From Eledone cirrhosa (lineage: Eukaryota): DNA of 64,000 nt. The notes beneath the pieces are model-generated. The model was not told the origin of the DNA. It saw only the letters and a program-made list of their open reading frames with translations, and made no database searches. The stretch is from contig OZ024740.1 in the NCBI GenBank assembly GCA_964016885.1, forward strand, positions 219,170,001 to 219,234,000. Direction: 5' to 3'. Made by a program: the position numbers and the translations under genes. Positions 1-64,000 of this stretch are shown here, one piece after another. Every line of letters starts with the position of its first letter. Position 1 is the first letter of the stretch.

Positions 1-428
1 GTGGTAATGCTGGTGCCAAGACAAAATGCACTCAGTCTACTCTGTTAGGTGGTAGTGCTAGTGCCATTACAAAAAAGCACCCAGTCCACCCTGTAATATG
101 GTAGTACTTGTACCATGATAAAAAACACCCAGTCCACCCTGTAATATGGTAGTACTGGTGCCATGATAAAAAGCATCCAGTCCACCCTGTAATATGGTAA
201 TAATGGGGCCATGACAAAAAACATCCAGCCTGCCTTGTCAGATGGCAGTGTTCCTGGTATACACTGTAAAGAGACAAGCATTAGTAAAGGCATCCAGCTC
301 TAGAAATCAATTCCAAAACAGAGCATATGAGCAAGATATGGACACCTGTTCAGTCTAGTCTCCGTATGTGACAACCTGTCTAACACACGCAAGCATAGAA
401 AATATATGTTAAAAGATGATGATGATGG
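1..428 (+). mobile_element. RTE/SINE 3' tail with tandemly amplified ~50-bp unit
   Basis: Repeated 'aaaaagcacccagtccaccctgtaatatggtag' units, then 'agggcatccagct', 'aacacacgcaagcat' and a (GAT)n tail, matching the RTE 3' UTR at 57400-57677. Confidence 0.75.
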
Positions 429-623
429 TGAGGAATGTGTCGATGGTATAAGAATTGGTGCCAATCCTTATCAATTCTTAAGTTAGACTCCAAACATTTA
501 ATAAAATCTCTTCATATGTTTGTACTGAGGTCCTTAAGGGGCCAATGGTTCTCCTGAACAAGGTTGATAGGGGAGTCGACAATCCTTTAACTGGGAAACA
601 TGACTAGCCTGTCTATATCCACT

Positions 624-745
<122 letters not shown>

Positions 746-798
746 GACGTAAAATAAGAAAATTTTAAAAATAAAAAATGAACTTACTAAAATTTTCA

Positions 799-878
799 CT
801 CCAACTAATTAGTTTCTGTAAGGGAATAAATATAGTTACGTAATGTAACTATAGAGAAGTCCTTACGTCATCAGGGAG
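799..878 (-). ncRNA. Type-I hammerhead ribozyme motif, family A
   Basis: Minus strand: ctcc-CTGATGA-cgtaagg...ccttaca-GAAAC-taatta-GTT-ggag; stem I ctcc/ggag; palindromic stem III. Confidence 0.8.
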
Positions 879-1335
879 CCTATTCTCAGCTAAGTTCCCA
901 GGCAATGCGCGGACACTAGGAACCCATATAAAATAATAATTCAGTGGATGGAATAAAGCTAGCGGGGACTAAATTCCAGGGCACTGAAAAAATTCACTGC
1001 CTACTTGGTCAGTGGCAAATTCTAAAGAATCAATCACGTGACACTGAGGTTAATCAGTTAGGAGTGGGGTGGTATTATGACAAGAGCCTAACTACTACCA
1101 TGAACCATAGCAGTAAATTTTGGCAGGTTTCGCTCAACAAATAATTTGGAGATAAATATAGAGAATTAGTATATCTACCAACATATGTATACAGATGTAT
1201 ACCCATGCTAGCCAATATATATGTTATGTCTTAGTACCTTTGTGGTTCTATGCAGGGGATGCAGAATAATTATATGAAAGACGTAAAATAAGAAAATTTT
1301 AAAAATAAAAAATTAACTACTTACTAAAATTTTCA

Positions 1336-1415
1336 CTCCAACTAATTAGTTTCTGTAAGGGAATAAATATAGTAACGTAATGTAACTATAGAGAAGTCCT
1401 TACGTCATCAGGGAG
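1336..1415 (-). ncRNA. Type-I hammerhead ribozyme motif, family A, second tandem copy
   Basis: Same motif 537 nt from the first copy. Confidence 0.8.
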
Positions 1416-1591
1416 TCTATTGTGAAAATTTTAGTAAGTTAATTTTTTATTTTTAAAATTTTCTTATTTTACGTCTTTCATATAATTGTTCTGCATCCCC
1501 CTGCATAGAACCACAAAGGTACTAAGACATAACATATATATTGGCTAGCATGGCTATACATCTGTATACATATGTTGGTAGATATACTAAT

Positions 1592-1623
<32 letters not shown>

Positions 1624-1829
1624 AAACATGAGAAGAAAGAAGAATACTGCGTGGTTGCACATGGGTTACATATGATAAAATTAGTCCTTCGTCAGTGATT
1701 TGCCAACCATCATTGATATTTCATCGCATTAAAAATCATATACCTCAGGTTGGTCCGAGCAATAACTAAAAAAAGTTATTGGGACCAGTAAATCACGTAA
1801 AGCGAGGGGGACAAGTAAACAACATAGAA

Positions 1830-1860
<31 letters not shown>

Positions 1861-1865
<5 letters not shown>

Positions 1866-3045
1866 ATAATAATAAATTTGAAAACTAAAATCCAAAGAGG
1901 GCTCGATAAGGATAAATATATATCAAATATATAAGAACCGTAGAGCAAATATTTATTAAAATAACAGATTAAAGTTTAAGCAAAGAATCGCTGCTTTCAC
2001 CCTTAACGGGATCTTCTGAAACTAACAAAGTCAATCTGTAAACGCAGAAGTGGATATTTCAAAAAACGTTGCAACCGGAGGAAGACAGGAAGACGATATT
2101 TTGGTTCGTGGAAACGTTCCCTGGCAAAGAACGGGAAAAAACGAATATAATACGTCATTAATAGGAGCGGTGAAAAACAATTACGCGCAAAGACAGAACC
2201 ACGTTTATGGTATAAAAGAAGTCGTAGACTAATGTTCTCTTAGGTGGTTCATAGAGACGTTCTCTGGCAATGAACGGAAAAAACGAAGATAAGACGTCAT
2301 ATCTGGAGCGTAGAGAACAATTGCACGCAAAGACAAAACCACGTAAATGGTATAGCTGAAGTCGTAGACTAAAATTCTAACTAGGAAACCGAATGAATCT
2401 CCGCTTCAGAGTAAAGAATAAAGTAAATAAAATACAATACAGAGGTAATAGAAATTAAATAAATACATACACGCATGCAAATACGTACCTACACGAGCAT
2501 ACGCGAAAACACTTGCCATAGGTATACAAAACCACGCACATATAAATATGTGTGTGTGTGTGCGTGTATACAAATAAATAAATAATTAAATAAACGTATA
2601 TAAATAAATACGTATATAACAAACTCACACACATACCTACATGGAAATACACAAATGTTCGGAGACGTACGTTAACCAAAACATGAAGTACACATATACA
2701 CACACCCTACATACGTACGAACCTGCATACTCACACAGACGCAAAACTCCCGTATACACATAACCAAACCAAATGTACCAGAATATATAAAAATATACGC
2801 CATAACATATACAAACAAATATACGTACGAGAAAGTATACGTACCTTCACAAAACATACAGGTAATATATACTTACCTATGCAAATAAGTAATGGTATAA
2901 ACAAAACATATACTTAGCTACCACATCAAGCCGTAAAATATCCACGTATATATCGTACTATCCGTTAGGGTATAACGTGGGGCTGTAAAGGGTGAAAGCA
3001 GCGATTCTTTGCTTAAACTTTAATCTGTTATTTTAATAAATATAT
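1861..3045. mobile_element. Non-autonomous Penelope-like element with inverted arm and internal ~144-bp duplication
   Basis: ~1950-2003 is inverted at ~2990-3045; 2113-2232 is repeated at 2256-2372; terminus recurs at 4183-4300, 48416-48605 and 53298-53488, always beside (AT)n. Confidence 0.6.
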
Positions 3046-3058
3046 ATATATATATATA

Positions 3059-3787
3059 TTTAACGAAGGGTATTAATGAGAAGTTAGATGGTTATATGTG
3101 GTTATTAGAAATGATTATAACAGAGTTGTTAGATGAAATAACTATAATAAGTATAAATGTTATAACGAGAATATAAAGAATAAATGATTTGGTTTATATA
3201 TGGTTTACTTCACGTGAATCAATTAAAAAGTACATATAAACCAGTTACCAAGAGTTGTTAATGTTGTTATTGTTGCTGATGTGAAAACAGTGAGCGAACA
3301 GATTATGTTGTTGTTGTTGTTGGAGTCGGTGGTAATAGTTGAGACCATAGTGAGTGAGAGAAAGAGTAATGGTTTGTATATCTCTGAATGGTCTGTAATT
3401 GGTTGTAGCCCACTGTGGCTTGTACATGGTCTGTAGTAGTAGGGCTCCAATCTCTCTGTGTGTATCTGTAGACCTCATGGGGTCTGTTGATAGTGGTGAA
3501 TCTTTCACATAGCTTGTTCTGTAGTGGGGTGCTCCGATGTCTCTATTTCTGTAGACCACTGGGGTCTGTTGATAGCAGTGAATCCTTACATAGTTTGTTA
3601 TAGGTGTAATGCTCCGTGTACCTGGCTAAAGTAGGATGGTACAGGCTCTATATATAGCTGTCACTTCCTGTCTCCCAGCCTGAGTGGACAGCCCAAGCAT
3701 GAACTTGTTAACACAATAAATGTGGTGACCTAGAATTTGATCTTTAGGTGTCACTCAAAGTTCAAGGCGCGGATAGATTTCGCTACA
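3059..3787 (-). mobile_element. Putative solo LTR
   Basis: Minus strand starts TGTAGCGAA, imperfect inverted end TTCGTTAAA, TATA-like 'ctatatatag' at ~3647-3657, internal short repeats, (AT)n flanks. Confidence 0.4.
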
Positions 3788-3885
3788 TATATATATATAA
3801 TGATTCTGCAGATAAATATGTTGAGTGTTTCTAATCTGTTGTAAAATTAACTTTGTTGAAAAATCAACAAACCAAATAACTCATT

Positions 3886-3944
<59 letters not shown>

Positions 3945-4050
3945 CTCTACAATTGGATTTTCAATTGTGAGGTTGTGAGTTTGATTCCTGGACCAGGCGA
4001 TGCGTTATGTCCTTGAGCAAGACACTTTATTTCACATTGCTCCTTCTGCC
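3945..4050 (+). mobile_element. tRNA-derived SINE fragment
   Basis: 'gttgtgagtttgattc...ccttgagcaagacactttatttcacattgctcc' matches the SINE at 18062. Confidence 0.7.
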
Positions 4051-4122
4051 TGGAGTTGCGAATGATAGATACTATTACCAATTGGAAAGACCAACGGAAA
4101 CATTGTTTCCTCAGTCCGATTT

Positions 4123-4187
<65 letters not shown>

Positions 4188-4328
4188 ATAATAATAAATT
4201 TGAAGACCAAAATCAAAAGAGGGCTCGATAAGGATAAATATATATCATATATATAAGAACTGTAGAGCAAATATTTATTAAAATAACAGATTAAAGTTTA
4301 ATACATTATGCAACAATGCATAATCGGC

Positions 4329-4362
<34 letters not shown>

Positions 4363-4767
4363 ATCTTGAACAATAAAAACAAAAGGTGAAAATCATTAAT
4401 GCTTAATGATTTCATTGCCTTACGGTTGTTTCAGAAGTTTGATTGATTATGCTAAATCAATACAGAGAGTGGGTATTTAACAACATAATATGCCTGGTTC
4501 TTTGGTCCATGTCAGCTGTGAAAGTCCAACTTTCACACCCATTATATATACATATAAAATTAAGGATGGTTTCCCAAAGGAGATCAGAAAGAAACCACAA
4601 TTAAATAAAGTATTTAATACATTAGTAGAGAATAAGCATATTTATTTTATATGAAAATGACTCCTACAAAACTAGAACTGTTTCATACACATGAAACAGC
4701 TCTAGCTCTGTAGAAGTTATTTCTATATAAAATATATAAACATCTTTCTCTCTCCCTCTCCCTCTCA

Positions 4768-4889
<122 letters not shown>

Positions 4890-4929
4890 GAGGTACTGGC
4901 GTTGGTACCAAATCAAGCACTCAATTAAT

Positions 4930-5950
4930 TACTTATTTTATTCTATAAGTTTATTAAACTAAAGAGAAACTGTGATAAAAGCTGTACTGTTTTATGGACA
5001 TGAAAAAGAAAGAGGATGAAAAGGAAAAAGAAATTAAGCAATGAAAGGAAAGAAGGAGGGAGTGACTGATTCTACACCCCAGTCTAAGCAGTATGTTTCA
5101 GCTGCGTTCAGCAGAAAAAAATGGCAAGAGCATTGTCACAGTCAATAGTCAGTGTATCCTAATGCAACAGCCATCCTATCTCATGTAGCTCCTTCCTCAC
5201 ACAGGCTGCTGTCTTTTCAATTTTACAAAGGAAATCAGAGACTGGGGACACCTGAACTCTTGACATCAACCAACACAAAACGGAAGTGGTCGGTCAAGCC
5301 CCTGTATTCACATGTCTTCCTTTCCTCTACACTGGGGCGAAGTGCCTGGCTTTGTGGCCACAGAGGCAAGGCTGGATGTGAAGTACGAGTCACAGCACAT
5401 GGAATCCCATATTAGGGATTTATCTCCCTCAAACGGGAAGAGGGTTATCCAATCTGGACACTTACCGTCACTACAGTTGAGGCCAGCTGGTGCCAGTTGT
5501 GATGGGAAGCCAGCTGTTTTGAAGCTCCTGATTATATTGTCCAGAGAGGTGTGTTGAAGGAACTGACCTGTACTATGGTAGCAGGATAGCAGGTGCAGAC
5601 CAAACTCATCAACAATGGTTCTATAACATCATTTATGTGGCTCACACATGTGGAAACTAAGGCACTGGGCTATTCCAATGTGAGTACACTCATCATCACG
5701 AAAGGTACCAGTTGATGAGGAAGGTTCTGAATTGAGCTACACACTGTTGGCAAGCCGGGGTTGTTCCAAAGAAGACTCATCCGCCTGAAGGTTGACCTGC
5801 ATTTGTTGTGATCCCAGTTATGCTGGACATCTGCATGCTGGGGTATGGTGAACCCTTGTTGGTCCAATTGGCCAGAGCTGACTCCAGTTTCCATGCCATA
5901 TTAGGTTCTGCCATCTTGAAGAGGGCCTTGCTGATGAGGGAGAAGCAGGA
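4930..5950 (-). pseudogene. Degenerate 3' portion of a CRE-like non-LTR retrotransposon (zinc knuckle + restriction-like endonuclease)
   Basis: Manual minus-strand translation across frameshifts: CEPHK...VDEFGLHLLSC...AGFPSQLAPAGLNCSDGKCPDWITLFPFEGDKSLIWDSMCCDS...REERKTCEY, matching the 'DGKRPDGxTLxP..GKxLxWDxTCxDT' RLE signature. Confidence 0.75.
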
Positions 5951-5959
5951 GGAGATTGA

Positions 5960-6287
5960 TTTTACAAAAGACAACAAAACAAATACCCAGGAATAAATAT
6001 AGAAATATATATAAGATGGTGTAGGACAGAACAAAGGAGAGACACACAAAATAAAAAGCTAGTCACTGAGGAGGTCACAGAATGTGTGACAAAAGAGCTT
6101 TCACAATATATAAACAACCTTCCAGTTATCGAACCAACCAACCAGCCAACCAGATACTTATAATAAATTGAAGTGAAAACCAACGGGTACATGTGTTTTT
6201 ATTGGCAGCATGACCTTCCCAAAGTATAACAATATCTGTTACAACACATGTTTTCAGATAAGAAATCTCGCAAAACAAATTCAAAAA

Positions 6288-6292
<5 letters not shown>
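5960..6292 (+). mobile_element. Penelope pLTR fragment related to family E, with decayed HHR
   Basis: Similar to 12470-12733; CTGAGGA-ggtcaca...tgtgac-AAAA (GAAA mutated). Confidence 0.65.
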
Positions 6293-6359
<67 letters not shown>

Positions 6360-6552
6360 CACATATATGAGTCAATATGTAAATGTAAACAGAAAACATA
6401 TACGTGTTTAATAAACATATATTTATTCATATTATTCAAGAAACTTCTGCATACCTGTTGCGTAGATACATTTGTTATTATTCATATACATTATACATGT
6501 GTATGTGTATGTATGTAAATACACCTATGTGTTTATCTGTTGACATATTTAT

Positions 6553-7841
6553 CTACCTACCTACCTACCTACCTACCTACATACCTACCTACCTACCTAC
6601 ATACCTACCTACCTACCTACCTACCTACCTACCTACCTACCTACCTACCTACCTACCTACCTACCTACCTATATACCTACCTATATACCTACCTACCTAC
6701 CAATCTACATACCTACCTACCTACATACCTACCTACCTACCCACCTACCTACCTACCTACCTACATACCCACCTACATACCTACCTACCTACCTACCTAC
6801 CTACCAACATACCTACCTACCTACCTACCTACCAATCTACATACCTACCTACCTATATACCTACCTACCTACCTACCTACCTATATACCTACCTACCTAC
6901 CTACCTACCTACCTACCTACCTACCTACCTATATACCTACCTACCTACCTACCTACCTACCTACCTACCTATATACCTACCTACCTACATACCTACCTAC
7001 CTATATACCTACCTACCTACATACCTACCTACCCACCTACCTACCTATATACCTACCTACATACCCACCTACATACCTACCTACCTACCTACCTACCCAC
7101 CTACCTACCTATATACCTACCTATATACCTACCTACATACCAACCTACCTACATACCTACCTACCTACCTACCTACCTACCTGCCTACCTACCCACCTAC
7201 CTACCTACCTACCTACCTACCTACCTACCTACCTACCTACCTACCTACCTACATACCCACCTACCTACCTACCTACATACCCACCTACATACATACCTAC
7301 CTACCTACCTACCTACCTATATACCTACCTATATACCTACCTACCTACCTACCTACCCACCTACCTACCTATATACCTACCTATATACCTACCTACATAC
7401 CAACCTACCTACATACCTACCTACCTATATACCTACCTACCTGCCTACCTACCCACCTACCTACCTACCTACCTACCTACCTACCTACCTACCTACCTAC
7501 ATACCCACCTACCTACCTACCTACATACCCACCTACATACATACCTACCTACCTACCTACCTACCTATATACCTACCTATATACCTACCTACATACCAAC
7601 CTACCTACATACCTACCTACATACACACCTACCTACCTACATACCTACCTACCTATATACCTACCTACATACATACCTACCTACATACCCACCTACCTAC
7701 CTACATACCCACCTACATACATACCTACCTACCTACATACATACCCACCTACCTACCTACCTACATACCCACCTACCTACCTACCTACCTACCCACCTAC
7801 CTACCTACCTACATACATACCTACCTACCTACCTACCTACC
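6553..7841. repeat. (CTAC)n tetranucleotide microsatellite with variant units
   Basis: ~1.3 kb of ctac/atac/ccac units. Confidence 0.95.
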
Positions 7842-8101
7842 AACATATGATGAGATGCAGAGTGGGTATAGTGAAGGATTGGGATTCTACACCTTTAATA
7901 TATATATATATATGTATATATAAGTATGTATACGTACATACATATATGTATACAGACGTACCATGCACACATATATATATGTACGTATGGATTCACCAAA
8001 CATTTATTATAATGCTCGGTGTGTTTGTAAACAAACATCCCGAATTAAGCCGTAGTGTCTCGCAGCTACCGTTGCTCGTTTGTTCAACACTGACAAAGGA
8101 A

Positions 8102-8142
8102 CGCTGTACTAGTTTCAAGCTTGTTAGCTATCTTCAGCAACG
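8102..8142 (-). ncRNA. Hammerhead ribozyme motif, family B
   Basis: Reverse complement of 8445-8485. Confidence 0.85.
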
Positions 8143-8444
8143 TATACCTTCCTGCCAGATAGTTGAACGTCCGAAAGTATATACTTTCCTTATGCATATT
8201 ATCGGCTGAGTAGCCCAATTTGCATATCGAGTGGGTTAATCGGCCGGGTGCACCGAAAACGATAAACGGAAAAAATGAAACGAAATTTCATTTCCCACTC
8301 TTAGTACGGCTGTTACTTAAATATAAGTATGTATACATACATACATATATGTATATAGACGTACTGTAGTATGTATATATATATACATACATGCACACAT
8401 ATATATATATATTCGGACGTTCAACTATCTGGCAGGAAGGTATA

Positions 8445-8485
8445 CGTTGCTGAAGATAGCTAACAAGCTTGAAACTAGTACAGCG
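8445..8485 (+). ncRNA. Hammerhead ribozyme motif, family B
   Basis: cgttg-CTGAAGA-tagc taacaa gctt-GAAAC-ta-GTA-cagcg. Confidence 0.85.
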
Positions 8486-9032
8486 TTCCTTTGTCAGTGT
8501 TGAACAAACGAGCAACGATGGTTGCTAGACACTACGGCTTAATACGGGATGTTTGTTTACAAACACACCGAGCATTATAATAAATGTTTGGTGAATCCAT
8601 ACGTACATATATATATGTGTGCATGTATGTATATATATATATATACATACTACTGTACGTCTGTATACATATATGTATGTACGTATACATACTTATATTT
8701 AAGTAACAGCCGTACTAAGAGTGGGAAATGAAATTTCGTTTCATTTTTTCCGTTTATATATGTATAGTCCGGGGAAAAACATCCAGGAACACACACACAC
8801 ACTCACACACAACGCACACACACACACACACATGCACACACACGCACACAGACACTTACACTATTTTCGCACCACGCAACCATACATCAACACACACACA
8901 CATATATATATTCATTAATTAAGCAAATTCACATGAAAGACGTTAGTTAAAGAGTGTCAACATAGTTGCATTTTAATGTAAGGAATAAAGTGTCAACATT
9001 AATTGCAGTTTAATGTAAGGAATAATAATATC

Positions 9033-9157
9033 CGTTTACAATTGTTTCACTACTCCATATAATGTTTCTGGATCAATCGATTATTAGATCGTTATTGATC
9101 TGGTTCAGAGAAAGATAAGTAACTTAAGTAATATTATAGAGCAGTTCTTCAGCACGT
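9033..9157 (-). ncRNA. Hammerhead motif, family C, with greatly extended stem II
   Basis: Minus strand: cgtg-CTGAAGA-actgctctata...tatggagtagt-GAAAC-aatt-GTA-aacg. Confidence 0.7.
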
Positions 9158-9327
9158 CAGATGAGGTAATGAAAATATTGAAATAGATAAAATGAAATAA
9201 GAAATATAAAATAAAATAAAATAAAATAGGAATCTTACGGACACGTAACCCTCTTACTTTATTTTATTTTATATTTCTTATTCCATTTTATCTATATCAA
9301 TATTTTATATATATGCACACACATATA

Positions 9328-9458
<131 letters not shown>

Positions 9459-9570
9459 TTGTAATATAATGAAACGAAATTTCATTTCTCACTCTTAGTA
9501 CGGCACTTACTTAAATGTAAGTATGTATGTATACGTACATACATATATGTATACAGACGTACAGTAGCAA

Positions 9571-9646
<76 letters not shown>

Positions 9647-10313
9647 TAGAATAATCGAGTATCGAAAAATCGGCGCACGAGTTCACGATAAACAAAATTC
9701 GACATGAGTGGCAGAGGGCTCAATAATTCAGATAAATCAGAGCTATAACTATCGTTAAAATACCAACACACATAGATTATGTGTAAAATCAACCATATAA
9801 CCGAAAAATTACGATCAGGAAGATTCGGGTCACTCAGATAAAATATCAATAAATCAATAAATCATGTGAATGTAAAAAGCTTACCCGGACCCACTAGAAA
9901 GATGATAAATCTAGCTTTTTGGGTTTCTGTAAATCCTTAAACTGCCCACTATCAGCCCACATAAAAATATATAAGACTTCTAGAGAGCGGCGGACAGGAA
10001 ATACTTTATCAACGAGCTTTGTCCAGACGAATAAAAAAGGCAACCCTAGCTGAAAACGCACATGGAATCCAGCAAGGGAGATAACCTCTATATCCGCGAA
10101 AAATATTCGGGAATGTGGAAAATCACATATCGAATAAGAGTGCTCAATAGACATGTTAAAATAAACAGGAGCTATTCATCATTTAATAGAATCGACAAAA
10201 AATGAACAATAAAATTAACTGGTCAATAGCTAAGTCTAGAGCTAAATATAGTAGAATAATCGAGTATGGAAAAATCGGCGCACGAGTTCACGATAAACAA
10301 AATTCGACATGAG
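9647..10313. mobile_element. ~604-nt monomer element with terminal direct repeat, nested in a family-B element
   Basis: 'tagaataatcgagtat' at 9647 and 10252; diverged relatives at 50478-51217 and 57705-58444. Confidence 0.65.
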
Positions 10314-10766
10314 TTATAACGCCCGCTTTGTACTAAGAGTGAGAAATGAAATTTCGTTTCATTATATTACAACTTATCGTTTTCGGTACGCCTGGCCGAC
10401 TGAACTCACTCGATATGCAAATTAGGCTGCTCAGCCGTTAATCTTCATAAGGAAAGTATATACTTTCGAACGTTCAACCATCTGGCAGAAGGGTATACGG
10501 TGCTGATGATAGCTAAGAAGCTTGAAACTAGTACATCGTTCCTGTGTCAGTGTTGAACAAAAAGGTGACGTGGTTGCCTTAACACCGTACGGCATAAATC
10601 AGGCTGTCCGTTTGTTTACAAACGGACAAAGCGGGCGTTATAATAAACGTCCGCTAAACTGATACGTACATATATATATGTGTACCTGTATGTATATATA
10701 TATATATATATATGCATGCTACTGTACGTCTGTATACATATATGTATGTACGTATACATACATACT

Positions 10767-10770
<4 letters not shown>
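10314..10770 (+). mobile_element. Retrozyme-like family B, diverged copy (inverted arm at 9455-9575)
   Basis: Collinear with the 7897-8757 monomer; 10314-10330 is the reverse complement of 10627-10643. Confidence 0.75.
10498..10538 (+). ncRNA. Hammerhead ribozyme motif, family B variant
   Basis: cggtg-CTGATGA-tagc taagaa gctt-GAAAC-ta-GTA-catcg. Confidence 0.85.
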
Positions 10771-10810
<40 letters not shown>

Positions 10811-10827
10811 ATATTATATATATTATA

Positions 10828-10861
<34 letters not shown>

Positions 10862-11177
10862 TGGTAAAAGGAAAAGAAAATGCTGACAAATTGTTCCCAG
10901 TGAAAAATAGTTTAATTAGGAATAAGTAAAAATTAGTAATAAGTATTGATTAGTATTCAGTTTTGGTTTTAAGTTTTTACCGGTTGCGCATTTCTAATGC
11001 TTTTCAAAAATAATTTTGAGATAGAGCGCCCGTGATAAAAAATAAATCATACAAAAAACACCAGCACCAACAGTTTGAAAGACATGTCAACATGAATGGA
11101 CCTGTTATTTTTATCTAAAGACATTTTTTCCAATTCCAACCCACCAGTCCCCTCCATCTATCTTATTTCTCATTCTT

Positions 11178-11213
11178 TTTTCTGATGAAAGACTAGCGTC
11201 CGAAACGTTAAGA
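11178..11213 (+). ncRNA. Minimal hammerhead motif, family D (within repeat ~11085-11300)
   Basis: tttt-CTGATGA-aagac tagc gtcc-GAAAC-GTT-aaga; related inverted copy at 16878-16913 has stem I tctt/aaga but GAAA changed to AAAA. Confidence 0.7.
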
Positions 11214-11309
11214 CCCTCTTCCTGCTATATCAAACGTTAACCTAATATATCCATATAATGTACCGATTGTGTTGTTATTTCTGTTTACCTTTTACATATA
11301 TATATATAT

Positions 11310-11340
<31 letters not shown>

Positions 11341-11461
11341 AGCTAGCATGGGTTAGACAGATCCCATTTTAAGGCAAGTTGTGTCGGGTGACTGTGTCTT
11401 GCTCATATAGGGGTGTTTCTGGCTGGTTTTCTATGGCTCGGTGCCCTTCCTAACACCAACC

Positions 11462-11498
<37 letters not shown>

Positions 11499-11712
11499 CA
11501 GGGAGTGTAACGTGAAGTTACTGTACGTTCACCCAGGTGAGCACTCAATATTTAGGTTCACATTAGTGGCAAGGAATAGAGCTAGACTGAATCAGGCCGA
11601 ATACAGATCGAACATTGAGCTGATCAATAGTGGAACACATATCACCAATCAATAAACATAATGAAGGCTTAACAAATTGTCCTTGTATTGTTATTAGTAT
11701 TATTATTGTATA

Positions 11713-12056
11713 TCATCATTTCATCATTTCATTTTATGTCCACTTTTCCCTGCTTGCAAGGGTGGGACGAGAACTGATTCTGGCTTGATTTCTACAGCTG
11801 GATGCCCTTCCTAACACCAACCTCATTTACAGTGAGTGCTGGGTGCTTTTTTTGCTGTGGCACCTCCATGACCACTTTGCAGTGGAATGATATGGACCCC
11901 AGTCCCTATCATCTCATTTCTACAGCTGAGTAAACTGGAGCAATGTGAAATAAAGTGTCTTGCTCAAGGAAACAACACATCACCCGGTCTGAGAATTGAA
12001 CTCACAACCTTTTGATTGCAAGGCCAATGCTCTAACCACTAAGCCATGTGCCTCCA
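11713..12056 (-). mobile_element. tRNA-headed SINE with CORE-like centre and RTE-type tail
   Basis: Reverse complement of 18062-18407; A box TGGCTTAGTGG, B box GAGTTCAATTC. Confidence 0.85.
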
Positions 12057-12087
12057 TCATGCGTTCCCATGCCGGGCATGCGTTCCC

Positions 12088-12118
<31 letters not shown>

Positions 12119-12147
12119 AATAATAATAATAATTCAAGGACAATTTG

Positions 12148-12243
<96 letters not shown>

Positions 12244-12733
12244 TTCGTTTCTGAATTTGTTTAGCAAGATTCTTTATCTGAAATATGAGTGGAACAGCAA
12301 CATCACAACTTACAATTAAGGACAAAATGAAAACACACACACACATAGAACAAACAACCAACCAACAACATGTAAATAAATAAACAAATAGATAAATGAA
12401 CACAAACACACACAGACACACGGATGTGGCGCATGCACAAACTGAGCACACAACACACACACAGAAACAAAATGGCGTAGGACAGAAGAAAGGAAAGGCA
12501 CAGAAACAAAGAAAGGAATCCCCAGTCACTGAAGAGGTCACAGAGTGTGTGACGAAAGGACTATGACTATATATAAACAACTATCTGGTTGTGGAACCAA
12601 CCAACCAACCAGAAATTTATAAGTTTGTAGATTTGTAAATTTATAAATTTATAAATATATAATAAATTGAAGTGAAAGCAACTGGTGCGTGAGTTTCTTA
12701 TTGGCAACATGACCCTCCCAAAGTATAACAATA
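12244..12733 (+). mobile_element. Penelope pLTR (family E) with short inverted 5' segment and HHR at 12524-12568
   Basis: Nearly identical to 49699-50132; agtca-CTGAAGA-ggtcac...gtgac-GAAA-gga-CTA-tgact. Confidence 0.8.
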
Positions 12734-12737
12734 TATA

Positions 12738-12795
<58 letters not shown>

Positions 12796-12826
12796 AAGGA
12801 TGATTTGTTAAGCCTTCATTATGTTT

Positions 12827-13020
12827 GGATTGGCAGTATCGGTAGAGGGTCGGACGCCATGCTTTTCCGCATAGAGTTACGGCCCTTTATGATCTGAGTT
12901 CAAATCTCACAGAGGTTAACTTTGCCTATCATCTTAACGGGGTCGATAAAATAAAGTACCAGTAATGCACTGGGATAATTGTTGGCCTTGTGCCATTGTG
13001 CCAAAAGTAGAAAAAATTAT
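12827..13020 (+). mobile_element. SINE with Meta-like central domain
   Basis: 'gagttcaaatc' B box, 'ggggtcgataaaataaagtaccag', tail 'tggccttgtgccaaaagtag'. Confidence 0.75.
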
Positions 13021-13278
13021 GTTTATATGTATACTAGATATACCCTGAGTACAAGACCCTATGTAATATATGCAAGAAAGCAAGGAAAATGGGTTTTAAG
13101 AAACGATTACACACACAGACACACACACACACATATATATATATATATGTAGGAGGTGAGTTTTATTGTAGTACAATAAAGCAATGCAGATATCGGATAA
13201 GAAGCACTCTACAGTTTGTAGGACTGGAGTATAAATAATATATATAAGATCAAAAGATGGTTAAAAGAGTTCCATGCA

Positions 13279-13345
13279 TTTTATTATGCGCATTTCAAAA
13301 ACAAATATCATCATGCGATGACATTTACGTTTTCGTCAGATAAAA
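13279..13345 (-). ncRNA. Hammerhead ribozyme motif, family F
   Basis: Inverted counterpart of 13487-13553 with a compensatory change in stem II. Confidence 0.85.
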
Positions 13346-13486
13346 TAGGGAGACATGATATGAGGGTTAAAAAACACTTGTGAATAGTGCAGTTTTAAAT
13401 CAACATATATGTTGATTTAAAACATATGTTGATTTAAAACTGCACTATTCACAAGTGTTTTTTAACCCTCATATCATGTCTCCCTA

Positions 13487-13553
13487 TTTTATCTGACGAA
13501 AACGCAAATGTCATTGCATAATGATATTTGTTTTTGAAATGCGCATAATAAAA
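13487..13553 (+). ncRNA. Hammerhead ribozyme motif, family F
   Basis: ttttat-CTGACGA-aaacgcaaatgtcatt gcat aatgatatttgttttt-GAAA-tgcgc-ATA-ataaaa. Confidence 0.85.
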
Positions 13554-13581
13554 TACATGGAACTCTTTTAACCATCTTTTG

Positions 13582-13621
<40 letters not shown>

Positions 13622-13913
13622 GTGAGCTCATCGTGTGTGGTGATAGTGGTGGTGCCCTGACAAAAAGCACCCAGCCCATCCTTGTAATCATAGATAGGTA
13701 GGAATATTAATTTACTGACATTTAATGTGACTTTTTAGAGAAAAAAAATCAATAGTTAGTATCTCTTGTCTTTCTTAGAAACTATATTATACATGTTACT
13801 TCTTGTCAACTAAAGAAAAACATGTCCCTTCTTGCACACACAAGTTGCCTTATATTACGCAGGTGTCAGTTTTTGAACTAAAGTTAGTCAATATCATGCA
13901 TACATTATATATA

Positions 13914-13971
<58 letters not shown>

Positions 13972-14264
13972 ATATATATGCATACTTATATACATACATA
14001 TATACATACATATGTACAAATATTCATGCATACATTCATTCATACATACACATATATACATACATGCATACATAAATATATACATACATACATACATACA
14101 TATATACATATATATACATAGATACACATGTACATATATACATGCATACATTCATGCATACATACTTATTTACATACGTACGTACGTACATACATTTATA
14201 CATACATATATATGTGTATACATACAAATGTACATGTACAAGTATACATACATGCATACAAAAT

Positions 14265-14666
14265 TATTAACCATCTTGCCAACAACCACCCTGAGCACCT
14301 TTTTGATTTCCATGTGTCTAACACACGTGGGCATGCCAACAAAGTCAGAAAACAGCACAGCTCCCATGACTTTCGGAAACATTTTTTCATGCTCAGAGTT
14401 GCTGAAGCATGGAACAAACTTCCTGCATCAGTTGTTAGCTGTCAGGACACTGCATCCTTTACAACCTCCATGCTTCCTGAGATTCGCCAACACTACACCT
14501 GATATCCCCCCCCCCTTCATACATACACACACACACATGTATTTCATGACTCGTACACTGTTCATTTTCCTGACATTTGTACATTATTCTATGTACTATA
14601 CATACACCTTTGATGAGTTGTAGTGCACCTGAGCACTGTACACAATAATTTCATTATTATTATTAT
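14265..14666 (+). mobile_element. CR1-like LINE 3' end
   Basis: Peptide NTRGH..K......RKHFF..RV...WNKLP..VV typical of the CR1 ORF2 C-terminus; (ATT)n tail. Confidence 0.8.
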
Positions 14667-14680
14667 ACATATATTATACA

Positions 14681-14878
14681 AGGGCGGTGAATTGGCAGTA
14701 TCGGTAGAGGGTCGGACGCCATGCTTTGCAGCACAGTTACGTCCCTTTACGGACTGAGTTCAAATCCCGCCGAGGTTAACTTTGCCTTTCATCCTTATGG
14801 GGTCGATAAAATAAAGTACCAGTAATACACTGGGATAATTGCTGGCCTTGTGCCAAAAGTAGAAACAATTATTATTAT
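14681..14878 (+). mobile_element. SINE with Meta-like domain, full length
   Basis: Head 'gggcggtgaattggcagtatcggtag', B box, 'gcctttcatccttatggggtcgataaaa', (ATT)n tail. Confidence 0.8.
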
Positions 14879-15196
14879 ACATATATACATATGTACATAC
14901 ATACATTTGTACATACATACATACGTACATGTACAAGTATACATAGATGCATGCATGTGTACATTTGTACATACATACATATGTACATGTATAATGGTTA
15001 CAACTCAATTTTTGAGTAATGCCATCCCTTGATACTTAAGCATCAGCATCACGGATGTGCTTTTAATTCTACTAGGGACTTGCCTATGGCCAGCAATACC
15101 ATGCATCGCAAAAAAGTCACATATCAAGCGATGCCTGTGTTTGAAGCTTTTTAAGTGAGGAAAGGCTTTGCATGGGACCAATCCCACTCTCTGAAC

Positions 15197-16135
15197 ATCA
15201 TCATCATTATTATCATCATCGTTTAACGTCCATTTTCCACGCTAGCATGGGTCTGGACGGGAATTGTCCCACTTGAGGCAAGAGTGGTTGTCTTGCTCAG
15301 GACTGTCTGGCGGGTTTTCTACGGCTGGATGCCCTTCCTAACACCAACCACGTTTACAGTGTGGAACTGGGAGGTTTTTACCGTGTTACCTACACGGCCA
15401 CATTACAGCGTGGACTGTGTGTCTTTTTTTTGTCGTGACACCTACACGACCTCATTTATTTAGGACTAGATGTTGTGGTACCAACATAACTTTACATCGA
15501 AAGGGGTGGTGTAGATGGGGGTGGGGGTAGGGTAGTGGCACGGGGGTGTATTTTGGTTAAGAGGTGCCTACTGACTGTAGGTTTTGCTTTGTACTTAGGC
15601 AAGGCGGGTCTTCTGTATTACTGTGTAGCGCCAAAGATCTCGGTCCAGTGACATTGTCTTGGAGAGGTGTAAGTGTGTGAGGCCCGAATTTATCAAGTCG
15701 TCCCAGGTTTTTCTGTGGTTTTCTGTGGCTACCGTCTATTTTTATCGCCCTGCACTTTTTTATACAGCTGTCGTCTTTCATGCGCATCACGTGACCATAC
15801 CAATGTAGTCTTCTCTCGAGTAAACAACATCTGATCCCTCTTATTCCTAATTACTCCCTTAGTTCATTTATGCTTTGTCGTTCGCGTATATTACTATTAC
15901 ACATCCAACGGAGCATGCAAGCTTTGTTCCTCTCCAGTCTGCATAGATCCTCTGCACACAATGCCCATGTCTCACTGCCATGTAACATCGCTGTTTGTAT
16001 GCAGGCATCTTACAGCCTGCCTTTCATTTTTAGAGAGAAACCTTTAGCAGCCAATAGTGGTATAAGCTCTCTGAACTTTTTCCATCCCATTCTGACTCTA
16101 GCTACAGTACTTTCGGCGCACCCTCCACCACCAAA
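15197..16135 (-). mobile_element. 5'-truncated RTE LINE, same subfamily as 60225-64000
   Basis: Reverse complement matches 63360-64000; (GAT)n tail. Confidence 0.9.
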
Positions 16136-16285
16136 TGCATTTACCCAAAAAGAAGAACTGGTCTACATCATTGGATGCAAACGAAGTCACAGGTTTTATA
16201 TCAGAGAGACCTTCTCCTAGAGAGATGTCTTAATGAAGACTAGGAGTCTCTCGCTAGGGACCCCCCCCCCCCACAAAAACATACA

Positions 16286-16337
<52 letters not shown>

Positions 16338-17039
16338 TACATACACAAATTGCAATTCTTTGGTTGCCACTGATGCTATATCTTATATTAAAGTGCTGTT
16401 GGTGCATGGGAGGTAGAGTGATGGTCTCATGATATTGATTCATTATCTTTGGAGTCAATATGAGGAAGCATTACATCTCTAAAGGGAAAAAAGATGGGGT
16501 GCAAAATGTCAAACTCAATAGGGAGTCCACAGCCATCATCATTTAGTGTTCATTTTTCCATACTGGCATAGGTGGAATACACACACATACCACACACCAC
16601 ACCAAACACACACACATATACATATACCTACATATATATATATATATTTTTTTTTAATATATATATATATATTTTTTATTTTTATATATATATGTATTGA
16701 ACTCGTATTGTGTGTTATCTAACAAGTGCTGTGCAATTGTTTAATAACGTCCAATACAAGATCAATGCATGACAATATATATATATGTATGTAAAAGGTA
16801 AACAGAAATAACAATACAATTGGTACAGTAAATGGAAGGAATATATTAGTTTAATGCTTGAAATAGCAGGTAGAGGGTCTTAACGTTTTGGACACTAGTT
16901 CTTCATCAGAAGAAAGAATGAGAAATTAGTAAGATTGAAGGGACGGGTAGGGCGGAATCGGAAAAAAATGTTTTTAGAGAAAAAGAATGGGTCCATTCAT
17001 GTTGCCATCTTTTGGAAAACTTTATGTATACAGGCAAGC

Positions 17040-18033
17040 AACTCTACAGGGTAGGAAATGATAATGGCGTAGAGGGTGTAGGCATCCTACTAGCTGAGAA
17101 ATGGATAGATAATGTGATAGAAATAGTTAGAGTAAGTGACAGAATTATCAAGCTTAGAATAGTAGTAGGAAATAGACTGGTGACAATTATATCTAACTAT
17201 GCTCCACAAGCAGGACTGGGTAAAAACAAAAGGACAGGTTTTATGAGGACCTTTCATGAACAACTCAGGTATTGATGAAAGAGACATCATCATCTTGGCA
17301 GGTGACTTCAATGGACATGTGGGATAGTACCAGGATGGATTCAGCGGAGTTCATGACAGCTGTGGTTATGGTTCAAGGAATGAAGAGGGGTTGAGACTCC
17401 TGGAATTCTGTGATGCAAATATACTAACCATTCACAACACAAATTTCAGGAAACCCACTAATCATCTGATCTCATATCAATCAGGTGAACACATAAGTCA
17501 AATTGATTACTTACTTATAAGACAATGAGATAAATTGACTTATAAATATTAAGGCCTGCCCTGGGGAAGAATGCACTGCCCAGCACAAGTTAGTTGTTAG
17601 TAACACTGCAGAAGACATGCATAGACTGGAGAGAAATGAAGCAACCATGCTTTGTTAGATGTGCAATGTAAGTGTGAAAGAGCTGAGGGAGAAGCTGGGT
17701 TTAAAAGGAATCCAAAATGGTGTGCTGAAGGGAAGACTGCATTAGTATGGACATGTGATGCACATGGACAATTACCATTGGCTGAAGAAATGCCAAGAAA
17801 TCTCATGGGAAAGAAGCCACAGTAGAGGACAACCAAGAAAGACCTGGGCAGAAATTGTGAGAGCTGACCTCAAATTGCTAAGACTGGCAGAGAAGATGAC
17901 AAAGGAATGTGACAAGTGGAGAGATGCTGTGCCGAGAAGGACCCATCCAACCCATGCAAGCATATAAAACGGATGTAAAAATGAAGATGATGTTAGCATG
18001 GAAAATAGGCATTAAATGATAATGATGACGATG
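17040..18033 (+). pseudogene. Internally deleted RTE (AP endonuclease fragment joined to the 3' end)
   Basis: GVGILLAEKW..RVSDRIIKLR..YAPQ, LAGDFNGH and SQIDY motifs, then an RT C-terminal GxPRKTW segment. Confidence 0.85.
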
Positions 18034-18061
18034 ATATATATATATATATATATATATATAT

Positions 18062-18407
18062 GGAGGCACATGGCTTAGTGGTTAGAGCATTGGCCTTGCA
18101 ATTGAAAGGTTGTGAGTTCAATTCTCAGACCGGGTGGTGTGTTGTTTCCTTGAGCAAGACACTTTATTTCACATTGCTCCAGTTTACTCAGCTGTAGAAA
18201 TGAGATGATAGGGACTGAGGTCCTTATCATTCCACTGCAAAGTGGTCGTGTAGGTGCCACGGCAAAAAAGCACCCAGCACTCACTGTAAATGAGGTTGGT
18301 GTTAGGAAGGGCATCCAGCTGTAGAAATCAAGCCAGTATCAGTTCCCGTCCCACCCTTGCAAGCAGGGAAAAGCGGACGTAAAATGAAATGATGATGATG
18401 ATGATGA
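18062..18407 (+). mobile_element. tRNA-headed SINE with CORE-like centre and RTE-type tail
   Basis: A and B boxes, 'ccttgagcaagacacttt', tail shared with the RTE 3' UTR, (GAT)n end. Confidence 0.85.
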
Positions 18408-18484
18408 TATATATATACGTACATACATGTACATTTTTATATATATACATACATACATGTATACATACATGTTCATTTATATAT

Positions 18485-19652
18485 ATCATCATCATCATCA
18501 TCATCATTTTATGTCCGCTTTTCCCTGCTTGCAAGGGTTGGATGGGTCCTATTCAGCACAGCATCTCTCCACTTGTCATGGTCCTTCGTCATCACCTCGG
18601 TGAGTTTCAGCGATTTGAGGTCTGTTCTCACCACCTCCGCCCATGTTTTACGTGGTCTACCTCTTCTGCGTCTTCCTTCTAATGGGATTTCTTGGCACTT
18701 CTTTACCCAGCGGTCATCCTCCATGCGCATCATATGTCCATACCATCTCACCCTTCTCTCCTGCACACCACAATTTATCCCTCTTATACCCAGTTTCTGT
18801 CTCAATTCGTCCATTCTCGGTCGTTCACGCACATTGACATTGTACATCCAATGGAGCATACTTGCTTCATTTCTCTCCAGCCGTCGCATATCCTCTGCAG
18901 TTGCCGCCCATGTCTCACTACCATGCAGCATCACGCATCTCAAACAGGCATCATATAACCATCATTTTGAATGCAGGGAGAAACCCTTCTTTGTCAACAA
19001 AGGAAGCAGCTTCCTAAACTTCTTCCAACCCGTCCTTATTCTAGAAACTATGGCCTCGGAACCCCCCCATTCCCATACTAATCTGATCACCTAGGTACCA
19101 GAAGCTATCAACCACTTCTATAGAACCCACCTGCATTGGAAAAATGTGTCTATCACTGCGATTAATACTGCCAACTTTCCCTGTACATCTAATGCATACG
19201 TAGTTTTCCCTACCTGTTAGTTTGCCTGCTATCCCACTACATCTCTTGTGTACCCAAGATCTGCACTGCGTACATTTTATGGAATTTATGTCAGTTCCTT
19301 TCCTACATATCGAACATGGCCATTTCCCTGATGGAATCGGAGTATTGTCCTCTCTTCTACTTATCAACCCTTTTGTCTTAGCTATGTTCACTCTCAGTCC
19401 TCTTGATTCCAACTGCTGTTTCCATAGCCAGAATATATTCTCCAGCTCCTCTACTGATTCTGCTATAAGAGCCAGATCATCAGCATATAGAAGTTCCCAT
19501 GGACATCCAGTCTTAAACTCCTCTGTTATGGCTTGGAGGACTATAATGAACAGGAGCGGGGTGAGGAACGAACCCTGATGTACACCTACTTGTATCTGGA
19601 ATTCCTCACTAAACTCCATACCTACTCTCACTTTACTGACAGCACCCCTGTA
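18485..19652 (-). mobile_element. 5'-truncated RTE LINE (RT C-terminal half)
   Basis: GVHQGS, LLYADD, CSIC..C..C..WVHKRC and GSETW motifs; frameshifted. Confidence 0.9.
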
Positions 19653-21149
19653 GATATATATATATAGAACCCCCACACACACATGTACATATGCGTAGAC
19701 AATGCAATTCTATAGTAGAGATTTTATAACATCTAATTGGGTTGTAAAGTTTATCAAATTTCCTTTATCAAAGAAACTTATGGTGAATTTCAGTCATTAT
19801 CTTACCAGTAATGGCAAATAAGCATAAAGCCTTACTATGTCAAACATTAGAATAAATATCCTGCTGTATTTATTCCATCTCTTTTCATTCTATGTTCTAA
19901 TCCTGTAGAGATCAATTTTGCTTTTCATCTTTCTGCAGTTGTGAAGTATAGTAAAAGTCTATGACAATAGACTAGTAAGGTTGTTAGAACATCAAAAAGG
20001 ATGCAGTATTTGTTATGGTTCTTTAAATTCTGTTATGATAAATTGTATCTTATTCAATAAACTGATTATCTACTAGATTAAATGTTAGCAAATTACATCC
20101 TGAAGGGTAAATCTAGTCCATAGCTTCCTTTTATCCAACCCATGTACTTCATTGAATATGTGGCCTAGCATACCAACAATTCTTTGTCTTCTATGACAAT
20201 ACAATTCAATATTGTAAATATTCCTCTTATTACTGTGGACTTAAAACAGTCAATGTTTTATATACATACTAAAAAAATAAAAGTGTAACCCGCTACACTT
20301 GGTAAAAAGACAAACATTTATCGAGATGTGGGGTTTTTCAACAGTAAATAATCCAACACATTTATCCAAATTGATATTAACCTGGAATAATGTTTTCATT
20401 GAATGACTTTAATACCTGCGAGCCAACTCTGTGCTGATGGTGGTGAGTAGGGAGGTGGCCCTAGGGCCTAGGACACCAAAAGTCTCCATTCCAATATTTA
20501 TTTTCAGCCATCAGGCTCTCTTCTTAACTCTTAATGTCCTGTACCACATGAAATCACATTAGCAAGTGATTCTTGGAAAGTACACTATGACTGCATTACA
20601 TTAAAAATTAAAGTTTTTATATTAATATTGCAAATTTTCACAATGATCTGAGCACTATAAACATTTGAATTAACAGACATAGTTTTTAGATATTTTCTGC
20701 TAAATCTTTACAGAATCAAAAAACAAAATTTATTTTCCCTCTTAACATGGTGGATACCTAAATGTATACATGAGTGAATAACAATAGTATTATAATAATA
20801 TCATAATATTATTAATATTCAGTTTATTTACAAACAAACAGTCTCATAAAACACCACGTGGTAGATGAAAATGTCATCCTTTTCTTCCAGCGGTAGCTGA
20901 GAGAAAACAATTGATAATAATTGACAATTGTTTTGGAGTGTCTTGCTCCTTGTCAAGATTGTGTATTCTCCTCACTTGCTACCAACTGGAACTGCTGAGA
21001 ATACATAGTATTCTTAAATGTATACATCGGCTGATTAGCCTCATTTGCATACCGAGTGATTTTACGGCTGAAAGTTAAAAAATCAAAATTTGTTTTCACT
21101 CTTAACGTGGTCGATACCTAAATGTATTTGTGAGTGAATAATAATATAA

Positions 21150-21340
21150 TAATTGTTTCTACTTTTGGCACAAGGCCAGCAATTACCCAGTGTATTACTG
21201 GTACTTTATTTTATTGACCCCGTAAGGATGAAAGGCAAAGTTAACCATGGCGGGATTTGAACTCAGATCATAAAGGGACGTAACTCTATGCTTCAAAGCA
21301 TGGTGTCCGACTCTCTTCCGATACTACCAATCCACCGCCT
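21150..21340 (-). mobile_element. SINE with Meta-like domain
   Basis: Reverse complement of 14681-14878. Confidence 0.8.
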
Positions 21341-21924
21341 ATAATATAATAATATCATAATATAATAATATCATAATATAATAATATCATAATATCATTA
21401 ATATTTGGTTTGTTTAATAAAAGGTGTAGTGTGGTGGCGAAGGGGAGGAATGGGAGGGGAGCTGTGGTGGCAATGTATGTGTGTATGTGAGTGTCTGTGT
21501 ATGTGTGTGTGTGTGTGTATGTGTGTGTGTATGTGTGTGTATGTGTGTGTGTGTGTGTGTGTGCATGTGTATTGGTAGGAAAGGAATGTAGTGTGAATGT
21601 TTGAGTTGGTCATGTAGTATGGTTGGGTGTGTTAGTATGATTAATTAGTTAATTAGTAGCATGAGGAACAATGAAATATGTGTATTTGTCTATTATCATG
21701 GTAATGTGTCCATGTACGTGTGTGAGTGGATGGTTGTGCTGGTGGGTTTTGGGGGTAGTACATGTTTTTTTGGTGTGAGAATGGTCTATTAGTATAATTG
21801 ATTACTTAATTAGTAATGTTGGTAGGATTAAATGTGCATCATGGTCGAATTCTAGTAACTAATTAAAATATATATATATATATGAAATAAAAAGTTATAT
21901 ATACATATATGCATATATATATAA

Positions 21925-21955
<31 letters not shown>

Positions 21956-21983
21956 TATATATATATTATTATTATGTGGAGCT

Positions 21984-22057
21984 GTCTCTGTGGCGCAATT
22001 GGTTAGCGTGTTCGGCTGTTAACCGAAAGGTTGGTGGTTTGAGCCCACCCAGGGACG
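21984..22057 (+). tRNA. tRNA-Asn(GTT), probably a retropseudogene
   Basis: Matches the canonical metazoan tRNA-Asn GTCTCTGTGGCGCAA...CTGTTAA...CCCAGGGACG except three C>T changes at CpG sites, including the T-loop GTTCG>GTTTG. Confidence 0.85.
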
Positions 22058-22121
22058 AGGCTCCAGAATTTTATGTTTTCTGGCCTTGTGCCAAAAATAG
22101 AAACATTTATTATGTGGCGCT

Positions 22122-22584
22122 AAACTCCACCAGTTGCAGACTGTGCATTAACATGTGATATCTCTCTCCACAAAGTTTGCTCATCAGCAGCAGAGTTGAA
22201 AGAGCCAAGATCAAGTCCAGTCCATAAGTTGTCATATCAAGCCATTCTCTTGGCTGCTGGCCTCTGCTTCTCTTACCAGCCAACCTTCCTTCCAGACATA
22301 ACCTACTCACACCACGAGTTCATCTTTTTATATGGCCATATAGTTTGAGTACTCTTGACTTGATGTAATTAGTCTAAGTTTGGTAATGTTGAGCAGCTCA
22401 TTGATACAGATACAGTCACTGAGCCGCTTGTGAGTCATAAGTCTCATGATGTGGTTCTGGAATGTAGAGAGCTTCTGAAGTGACCTTGTCATCGAATTAA
22501 CACAGTCAAGACCATACAACACAACTGGTAGGATGTAAACATCACAGATCTTAGCCTTCAATTGATAGGAAACTCGTTTTGATG

Positions 22585-22585
<1 letters not shown>
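22122..22585 (-). pseudogene. Decayed RTE-like LINE 3' fragment
   Basis: LKAKI..VYILPVVLYG...FQNHIMR and LEGRLAGKRSRGQQPREW motifs. Confidence 0.65.
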
Positions 22586-22646
<61 letters not shown>

Positions 22647-23547
22647 ATATATATATGGAGGAAGTTATAGTTCACTTGAAGCATTGTGTAAAGCCAAAAC
22701 AATGCAGGTATGGACATAGAATAAAAAATCCAAATGCAAAAGATATTGTTGACAATTAGTCTTTTACCTTAGATTTATTTAAATGTCCTTAATTTTCGAG
22801 ATAATATCTCTTCTTCGGAGGGAAGTAAAGCGATTAAACCAGTGTTCTAAATAGCTTACCAAGTCATGCTGACAGGAAATGGTATAGAGTATCTGTTCTA
22901 TCTCTAATGTCAAAGAGTTAAGGTTAGGTGGATAAAGAGTAGTCTCCCTTTAAAAGGGGTTTTGTACATGTCTGTTTAAGTGTGTGGGAGAATGCGTGAA
23001 TGTGTAAGTATGTGTGTGTGTGTGTGTGTGTGTGTGAGTGTGAGAAGATATGTCTATACGTAAATGTGGGGGATAGATGTTCTCTCGTGTTAGAACTGGT
23101 CTTTGTGTGTGTATGTGTGTGTGTGTGAGAGAATAAGTGGAGGTGTAAGCGTGTGTGTGTGTGTATGTGTGTGTGTGCGCGTGTGTGTGTGCGTGGGGGG
23201 TGTAAGTATGGGGCTAGATGCTCTATCAAGTTATAAATTGGGTGTTGAGTTCTAGTCTATTATTGATTGGTGGTTGTGTTTTGTATATAATTAGTGCTTC
23301 CTTAATTCTAAGATTGCCGAGGTTTCTTTCCTTAGTTTCTATCCTAACTGTTATGGTTTTGTCGGTGTTTTTGCATTTCACTTGGTGTTTCTTAAATGAG
23401 GTGTTCTTTTATTCTTATGTGGAGTGGTCTGGTAGTGCTACCTACGTAGAAGTTGCTGCATTTGTCGCACTCTAGTCTGTATACGACGTAAGCCTGGTGG
23501 CATAGGTCTGTGTCATTGATTTAGAACACTGGTTTAACCGCTTTACT

Positions 23548-23585
23548 TCCCTCCGAAGAAGAGATATCATCTCGAAAATTAAGGA
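23548..23585 (+). ncRNA. Minimal hammerhead-like motif, family G (also ~22786-22823 minus and ~26665-26697)
   Basis: cct-CCGAAGA-agagat atc atctc-GAAA-a-TTA-agg; core has U4>C in all three copies. Confidence 0.6.
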
Positions 23586-23711
23586 CATTTAAATAAATCT
23601 AAGGTAAAAGACTAATTGTCAACAATATCTTTTGCATTGCATTTTTTATTCTATGTCCATACCTGCATTGTTTTGGCTTTACAAATTCAAACGTTTATAC
23701 CTCATTACACA

Positions 23712-26269
23712 ATGCTTCAAGTGAACTATAACTTCCTCCTTTCCTTACGCCTGAGCCAGGCCCAGTTCACAACTGTAAAGAAACTCTTCCAGCTATCTGA
23801 AAAGCGCGCCAAAGCCGGCTGCCAAATAAACTTCCTAAAACGATGCCTGAATAACAACGTCATCCCCAAAACTATCAAAAACTTGATACCAGGCCTCAAA
23901 CGATCACTTAGCTACATACAAAAATTCTGTCTAAGAAAACTCATACAACACCTACACCGCATGCTACAACAACACATACGGACTATTTCCAGCCTTGTAC
24001 CACAACTCGCTGAAACCCCAGAACCTCTGTCCAGAGTTATCTCCGCCGCTATAGACAGGTCATACCACCATCGCCGAGACTACGAGAAAATACGACTAAC
24101 GCAAAAATTTCTCAAACTCAGCACGGCTAACCGTCTTAACAACATCCCAACTCTAAGCACCAACAGAGGCGAACAATAGGGTACCAACACCGAACCTAGC
24201 GGCGCCCCGACCAACAACACACCTGACGCAAAACACCTCGTCACAGACTTGACAGGATCCCTCTCCCAAGAGGAATTAGACCTCCTCAGCCTGGGTCCCA
24301 AGTTCATATTGAAACAGAGACTGGACGACAAATTATGGCTCGACATAGAAAGGAATTTCTGTCGGGCTGCCTACCAACTAAAATAGATATCGACTCTCGG
24401 CAACAACACCACGGAATCTAACAAACCCAGATTCCCGATATACCAACTGGATCGCCCACTCTGTCCACCGCCTGCCAACCACGAGCTTGAAGAAAAACTC
24501 TCGAGGCTAAACATTCCGTATTTAACATCTTACAGAAACAGAAGAAGATAGCCCCAAACCTTTCCAGGACACAACAACTCACCCTGAAGAACCTACGGAA
24601 TAGGGAACTTATATACTTACCATCCGACAAAGGTAAAGAGTTTTGCATCATCTCTCAAGCCACGTACAACAACCTAGCCTTTGAACACCTAAGCGACAAT
24701 GAACTAGATACAGAGATCCCGGACATGACTGCAGCCCAGATCAAAAAACAGACCAACTCCATCTGGTTCGACATCTGTAGGAGAAGACAACTCCCAAATA
24801 AAGTTAAGCTCAACTACACCACTAGAAATAGCAGACTGCCCACTTTCTACCACCTCATCAAGACCTACAAGAATAGTACTAAGACGCAAATAAGACCCAT
24901 CGTCTCTAGCATAGAAGGACCCCTATACAAAATTTCCTGGCTCCTCTCCCAGGTCCTCAAGCCTCTACTCTCCACCTTTCCCGGGCATGTCAGTAGCTCC
25001 GACGAAGTCATACGTAGACTACACCAACTCCAGCCAGAACAACTTAAATTAAATAGATACGCCTTTAGCCTCGACGTTGTCTCCCTCTACACTACAGTCT
25101 CCGCTCATCCAGCTGTCGATTTATTGACGGACTGCGTGGTCGCAGAGGACATCCACTGCTATGGCCTCCATCCGACGGACATACACCAGCTTTTGTCCTT
25201 CACAGTGGACAACACTTACTTCACCTTCCACCACCACACATACAGACAGACAACAGGATTACCCATGGGATCCAGCCTATCGGGCCTGCTGGCCTTCACC
25301 TATATGAACCAGCTAGAATTCCGAGCCCTCAACACCTGCCATTCCCATATCTTCTTCACCCGATATGTAGATGACATACTCATCCTTACATCATCCCGTG
25401 AGGAGGCGGATAAAATATACACAACATTCTCCAGCATGGACGCCAGTTTAAAGTTCAGCATGGAACACCCCGATGACCGCGGATCCCTATCCCTACTGGA
25501 CTTCCAACTCAGGGTAACAGAGGAAGGCAACATCCACACCTGCTTCTATAAAAAAGCCGCCAGCAGAGACCTGTTCGTACATTTCAGATCGGCCCTCCCA
25601 GCCGGCGCTAAGTTCGGATACATAAGGAATGAACTAACACATATCCGGAACAAATGCACCGGCACTAGAGACCGAGACACACACACCACATATTTCCTGG
25701 AAGCACTCAAACTGAACGGATACACGACATCCACCACAAACCGTGCCAGAAAGAACAGAGGACACCACACCCGAGGCACTAACACTTGCTTCCTGAAGCT
25801 CCCACACTTCAGTGACGAAACAACAACAGCCACCCGCAGAGCTATCAGACGAGAGGGACTAGATATCCAACTGGCCCACTTAGGACCTTCTCTACGCGGA
25901 CAGCTAACCAAAAGACACTCCACCAGACATAACAACCGCAGGCTAGCCAGCTGCCCCATCAACGACACAGACCTATGCCACCAGGCTTACGTCGTATACA
26001 GACTAGAGTGCGACAAATGCAGCAACTTCTACGTAGGTAGCACTACCAGACCACTCCACATAAGAATAAAAGAACACCTCAATACTAACACTTCCTCATT
26101 TAAGAAACACCTAGTGAAATGCAAAAACACTGACAAAACCATAACAGTTAGAATAGAAACTAAGGAAAGAAACCTTGGCAATCTTAGAATTAAGGAAGCA
26201 CTAATTATAGACAAAAGACAACCACCAATCAATAATAGACTAGAACTCAACACCCAATTTATAACTTGA
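23712..26269 (+). pseudogene. Penelope polyprotein (RT + GIY-YIG endonuclease), 5' part disrupted; 24725-26269 open
   Basis: LPSDKG, IRPIVS, SLDVVSLYT, GLPMGS, RYVDD and VVYRLEC..C..FYVGSTTR.L..RIKEH motifs; stops at ~24179, ~24386 and ~24707. Confidence 0.9.
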
Positions 26270-26316
26270 TAGAGCATCTAGCCCCATACTTACACCCCCC
26301 ACAGACATGCACACAC

Positions 26317-26347
<31 letters not shown>

Positions 26348-27133
26348 AGCTTACACCTCCACTTATTCTCTCTCACACACACACATACACACACAAAGAC
26401 CAGTTCTAACACGAGAGAACATCTATTCCCCACATTTACGTATAGACATATCTTCTCACACTCACACACACACACATACTTACACATTCACGCATTCTCC
26501 CACACACTTAAATAGACATGTACAAAACCCCTTTTAAAGGGAGACTACTCTTTATCCACCTAACCTTAACTCTTTGACATTAGAGATAGAACAGATACTC
26601 TATACCATTTCCTGTCAGCATGACTTGGTAAGCTATTTAGAACACTGGTTTAACCGCTTTACTTCCCTCCGAAGAAGAGATATCTCGAAAATAAGGACAT
26701 TTAAATAAATCTAAGGTAAAAGACTAATTGTCAACAATATCTTTTGCATTTACATTTTTTATTCTATGTCCATACGTGCATTGTTTTGGCTTTACAAATT
26801 CAAACGTTTATATATATATATGTATATATATGAAGTAAAATGCTTGGAGAGGTTACAAGCTGAAACTGGCTGAACTCGCAATCTGATCTTTATCTCTTTA
26901 AGAAATGAATACATATGTAAAGTGGTTGGTATTGGGAAGGGTATCCAGCCATAGACAGCTTGTCAAAAGACACAACAACTTCTCCTCTACACTCAATATG
27001 ACCGTACATAAGTGGAATACAGACCCCCTCAGCCTGTCAGGGAAGTCAATAGCTCTACTTCACTCATGACTTGGTCTATGTGAACACGTCCAACCATTGT
27101 TAGCAGGGAAAGAAAACGTTTAATGATGATGTC

Positions 27134-27170
<37 letters not shown>

Positions 27171-27229
27171 GTTATATATATACAAATACATATATATATA
27201 TACAAATACACACACACACATATTTATAT

Positions 27230-28008
27230 ATGAAAAAACGAAGCTTGCATGCTCTGCTGGATCTGTAATAGTAACTTACATGAACGGCAAAGCACAAACG
27301 AACTGAGAGAGAAACTAAGCATAAGAGGAATCAGATGCCGTGTGCAGGAGAGGAGACTGCATTGGTATGGGCATAAGATGCAAATGAAGGCTGATAGCTC
27401 TATAAAAAGGTGCAGGGCACTCAAAGTTGATGGAAGCTATGGAGTAGGAAGACCTAAGAAGACTTGGGGTGAGGTGATAAAAACAGATCTTGCACAATTG
27501 CATCTCTCAAAGGTGATGACACAGGACTGAGATCTCTGGCAATACAGAGTAATGTAGAGGACTCACCTTCTCGTGCACACAGGTTGAAGCATACATCTAG
27601 TACACATTACTCTCCCTTACCTTCCTTTTCCATGCAACTCCAACGTCCTAACACCCCTCCCTTGATCCACCCCTCACCTAATAGGTGTCCCACCCTAGAT
27701 CTACCTCACCAATCCCCATGCACCCCCCCCCCAGTCCACACTGTAAAGTGGTCATGTAGGTGCCATGACAAAAAGCACCCAGTCCACACTGTAAAGTGGT
27801 CGTATAGGTGTCATGACAAAAAGCACTCAGCACACACTGTAAATGAGGTTGGCATTAGGAGGGGTATCCAGCTTTAGAAACCAAGTCAAAATCAGTCTAT
27901 TGTGAGCTAGAGATGGTCATCTGCTCTGGCTTGGCTCACATCTGGACAACTCATCTAACCCATGCTAACATGGAAAAATGGACACTAAATGGTGATGATG
28001 ATGATGAT
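27230..28008 (+). mobile_element. RTE LINE 3' end
   Basis: ELREKLSIRGI..VQERRLHWYGH..GRPKKTW, then 3' UTR and (GAT)n tail. Confidence 0.85.
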
Positions 28009-28379
28009 AAAATCATCATCATCTTCATCATTTTTACATCCAATTTTCTATGTTTACATATTCAGGTAATATTTGAGAGAATTAATCCCATTTCAATTCT
28101 GTTGGAACAGAAACCAGATCAATTCTGTGAAACTAGGGAATACAGAACAGAACACACTTTACTAACTGCAGTATGGCGTCATTTATTTTGTATCTGTAAG
28201 CTTTTTTTCCATAAACACACACACACATAGCACATGCACATACACACACACATACATATACACACACATAGACATACACACATATGCATACACACAGACG
28301 CATGTGCATACACACATACACACACATGCACACAACACACAGATGAAAACACATACACATGCACGCACATATATAATTA

Positions 28380-28560
28380 TATATGAGCGTATTGTAGTTC
28401 GCTTGAAGCATCATGTAAAGTATAAAAAATAGTGTTTTGTTTGATATTACCACAATGGCAATTGGATGGTAATTGTTCAAATATGATAACAATGATTTGG
28501 AATGTTACATTGCAGTTCTGTTATATTTCAGGATAAAATCCCTTCTTCAAAAGATTAATA
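28380..28560 (-). mobile_element. Diverged Penelope pLTR fragment with decayed HHR
   Basis: 'tagttcgcttgaagcatcatgtaaag' resembles 22668-22694; minus strand TTGAAGA-aggga tttt atcct-GAAA-ta-TA. Confidence 0.5.
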
Positions 28561-29471
28561 GTAAAAACTAGCTTGGAGCTGTATAGTTTTTTTTTTGTCA
28601 CTGTTAAGCTTCCATCAATATTATTTCTATGTTACATTTAAATTCTGATATGGGTTTTGACAGGTTGGTTTGAGACAATCTTTTACAACTGGATGCCTTC
28701 CTGATGCCAGCTCTTTCACTTGTCTCTTACAACATTCAGGGATACAGTGTAGGCTTCATAAATGCAGCTAGTACACTCTGTAAAGTAGTTGACATTAGAA
28801 AAGGCATTTAGCTATAGAAACCATGTTAAAAATAGAATGTATGTGTAAAAGATGGAAAAACCGATGTGAAATCATTATGATGATGATGATGATGATGATG
28901 ATACTAAAAAGTATGAAAGAACGACATCAGTGAACAACACGTTACAATAATGGTGTATTACTTTTAACACTTCAAAGTAGTAATCAAAGAATCATACACA
29001 CACACATATACAGACACACACACACATATGTATATGTATGTATGTATATATATACCTTATATATGTACACACACAAACATTCAAATGCTCTTACCCATTC
29101 TTGTGTACATAGATAACATAACATGTTCCCATGTTAAATTTTTATATTTTTAACATCAAATTTACCTTCTTTATTAAAACTTTCTGTATAATTGCTTATT
29201 AAATACTAATTCGATTTATCTTAACAACTGAATGTTTTCATCTAATTTAATAAGTGCTTGTTAAAAACAAATTACAGTGTATATTCTAAAATAAACACAG
29301 AAAACAATCCTGATGTTGAATTTACTTACCTTTAAAAATTACCTGAAATTTGTCAATTAAATTATATATGTTGCATATAACTATTTATATGTTAGTTTGT
29401 TTTAATAACATTCTGCTAGAATCATATTGCTGTACTGTATTTGTTGCTTAGCATTGGTGTACGTGTGATTA

Positions 29472-32400
29472 CGGTAAGTGTAGGTATGGATGAGTGGTTA
29501 TGGTAGTTTAAGGTATGGCTGTGTGGTTATGGTAGTTTAAAGTATGGCTGTGTGGTTATGATAGTTTAAAGTATGGCTGTGTGGTTATGGTAGTTTACAG
29601 TATGGCTGTGTGGGTATGGTAGTTTAAAGTATGGCTGTGTGGTTATGGTAGTTTAAAGTATGGCTGTGTGGTTATGGTAGTTTAAGGTATGGCTGTGGGG
29701 TTATGGTAGTTTAAAGTATGGCTGTGTGGTTATGGTAGTTTAATGTATTGCTGTGTGGTTATGGTAGTTTAAAGTATGGCTGTGTGGTTATGGTAGTTTA
29801 AGGTATGGCTGTGTGGTTATGGTAGTTTAAGGTATGGCTGTGTGGTTATGGTAGATTAAAGTATGGCTGTGTGGTTATGGTAGTTTAAAGTATGGCTGTG
29901 TGGTTATGGTAGTTTAAAGTATGGCTGTGTGGTTATGGTAGTTTAAGGTATGGCTGTGTGGTTATGGTAGTTTAAAGTATGGCTGTGTGGTTATGGTAGT
30001 TTAAGGTATGACTGTGGGGTTATGGTAGTTTAAAGTATGGCTGTGTGGTTATGGTAGTTTAAGGTATTGCTGTGTGGTTATGGTAGTTTAAGGTATGGCT
30101 GTGTGGTTATGGTAGTTTAAAGTATGGCTGTGTGGTTATGGTAGATTAAAGTATGGCTGTGTGGTTATGGTAGTTTAAGGTATGGCTGTGTGGTTATGGT
30201 AGTTTAAGGTATGGCTGTGTGGTTATGGTAGTTTAAGGTATGGCTGTGTGGTTATGGTAGTTTAAAGTATGGCTGTGTGGTTATGGTAGATTAAAGTATG
30301 GCTGTGTGGTTATGGTAGTTTAAGGTATGGCTGTGTGGTTATGGTAGTTTAAGGTATGGCTGTGTGGTTACGGTAGTTTAAGGTATGGCTGTGTGGTTAT
30401 GGTAGTTTAAAGTATGGCTCTGTAGTTATGGTAGTTTAAGGTATGGTTGTGTGGTTATGGTAGTTTAAGGTATGGCTGTGTGGTTAAGGTAGGTGTAGGT
30501 ATGGCTGTGTGGTTATGGTAGTTTAATGTATGGCTGTGTGGTTATGGTAGTTTAAAGTATGGCTGTGTGGTTATGGTAGTTTAAGGTATTGCTGTATGGT
30601 TATGGTAGTTTAAAGTATGGCTGTGTGGTTATGGTAGTTTAAAGTATGGCTGAGTGGTTATGGTAGTTAAAATATGGCTGTGTGGTTATGGTAGTTTAAA
30701 GTATGGCTGTGTGGTTATGGTAGTTTAAAGTATGGCTGTGTGGTTATGGTAGTTTAAAGTATGGCTGTGTGGTTATGGCGGTTTAAAGTATGGCTGTGAG
30801 GTTATGGTAGTTTAAGATATGGTTTTGTGGTTATGGTAGTTTAAAGTATGGCTGTGTGGTTATGGTAGTTTAAAGTATGGCTGTGTGGTTATGGTAGTTT
30901 AAGGTATGGCTGTGTGGTTATGGTAGTTTAAGGTATGGTTGTGTGGGTATGGTAGTTTAAAGTATGGCTGTGTGGTTATGGCAGTTTAAAGTATGGCTGT
31001 GTGGTTATGGTAGTTTAAAGTATGGCTGTGTGGGTATGGTAGTTTAAGATATGGCTTTGTGGTTATGGTAGTTTAAAGTATGGCTGTGTGGTAATGGTAG
31101 TTTAAAGTATGGCTGTGTGGTTATGGCAGTTTAAAGTATGGCTGTGTGGTTATGGTAGTTTAAAGTATGGATGTGTGGTTATGGTAGTTTAAAGTATGGC
31201 TCTGTGGTTATGGTAGTTTAAAGTATGGCTGTGTGGTTATGGAAGTTTAAGGTATGGCTGTGTGGTTATGGTAGTTTAAAGTATGGCTGTGTGGTTATGG
31301 TAGTTTAAGGTATGGCTGTGTGGTTATGGTAGTTTAAGGTATGGCTGTGTGGTTATAGTAGTTTAAGATATGGCTGTGTGGTTATGGTAGTTTAAGGTAT
31401 GTCTGTGTGGTTATGGTAGTTTAAGGTATGTCTGTGTGGTTATAGTAGTTTAAGGTATGGCTGTGTGGTTATGGTAGTTTAAAGTATGGCTGTGTGGTTA
31501 TGGTAGTTTAAAGTATGGCTGTGTGGTTATGGTAGTTTAAGGTATGGCTGTGTGGTTATGGTAGTTTAAGGTATGGCTGTGTGGTTATAGTAGTTTAAAG
31601 TATGGCTGTGTGGTTATAGTACTTTAAGGTATGGCTGTGTGGTTATGGTAGTTTAAAGTATGGCTGTGTGGTTATGGTAGTTTAAGGTATGGCTGTGTGG
31701 TTATGGTAGTTTAAAGTATGGCTGTGTGGTTATGGTAGTTTAAGGTATGGCTGTGTGGTTATGGTAGTTTAAAGTATGGCTGTGTGGTTATGGTAGTTTA
31801 AGGTATGACTGTGTGGTTATGGTAGTTTAAGGTATGGCTGTGTGGTTATGGTAGTTTAAAGTATGGCTGTGTGGTTATGGTAGTTTAAGGTATGGCTGTG
31901 TGGTTATGGTAGTTTAACGTATGGCTTTGTGGTTTTGGTAGTTGAAAGTATGGATGTGTGGTTATGGTAGTTTAAAGTATGGCTCTGTGGTTATGGTAGT
32001 TTAAAGTATGGCTGTGTGGTTATGATAGTTTAAGGTATGGCTGTGTGGTTATGGTAGTTTAAGGTATGGCTGTATGGTTATGGTAGTTTAAAGTATGGCT
32101 GTGTGGTTATGGTAGTTTAAAGTATGGCTGTGTGGTTATAGTAGTTTAAAGTATGGCTGTGTGGTTATGGTAGTTTAAGGTATGGATGTGTGGTTATGGT
32201 AGTTTAAAGTATGGCTCTGTGGTTATGGTAGTTTAAAGTATGGCTGTGTGGTTATGGTAGTTTAAAGTATGGCTGTGTGGTTATGGTAGTTTAAAGTATG
32301 GCTGTGTGGTTATGGTAGTTTAAAGAATGGCTGTGTGGTTATGGTAGTTTAAGGTATGTCTTTGTGGTTATGGTAGTTTAAAGTATGGATGTGTGGTTAT

Positions 32401-35400
32401 GGTAGTTTAAAGTATGGCTCTGTGATTATGGTAGTTTAAGGTATGGCTGTGTGGTTATGGTAGTTTAAAGTATGGCTGTGTGGTTATGGTAGTTTAAGGT
32501 ATTGCTGTGTGGTTATGGTAGTTTAAATTATCGCTCTGTAGTTATGGTAGTTTAAGGTATGGCTGTGGAGTTATGGTAGTTTAAAGTATGGCTGTGTGGT
32601 TATGGCAGTTTAAAGTATGGCTGTGTGGTTATGGTAGTTTAAGGTATGGCTGTGTGATTATGGTAGTTTAAAGTATGGCTGTGTGGTTATGGTAGTTTAA
32701 GGTATGGCTGTGTGATTATGGTAGTTTAAAGTATGGCTGTGTGGTTATGGTAGTTTAAGGTATGGCTGTGTGGTTATGATAGTTTAAAGTATGGCTCTGT
32801 AGTTATGGTAGTTTAAGGTATGGTTGTGTGGTTATGGTTGTTTAAGGTATGGCTGTGTGGTTATGGTAGGTGTAGGTATGGCTGGTGTGGTTATGGTAGT
32901 TTAATGTATGGCTGTGTGGTTATGGTAGTTTAAAGTATGGCTGTGTGGTTATGGTAGTTTAAGGTATGGCTGTATGGTTATGGTAGTTTAAAGTACGGCT
33001 GTGTGGTGATGCTAGTTTAAAGTATGGCTGTGTGGTTATGGTAGTTTAAAGTATGGCTGTGTGGTTATGTTAGTTTAAAGTATGGCTGTGTGGTTATGGT
33101 AGTTTAAAGTATGGCTGTGTGGTTATGGCAGTTTAAAGTATGGCTGTGTGGTTATGGTAGTTTAAGTTATGGCTTTGTGGTTTTGGTAGTTTAAAGTATG
33201 GATGTGTGGTTATGGTAGTTTAAAGTATGGCTCTGTGGTTATGGTAGTTTAAGGTATGGCTGTGTGGTTATGGTAGTTTAAAGTATGGCTGTGTGGTTAT
33301 GGTAGTTTAAATATGGCTCTGTTTTTATGGTAGTTTAAAGTATGGCTGTGTGGTTATGGTAGTTTAAGGTATGGCTGTGTGGTTATGATACTTTAAAGTA
33401 TGGCTGTGTAGTTATGGTAGTTTAAAGTATGGCTGTGTTGTATGGTAGTTTAAAGTATGGCTGTGTGGTTATGGTAGTTTAAAGTATGGCTGTGTGGTTA
33501 TGGTAGTTTAAAGTATGGCTGTGTGGTTATGGCGGTTTAAAGTATGGCTGTGAGGTTATGGTAGTTTAAGATTTGGTTTTGTGGTTATGGTAGTTTAAAG
33601 TATGGCTGTGTGGTTATGGTAGTTTAAAGTATGGCTGTGTGGTTATGGTAGTTTAAGGTATGGCTGTGTGGTTATGGTAGTTTAAGGTATGGTTGTGTGG
33701 GTATGGTAGTTTAAAGTATGGCTGTGTGGTTATGGCAGTTTAAAGTATGGCTGTGTGGTTATGGTAGTTTAAAGTATGGCTGTGTGGGTATGGTAGTTTA
33801 AGATATGGCTTTGTGGTTATGGTAGTTTAAAGTATGGCTGTGTGGTAATGGTAGTTTAAAGTATGGCTGTGTGGTTATGGCAGTTTAAAGTATGGCTGTG
33901 TGGTTATGGTAGTTTAAAGTATGGATGTGTGGTTATGGTAGTTTAAAGTATGGCTCTGTGGTTATGGTAGTTTAAAGTATGGCTGTGTGGTTATGGAAGT
34001 TTAAGGTATGGCTGTGTGGTTATGGTAGTTTAAAGTATGGCTGTGTGGTTATGGTAGTTTAAGGTATGGCTGTGTGGTTATGGTAGTTTAAGGTATGGCT
34101 GTGTGGTTATAGTAGTTTAAGATATGGCTGTGTGGTTATGGTAGTTTAAGGTATGTCTGTGTGGTTATGGTAGTTTAAGGTATGTCTGTGTGGTTATAGT
34201 AGTTTAAGGTATGGCTGTGTGGTTATGGTAGTTTAAAGTATGGCTGTGTGGTTATGGTAGTTTAAGGTATGGCTGTGTGGTTATGGTAGTTTAAAGTATG
34301 GCTGTGTGGTTATGGTAGTTTAAGGTATGGCTGTGTGGTTATGGTAGTTTAAAGTATGGCTGTGTGGTTATAGTACTTTAAGGTATGGCTGTGTGGTTAT
34401 GGTAGTTTAAAGTATGGCTGTGTGGTTATGGTAGTTTAAGGTATGGCTGTGTGGTTATGGTAGTTTAAGGTATGGCTGTGTGGTTATGGTAGTTTAAAGT
34501 ATGGCTGTGTGGTTATGGTAGTTTAAGGTATGGCTGTGTGGTTATGGTAGTTTAACGTATGGCTTTGTGGTTTTGGTAGTTGAAAGTATGGATGTGTGGT
34601 TATGGTAGTTTAAAGTATGGCTCTGTGGTTATGGTAGTTTAAAGTATGGCTGTGTGGTTATGATAGTTTAAGGTATGGCTGTGTGGTTATGGTAGTTTAA
34701 GGTATGGCTGTATGGTTATGGTAGTTTAAAGTATGGCTGTGTGGTTATGGTAGTTTAAAGTATGGCTGTGTGGTTATAGTAGTTTAAAGTATGGCTGTGT
34801 GGTTATGGTAGTTTAAGGTATGGATGTGTGGTTATGGTAGTTTAAAGTATGGCTCTGTGGTTATGGTAGTTTAAAGTATGGCTGTGTGGTTATGGTAGTT
34901 TAAAGTATGGCTGTGTGGTTATGGTAGTTTAAAGTATGGCTGTGTGGTTATGGTAGTTTAAAGAATGGCTGTGTGGTTATGGTAGTTTAAGGTATGTCTT
35001 TGTGGTTATGGTAGTTTAAAGTATGGATGTGTGGTTATGGTAGTTTAAAGTATGGCTCTGTGATTATGGTAGTTTAAGGTATGGCTGTGTGGTTATGGTA
35101 GTTTAAAGTATGGCTGTGTGGTTATGGTAGTTTAAGGTATTGCTGTGTGGTTATGGTAGTTTAAATTATCGCTCTGTGGTTATGGTAGTTTAAGGTATGG
35201 CTGTGGAGTTATGGTAGTTTAAAGTATGGCTGTGTGGTTATGGCAGTTTAAAGTATGGCTGTGTGGTTATGGTAGTTTAAGGTATGGCTGTGTGATTATG
35301 GTAGTTTAAAGTATGGCTGTGTGGTTATGGTAGTTTAAGGTATGGCTGTGTGATTATGGTAGTTTAAAGTATGGCTGTGTGGTTATGGTAGTTTAAGGTA

Positions 35401-38400
35401 TGGCTGTGTGGTTATGATAGTTTAAAGTATGGCTCTGTAGTTATGGTAGTTTAAGGTATGGTTGTGTGGTTATGGTTGTTTAAGGTATGGCTGTGTGGTT
35501 ATGGTAGGTGTAGGTATGGATGGTGTGGTTATGGTAGTTTAATGTATGGCTGTGTGGTTATGGTAGTTTAAAGTATGGCTGTGTGGTTATGGTAGTTTAA
35601 GGTATGGCTGTATGGTTATGGTAGTTTAAAGTACGGCTGTGTGGTGATGCTAGTTTAAAGTATGGCTGTGTGGTTATGGTAGTTTAAAGTATGGCTGTGT
35701 GGTTATGGTAGTTTAAAGTATGGCTGTGTGGTTATGTTAGTTTAAAGTATGGCTGTGTGGTTATGGTAGTTTAAAGTATGGCTGTGTGGTTATGGCAGTT
35801 TAAAGTATGGCTGTGTGGTTATGGTAGTTTAAAGTATGGCTGTGTGGTTATGTTAGTTTAAAGTATGGCTGTGTGGTTATGGTAGTTTAAAGTATGGCTG
35901 TGTGGTTATGGCAGTTTAAAGTATGGCTGTGTGGTTATGGTAGTTTAAGTTATGGCTTTGTGGTTTTGGTAGTTTAAAGTATGGATGTGTGGTTATGGTA
36001 GTTTAAAGTATGGCTCTGTGGTTATGGTAGTTTAAGGTATGGCTGTGTGGTTATGGTAGTTTAAAGTATGGCTGTGTGGTTATGGTAGTTTAAATATGGC
36101 TCTGTTTTTATGGTAGTTTAAAGTATGGCTGTGTGGTTATGGTAGTTTAAGGTATGGCTGTGTGGTTATGATACTTTAAAGTATGGCTGTGTAGTTATGG
36201 TAGTTTAAAGTATGGCTGTGTTGTATGGTAGTTTAAAGTATGGCTGTGTGGTTATAGTAGTTTAAAGTATGGCTGTGTGGTTATGGTAGTTTAAAGTATG
36301 GCTGCGTGGTTATGGGAGTTTAAGGTATGGCTGTGTGGTTATGGGAGTTTAAGGTATGGCTGTGGAGTTATGCTAGTTTAAAGTATGTCTGTGTGGTTAT
36401 GGTAGTTTAAGGTATGGCTGTGTGGTTATGATAGTTTAAAGTATGGCTCTGTAGTTATGGTAGTTTAAAGTATGGTTGTGTGGTTATGGTAGTTTAAGGT
36501 ATGGCTGTGTGGTGAAGGTAGGTATAGGTATGGCTGTGTGGTTATGGTAGTTTAAGGTATGGCTGTGTGGTTATGGTAGTTTAAGGTATGGCTGTGTGGT
36601 TATGGTAGTTTAAAGTATGGCTGTGAGGTTATGGTAGTTTAAAGTATGGCTGTGTGGTTATGGTAGTTTTAAAGTATGGCTGTGTGGTTATGGTAGTTTA
36701 AAGTATGGCTGTGTGGTTATGGTAGTTTAAAGTATGGCTGTGCGGTTATGGTCGTTTAAAGTATGGCTGTGTGGTTATGGTAGTTTAAGGTATGGCTGTG
36801 TGGTTATGGTAGTTTAAGGTATGGCTGTGTGGTTATGGTAGTTTAAGGTATGGCTGTGTGGTTATGGTAGTTTAAAGTATGGCTGTGTGGTTATGGTAGT
36901 TTAAGGTATGGCTGTGTGGTTATGGTAGTTTAAAGTATGGCTGTGTGGTTATGGTAGTTTAAAGTATGGCTGTGTGGTTATGGGAGTTTAAGGTATGGCT
37001 GTGTGGTTATGGTAGTTTAAGGTATGGCTGTGTGGTTATGGTAGTTTAAAGTAGGGCTGTGTGGTTATGGTAGTTTAAGGTATGGCTGTGTGGTTATGGT
37101 AGTTTAAGGTATGGCTGTGTGGTTATGGTAGTTTAAAGTATGGCTGTGTGGTTATGGTAGTTTAAGGTATGGCTGTGTGGTTATGGTAGTTTAAAGTATG
37201 GCTGTGTGGTTATGGTAGTTTAAAGTATGGCTGTGTGGTTATGGGAGTTTAAGGTATGGCTGTGTGGTTATGGTAGTTTAAGGTATGGCTGTGTGGTTAT
37301 GGTAGTTTAAGGTATGGCTGTGTGGTTATGGTAGTTTAAGGTATGGCTGTGTGGTTATGGTAGTTTAAAGTATGGCTGTGTGGTTATGGTAGTTTAAGGT
37401 ATGGCTGTGTGGTTATGGTAGTTTAAGGTATGGCTGTGTGGTTATGGTAGTTTAAGGTATGGCTGTGTGGTTATAGTAGTTTAAAGTATGGCTGTGTGGT
37501 TATGGTAGTTTAAAGTATGGCTGTGTGGTTATGGTAGTTTAAGGTATGGCTGTGTGGTTATGGTAGTTTAAGGTATGGCTGTGTGGTTATGGTAGTTTAA
37601 AGTATGGCTGTGTGGTTATGGAAGTTTAAAGTATGGCTGTGTGGTTATGGTACTTTAAGGTATGGCTGTGTGGTTATGGTAGTTTAAAGTTTGGCTGTGT
37701 GGTTATGGTAGTTTAAGGTATGGCTGTGTGGTTGAGGTAGGTGTAGGTATGGCTGTGTGGTTATGGTAGTTTAAGGTATGGCTGTGTGGTTGAGGTAGGT
37801 GTAGGTATGGCTATGTGGTTGAGGTAGGTGTAGTTATGACTGTGTGGTTAAGGTAGGTGTGGCTGTGTGATTAAGGTAGGTGTAGGTATGGCTGTGTGGT
37901 TAAGGTAGGTGTAGGTATGGCTGTGTGGTTCAGGTAGATGTAGGTATGGCTCTGTGGTTAAGGTAGGGTAGGTGTGGTTATCTGGTTAAGGTAGGTGTAG
38001 GTGTAGCTGTGTGGTTGAGGTAGGTGTAGGTATGGCTGTGTGGTTGAGGTAGGTGTGTGTATGGCTGTGTGGTTGAGGTAGGTGTAGGTATGACTGTGTG
38101 GTTGAGGTAGGTGTAGGTATGGTTATGTGGTTGAGGTAGGTGTAGGTCTGGCTGTGTGGTTGAGGTAGGTGTAGGTATGGTTGTGTGGTTAAGGTAGGTA
38201 TAGGTATGGCTGTGTGGTTGAGGTAGGTGTGTACATGGCTGTGGTTGAGGTAGGTGTAGGTATGGTTGTGTGGTTAAGGTAGGTATAGGTATGGCTGTGT
38301 GGTTGAGGTAGGTGTGTACATGGCTGTGGTTGAGGTAGGTTTGTACATGGCTGTGTGGTTAACATAAGTTTGTATGGTTGTGTGGTTAAGATATGTGTGT

Positions 38401-38490
38401 GTATAGTTGTGTGGTTGAGATAGGTGTGTGTATGGTTGTGTGGTTAAGATAAGTTTGTATGGCTGTGTCCTAAAGATAGGTGTAGGCATA
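29472..38490. repeat. 29-bp satellite array (GTATGGCTGTGTGGTTATGGTAGTTTAAR), roughly 300 monomers
   Basis: Direct tandem repetition; variant monomer GTATGGCTGTGTGGTTGAGGTAGGTGTAG dominates 37730-38490. Confidence 0.97.
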
Positions 38491-38546
38491 TTAATATCAC
38501 ACTAAATACTATGTATGACACTAACTGTGACACTGTGATACTATGC

Positions 38547-39567
38547 CACTATGCGGACTGGCCAGCTTGCCAGGTTGCCCACAGTAGTACTACAGGGCCT
38601 CATGGTAGCACTGCAGGGGTCAACTGTGGTATTTTACGGCCAATGCTTTGCTTTCAAAAATTATCTTTTAAAAAATGTCTCAGAGAAAGAATAACATTTA
38701 AAAAAAAAAAAATAAACAAATAAGTAAAGCATTTGGTCAAACAATTCCCTAGGGAATTAATAAAAACCAAAATATATGAGCACATCTCTCTTACCATCCT
38801 CTGGGGAAACACCTTCTCTATTCTGTCCGCTGGAGCTGTGGGGAGGTCAGCACGTGGGATCCCACTTGCTCACCATACGGAGAGATGGGGAGGGTGAGAG
38901 AGATGATAGTGCTAACAGTTAGAGTCACTGGCTAACTGTATTCATTCATGCATACATACATACATGGACACACACATGTATATATATATACTTACACATA
39001 CACATGAGCTGCCGTGAGCTGTTAGCCGAATAATGTTTTATATCAATGGGTTAAAGACATAGGTAAAATCAATTAGTGGTCAGTTCTTCAGTCTAAAGTC
39101 CCTACGGAGAATGAGTCTAATAATGTTTGTACAAGTTGAAAACATGTATGTATACATATATATAAATCTCTATATACACATGTACACACATACACACACT
39201 TCCATATATATATATTGAGTGAGTGTGAAAGCCTCTGGATGTGTATACTTTTTATTGGAGAAAGTAAGACAGTATACTATACAGTATACTATACATTCAC
39301 AATTATTTAAAAATTCAATTATAACATTCTGTATTAACATTTAGTATTACTGTATATTTCCAGTGATATGTACAGTATATATACACTATAATTAGTAAAA
39401 AATACACATTTTTTTCCGCAAAAATTTAATTGCACTGTTTTGTTTTCACTATGTACTTTTTTAAAATGTTATTTATTCATTATAAAAATTAAATGATAGC
39501 ATTCTATATGTGGGTGGGCCCCCTTTATCTCCTGGCAACCAATATTTTTAGACCCAGTTCACCACTG
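38547..39567. mobile_element. Possible degenerate hAT-like non-autonomous DNA transposon
   Basis: Imperfect TIRs cactatgcggactgg / ccagttcaccactg; interrupts a 'ctaactgtgaca' 12-mer array present on both sides. Confidence 0.4.
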
Positions 39568-39700
39568 ACTGTGACAGTACTTGTAACACTAACTGTGACT
39601 CTAACTGTAACACTAATACTAACTGTAACATTGTGACACTAACTGTAACACTGATTGTAACCCTAACTGTAACACTATCTGTGACAAACTATGACACAGT
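39567..39700. repeat. 12-bp minisatellite (CTAACTGTRACA)n
   Basis: About 10 imperfect units; also at 38510-38540. Confidence 0.8.
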
Positions 39701-39806
39701 TCTGTTACTGCTAGTTTTTATGATACAACACACCCATTCTTTATTACTTAAGACCTGATCCTTTATTCTGTGTGACTCTAAGATCATTCACTGTTTGACC
39801 ATTTAC

Positions 39807-39989
39807 CAGTCATGGATTAACCATGAAGTAAAATAAAATACATACATTATCAGGCCTTCAAGTAATGGAAGGCATCTATAGAGTTTTTTTACCAGTATAT
39901 TGGAGTTTTTTCTTATTCTATATATAGTATATGGAAGTATCATAATTACTTCTATGCTTATGGTTTCTAAATACCTTAATCCATCCCTG
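39807..39989. mobile_element. Possible hAT-like MITE
   Basis: TIRs cagtcatggattaa / ttaatccatccctg; no clear TSD. Confidence 0.4.
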
Positions 39990-41166
39990 ACAGCTACCTA
40001 CTATTTTATTCAAACCATTATCACCTGATTCTGTTATTTCTCTATTTTCACTGTCTCTATCATTATAAGTGAACAAACTTTTTTTTTAATCAAATACAAT
40101 ATAATCATTATTGTTTTATAATGGACAATACGACTGCCAGCAATTTCATATAAAATACAAGAGTGCTAATAATAGTGTTGTGTAATGAATAAATAATACA
40201 TGCATGGTTGTATCTGTATGTTTAATGTTGCTGTAAAATTAGGTCCTGAGCATGAGCAGCAGAAAACTACTTATTAAAATGGAAACAAATATATGCCTTG
40301 GCATATTTAACATTTTCCCAACCTGTTGAAAAAGCTCTCACGGGATTTAGTTTCACAGTGAGACTAAATACATACAGATATGACTCTGTGTATCTATTTA
40401 TTTATTCATAACCACACACTAGTGGCACTCTGGTAATCAGTATCTGGCTGTCAGCTTTCTGCTTTCTACCATTATGTAAATGAGTTGTGCCTAGACACAT
40501 CATGCTTGTTTACATTCTAATAAGTTGGTCTTCTGCTATTTACACATGGCATCTTGGAAAGGAGTTGTGGATGCAGCATGGCTAAATCGATTAAAAGTTT
40601 AATTTGCAATCATGACATCTTGGACACACATAATTTACCATAGTCTCAGGCTAACCCATGTCTTAGCTATGAAACTGGGTAGACAGAAACTGTTTGGAAG
40701 CCCAATGAATTGAATTTACCTGTAATTCAAAGAGCTAGCCTAGAAACACAATGTGTCATGCTGAATCTCCCTGAGAATTACATTAAAGGTATACATGTCT
40801 ATGGAATACTCAACCACTTACATGTTAATTTTGTGAATAGGGATTCCATTGATTGAACAGCTGGAATACTCATCATCGAAACCAACAGAGGTTTATTCCT
40901 TGGCAATGGACTCTGTTGAGTTAAGTATCAATAAAACCAGACAGTTCAATCCCTACCCCAAGGTACCAAAAGAATGGACCCTCATGGGCTCCTAATTTTA
41001 CAGTGAGACCAAACATATATAAATATTACTTCTTGTTTGTCGGAGGTAGATCAAGAAAAACCTGGGCAGAGATGGTGAGAGCTGACCTCAAAATGCTGAG
41101 ACTCATGGAGGAGATGACGAAGGAACACAGCAACCCATGCTAGCTTAGAAAGGTGGATGTAAAAAC

Positions 41167-41201
<35 letters not shown>

Positions 41202-42017
41202 CGACGGTGGTCATGCTACCAATATTACTACCTTTTTCTCTTTTACATTTACTGGTTTCAGTCATTAGAGTGCAGTTATAGTGGAACACAAGCTTGAAGG
41301 GTTTAATACAGACATATATAACCTTTTTCAAGCAGTTTGCCATACAGAATGTGGCTCATCATAAGGTAGGCCACATTATTAAAAAAATTCAAGGCAATAT
41401 TGAAATTAGGCATGCCATTCAAAAAGCCAAATAGGCCGCACTTTTCCCATGACTGTTTTATTCAATCATATCACTCCAAGATAACTATCTAATTAGTCAA
41501 AGTCATGCATTTATTTCATCGATCTCTATTTATCAAACTGCTGACTTACAGGACACAAACGTCAATATCAGTTGTTAAGCAGTGTAGATGTAAACAGATA
41601 CTGACAAACAAACACACACACACATATGCATGCATGCACACAACCTTACACACATGCATACGCATTCACAAAAACACACACACACTTACATGCATACACA
41701 CATTCACACACACACATGCATGCATACACTCACACATGTACACACACACACACATACATAGACACTCACACATACATGCACACAGACACACATTCATGTA
41801 CACACACATGTGTGCACACATACACACACATATAAAGGGCTTCTGCATGGTTCCTATCAGCCAAATTTCACCCACATGCCATTAGTCAACCTGAGGCTAT
41901 CGTAAAAGACAGGCATTTCCTCAAGGTGCCTCACATTAAGACAGAACCCAAAACCATATGACTGTGAAGTGAACGTCTCACTCATTCACCCTTGCCTGCA
42001 CATATACTCCATATATA

Positions 42018-42118
42018 CAGGGTGTCCCCCAAAAATGTATACACACTTTGATTACCTGTACAGGCAATATTTATTAGAATGCTATTGAAGCGTGTATACA
42101 TATTTGGGGGATACCCTG
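42018..42118. mobile_element. Tc1/mariner-type MITE 1
   Basis: TIR cagggtgtcccccaaaaatgtatacac / gtgtatacatatttgggggataccctg; TA flanks. Confidence 0.8.
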
Positions 42119-42124
42119 TATATA

Positions 42125-42337
42125 CGAAAGATGGCTGAAAAGTTCATAAACTGAAAAATTCATAGGCTGACCCAGATACTCTCATGGAATTACCAAATGA
42201 TGTTTATTTTTCAACAGAGTCCCTAGAAAGAAACAAGGCAATTATTAATAAGAAGAGTTGAAATTAATGCGTGCAAGATTTCGGAGCCCTAGCATCACTC
42301 CTTCATAATGGCCTATGAACTTTTTAGCCCAATCTCG
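42125..42337. mobile_element. Mariner-type MITE 2
   Basis: TIR cgaaagatggctgaaaagttcata / tatgaactttttagcccaatctcg; TA flanks. Confidence 0.8.
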
Positions 42338-42343
42338 TATATA

Positions 42344-44706
42344 TCATCATCATCATCATCATCATCACCGTTTTACGTCCGTTCTTCCACGCTAGCATGG
42401 GTTGGACGGGTTGTCCTGTTGTGTGCAGTGTCTGGTCGGCTGACCATGCCTTGCTCATACAGGAACTGATCTGGCTTGATTTCTACAGCTGGATGCCCTT
42501 CCTAACACCAACCTCATTTACAGTGAGTGCTGGGTGCTTTTTCGTGGCGCCTACACGTCCACTTTACAGTGTGGGCTGGGTGCTTTTTTGCCGTGGCACC
42601 TCCACGACCACCTTGCGGTGGGGGGTGTGGGGGCATATTGTTTATATGCTTCAGCATGTACCCATGGGAGGTCGGGTACTCTGTATTACTGCGTGATGCC
42701 AGAAGTCACGGTCGTGTGTCATTGTCATTGAGAGGTGTAATTGGGTAAGGTCGGCTTTTATCACCTCATCCCAGGTCATCTTGGGTCTCCCCACTCCGCG
42801 GTTTCCATCAACTTCTAGTGCTCTGCACCTTTTTATTCAGCTGTCATCCTTCATACGCATCACATGTCCATACCAGCGCAACCGCCTCTCCTGCACACAG
42901 CATTTGATTCCTCTTATGCTCAGTCTCTCTCTCAATTCATTTATGCTTTGTCGTTCACGTATATTACTGTTACACATCCATCGGAGCATGCAGGCTTCGT
43001 TTCTCTCTAATCTACGTAAGTCTTCCACCTTCAGCGCCCAGGTTTCACTACCATGCAACATCGCTGTTCGGATACACGCATCATACAGTCTACCTTTCAT
43101 TCTGAGGGAGAAGCCTTTTGCAGCTAGCAGTGGTAGTAGTTCCCTAAACTTCTTCCATCCCGTTCTTACCCTAGTTATTGTACTTTCTGAACATCCACCT
43201 CCGTTGCTAATTCGGTCACCTAGGTAGCAGAAGCTGTCTACTGTTTCTACAGGGCCCTTAGTGGTACTTGTTTCCTGTGGCTGTTTGCTGCTTGCTGTTT
43301 CAGCACAGCTGCTGCATGTGAATCCTAAATTCTTAATTAAGCTTCCTGAGATCCTGCTACATCTCTTGTGTACCCATTGTTTGCATTTGGGGCAGAGAAT
43401 GGAGTTCCTACCTACACCTTTCCTACATACTGAGCAAGGCCATTTCCCTGAGGAGATCTGGATTCTGTTTTCTCGTCTACTTACAAGGACCTTAGTCTTT
43501 GTCATGTTGACTTTGAGACCCTTTCTTTCTAGTCCCTGCTTCCAGGTTTGGAATTTATTCTCTAGTTCTACCGTAGATTCAGCTATGAGTGCGAGGTCAT
43601 CAGCATACAGGAGTTCCCATGGGCATCCCGTCTTAAACTCCTCCGTTATTGCCTGCAGGACTATGATGAACAGAAGAGGGCTAAGAACAGAACCCTGGTG
43701 GACCCCAACCTGTACGCTAAATTCCTCGCTATACTCATTGCTAATCCTAACTTTGCTGACTGCTCCCCTATACATGGCTTGTACCGCTTTCACAAGCCAT
43801 TCATCTACTCCTAGTTTTCTAAGAGCCCACCAGATTACAACACGTGGAACTCTGTCAAAGGCTTTCTCAAGGTCGACAAATGCCAAGTAGAGTGGCTTAC
43901 TTTTAGCTAGGTACTTTTCCTGTAATTGCCTCACAAGGAAGAGGGCATCAGTGGTGCCTCTTCCTGGTACAAACCCAAATTGCATCTCGTCTATTTTCAC
44001 CCGGTCCCTAATCAGCTGTGTTATAACTCTTTCTGTTACTTTCATGACCTGGTCCATCAACTTTATACCTCTATAGTTTCCTCTATCTAGTGCATCGCCT
44101 TTACCTTTGTAGCAGTTGACAATGATGCTACTGCACCAATCTTTTGGTATGGCCCCTTCTAGTATTACCTGGTTAACGATACGTGTGGTTATAGTGTGAC
44201 CTACAGACCCAGATGCCTTCAGCATCTCGGCAGCTATACCCGATGGACCGGTTGCCTTCCCCATCTTCATATCTTTGATTGCCTTACTTACTACGCTGCT
44301 GCTGACTTGTACTGCTGGTCCCTCTATAGGGTCTACTTGGGGTAGGGTCTCTTCTTCCCATGCATTCTCCTCATTTAGTAATCTATCATAATGACTCTTC
44401 CATGCATCTTTCTTCTCAGCACTTGTGAGGGCAAGCTCACCTTTATCATTCCGGATACACTTCTCTCCAATGACATCACAACTATCTCTGACACACTGCC
44501 TCGCAATCTTGAATACCTCCTGTTTCTGGTCCCCACATTGTAAAACATGCTTGAATTTTCTATCCTCTGCTTCCCTCCTAGTTAAGTATACTTGTCGCCT
44601 AGCTTCCCTCTTGGTCTCTATGTAATGTACCCTGCTCCCCCCGTTCTTCCATTCTTTCCATGCCTGTCTCTTGGCCTTAACTGCTTCATCTACCTTATTG
44701 TTCCAA
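42344..44706 (-). mobile_element. 5'-truncated RTE LINE (RT ORF 42837-44270)
   Basis: NYRGIKL, FVDLEKAFD, GVHQGS and LLYADD motifs; (GAT)n tail. Confidence 0.95.
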
Positions 44707-44742
44707 TATATATGATATATATATGATATATATATATATATA

Positions 44743-45019
44743 TCATCATCATCATCATTTCATTTTACGTCCGCTTTTCCCTGCTTGCAAGGGTGGGACG
44801 GGAACTGTCTCTGGCTTGATTTCTACAGCTGGATGCCCTTCCTAACACCAACCTCATTTACAGTGAGTGCTGGGTGCTTTTTTGCCGTGGCATCTCCACG
44901 ACCACTTTGCAGTGGAATGATATGGACCCCAGTCCCTATCATCTCATTTCTACAGTTGAGTAAACTGGAGCAATGTGAAATAAAGTGTCTTGCTCAAGGA
45001 AACAACACATCACCCGGTT
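44743..45019 (-). mobile_element. 5'-truncated tRNA/CORE-like SINE
   Basis: Nearly identical to 11713-11990. Confidence 0.85.
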
Positions 45020-45034
45020 ATATATATATATATA

Positions 45035-45065
<31 letters not shown>

Positions 45066-45091
45066 GTGTATATATATATATATATATATGT

Positions 45092-45327
45092 AAGAATATT
45101 TTCGAAACAACGAGTGGGTTTGAAATTATTAGAAATGTAAACTATCGCTGTATTTTGACTAAAGAAATTAAAGAATTATCCGGATAACCAAAGATGTGTG
45201 TTCGACTGCCATGTACGTCAATACTCATCTTTTTCCATTTCTCCGAGGGTTCTTAACCCCACTATCAGGCTAAATAATTTCTTTAATTCCTTTAGTCAAA
45301 ATACGGCGATAGCTTACATTTCTAATA

Positions 45328-45333
<6 letters not shown>
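45092..45333. mobile_element. Short element with inverted arm in (AT)n
   Basis: 45120-45179 is inverted at 45275-45333. Confidence 0.6.
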
Positions 45334-45417
<84 letters not shown>

Positions 45418-45424
<7 letters not shown>

Positions 45425-45959
45425 CGTAAAATAAGAAAATTTCTTTAAAAAAATTTTTTTTTTTAAATTAGCTTACTTACTTAAATTTTCACTCCAACTA
45501 ATTAGTTTCTGCAATGGGATAAAGACAGTTACGTAATGAACTGTTGAGAATTTCATTGCGTCATCAGGGAGGTCATTCTCAGCCGAGTCTCCAGGCAATG
45601 CGCGGACACTGGGGACTCATATAAAAATAATAATAATTCGGTAACTGGAACAGCTATCGAGGACTGGATTCCAGCCACCGAAAATTCTCACTGCCACTGA
45701 TCATATGGCCGATTCTAAAGAATCAATCACGTGACACAGAGGCTAGTCAGTAGGAATGGGATGGTAAGATGACAGACGCCTACTAACACCCCCCCAAAAA
45801 ATTAAAAAAAAAAAATTTTTTTTAAGAAATTTTCTTATTTTACGTCTTTTATATTATTGTTCTGCATTCTCCTGCATTGAACCACCTAGGTACTATGACA
45901 TAACCTGTGTATTTGCTGGCATTAGCGTACATCTGTGCGCTTATGTTAGTAGATATATT

Positions 45960-45965
<6 letters not shown>
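45418..45965 (-). mobile_element. Retrozyme family A, diverged copy with HHR at 45492-45571 and inverted arm
   Basis: Collinear with 741-1100 and 1421-1595; ctcc-CTGATGA-cgcaatg...cattgca-GAAAC-taatta-GTT-ggag. Confidence 0.8.
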
Positions 45966-46002
<37 letters not shown>

Positions 46003-46235
46003 TCATCATCATCATCATCAACGTTTAACGTCCGTGTTCCACGCTTGCATGGGTTTGGACGTTTTCCTACTTGAGGCAAGAGTGATTATCTTGCTCGCAT
46101 AGGACTATCTGGCGGGTTTTCTACAGCTGGATGCCCTTCCTAACACCAACCACATTTACAGTGTGGGGCTGGGGGGTTTTTACCGTGGTGCCTACACGGC
46201 CACATTACAGCGTGGACTATATATATATATATATA

Positions 46236-46508
46236 CGAGAGTAGGCTAAAAAGTTCATAGGCTGACTATGAAGAAGTGATGCTAGAGCTCCGAAATCTTG
46301 CATGCATTAATTTCAACTCTTCTTATTAATAATTGCCTTGTTTCTTTCTAGGGACTATGTTGAAAAATAAACCTCATTTGGTAATTCCATGAGAGTATCT
46401 GGGTCAGCCTATGATTTTTTCAGTTTATGAACTTTTCAGCCAACTTTCGTATATACAGGGTATCCCCCAAAAATGTATACACGCTTCAATAGCATTCTAA
46501 TAAATATT
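46236..46508. mobile_element. MITE 2 plus partial MITE 1, inverted relative to 42018-42337
   Basis: Reverse-complement match; partial copies at ~50203-50432 and ~55088-55316. Confidence 0.8.
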
Positions 46509-46989
46509 TTGGCTTAGATGGTTAATGCCTTCTTGACCACTTTTTCAGTTTGTATGTAGTTTTAACATATTGTTTAGCTCTGGTTTTTAACTATGGAGCG
46601 CTTACCAGCATAACTCTGATTTTTGTGGTTCGTTTTGCTTTTTCTACCCGCCGAAATGCGCTTCTCCCTGAATTTATATGGTCGTAAAATGAAATGATGA
46701 AAATGAAATTATATATATATACATATATATAAAGAGAGAGCGGGGGGGGGGGGGTTATTAACACTTTTGTTACCATATTTCTTATGAAATATACTGTTAA
46801 ATTTTGAAAATGGCCAAACATTTGGAGGAATTTAATAAAATAACTTATTGTTTAATGAAAAGGCTCATGTTTAGAACATTACATAAGAGAAATTACTAGA
46901 ATAAAAAATGATGAAAAGATTTTATATAATAAAAATATTTTTAAATGAGCAGTTTTTATGTATGTATGTATATATATATATGTATGTAT

Positions 46990-47315
46990 ATTTGGTAAAT
47001 TCTTTTTGGTAAATATCATCTTGGTTAAGAGAGTGGGACTGGCTTTGTGCAATGCCTTTGCTCACTATAAAAGCTTCACGGCACAGGCATTGCTTTATAT
47101 CTGGAGATCTCTCTGCACTTGTCGTCACATGGTACCATGGGCCCAGCACTATGTGTCAATAATTGTCACAAGTGTAGTGTTTGTACCAGAGTTTTCAAGT
47201 CGCTGGCTGGACTAAAAAGTCACACTTGTTCAGCGCATCGGTAGGGGTTCTCCTACATGGATATAAAGTAGTGGCCGTACTCGAAAACGAGTTGGCAGCC
47301 ACTATATGTATGTAT
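46990..47315 (+). mobile_element. 3' end of a different RTE-type LINE with C-terminal C2H2-like finger
   Basis: IWRSL...CSVCTRVFKSLAGLKSH; (TATG)n tail; absent from duplication units 2 and 3. Confidence 0.7.
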
Positions 47316-47599
47316 ACAAGTTTAAAAGATATATATATAGAGAGAGAGAGTAGAGAAAGAGGCATATAACTTTTGAAAAAAACATAGCATTTTATACAGA
47401 TATATAGAACAAACAATATGTAGGAAAATATACATACTTTAAGTTTGAAATAATTTTATCAATAAAATTATTTCCACCTTAACGTTTGCATATTTTCCAG
47501 CATATTGTTTGCTCTATATATGTGTACTAAATGTTATGTATTTCTCAAAAGATATATGCCTCTTTCATCTCTCTCTATATATATGTCTTTTAAACTTGT
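47316..47599. mobile_element. ~285-bp fold-back (palindromic) element
   Basis: Long imperfect inverted repeat acaagtttaaaaga...tcttttaaacttgt; copies at 52223-52505 and 59443-59725. Confidence 0.7.
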
Positions 47600-47855
47600 T
47601 TAATTGATGCTTTGAACTGAGCTTTTTTATTGAGAAACAGGATTGTTACATATTTAATATGTATCGATACCTTAACAAGATATATGTATGTGTGTGAATA
47701 TTTATATATGAGATGACGAGGCAGTGTAGCGGCACGCTACTTTGTTTGTCTCTGGTTCAAAATCATAAATGCACAATTTTTTCTTCTTTGATTTTTTCTT
47801 TGCTTTCTTTGCTTGTTTACCATCATTCTGTTTGTTTACCTCTATTACGCAATTT

Positions 47856-47892
47856 ACACCTGAAGATGTCACCACTGAAATGTGCATTGTGT
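47856..47892 (+). ncRNA. Minimal hammerhead motif, family H (copies at 52762-52798 and 59982-60018)
   Basis: acac-CTGAAGA-tgt cacc act-GAAA-tgtgc-ATT-gtgt. Confidence 0.7.
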
Positions 47893-48262
47893 TTGCATAA
47901 ATAAATAATTAAGGAATTTCAACATATTTGGCCTCATTTCACTTTATAAAATATATATATATATATGTATAAATATATACATATATAGGAAAATGTGTGT
48001 AATCCTTGGTACAGTTAGGTATATTAAGACAGGGGGGAAGAAAAAATGGTTTCACTTGTGCTTTCAACAAATTTATTTTCTTCACAAAATCCAAAAAGAA
48101 TATTTTATAAATTAAGTTGTTGGTTGTTGGTTAGGTCTTAGGAGTTCTTGGTTAACATAGGAGGTATTGTTTCGTGTTTAGAAAGACCTTTCACGCTGAG
48201 GTGCGCTTGTCAAACTGATGTGTATGTGGTGTGTTGTTCTATGTATATATGTATATATATAC

Positions 48263-48399
<137 letters not shown>

Positions 48400-48604
48400 A
48401 TATGTATATATATATAGTAATAATAATAAATTTGAAGACTAAAATCCAAAGAGGGCTCGATAAGGATAAATATATATCAAATATATAAGAACCGTAGAGC
48501 AAATATTTATTAAAATAACAGATTGACTTTGTTAGTTTCAGAATATCCCGTTAAGGGTGAAAGTAGCGATTCTTTGCTTAAACTTTAATCTGTTATTTTA
48601 ATTA

Positions 48605-48642
<38 letters not shown>

Positions 48643-50126
48643 TTCGTTTCTGAGAACAGTCAGGAACTAGAGAAAAACACAATGGAAAGCATCCAGCAAA
48701 TAGCAAACTCCATCCACCAGAGCATTAGAGTTACTATAGACTACCCAAGTAAACACCCCAACCATCGATTACCTGTACTAGACACAGAGCTCTGGTTAGA
48801 TACCATTAACAACAAAAAAAAAATCCTCCATTACCATTATGCCAAACCCATGACTTCCAAACATCTGATCCACCGAAACTCGGCCATTTCGGACCATACC
48901 AAAATCAACATACTGATTGCGGATTTGGTACGGGTGATGAGAAATGTGTCCCGCACGTGCACCCCCGAAGAACTAGAGAGACACATACAACACTTCATCC
49001 ACCGTATGCAGTTCTCTGGCTACAATCAGAGAGATAAAATCAGAGTGTATAGAGGAGCCAGAACCAAATGGGAAAAAATGGTAAATAATGACATAAATGG
49101 GACCTGCCCTTGTATAGGAGCAAATTCTGGAATAGAATAGAAAGAACTAGGAACAAGGCTAATAGAATAAACTCATGGTATGATAGCAATAAATACCAGA
49201 GTGTAATGTTCATCGATACAACCCCTAGAGGTGAATTAGCTTATAAATTTAGAAGGGCCCTAAATAAACATAAACCCAATATTAAGATAGTAGAAAGACC
49301 AGGTACCTCCGTAAAAACACTTATTAGCAAGACATACCCTTTTCAAAGACCCTCATGTATAGATAAGAAATGTATAACCTGTAAAATAAGCCCCCATATT
49401 AACTGTAAAACTAGAAATGTAGTGTATAGCATAAGATGTACTGAAGGACAATGTAGAGACAAAAATATAGTGTACATAGGTGAGACAGCTCGTAGTGTAG
49501 GGGAACGGATAAATGAACACTGACGAGACCTTCAAGATAATAAAGAATCATCTGTACTCTACCAACATGCTAAAATAGAACACAAGAGTAAATTAGAGAA
49601 CATAGAAATAAAAATAGAATCTACACACAGAAAAGACGCAATGTTTAGACAAATTACAGAGCCAATAAACATAAAAGAATTACAACCAAAATTAAATAGA
49701 AAATATGAGTGGAACAGCAACATCACAACTTACAATTAAGGACAAAATGAAAACACACACACACATAGAACAAACAACCAACCAGTAACATGTAAATAAA
49801 CAAATAAATAAATGAACATAAACACACACAGACACCCGGATGTGGCGCATGCGCAGACTGAGCACACAACACACACACAGAAACAAAATGGCGTAGGACA
49901 GAACAAAGGAGAGGTACAGAAACAAAGAAAGGAATCCCCAGTCACTGAAGAGGTCACAGAGTGTGTGACGAAAGAACTATGACTATATATAAACAACTAT
50001 CTGGTTGTGGAACCAACCAACCAACCAGAAATTTATAAATTTGTAAATTTATAAATATATAATAAATTGAAGTGAAAGCAACTGGTGCGTGTGTTTCTTA
50101 TTGGCAACATGACCCTCCTAAAGTAT

Positions 50127-50132
<6 letters not shown>
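48643..50132 (+). mobile_element. 5'-truncated Penelope-like element, family E (RT thumb + GIY-YIG + pLTR; HHR at 49940-49984)
   Basis: LPVLDTEL and NVVYSIRC...C.....YIGETARSVGERINEH motifs; frameshift at ~49110, stop at 49523. Confidence 0.88.
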
Positions 50133-50199
<67 letters not shown>

Positions 50200-50431
50200 A
50201 TTAAATTCAACTCTTCTTATTAATAATTGCCTTGTTTCTTTCTAGGGACTATGTTGAAAAATAAACCTCATTTGGTAATTCCATGAGAGTATCTGGGTCA
50301 GCCTATGATTTTTTCAGTTTATGAACTTTTCAGCCAACTTTCGTATATACAGGGTATCCCCCAAAAATGTATACACACTTCAACAGCATTCTAATAAATA
50401 TTGCCTGTACAGGTAATCAGAGTGTGTATAC

Positions 50432-50479
<48 letters not shown>

Positions 50480-51909
50480 GAATAATCGAGTATCGGAAAA
50501 TCAGCTCACGGATTAACGATAAACAAATCCGACATGAGTGGCAGAGGGCTCAATAATTCAGATAAATCAGAGCTATAACTATCGTTAAAATACCAACACA
50601 CAAAGATTATGCCTAAAATCACCCATGCAGCCGTAAAAGAACGACCAGGAAGATTCGGGTCACTCAAATAAAATATCAATAAATCAATAATTTATATGAA
50701 TGTAAAAAACTTACCCGGACCCACTAGAAAGGTGGTAAATCTAGCTTCTTGGGTTTCTGCAATTCCTTAATCCGTTCTCTATCAGCCCACATAAAAATAT
50801 ATAAGACTTCTAGCGAACGAATGGACCGGAAAAACTTTATCAACGGGTTACATCCAACAAATAAAGAAGTTACCTTTAGCTAGAACGCACATGGAGTCCA
50901 GCAAGGGAGATAACCTCTATATTCTCGAAAAATTATCGGTAATGTGGAAAACACATATCGAATCAGAGTGCTTGATAGACATGTTAAAATAAACAGGAGC
51001 TATTCATCATTCAATAGAATCGACAAAAAAATGAACAATAAAATTAACTGGTCAATAGCTATGTCTAGAGCTAAATATAATAGAATAATCGAGTATCGGA
51101 AAATCAGCTCACGAATTAACGATAAACAAATCCGACATGAGTGGCAGAGGGCTCAATAATTCAGATAAATCAGAGCTATAACTATCGTTAAAATACCAAC
51201 ACACAAAGATTATGCCTATGGGGCGCTTACCAGCATAACTCTGATTTTTGCGGTTCGTTTCGCTTTTTATACCCACCAAAATGCGATTCTCGCTGAATTT
51301 ATATTTGTATTAATCTCCCGAGTTTTACAATTAATCTGTTAATAATTCTATTGACAGATTAATTGCATAAGTTTATTTTTAAAACTAACCGGTTGAGTGC
51401 TTATTCGATTTGTGCTATTTATGCAATTTTTTGCATGATATACACATACTGAATACATTTGCACAAATCTGGAGTTTTGCTTTTACAAAGCTCTACATCA
51501 TTCACAAACTTGGTACAGAGAAAAATACCTGTTGATAATGTGATATTCATTGTTCGATCATTATACCAAAAGCTTATAGTTTTAAGCAGACAGTATTATT
51601 GATTTAGGTGTCATAGAAACCCTGCATTTGGATTTTACCATCAATTCCAATGGGTCCAGGTCTGTTTTTATCATTTATTTTGTTTGACCTGTTTAGCTTG
51701 ATTTACTTTTTGGCTTAGATGGTTAATGCCTTCTTGACCACTTTTTCAGTTTGTATGTAGTTTTAACATATTGTTTAGCTCTGGTTTTTAACTATGGAGC
51801 GCTTACCAGCATAACTCTGATTTTTGTGGTTCGTTTCGCTTTTTCTACCCGACGAAATGCGCTTCTCGCTGAATTTATATGGTCATAAAATGAAATGATG
51901 AAAATGAAA

Positions 51910-51949
<40 letters not shown>

Positions 51950-52856
51950 ATATATAAAGAGAGCGCAAGGGGGGGGGGGGGGGGGGTATTAACACTTTTG
52001 TTACCATATTTCTTATGAAATATACTGTTTAATTTTGAAAATGGCCAAACATTTGGAGGAATTTAATAAAATAATTTATTGTTTAATGAAAAGGCTCATG
52101 TTTAGAACATTACATAAGAGAAATTACTAGAATAAAAAAGAAATATGATGAAAAGATTTTATATAATAAAAATATTTTTAAATGAGCAGTTTTTATGTAT
52201 GTATATATATATATATATATATACAAGTTTAAAAGATATATATAGAGAGAGAGAGAGTAGAGAAAGAGGCATATATCTTTTGAAAAAACATAGCATTTTG
52301 TACAGATATATAGAACAAACAATATGTAGGAAAATATACATACTTTAAGTTTGAAATAATTTTATCAATAAAATTATTTCCACCTTAACGTTTGCATATT
52401 TTCCAGCATATTGTTTGCTCTATATATGTGTACTAAATGTTATGTATTTCTCAAAAGATATATGCCTCTTTCTCCTCTCTCTATATATATGTCTTTTAAA
52501 CTTGTTTAATTGATGCTTTGAACTGAGCTTTTTTATTGAGAAACAGGATTGTTACATATTTAATATGTATCGATACCTTAACAAGATATATGTATGTGTG
52601 TGAATATTTATATATGAGATGACGAGGCAGTGTAGCGGCACGCTACTTTGTTTGTCTCTGGTTCAAAATCATAAATGCACAATTTTTTCTTCTTTGATTT
52701 TTTTTTTGCTTTCTTTGCTTGTTTACCATCATTCTGTTTGTTTACCTCTATTACGCAATTTACACCTGAAGATGTCACCACTGAAATGTGCATTGTGTTT
52801 GCATAAATAAATAATTAAGGAAATTCAACATATTTGGCCTCATTTCACTTTATAAA

Positions 52857-52887
<31 letters not shown>

Positions 52888-53174
52888 CATATATTGGAAA
52901 ATGTGTGTAATCCTTGGTACAGTTAGGTATATTAAGACAGGGGGGAAGAAAAAATGGCTTCACTTGTGCTTTCAACAAATTTATTTTCTTCACAAAATCC
53001 AAAAAGAATATTTTATAAATTAAGTTGTTGGTTGTTGGTTAGGTCTTAGGAGTTCTTGGTTAACATAGGAGGTATTGTTTCGTGTTTAGAAAGACCTTTC
53101 ACGCTGAGGTGCGCTTGTCAAACTGATGTGTATGTGGTGTGTTGTTCTATGTATATATGTATATATATATATAC

Positions 53175-53280
<106 letters not shown>

Positions 53281-53487
53281 ATATATATATATATATATAG
53301 TAATAATAATAAATTTGAAGACTAAAATCCAAAGAGGGCTCGATAAGGATAAATATATATCAAATATATAAGAACTGTAGAGCAAATATTTATTAAAATA
53401 ACAGATTAACTTTGTTAGTTTCAGAATATCCCGTTAAGGGTGAAAGCAGCGATTCTTTGCTTAAACTTTAATCTGTTATTTTAATTA

Positions 53488-53526
<39 letters not shown>

Positions 53527-55011
53527 TTTCGTTTCTGAGAACAGTCAGGAACTAGAGAAAAACACAATGGAAAGCATCCAGCAAATAGCAAACTCCATCC
53601 ACCAGAGCATTAGAGTTACTATAGACTACCCAAGTAAACACCCCAACCATCGATTACCTGTACTAGACACAGAGCTCTGGTTAGATACCATTAACAACAA
53701 AAAAAAAATCCTCCATTACCATTATGCCAAACCCATGACTTCCAAACATCTGATCCACCGAAACTCGGCCATTTCGGACCATACCAAAATCAACATACTG
53801 ATTGCGGATTTGGTACGGGTGATGAGAAATGTGTCCCGCACGTGCACCCCCGAAGAACTAGAGAGACACATACAACACTTCATCCACCGTATGCAGTTCT
53901 CTGGCTACAATCAGAGAGATAAAATCAGAGTGTATAGAGGAGCCAGAACCAAATGGGAAAAAATGGTAAATAATGACATAAATGGGACCTGCCCTTGTAT
54001 AGGAGCAAATTCTGGAATAGAATAGAAAGAACTAGGAACAAGGCTAATAGAATAAACTCATGGTATGATAGCAATAAATACCAGAGTGTAATGTTCATCG
54101 ATACAACCCCTAGAGGTGAATTAGCTTATAAATTTAGAAGGGCCCTAAATAAACATAAACCCAATATTAAGATAGTAGAAAGACCAGGTACCTCCGTAAA
54201 AACACTTATTAGCAAGACATACCCTTTTCAAAGACCCTCATGTATAGATAAGAAATGTATAACCTGTAAAATAAGCCCCCATATTAACTGTAAAACTAGA
54301 AATGTAGTGTATAGCATAAGATGTACTGAAGGACAATGTAGAGACAAAAATATAGTGTACATAGGTGAGACAGCTCGTAGTGTAGGGGAACGGATAAATG
54401 AACACTGACGAGACCTTCAAGATAATAAAGAATCATCTGTACTCTACCAACATGCTAAAATAGAACACAAGAGTAAATTAGAGAACATAGAAATAAAAAT
54501 AGAATCTACACACAGAAAAGACGCAATGTTTAGACAAATTACAGAGCCAATAAACATAAAAGAATTACAACCAAAATTAAATAGAAAATATGAGTGGAAC
54601 AGCAACATCACAACTTACAATTAAGGACAAAATGAAAACACACACACACATAGAACAAACAACCAACCAGTAACATGTAAATAAACAAATAAATAAATGA
54701 ACATAAACACACACAGACACCCGGATGTGGCGCATGCGCAGACTGAGCACACAACACACACACAGAAACAAAATGGCGTAGGACAGAACAAAGGAGAGGT
54801 ACAGAAACAAAGAAAGGAATCCCCAGTCACTGAAGAGGTCACAGAGTGTGTGACGAAAGAACTATGACTATATATAAACAACTATCTGGTTGTGGAACCA
54901 ACCAACCAACCAGAAATTTATAAATTTGTAAATTTATAAATATATAATAAATTGAAGTGAAAGCAACTGGTGCGTGTGTTTCTTATTGGCAACATGACCC
55001 TCCTAAAGTAT

Positions 55012-55017
<6 letters not shown>
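53527..55017 (+). mobile_element. Duplicated copy of the family-E Penelope fragment (HHR at 54825-54869)
   Basis: Identical ORFs and lesions to 48643-50132. Confidence 0.88.
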
Positions 55018-55086
<69 letters not shown>

Positions 55087-55316
55087 ATTAAATTCAACTC
55101 TTCTTATTAATAATTGCCTTGTTTCTTTCTAGGGACTATGTTGAAAAATAAACCTCATTTGGTAATTCCATGAGAGTATCTGGGTCAGCCTATGATTTTT
55201 TCAGTTTATGAACTTTTCAGCCAACTTTCGTATATACAGGGTATCCCCCAAAAATGTATACACACTTCAACAGCATTCTAATAAATATTGCCTGTACAGG
55301 TAATCAGAGTGTGTAT

Positions 55317-57677
55317 AAGGTAGATGAAGCAGTCAAGGCCAAGAGACAGGCATGGAAAGAATGGAAGAACGGGGGGAGCAGGGTACATTACATAGAGACC
55401 AAGAGGGAAGCTAGGCGACAAGTATACTTAGCTAGGAGGGAAGCAGAGGATAGAAAATTCAAGCATGTTTTACAACGTGAGGACCAGAAACAGGAGGTAT
55501 TCAAGATTGCGAGGCAGTGTGTCAGAGATAGTTGTGATGTCATTGGAGAGAAGTGTATCCGGAATGATAAAGGTGAGCTTGCCCTCACAAGTGCTGAGAA
55601 GAAAGATGCATGGAAGAGTCATTATGATAGATTACTAAATGAGGAGAATGCATGGGAAGAAGAGACCCTACCCCACGTAGACCCTATAGAGGGACCAGCA
55701 GTACAAGTCAGCGGCAGCGTAGTAAGTAAGGCAATCAGAGATATGAAGATAGGGAAGGCAACCGGTCCATCGGGTATAGCTGCCGAGATGCTGAAGGCAT
55801 CTGGGTCTGTAGGTCACACTATAACCACACGTATCGTTAACCAGGTAATACTAGAGGGGGCCATACCAAAAGATTGGTGCAGTAGCATCATTGTCAACTG
55901 CTACAAAGGTAAAGGCGATGCACTAGATAGAGGAAACTATAGAGGTATAAAGTTGATGGACCAGGTCATGAAAGTAACAGAAAGAGTTATAGCACAGCTG
56001 ATTAGGGACCGGGTGAATATAGACGAGATGCAATTTGGGTTTGTTCCAGGGAAAGGCACCACTGATGCGCTCTTCCTTGTGAGGCAATTACAGGAAAAGT
56101 ACCTAGCTAAAAGTAAGCCACTCTACTTGGCATTTGTCGACCTTGAGAAAGCCTTTGACAGAGTTCCACGTGCAGTAATCTGGTGGGCTCTTAGAAAACT
56201 AGGAGTAGATGAATGGCTTGTGAAAGCGGTACAAGCCATGTATAGGGGAGCAGTCAGCAAAGTTAGGATTGGCAATGAGTATAGCGAGGAATTTAGCGTA
56301 CAGGTTGGGGTCCACCAGGGCTCTGTTCTTAGCCCTCTCCTGTTCATCATAGTCCTGCAGGCAATAACGGAGGAGTTTAAGACCGGATGCCCATGGGAAC
56401 TCCTGTATGCTGATGACCTCGCACTCATAGCTGAATCTATGGTAGAACTAGAGAATAAATTCCAAACCTGGAAGCAGGGACTAGAGAGAAAGGGCCTCAA
56501 AGTCAACATGACAAAGACTAAGGTCCTTATAAGTAGACGAGAAAACAGAACCCAGATCCCCTCAGGGAAATGGCCTTGCTCAGTATGTAGGAAAGGTGTA
56601 GGTAGGAACTCCATTCTTTGCCCCAAATGCAAACAATGGGTACACAAGAGATGTAGCGGGATCTCAGGAAGCTTAATTAAGAATGTAGGATTCACATGCA
56701 GCAGCTGTGCTGAAACAGCAAGCAAACAGCCACAGGAAACAAGTACCACCAATCTCTGGGAGGGCCCTGTAGAAACAGTAGACAGCTTCTGCTACCTAGG
56801 TGACCGAATTAGCAACGGAGGTGGGTGCTCAGAAAGTACAATAACTAGGGTAAGAACGGGATGGAAGAAGTTTAGGGAACTACTACCACTGCTAGCTGCA
56901 AAAGGCTTCTACCTCAGAATGAAAGGCAGACTGTATGATGCGTGTATCCGAACAGCGATGTTGCATGGTAGTGAGACCTGGGCGCTGAAGGTGGAAGACT
57001 TACGTAGATTAGAGAGAAACGAAGCCTGCATGCTCCGATGGATGTGTAACAGTAATATACGTGAACGACAAAGCATAAATGAATTGAGAGAGAGACTGAG
57101 CATAAGAGGAATCAAATGCTGCGTGCAGGAGAGGCGGTTACGCTGGTATGGACATGTGATGCGTATGAAGGATGACAGCTGCATAAAAAGGTGCAGAGCA
57201 CTAGAAGTTGATGGAAACCGCGGAGTGGGGAGACCCAAGATGACTTGGGATGAGGTGATAAAAGCCGACCTTACCCAACTACACCTCTCAAAGTCAATGA
57301 CACACGACCGTGACTTCTGGCGTCACGCAGTAATACAGGGTACCCGACCTCCCATGGGTACATGCTGAAGCATATAAACAATATGCCCCCCCCCCCCCCC
57401 CACCGCAAGGTGGTCGCGGAGGTGCCACGGCAAAAAAGCACCCAGCCCACACTGTAAAGTGGACGTGTAGGCGCCACGAAAAAGCACCCAGCACTCACTG
57501 TAAATGAGGTTGGTGTTAGGAAGGGCATCCAGCTGTAGAAATCAAGCCAGATCAGTTCCTGTATGAGCAAGGCATGGTCAGCCGACCAGACACTGCCCAC
57601 AACAGGACAACCCGTCTAACCCATGCTAGCGTGGAAGAACGGACGTAAAACGGTGATGATGATGATGATGATGATGA
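55317..57677 (+). mobile_element. 5'-truncated RTE LINE with uninterrupted RT ORF (55254-57368; start codon borrowed from the MITE)
   Basis: 704-aa ORF with RT motifs (YADD) and a Cys-rich insertion; (GAT)n tail. Confidence 0.95.
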
Positions 57678-59138
57678 TATATATATATATATATATATAT
57701 ATAATAGAATAATCGAGTATCGGAAAATCAGCTCACGGATTAACGATAAACAAATCCGACATGAGTGGCAGAGGGCTCAATAATTCAGATAAATCAGAGC
57801 TATAACTATCGTTAAAATACCAACACACAAAGATTATGCCTAAAATCACCCATGCAGCCGTAAAAGAACGACCAGGAAGATTCGGGTCACTCAAATAAAA
57901 TATCAATAAATCAATAATTTATATGAATGTAAAAAACTTACCCGGACCCACTAGAAAGGTGGTAAATCTAGCTTCTTGGGTTTCTGCAATTCCTTAATCC
58001 GTTCTCTATCAGCCCACATAAAAATATATAAGACTTCTAGCGAACGAATGGACCGGAAAAACTTTATCAACGGGTTACATCCAACAAATAAAGAAGTTAC
58101 CTTTAGCTAGAACGCACATGGAGTCCAGCAAGGGAGATAACCTCTATATTCTCGAAAAATTATCGGTAATGTGGAAAACACATATCGAATCAGAGTGCTT
58201 GATAGACATGTTAAAATAAACAGGAGCTATTCATCATTCAATAGAATCGACAAAAAAATGAACAATAAAATTAACTGGTCAATAGCTATGTCTAGAGCTA
58301 AATATAATAGAATAATCGAGTATCGGAAAATCAGCTCACGAATTAACGATAAACAAATCCGACATGAGTGGCAGAGGGCTCAATAATTCAGATAAATCAG
58401 AGCTATAACTATCGTTAAAATACCAACACACAAAGATTATGCCTATGGGGCGCTTACCAGCATAACTCTGATTTTTGCGGTTCGTTTCGCTTTTTATACC
58501 CACCAAAATGCGATTCTCGCTGAATTTATATTTGTATTAATCTCCCGAGTTTTACAATTAATCTGTTAATAATTCTATTGACAGATTAATTGCATAAGTT
58601 TATTTTTAAAACTAACCGGTTGAGTGCTTATTCGATTTGTGCTATTTATGCAATTTTTTGCATGATATACACATACTGAATACATTTACACAAATCTGGA
58701 GTTTTGCTTTTACAAAGCTCTACATCATTCACAAACTTGGTACAGAGAAAAATACCTGTTGATAATGTGATATTCATTGTTCGATCATTATACCAAAAGC
58801 TTATAGTTTTAAGCAGACAGTATTATTGATTTAGGTGTCATAGAAACCCTGCATTTGGATTTTACCATCAATTCCAATGGGTCCAGGTCTGTTTTTATCA
58901 TTTATTTTGTTTGACCTGTTTAGCTTGATTTACTTTTTGGCTTAGATGGTTAATGCCTTCTTGACCACTTTTTCAGTTTGTATGTAGTTTTAACATATTG
59001 TTTAGCTCTGGTTTTTAACTATGGAGCGCTTACCAGCATAACTCTGATTTTTGTGGTTCGTTTCGCTTTTTCTACCCGACGAAATGCGCTTCTCGCTGAA
59101 TTTATATGGTCATAAAATGAAATGATGAAAATGAAATG

Positions 59139-59173
<35 letters not shown>

Positions 59174-60089
59174 CCTATATATAAAGAGAGCGCAAGGGGG
59201 GGGGGGGGTATTAACACTTTTGTTACCATATTTCTTATGAAATATACTGTTTAATTTTGAAAATGGCCAAACATTTGGAGGAATTTAATAAAATAACTTA
59301 TTGTTTAATGAAAAGGCTCATGTTTAGAACATTACATAAGAGAAATTACTAGAATAAAAAAGAAATATGATGAAAAGATTTTATATAATAAAAATATTTT
59401 TAAATGAGCAGTTTTTATGTATGTATATATATATATATATATACAAGTTTAAAAGATATATATAGAGAGAGAGAGAGTAGAGAAAGAGGCATATATCTTT
59501 TGAAAAAACATAGCATTTTGTACAGATATATAGAACAAACAATATGTAGGAAAATATACATACTTTAAGTTTGAAATAATTTTATCAATAAAATTATTTC
59601 CACCTTAACGTTTGCATATTTTCCAGCATATTGTTTGCTCTATATATGTGTACTAAATGTTATGTATTTCTCAAAAGATATATGCCTCTTTCTCCTCTCT
59701 CTATATATATGTCTTTTAAACTTGTTTAATTGATGCTTTGAACTGAGCTTTTTTATTGAGAAACAGGATTGTTACATATTTAATATGTATCGATACCTTA
59801 ACAAGATATATGTATGTGTGTGAATATTTATATATGAGATGACGAGGCAGTGTAGCGGCACGCTACTTTGTTTGTCTCTGGTTCAAAATCATAAATGCAC
59901 AATTTTTTCTTCTTTGATTTTTTCTTTGCTTTCTTTGCTTGTTTACCATCATTCTGTTTGTTTACCTCTATTACGCAATTTACACCTGAAGATGTCACCA
60001 CTGAAATGTGCATTGCGTTTGCATAAATAAATAATTAAGGAAATTCAACATATTTGGCCTCATTTCACTTTATAAAATATATATATATG

Positions 60090-60207
<118 letters not shown>

Positions 60208-60224
60208 TATATATATATATTTTT

Positions 60225-63200
60225 ATTTAAACCTTAACCTCTGCTCCCTCCTATTCTTCACCCCCCTCTATATCATGCTGGTTCGCCCTCAATCCCTTCC
60301 TCTATCTCCAAATATAAAATAAATCCTTTGCAAGTACGAAACTCAGAAACCGCCAAACCCTATTCAGGCTAGGCTGCTCGCACGGTGAAATGTAATGTAC
60401 TAAATGCTATCGATTCATCTAACTGTATCATTTCGCCCAAAATCCAATCATTGCTTTTTCTATTCGATAATTCTATCGTATTTTTCAAAACAAATCTTGT
60501 ATTTTTTATGCTTGTTAAATTATGCCCAAAATATGAGGATCTTATTTAAACCTTAACCTTCTCGCTAACTACCTCATATCCCTCCCACCTGCCACCACGC
60601 ACCACCATAATTACGTGGGCCAATCATAAGTTAGTGGCCTATGCTATCACTGAAGACCTGGTTGCCTTTCAATATGATGGATGGACTACGGAATTCTGGA
60701 GAGTTTGAAAAGAAAATATCTGGACACTTAGTGACAATGCCAAAGATAAAGACAAATTCACCTCATGGACGAGAATGCAAGGACTCCTCCTCTTTGTTTC
60801 GGCCACGGATGGCTAACATAACCCCATCTCCCCCCTCCCCTGCGCCCCATCGTTCCCACCCTCCAAACGCAATCCAAAACTTCAGAGTTGGTACCATGAA
60901 TGTAGGCACCTTAAAAGGTCGCTCTAACAAGGTCGTAGAAATGCTTGAACGTAAGGAGGTCGATGTTTGCTGTATTCAAGAGACCAGGTGGAGGAGTGGG
61001 TCTGCTAGATTCATTGTGGGTAAAGAACGATGCTATAAGCTTTTCTGGGTGGAAAATGACAATGGGCTGGGTGGAGTAGGAATCATGGTAGCAGAAAAGT
61101 GGGCAGATAAGATAATAGACGTAGATAGAGTGAATGACAGAATAATTAAAATAAGACTTGTCCTCAATAGAACTACTCTGACAATAATATCTGCATATGC
61201 AGCACAATCTGGATTGCCTGGCGTTATAAAAGACGGATTCTATGAGACGTTAATGCTCACTACCTCCCAAATAACCGACAGTGACTACATAGTTATCGCT
61301 GGTGACCTAAATAGTCATGTTGGACAACATTGTTACGGCTATGACGGAATCCATGGAGGCTATGGGTTTGGTACTAGAAATGAGGAAGGCTCCAGAATCC
61401 TGGAATTTTGTGACGCAAATAACCTAATTATCTGTAACACTAACTTCAAAAAACAAGACAATCACTTGATCACCTATAGATCAGGGGAACACACCAGCCA
61501 GGTAGATTATATCCTTACCAGAAGACGTGACAGAGTGTCTGTTGTAAACACTAAGTCCCTCCCCCATGAAGAATTCACCTCCCAACATAGACTGATAATT
61601 AGCGACCTCATAGTCAGGACGAGACGTACTAGACAGCGGAAGAGGACTATCCTCAGGAGAAAAATATGGAAGTTAAAGGACCCCACAGCCAGTAATAAAT
61701 TTAAAATAATATTACTTGATGCTTTTGATAGTAAGGAAGAGCAATTAGAGTCGTACAATATAGAGGAACAGTGGGAATTCCTGAAAGCTAACCTGCTGAA
61801 GGCGACAGATGAAACCTGTGGCTGGAGCAGACCTATAGGCAGGAGGAGAGTAACTTAGTGGTGGAGGTGTCAATCAAGGCCAAAAAGCAAGCTTAGAAAG
61901 CATGGCGGGATGAGGGAAGTAGAGAAGACTATCAAGTGGCCAGGAGGGAAGCTAGGAGACAAGTGTACTTCGCAAGAAGGGAAGCAGAGGAAAAAAGTTC
62001 AAGCATGTTCTACAACGCGAGGACCAAAAACGTGAGGTGTTCAGGATTGCTACGCAATGTGTCAAGGAAAACCATGATATTGTCGGGGAGAAGTGTGTCC
62101 TTAATGATGATGGTATACTTGCCATCACTGACGCTGATAAGAAGGTAGCTTGGAAGTGTCACTATGAAAGGCTACTAAATGAGGAGAATAATTGGGAGAA
62201 AGACAGTCTCCCCCACATCGATCCAATAGAGGGACCAGCAGTGCAAGTGGAAGGTAGTATAATAAGTAAGGCGATCAAAGACATGAAGACGGGCAAGGTG
62301 GCTGGGCCTTCGGAAATAGTTGCTGAAATGCTGAAAGCATCTGGAACGGTGGGACACACTATGGTCACCCGGATAGTAAACCAAGTCATACAGAATTGGG
62401 TCATTCTGAAGGACTGGCGCAGCAGCATCATCATTAACTGCTACAAGGGTAAAGGAGATGCCCTAGATAGGAGAAACTATAGAGGCATTAAATTAATTGA
62501 CCAGGTCATGAAGGTCACAGAAAAAATAATAGCGCAACTAATCAGAGAGCGAATCGATCTAGACGAAATGCAGTTCGAGTTTGTGTCAGGTAAAAGTACA
62601 ACAGACGCTCTTTTCATTGTACGACAACAACAGGAGAAGTACCTAGCTAAAAGTAAACCCCTATACTTAGCTTTTGTTGACTTGGAGAAAGCCTTTGACA
62701 GAGTACCCCGCTCGATTATCTGGTGGGCCCTTAGAAAACTAGGTGTTGATGAATGGCTTGTGAGAGCTATACAAGCCATGTATAAAGAAACAGTCAGCAA
62801 GGTTAGAATTAACAACGAATAAAGTGAAGAGTTTAGCGTAAAAGTTGGTGTTCATCAGGGCTCCGTCCTTAGCCCCCTACTATCTATTATTGCCCTTCAG
62901 GCTATAACAGAGGAGTTCAAGACTGGCTGCCCATGGGAACTTCTATACGCAGATGATCTAACGCTCATAGCTAAATCAATGGCTGAACTAGAGAAGAAAT
63001 TCAAAACATGGAAGCATGGCCTAGAATCAAAAGGCCTTAAAATTAACGTGTCTAAGACTAAAGTTCTAGTTAGTAGGAAGGAAAATAGGGCACTGGTCCC
63101 ATCTGGGAAATGGCCATGCTCAGTGTGTAGGAAAGGAGTAGGCAGAAACTCCATTTTATGTCCCAAATGCAGAGTATGGGTGTATAAAAGATGTAGTGGG

Positions 63201-64000
63201 ATCACAGGTAAGCTAACTAAGAATATAGATTTTATATGTGGCCGGTGCTCAGGTGCAATAAGTAGCAGCAAGTGCCCACAGAATACTAGCTCATTCCATT
63301 GCACTGATGGATCTATAGAAATAGTGGTCACCTTCCGTTATCTGGGTGACAAAATCAGCAGTGGTGGAGGGTGCTCTGAAAGTACAGTAGCTAGAGTCAG
63401 AACGGGATGGAAGAAGTTCAGAGAGCTTATACCACTATTGGCCGCTAAAGGGTTCTCTTTAAAAATGAAAGGCAGGCTGTATGATGCCTGCATACGAACA
63501 GTAATGTTACATGGCAGTGAGACTTGGGCATTGTGTGCAGAAGATATACGCAGACTGGAGAGAAACGAAGCTTGCATGCTCCGTTGGATGTGTAATAGTA
63601 ATATACATGAACGGCAAAGCATAAATGAACTAATGGAGAAATTAGGAATAAGAGGAATCAGATGTTGTTTACTCGAGAGAAGACTACATTGGTATGGTCA
63701 CGTGATGTGCATGAAAGACGACAGCTGTATAAAAAATTGCAGGGCGATAAAAATAGACGGTAGCCACGGAGTAGGCAGACCCAGAAAAACCTGGGACGAC
63801 TTGATAAATTCCGACCTCACACACTTACACCTCTCCAAGACAATGTCACTGGACTGAGATCTTTGGCGCTACACAGTTATACAGAAGACCCGCCTTGCCT
63901 AAGTACAAAGCGAAACCTACAGTCAGTAGGCATCTCTAACAAAAATACACCCCCGCCCCATCCACACCGCCCCTTTCGATGTAAAGTTATGTTGGTACCA
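60225..64000 (+). mobile_element. Near full-length RTE LINE (AP endonuclease + RT), disrupted, running off the window end
   Basis: GTMNVGTL, CIQETRW, IAGDLN and SQVDYIL motifs, then RT motifs split by stops and frameshifts. Confidence 0.93.

Follow-up and report, generated by a model that had tools for sequence, protein, structure and literature searches.

A pre-tRNA-Asn/SINE chimera in the genome of Eledone cirrhosa and a class of related chimeric retrogenes

Structure of the locus and of its target site

Our analyses show that the window, that is, the whole stretch of 64,000 nucleotides of Eledone cirrhosa DNA studied here, carries a tRNA-Asn(GTT) sequence joined through its 3' trailer to the end of a SINE, the two parts being enclosed by one direct repeat located in the tail of an older LINE. 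The features concerned, with positions numbered from the first letter of the window, are as follows:

21968..21983, plus strand: left copy of the target-site duplication; its last four nucleotides (21980-21983, AGCT) also correspond to the source gene's 5' leader, as an A of the leader type followed by the GCT microhomology
21984..22057, plus strand: tRNA-Asn(GTT) body without CCA; three C-to-T changes relative to the source gene (L002), every one at a CpG of the source
22058..22079, plus strand: 3' trailer as far as the second T-run of the source gene; 20/22 identical, with one insertion and one substitution
22080..22105, plus strand: 3'-terminal 26 nt of a short Meta-like SINE family; begins 1 nt before a predicted 4-bp hairpin, TGGC-CTTGT-GCCA
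22106..22121, plus strand: right copy of the target-site duplication; it represents the original target, namely the host LINE's 3' end and tail
22107..22577, minus strand: host element, the decayed 3' end of a LINE encoding a reverse transcriptase (RVT_1 in the paralogue L199)
14683..14868, plus strand: full-length copy of the donor SINE family, used for comparison and not a proven donor
55212..57690, plus strand: LINE with reverse transcriptase and PHD finger (RT+PHD LINE), whose 3' UTR (57450-57562) matches the tail of a second SINE family

The tRNA body was detected by ARAGORN and scores 63.4 bits with Rfam. Directly 3' of it, the 22-nt trailer contains two T4 runs, after which the sequence passes into CTGGCCTTGTGCCAAAAATAGAAACA, the end of the SINE at 14683-14868, which has four matches in the window against 0.03 expected. 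This donor family is presumably Meta-like, MetaSINEs being characterised by a 66-bp Meta domain that follows a tRNA head; the repeats of the window resemble octopus SINEs. The hairpin predicted in the SINE tail is no more stable than shuffled sequences (z = -0.9 and -0.1) and thus provides no evidence of structure.

The direct repeat matches at 14 of 15 positions (TTATTATGTGGAGCT at 21969-21983 and TTATTATGTGGCGCT at 22107-22121), with a duplication score of 13, a value reached or exceeded by 2 of 870 mismatched flank pairs. The sequence-only reading of this DNA had proposed a pre-tRNA/SINE-tail chimera inside a 15-bp target-site duplication. This anatomy is indeed present, with the duplication enclosing both parts, but the length is probably 16 bp (21968-21983 and 22106-22121) because ordinary copies of the donor SINE mostly have duplications that start with ATTAT. 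In 51 such copies, full-length and without a T-loop motif upstream, duplications of at least 10 bp (median 15) were seen in 35, and 31 of these 35 start with ATTAT; lengths of 15-17 bp are the commonest (15/35), and 12 bp or less is seen in 5/35. Judging from these sequences, the insertion site in the window fits the apparent habit of the donor-SINE enzyme.

The right flank of the chimera is the 3' end of a multi-copy minus-strand LINE, presumably RTE-like, in the tail of which the chimera sits. The paralogous ends of this LINE serve as the empty sites sought to support a retroposed origin: 29/29 are without insert, and ARAGORN detects no tRNA in them. Base 22117 is A in 27/29 paralogues and G in both duplication copies of the window. 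This private base, present twice, implies that a base of the target was itself duplicated, as expected of a true target-site duplication. In public read data, 23 runs were listed, the best with 0.28 of the words; comparison of four runs with 22060-22580 gave only repeat-derived matches, swamped by repeat copies, with no piece spanning the locus and no empty allele of this very site.

Other elements of the window include LINE copies with long open frames at 55212-57368 (plus strand), 42837-44759 (minus strand) and 60635-63857 (plus strand), with Pfam domains for a reverse transcriptase and a PHD finger in the first and for an endonuclease in 60635-61858. An open frame of 592 amino acids at 24491-26269 (plus strand) presumably encodes a Penelope-type reverse transcriptase with a GIY-YIG endonuclease, as its motifs suggest. 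A 29-bp satellite with strong GC skew occupies 29484-38311 (305 copies, 92% matches).

Source gene and 5' end of the insert

We searched the 3.0-Gb genome of the same organism for the source of the insert and scored 40 of 318 candidates. The window was the sole full-length match among these 40; the next best, matching over tRNA and trailer, was L002 (G000:C25:14752710-14752804, minus strand), a gene on a different chromosome, C25, with 20/22 trailer positions identical. A source gene with the trailer claimed from the window sequence thus exists. L002 has no SINE 3' of its terminator, and its flanks are different and non-repetitive. Segmental duplication from L002 was considered and ruled out, the similarity beyond tRNA and trailer being a microsatellite alone. 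Together, the trailer, the CpG-type changes of the body, one of which falls in the T-loop/B box (22040), and a source gene with neither SINE nor shared flanks imply that the window carries a decayed RNA-derived copy. As its trailer extends to the second T-run of the source, the template RNA must have read through the first T4.

The 5' end of the insert admits more than one interpretation. It had been described as starting exactly at G1 of the tRNA; this is one possible reading, but the four nucleotides upstream of G1 match the source leader too. The leader of L002 ends in CAGCAGCT, and the left duplication copy has an A at the position where the two copies mismatch (21980). In the paralogous LINE ends, this base is C in 27/29, T in 2 and A in 0, while the source leader has A. 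The earlier proposal of a 5'-processed tRNA is therefore likely wrong for the acceptor in the window. The simplest reading would be that the leader was included in the cDNA and joined to the target via the GCT microhomology, a case that at the window locus consists of one diagnostic base and 3 nt of microhomology. In a comparison of eight chimeras whose 5' end is intact and whose source was picked by trailer, 26 contiguous upstream bases agreed with the source leaders, whereas 100,000 random draws yielded 3.2 on average and never more than 17; four of these cases, all Asp, have one array unit as their source, and the null consists of random genomic sequence rather than of other tRNA leaders. 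Among the eight, L022 has a mismatch at -1, with 4 of the last 5 leader bases matching.

The version first proposed, with a template switch onto a 5'-processed acceptor, a duplication of 15-16 bp and the A as a later point mutation, agrees with the commonest duplication length (15-17 bp) and with the other point changes of the insert. However, it requires a target that happened to terminate in the GCT of the leader and later acquired precisely the leader's A by mutation, and leaders are retained across the class described below. We give this version very little credence.

A class of fusions across the genome

The window chimera belongs to a set of 34 loci, corresponding to at least 33 events (L105 and L106 have common flanks and count as one), in which a tRNA and its trailer are joined at a T-run to SINE or LINE-tail sequence. 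They comprise 11 isotypes plus one Lys-like case. A pattern combining the T-loop with the SINE tail gave 58 matches, two of which are tRNAs: that of the window and that of L043, an independent Asn copy truncated at its 5' end, with SINE tail and another trailer. The bias towards Asn suggested by these two disappeared once other donors were used. The pattern of T-loop, T-run and SINE head retrieved 61 matches (0 for the reversed control), 51 of which were examined as loci and include 15 canonical tRNAs, 9 copies of an unannotated tRNA-like RNA and 4 odd tRNA-like sequences; the equivalent pattern with the head of the second SINE family retrieved 18, that is, 11 tRNAs, 4 tRNA-like RNAs and 3 others. 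Of the 28 tRNA-Asn matches outside arrays, 6 are fused to retroelement sequence, the degenerate L064 and L065 being left unassigned.

All 34 chimeras have a run of at least three T 0-6 nt upstream of the donor, none has a spacer starting with CCA, and 30/34 retain the donor head, although 26 of the loci came from patterns requiring a T-run and a SINE head and 8 from searches without the T-run requirement, so that T-run junctions and head-bearing donors are over-counted. An intron is present in both Leu-CAA chimeras, and two Phe chimeras have distinct source genes, L152 and L135. The search for mature CCA-ended tRNAs followed by either SINE head gave four matches, all of them within one minisatellite; no genuine fusion of a mature tRNA was found by this pattern, which copies stopping before the T-loop would escape.

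Duplications could be scored in 19 of 20 Meta-family tRNA cases. A duplication of the whole unit (score of at least 10, reached by 2.2% of the 870 mismatched flank pairs) is present in 9 of them and not in the other 10, several of which were broken by later SINE insertions. No duplication of the SINE alone occurs in these 19 cases, bar a self-overlap artefact at L043. The second-family chimeras lie mostly within (TA)n, where duplications cannot be scored. These results bear on a reading in two events, in which a SINE landed on its own at the terminator of a tRNA gene, whether real or duplicated, or read-through RNA from such a locus was retroposed. SINE-only duplications beside tRNA-like genes do exist (L075, score 14; L088, score 8), and T-rich targets are common. 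Nevertheless, the duplication in the window encloses both parts and carries the private mutation of the host LINE, and no SINE is found at the terminators of the examined source genes (L002, L003, L135, L152, C740:33541 and the Asp array). The two-event reading is largely refuted for the window locus, and we regard it as highly improbable. Secondary amplification found no support, the SINE parts of L220 and L222 having one common variant and 10/257 differences; neither this comparison nor the 40 candidates scored out of 318 revealed daughter copies of any chimera.

Among 42 SINE tails in 498 kb of loci that had not been chosen by SINE patterns, that of the window is the only tail-only one, while 26 belong to copies of nearly full length. 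No partner LINE of the Meta-like tail was found among 191 tails in the fetched loci. The 3' UTR of the RT+PHD LINE in the window and the tail of the second SINE family agree at 106/113 nt; for L028 the match is 72/73. From this similarity, the RT+PHD LINE at 55212..57690 is likely the partner of the second SINE family, and L028 may be a direct fusion of tRNA and LINE tail.

Several observations accompany this survey. An unannotated tRNA-like RNA family of ~95-110 nt, which ends in T-runs and bears motifs resembling the A and B boxes, has been captured 13 times in the same type of chimera (L079, L087, L092, L097, L100, L104, L108, L109, L111, L217, L221, L223 and L227); no Rfam family was found for it in the 4 of these 13 loci scanned. 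The SINE has often inserted into a pre-existing copy of itself, within the ATTAT tail, forming nested stacks (L022, L093, L105, L108, L113). Large tandem arrays were found for tRNA-Asn (G000 C4:117.36-117.71 Mb, 1.26-kb unit with an anticodon-stem variant), tRNA-Asp (G000 C3:277.24-277.42 Mb, 1.34-kb unit), intron-bearing Leu-CAA (G000 C740 and C1:325.6 Mb) and tRNA-Phe (G000 C6:85.45 Mb). L107 (735-825, minus strand) is a Lys(TTT)-like tRNA copy fused to a SINE, with ~18 nt inserted just after the anticodon, either an intron or a later insertion. The Phe chimera L124 (G000:C8:46819756-46819861, minus strand) ends at about tRNA position 59-60, as numbered by eye, beside m1A58, the usual block to reverse transcription in tRNA. 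Finally, in L234 (G000:C1:116038433), L180 and L136, dispersed tRNA copies pass from the trailer directly into (TA)n without SINE and are possibly pre-tRNA retrocopies devoid of donor.

Proposed mechanism, known relatives and meaning for the birth of SINEs

We propose that a single retrotransposition formed the window locus: having copied the SINE tail, the reverse transcriptase of a LINE would have jumped to a pre-tRNA that was still unprocessed, at its U-rich 3' end, a reading to which we assign a probability of roughly 0.7. The site, the duplication and its family-typical start indicate that the tail of the older LINE was nicked at ATTAT, where priming took place. Only 26 nt of SINE RNA were copied, as seen at the junction, perhaps owing to a broken RNA or to early release of the enzyme. 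The source gene and the T-run junction would then reflect a jump to the primary transcript of the C25 gene at its oligo-U end, with pairing between A overhangs and U as a likely aid. Copying would have continued through to the leader, with joining to the target by the GCT microhomology, as the leader-type A suggests, and CpG mutation subsequently decayed the insert. The same process likely produced the at least 33 events, involving two SINE families. Sequential template jumping is also the basis of OTTR, which uses an R2 enzyme (PMC12140624).

Alternatively, RNA ligation might have come first: the 3' end of the pre-tRNA would have been joined to a 5'-OH SINE fragment by an RtcB-like activity, and the fused RNA then retroposed, as for U6/L1. 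The junction at a U-tract resembles that of U6/L1, RtcB is the nuclear tRNA-splicing ligase (PMC6789731), and the window donor is a short fragment of a kind rare among ordinary copies, for which a 5'-OH is plausible. By contrast, nascent Pol III transcripts start with a triphosphate and end in U-OH. RtcB depends on a cyclic phosphate at one end and a 5'-OH at the other, and ligation dropped strongly with a 5' triphosphate (PMC6789731). Since 30/34 donors of the class, a proportion inflated by the search patterns, bear their head, RtcB ligation fits poorly, and we deem it unlikely, though plausible for the tail-only donor of the window.

Fusions of this general kind are known from other systems. 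U6 chimeras with L1, L2 and RTE-type LINEs, as well as with SINEs, have been described, the U6-SINE chimeras being attributed to non-L1 LINEs (Doucet et al. 2015, PMC4476161). Like the U6/LINE and U6/SINE chimeras (PMC4476161; Moldovan et al. 2019, PMC6789731), the loci reported here combine a Pol III RNA in sense orientation with a junction at a 3' U-tract and a single duplication, but their acceptors are primary tRNA transcripts of many isotypes, with leader, intron and trailer, and most of their donors retain the head, in contrast to the RtcB model, where the L1 part is 5'-truncated. Human tRNA/LINE-1 chimeras (Law and Burns, 10.1101/2025.02.02.635956; 21 loci) similarly arise in one insertion with duplication, although they mostly contain antisense tRNA halves formed by twin priming, whereas those studied here are in sense, often full-length and with trailer. 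The pre-tRNA 'tailless' retropseudogenes (Schmitz et al. 2004, via PMC4476161) share a pre-tRNA template for a LINE reverse transcriptase, which implies nuclear capture, but are 3'-truncated and without retroelement tail, while our chimeras reach the terminator and a fused tail. Addition of a head by template switch has been proposed for SINEs (PMC4494074, PMC5786205, PMC4824008, PMC4758252), with pre-tRNA polyadenylation as an alternative route (PMC3575423). In the tRNA-headed dimeric SINEs, Bov-tA and SINEU (PMC4494074, PMC5786205, PMC4824008), a small-RNA head likewise lies 5' of a SINE/LINE tail; these are, however, amplified families inferred after the fact, as opposed to single-copy events with identifiable sources and an internal terminator. 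Our literature search, to which subscription journals, including the original octopus SINE paper, were outside coverage, retrieved no report of leader-to-terminator pre-tRNA/SINE fusions as a class.

The window locus is real and, together with its class, is a variant of chimeric retrogenes: one duplication encloses both parts, the source gene is separate, and the parts have the same orientation and a direct junction. The three CpG-type changes and the insertion within a LINE tail speak against a functional tRNA gene. The idea that the locus resembles a step in SINE birth holds for its structure, a tRNA-derived head followed by the tail of a SINE family, but the chimera carries a terminator and has not multiplied. 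It has a single full-length match among the 40 candidates scored out of 318 (the trailer of L043 differs), and its sequence argues against Pol III reading from head to tail, with two T4 runs before the tail and the C-to-T change in the T-loop. A terminator between head and tail would block transcription of the chimera's own tail, which would make such chimeras dead-end proto-SINEs.

That SINEs originate by addition of a tRNA head to a mobile tail has mostly been deduced from ancient families after their amplification; here, single events and their source genes are readable. The class thereby makes testable whether reverse transcriptases jump or RNAs are ligated, which form of the RNA is captured (apparently the primary nuclear transcript and not the mature tRNA) and why such fusions rarely spread (the terminator travels along). 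One practical consequence is that tRNA predictions in this genome may be retrocopies even when they score highly, as the six fused tRNA-Asn matches illustrate. At a broader level, with even odds in our judgement, at least two LINE machineries would routinely finish a SINE and then jump, end to end, to Pol III transcripts that are nascent and carry a U tail, while rejecting mature tRNAs. Initial steps of SINE birth, each of them dated, would hence be preserved in the genome by the dozens to hundreds, recording the start and termination sites of germline Pol III transcripts and the unannotated tRNA-like RNA family, and the captured terminator would be the barrier that makes new SINE families rare.
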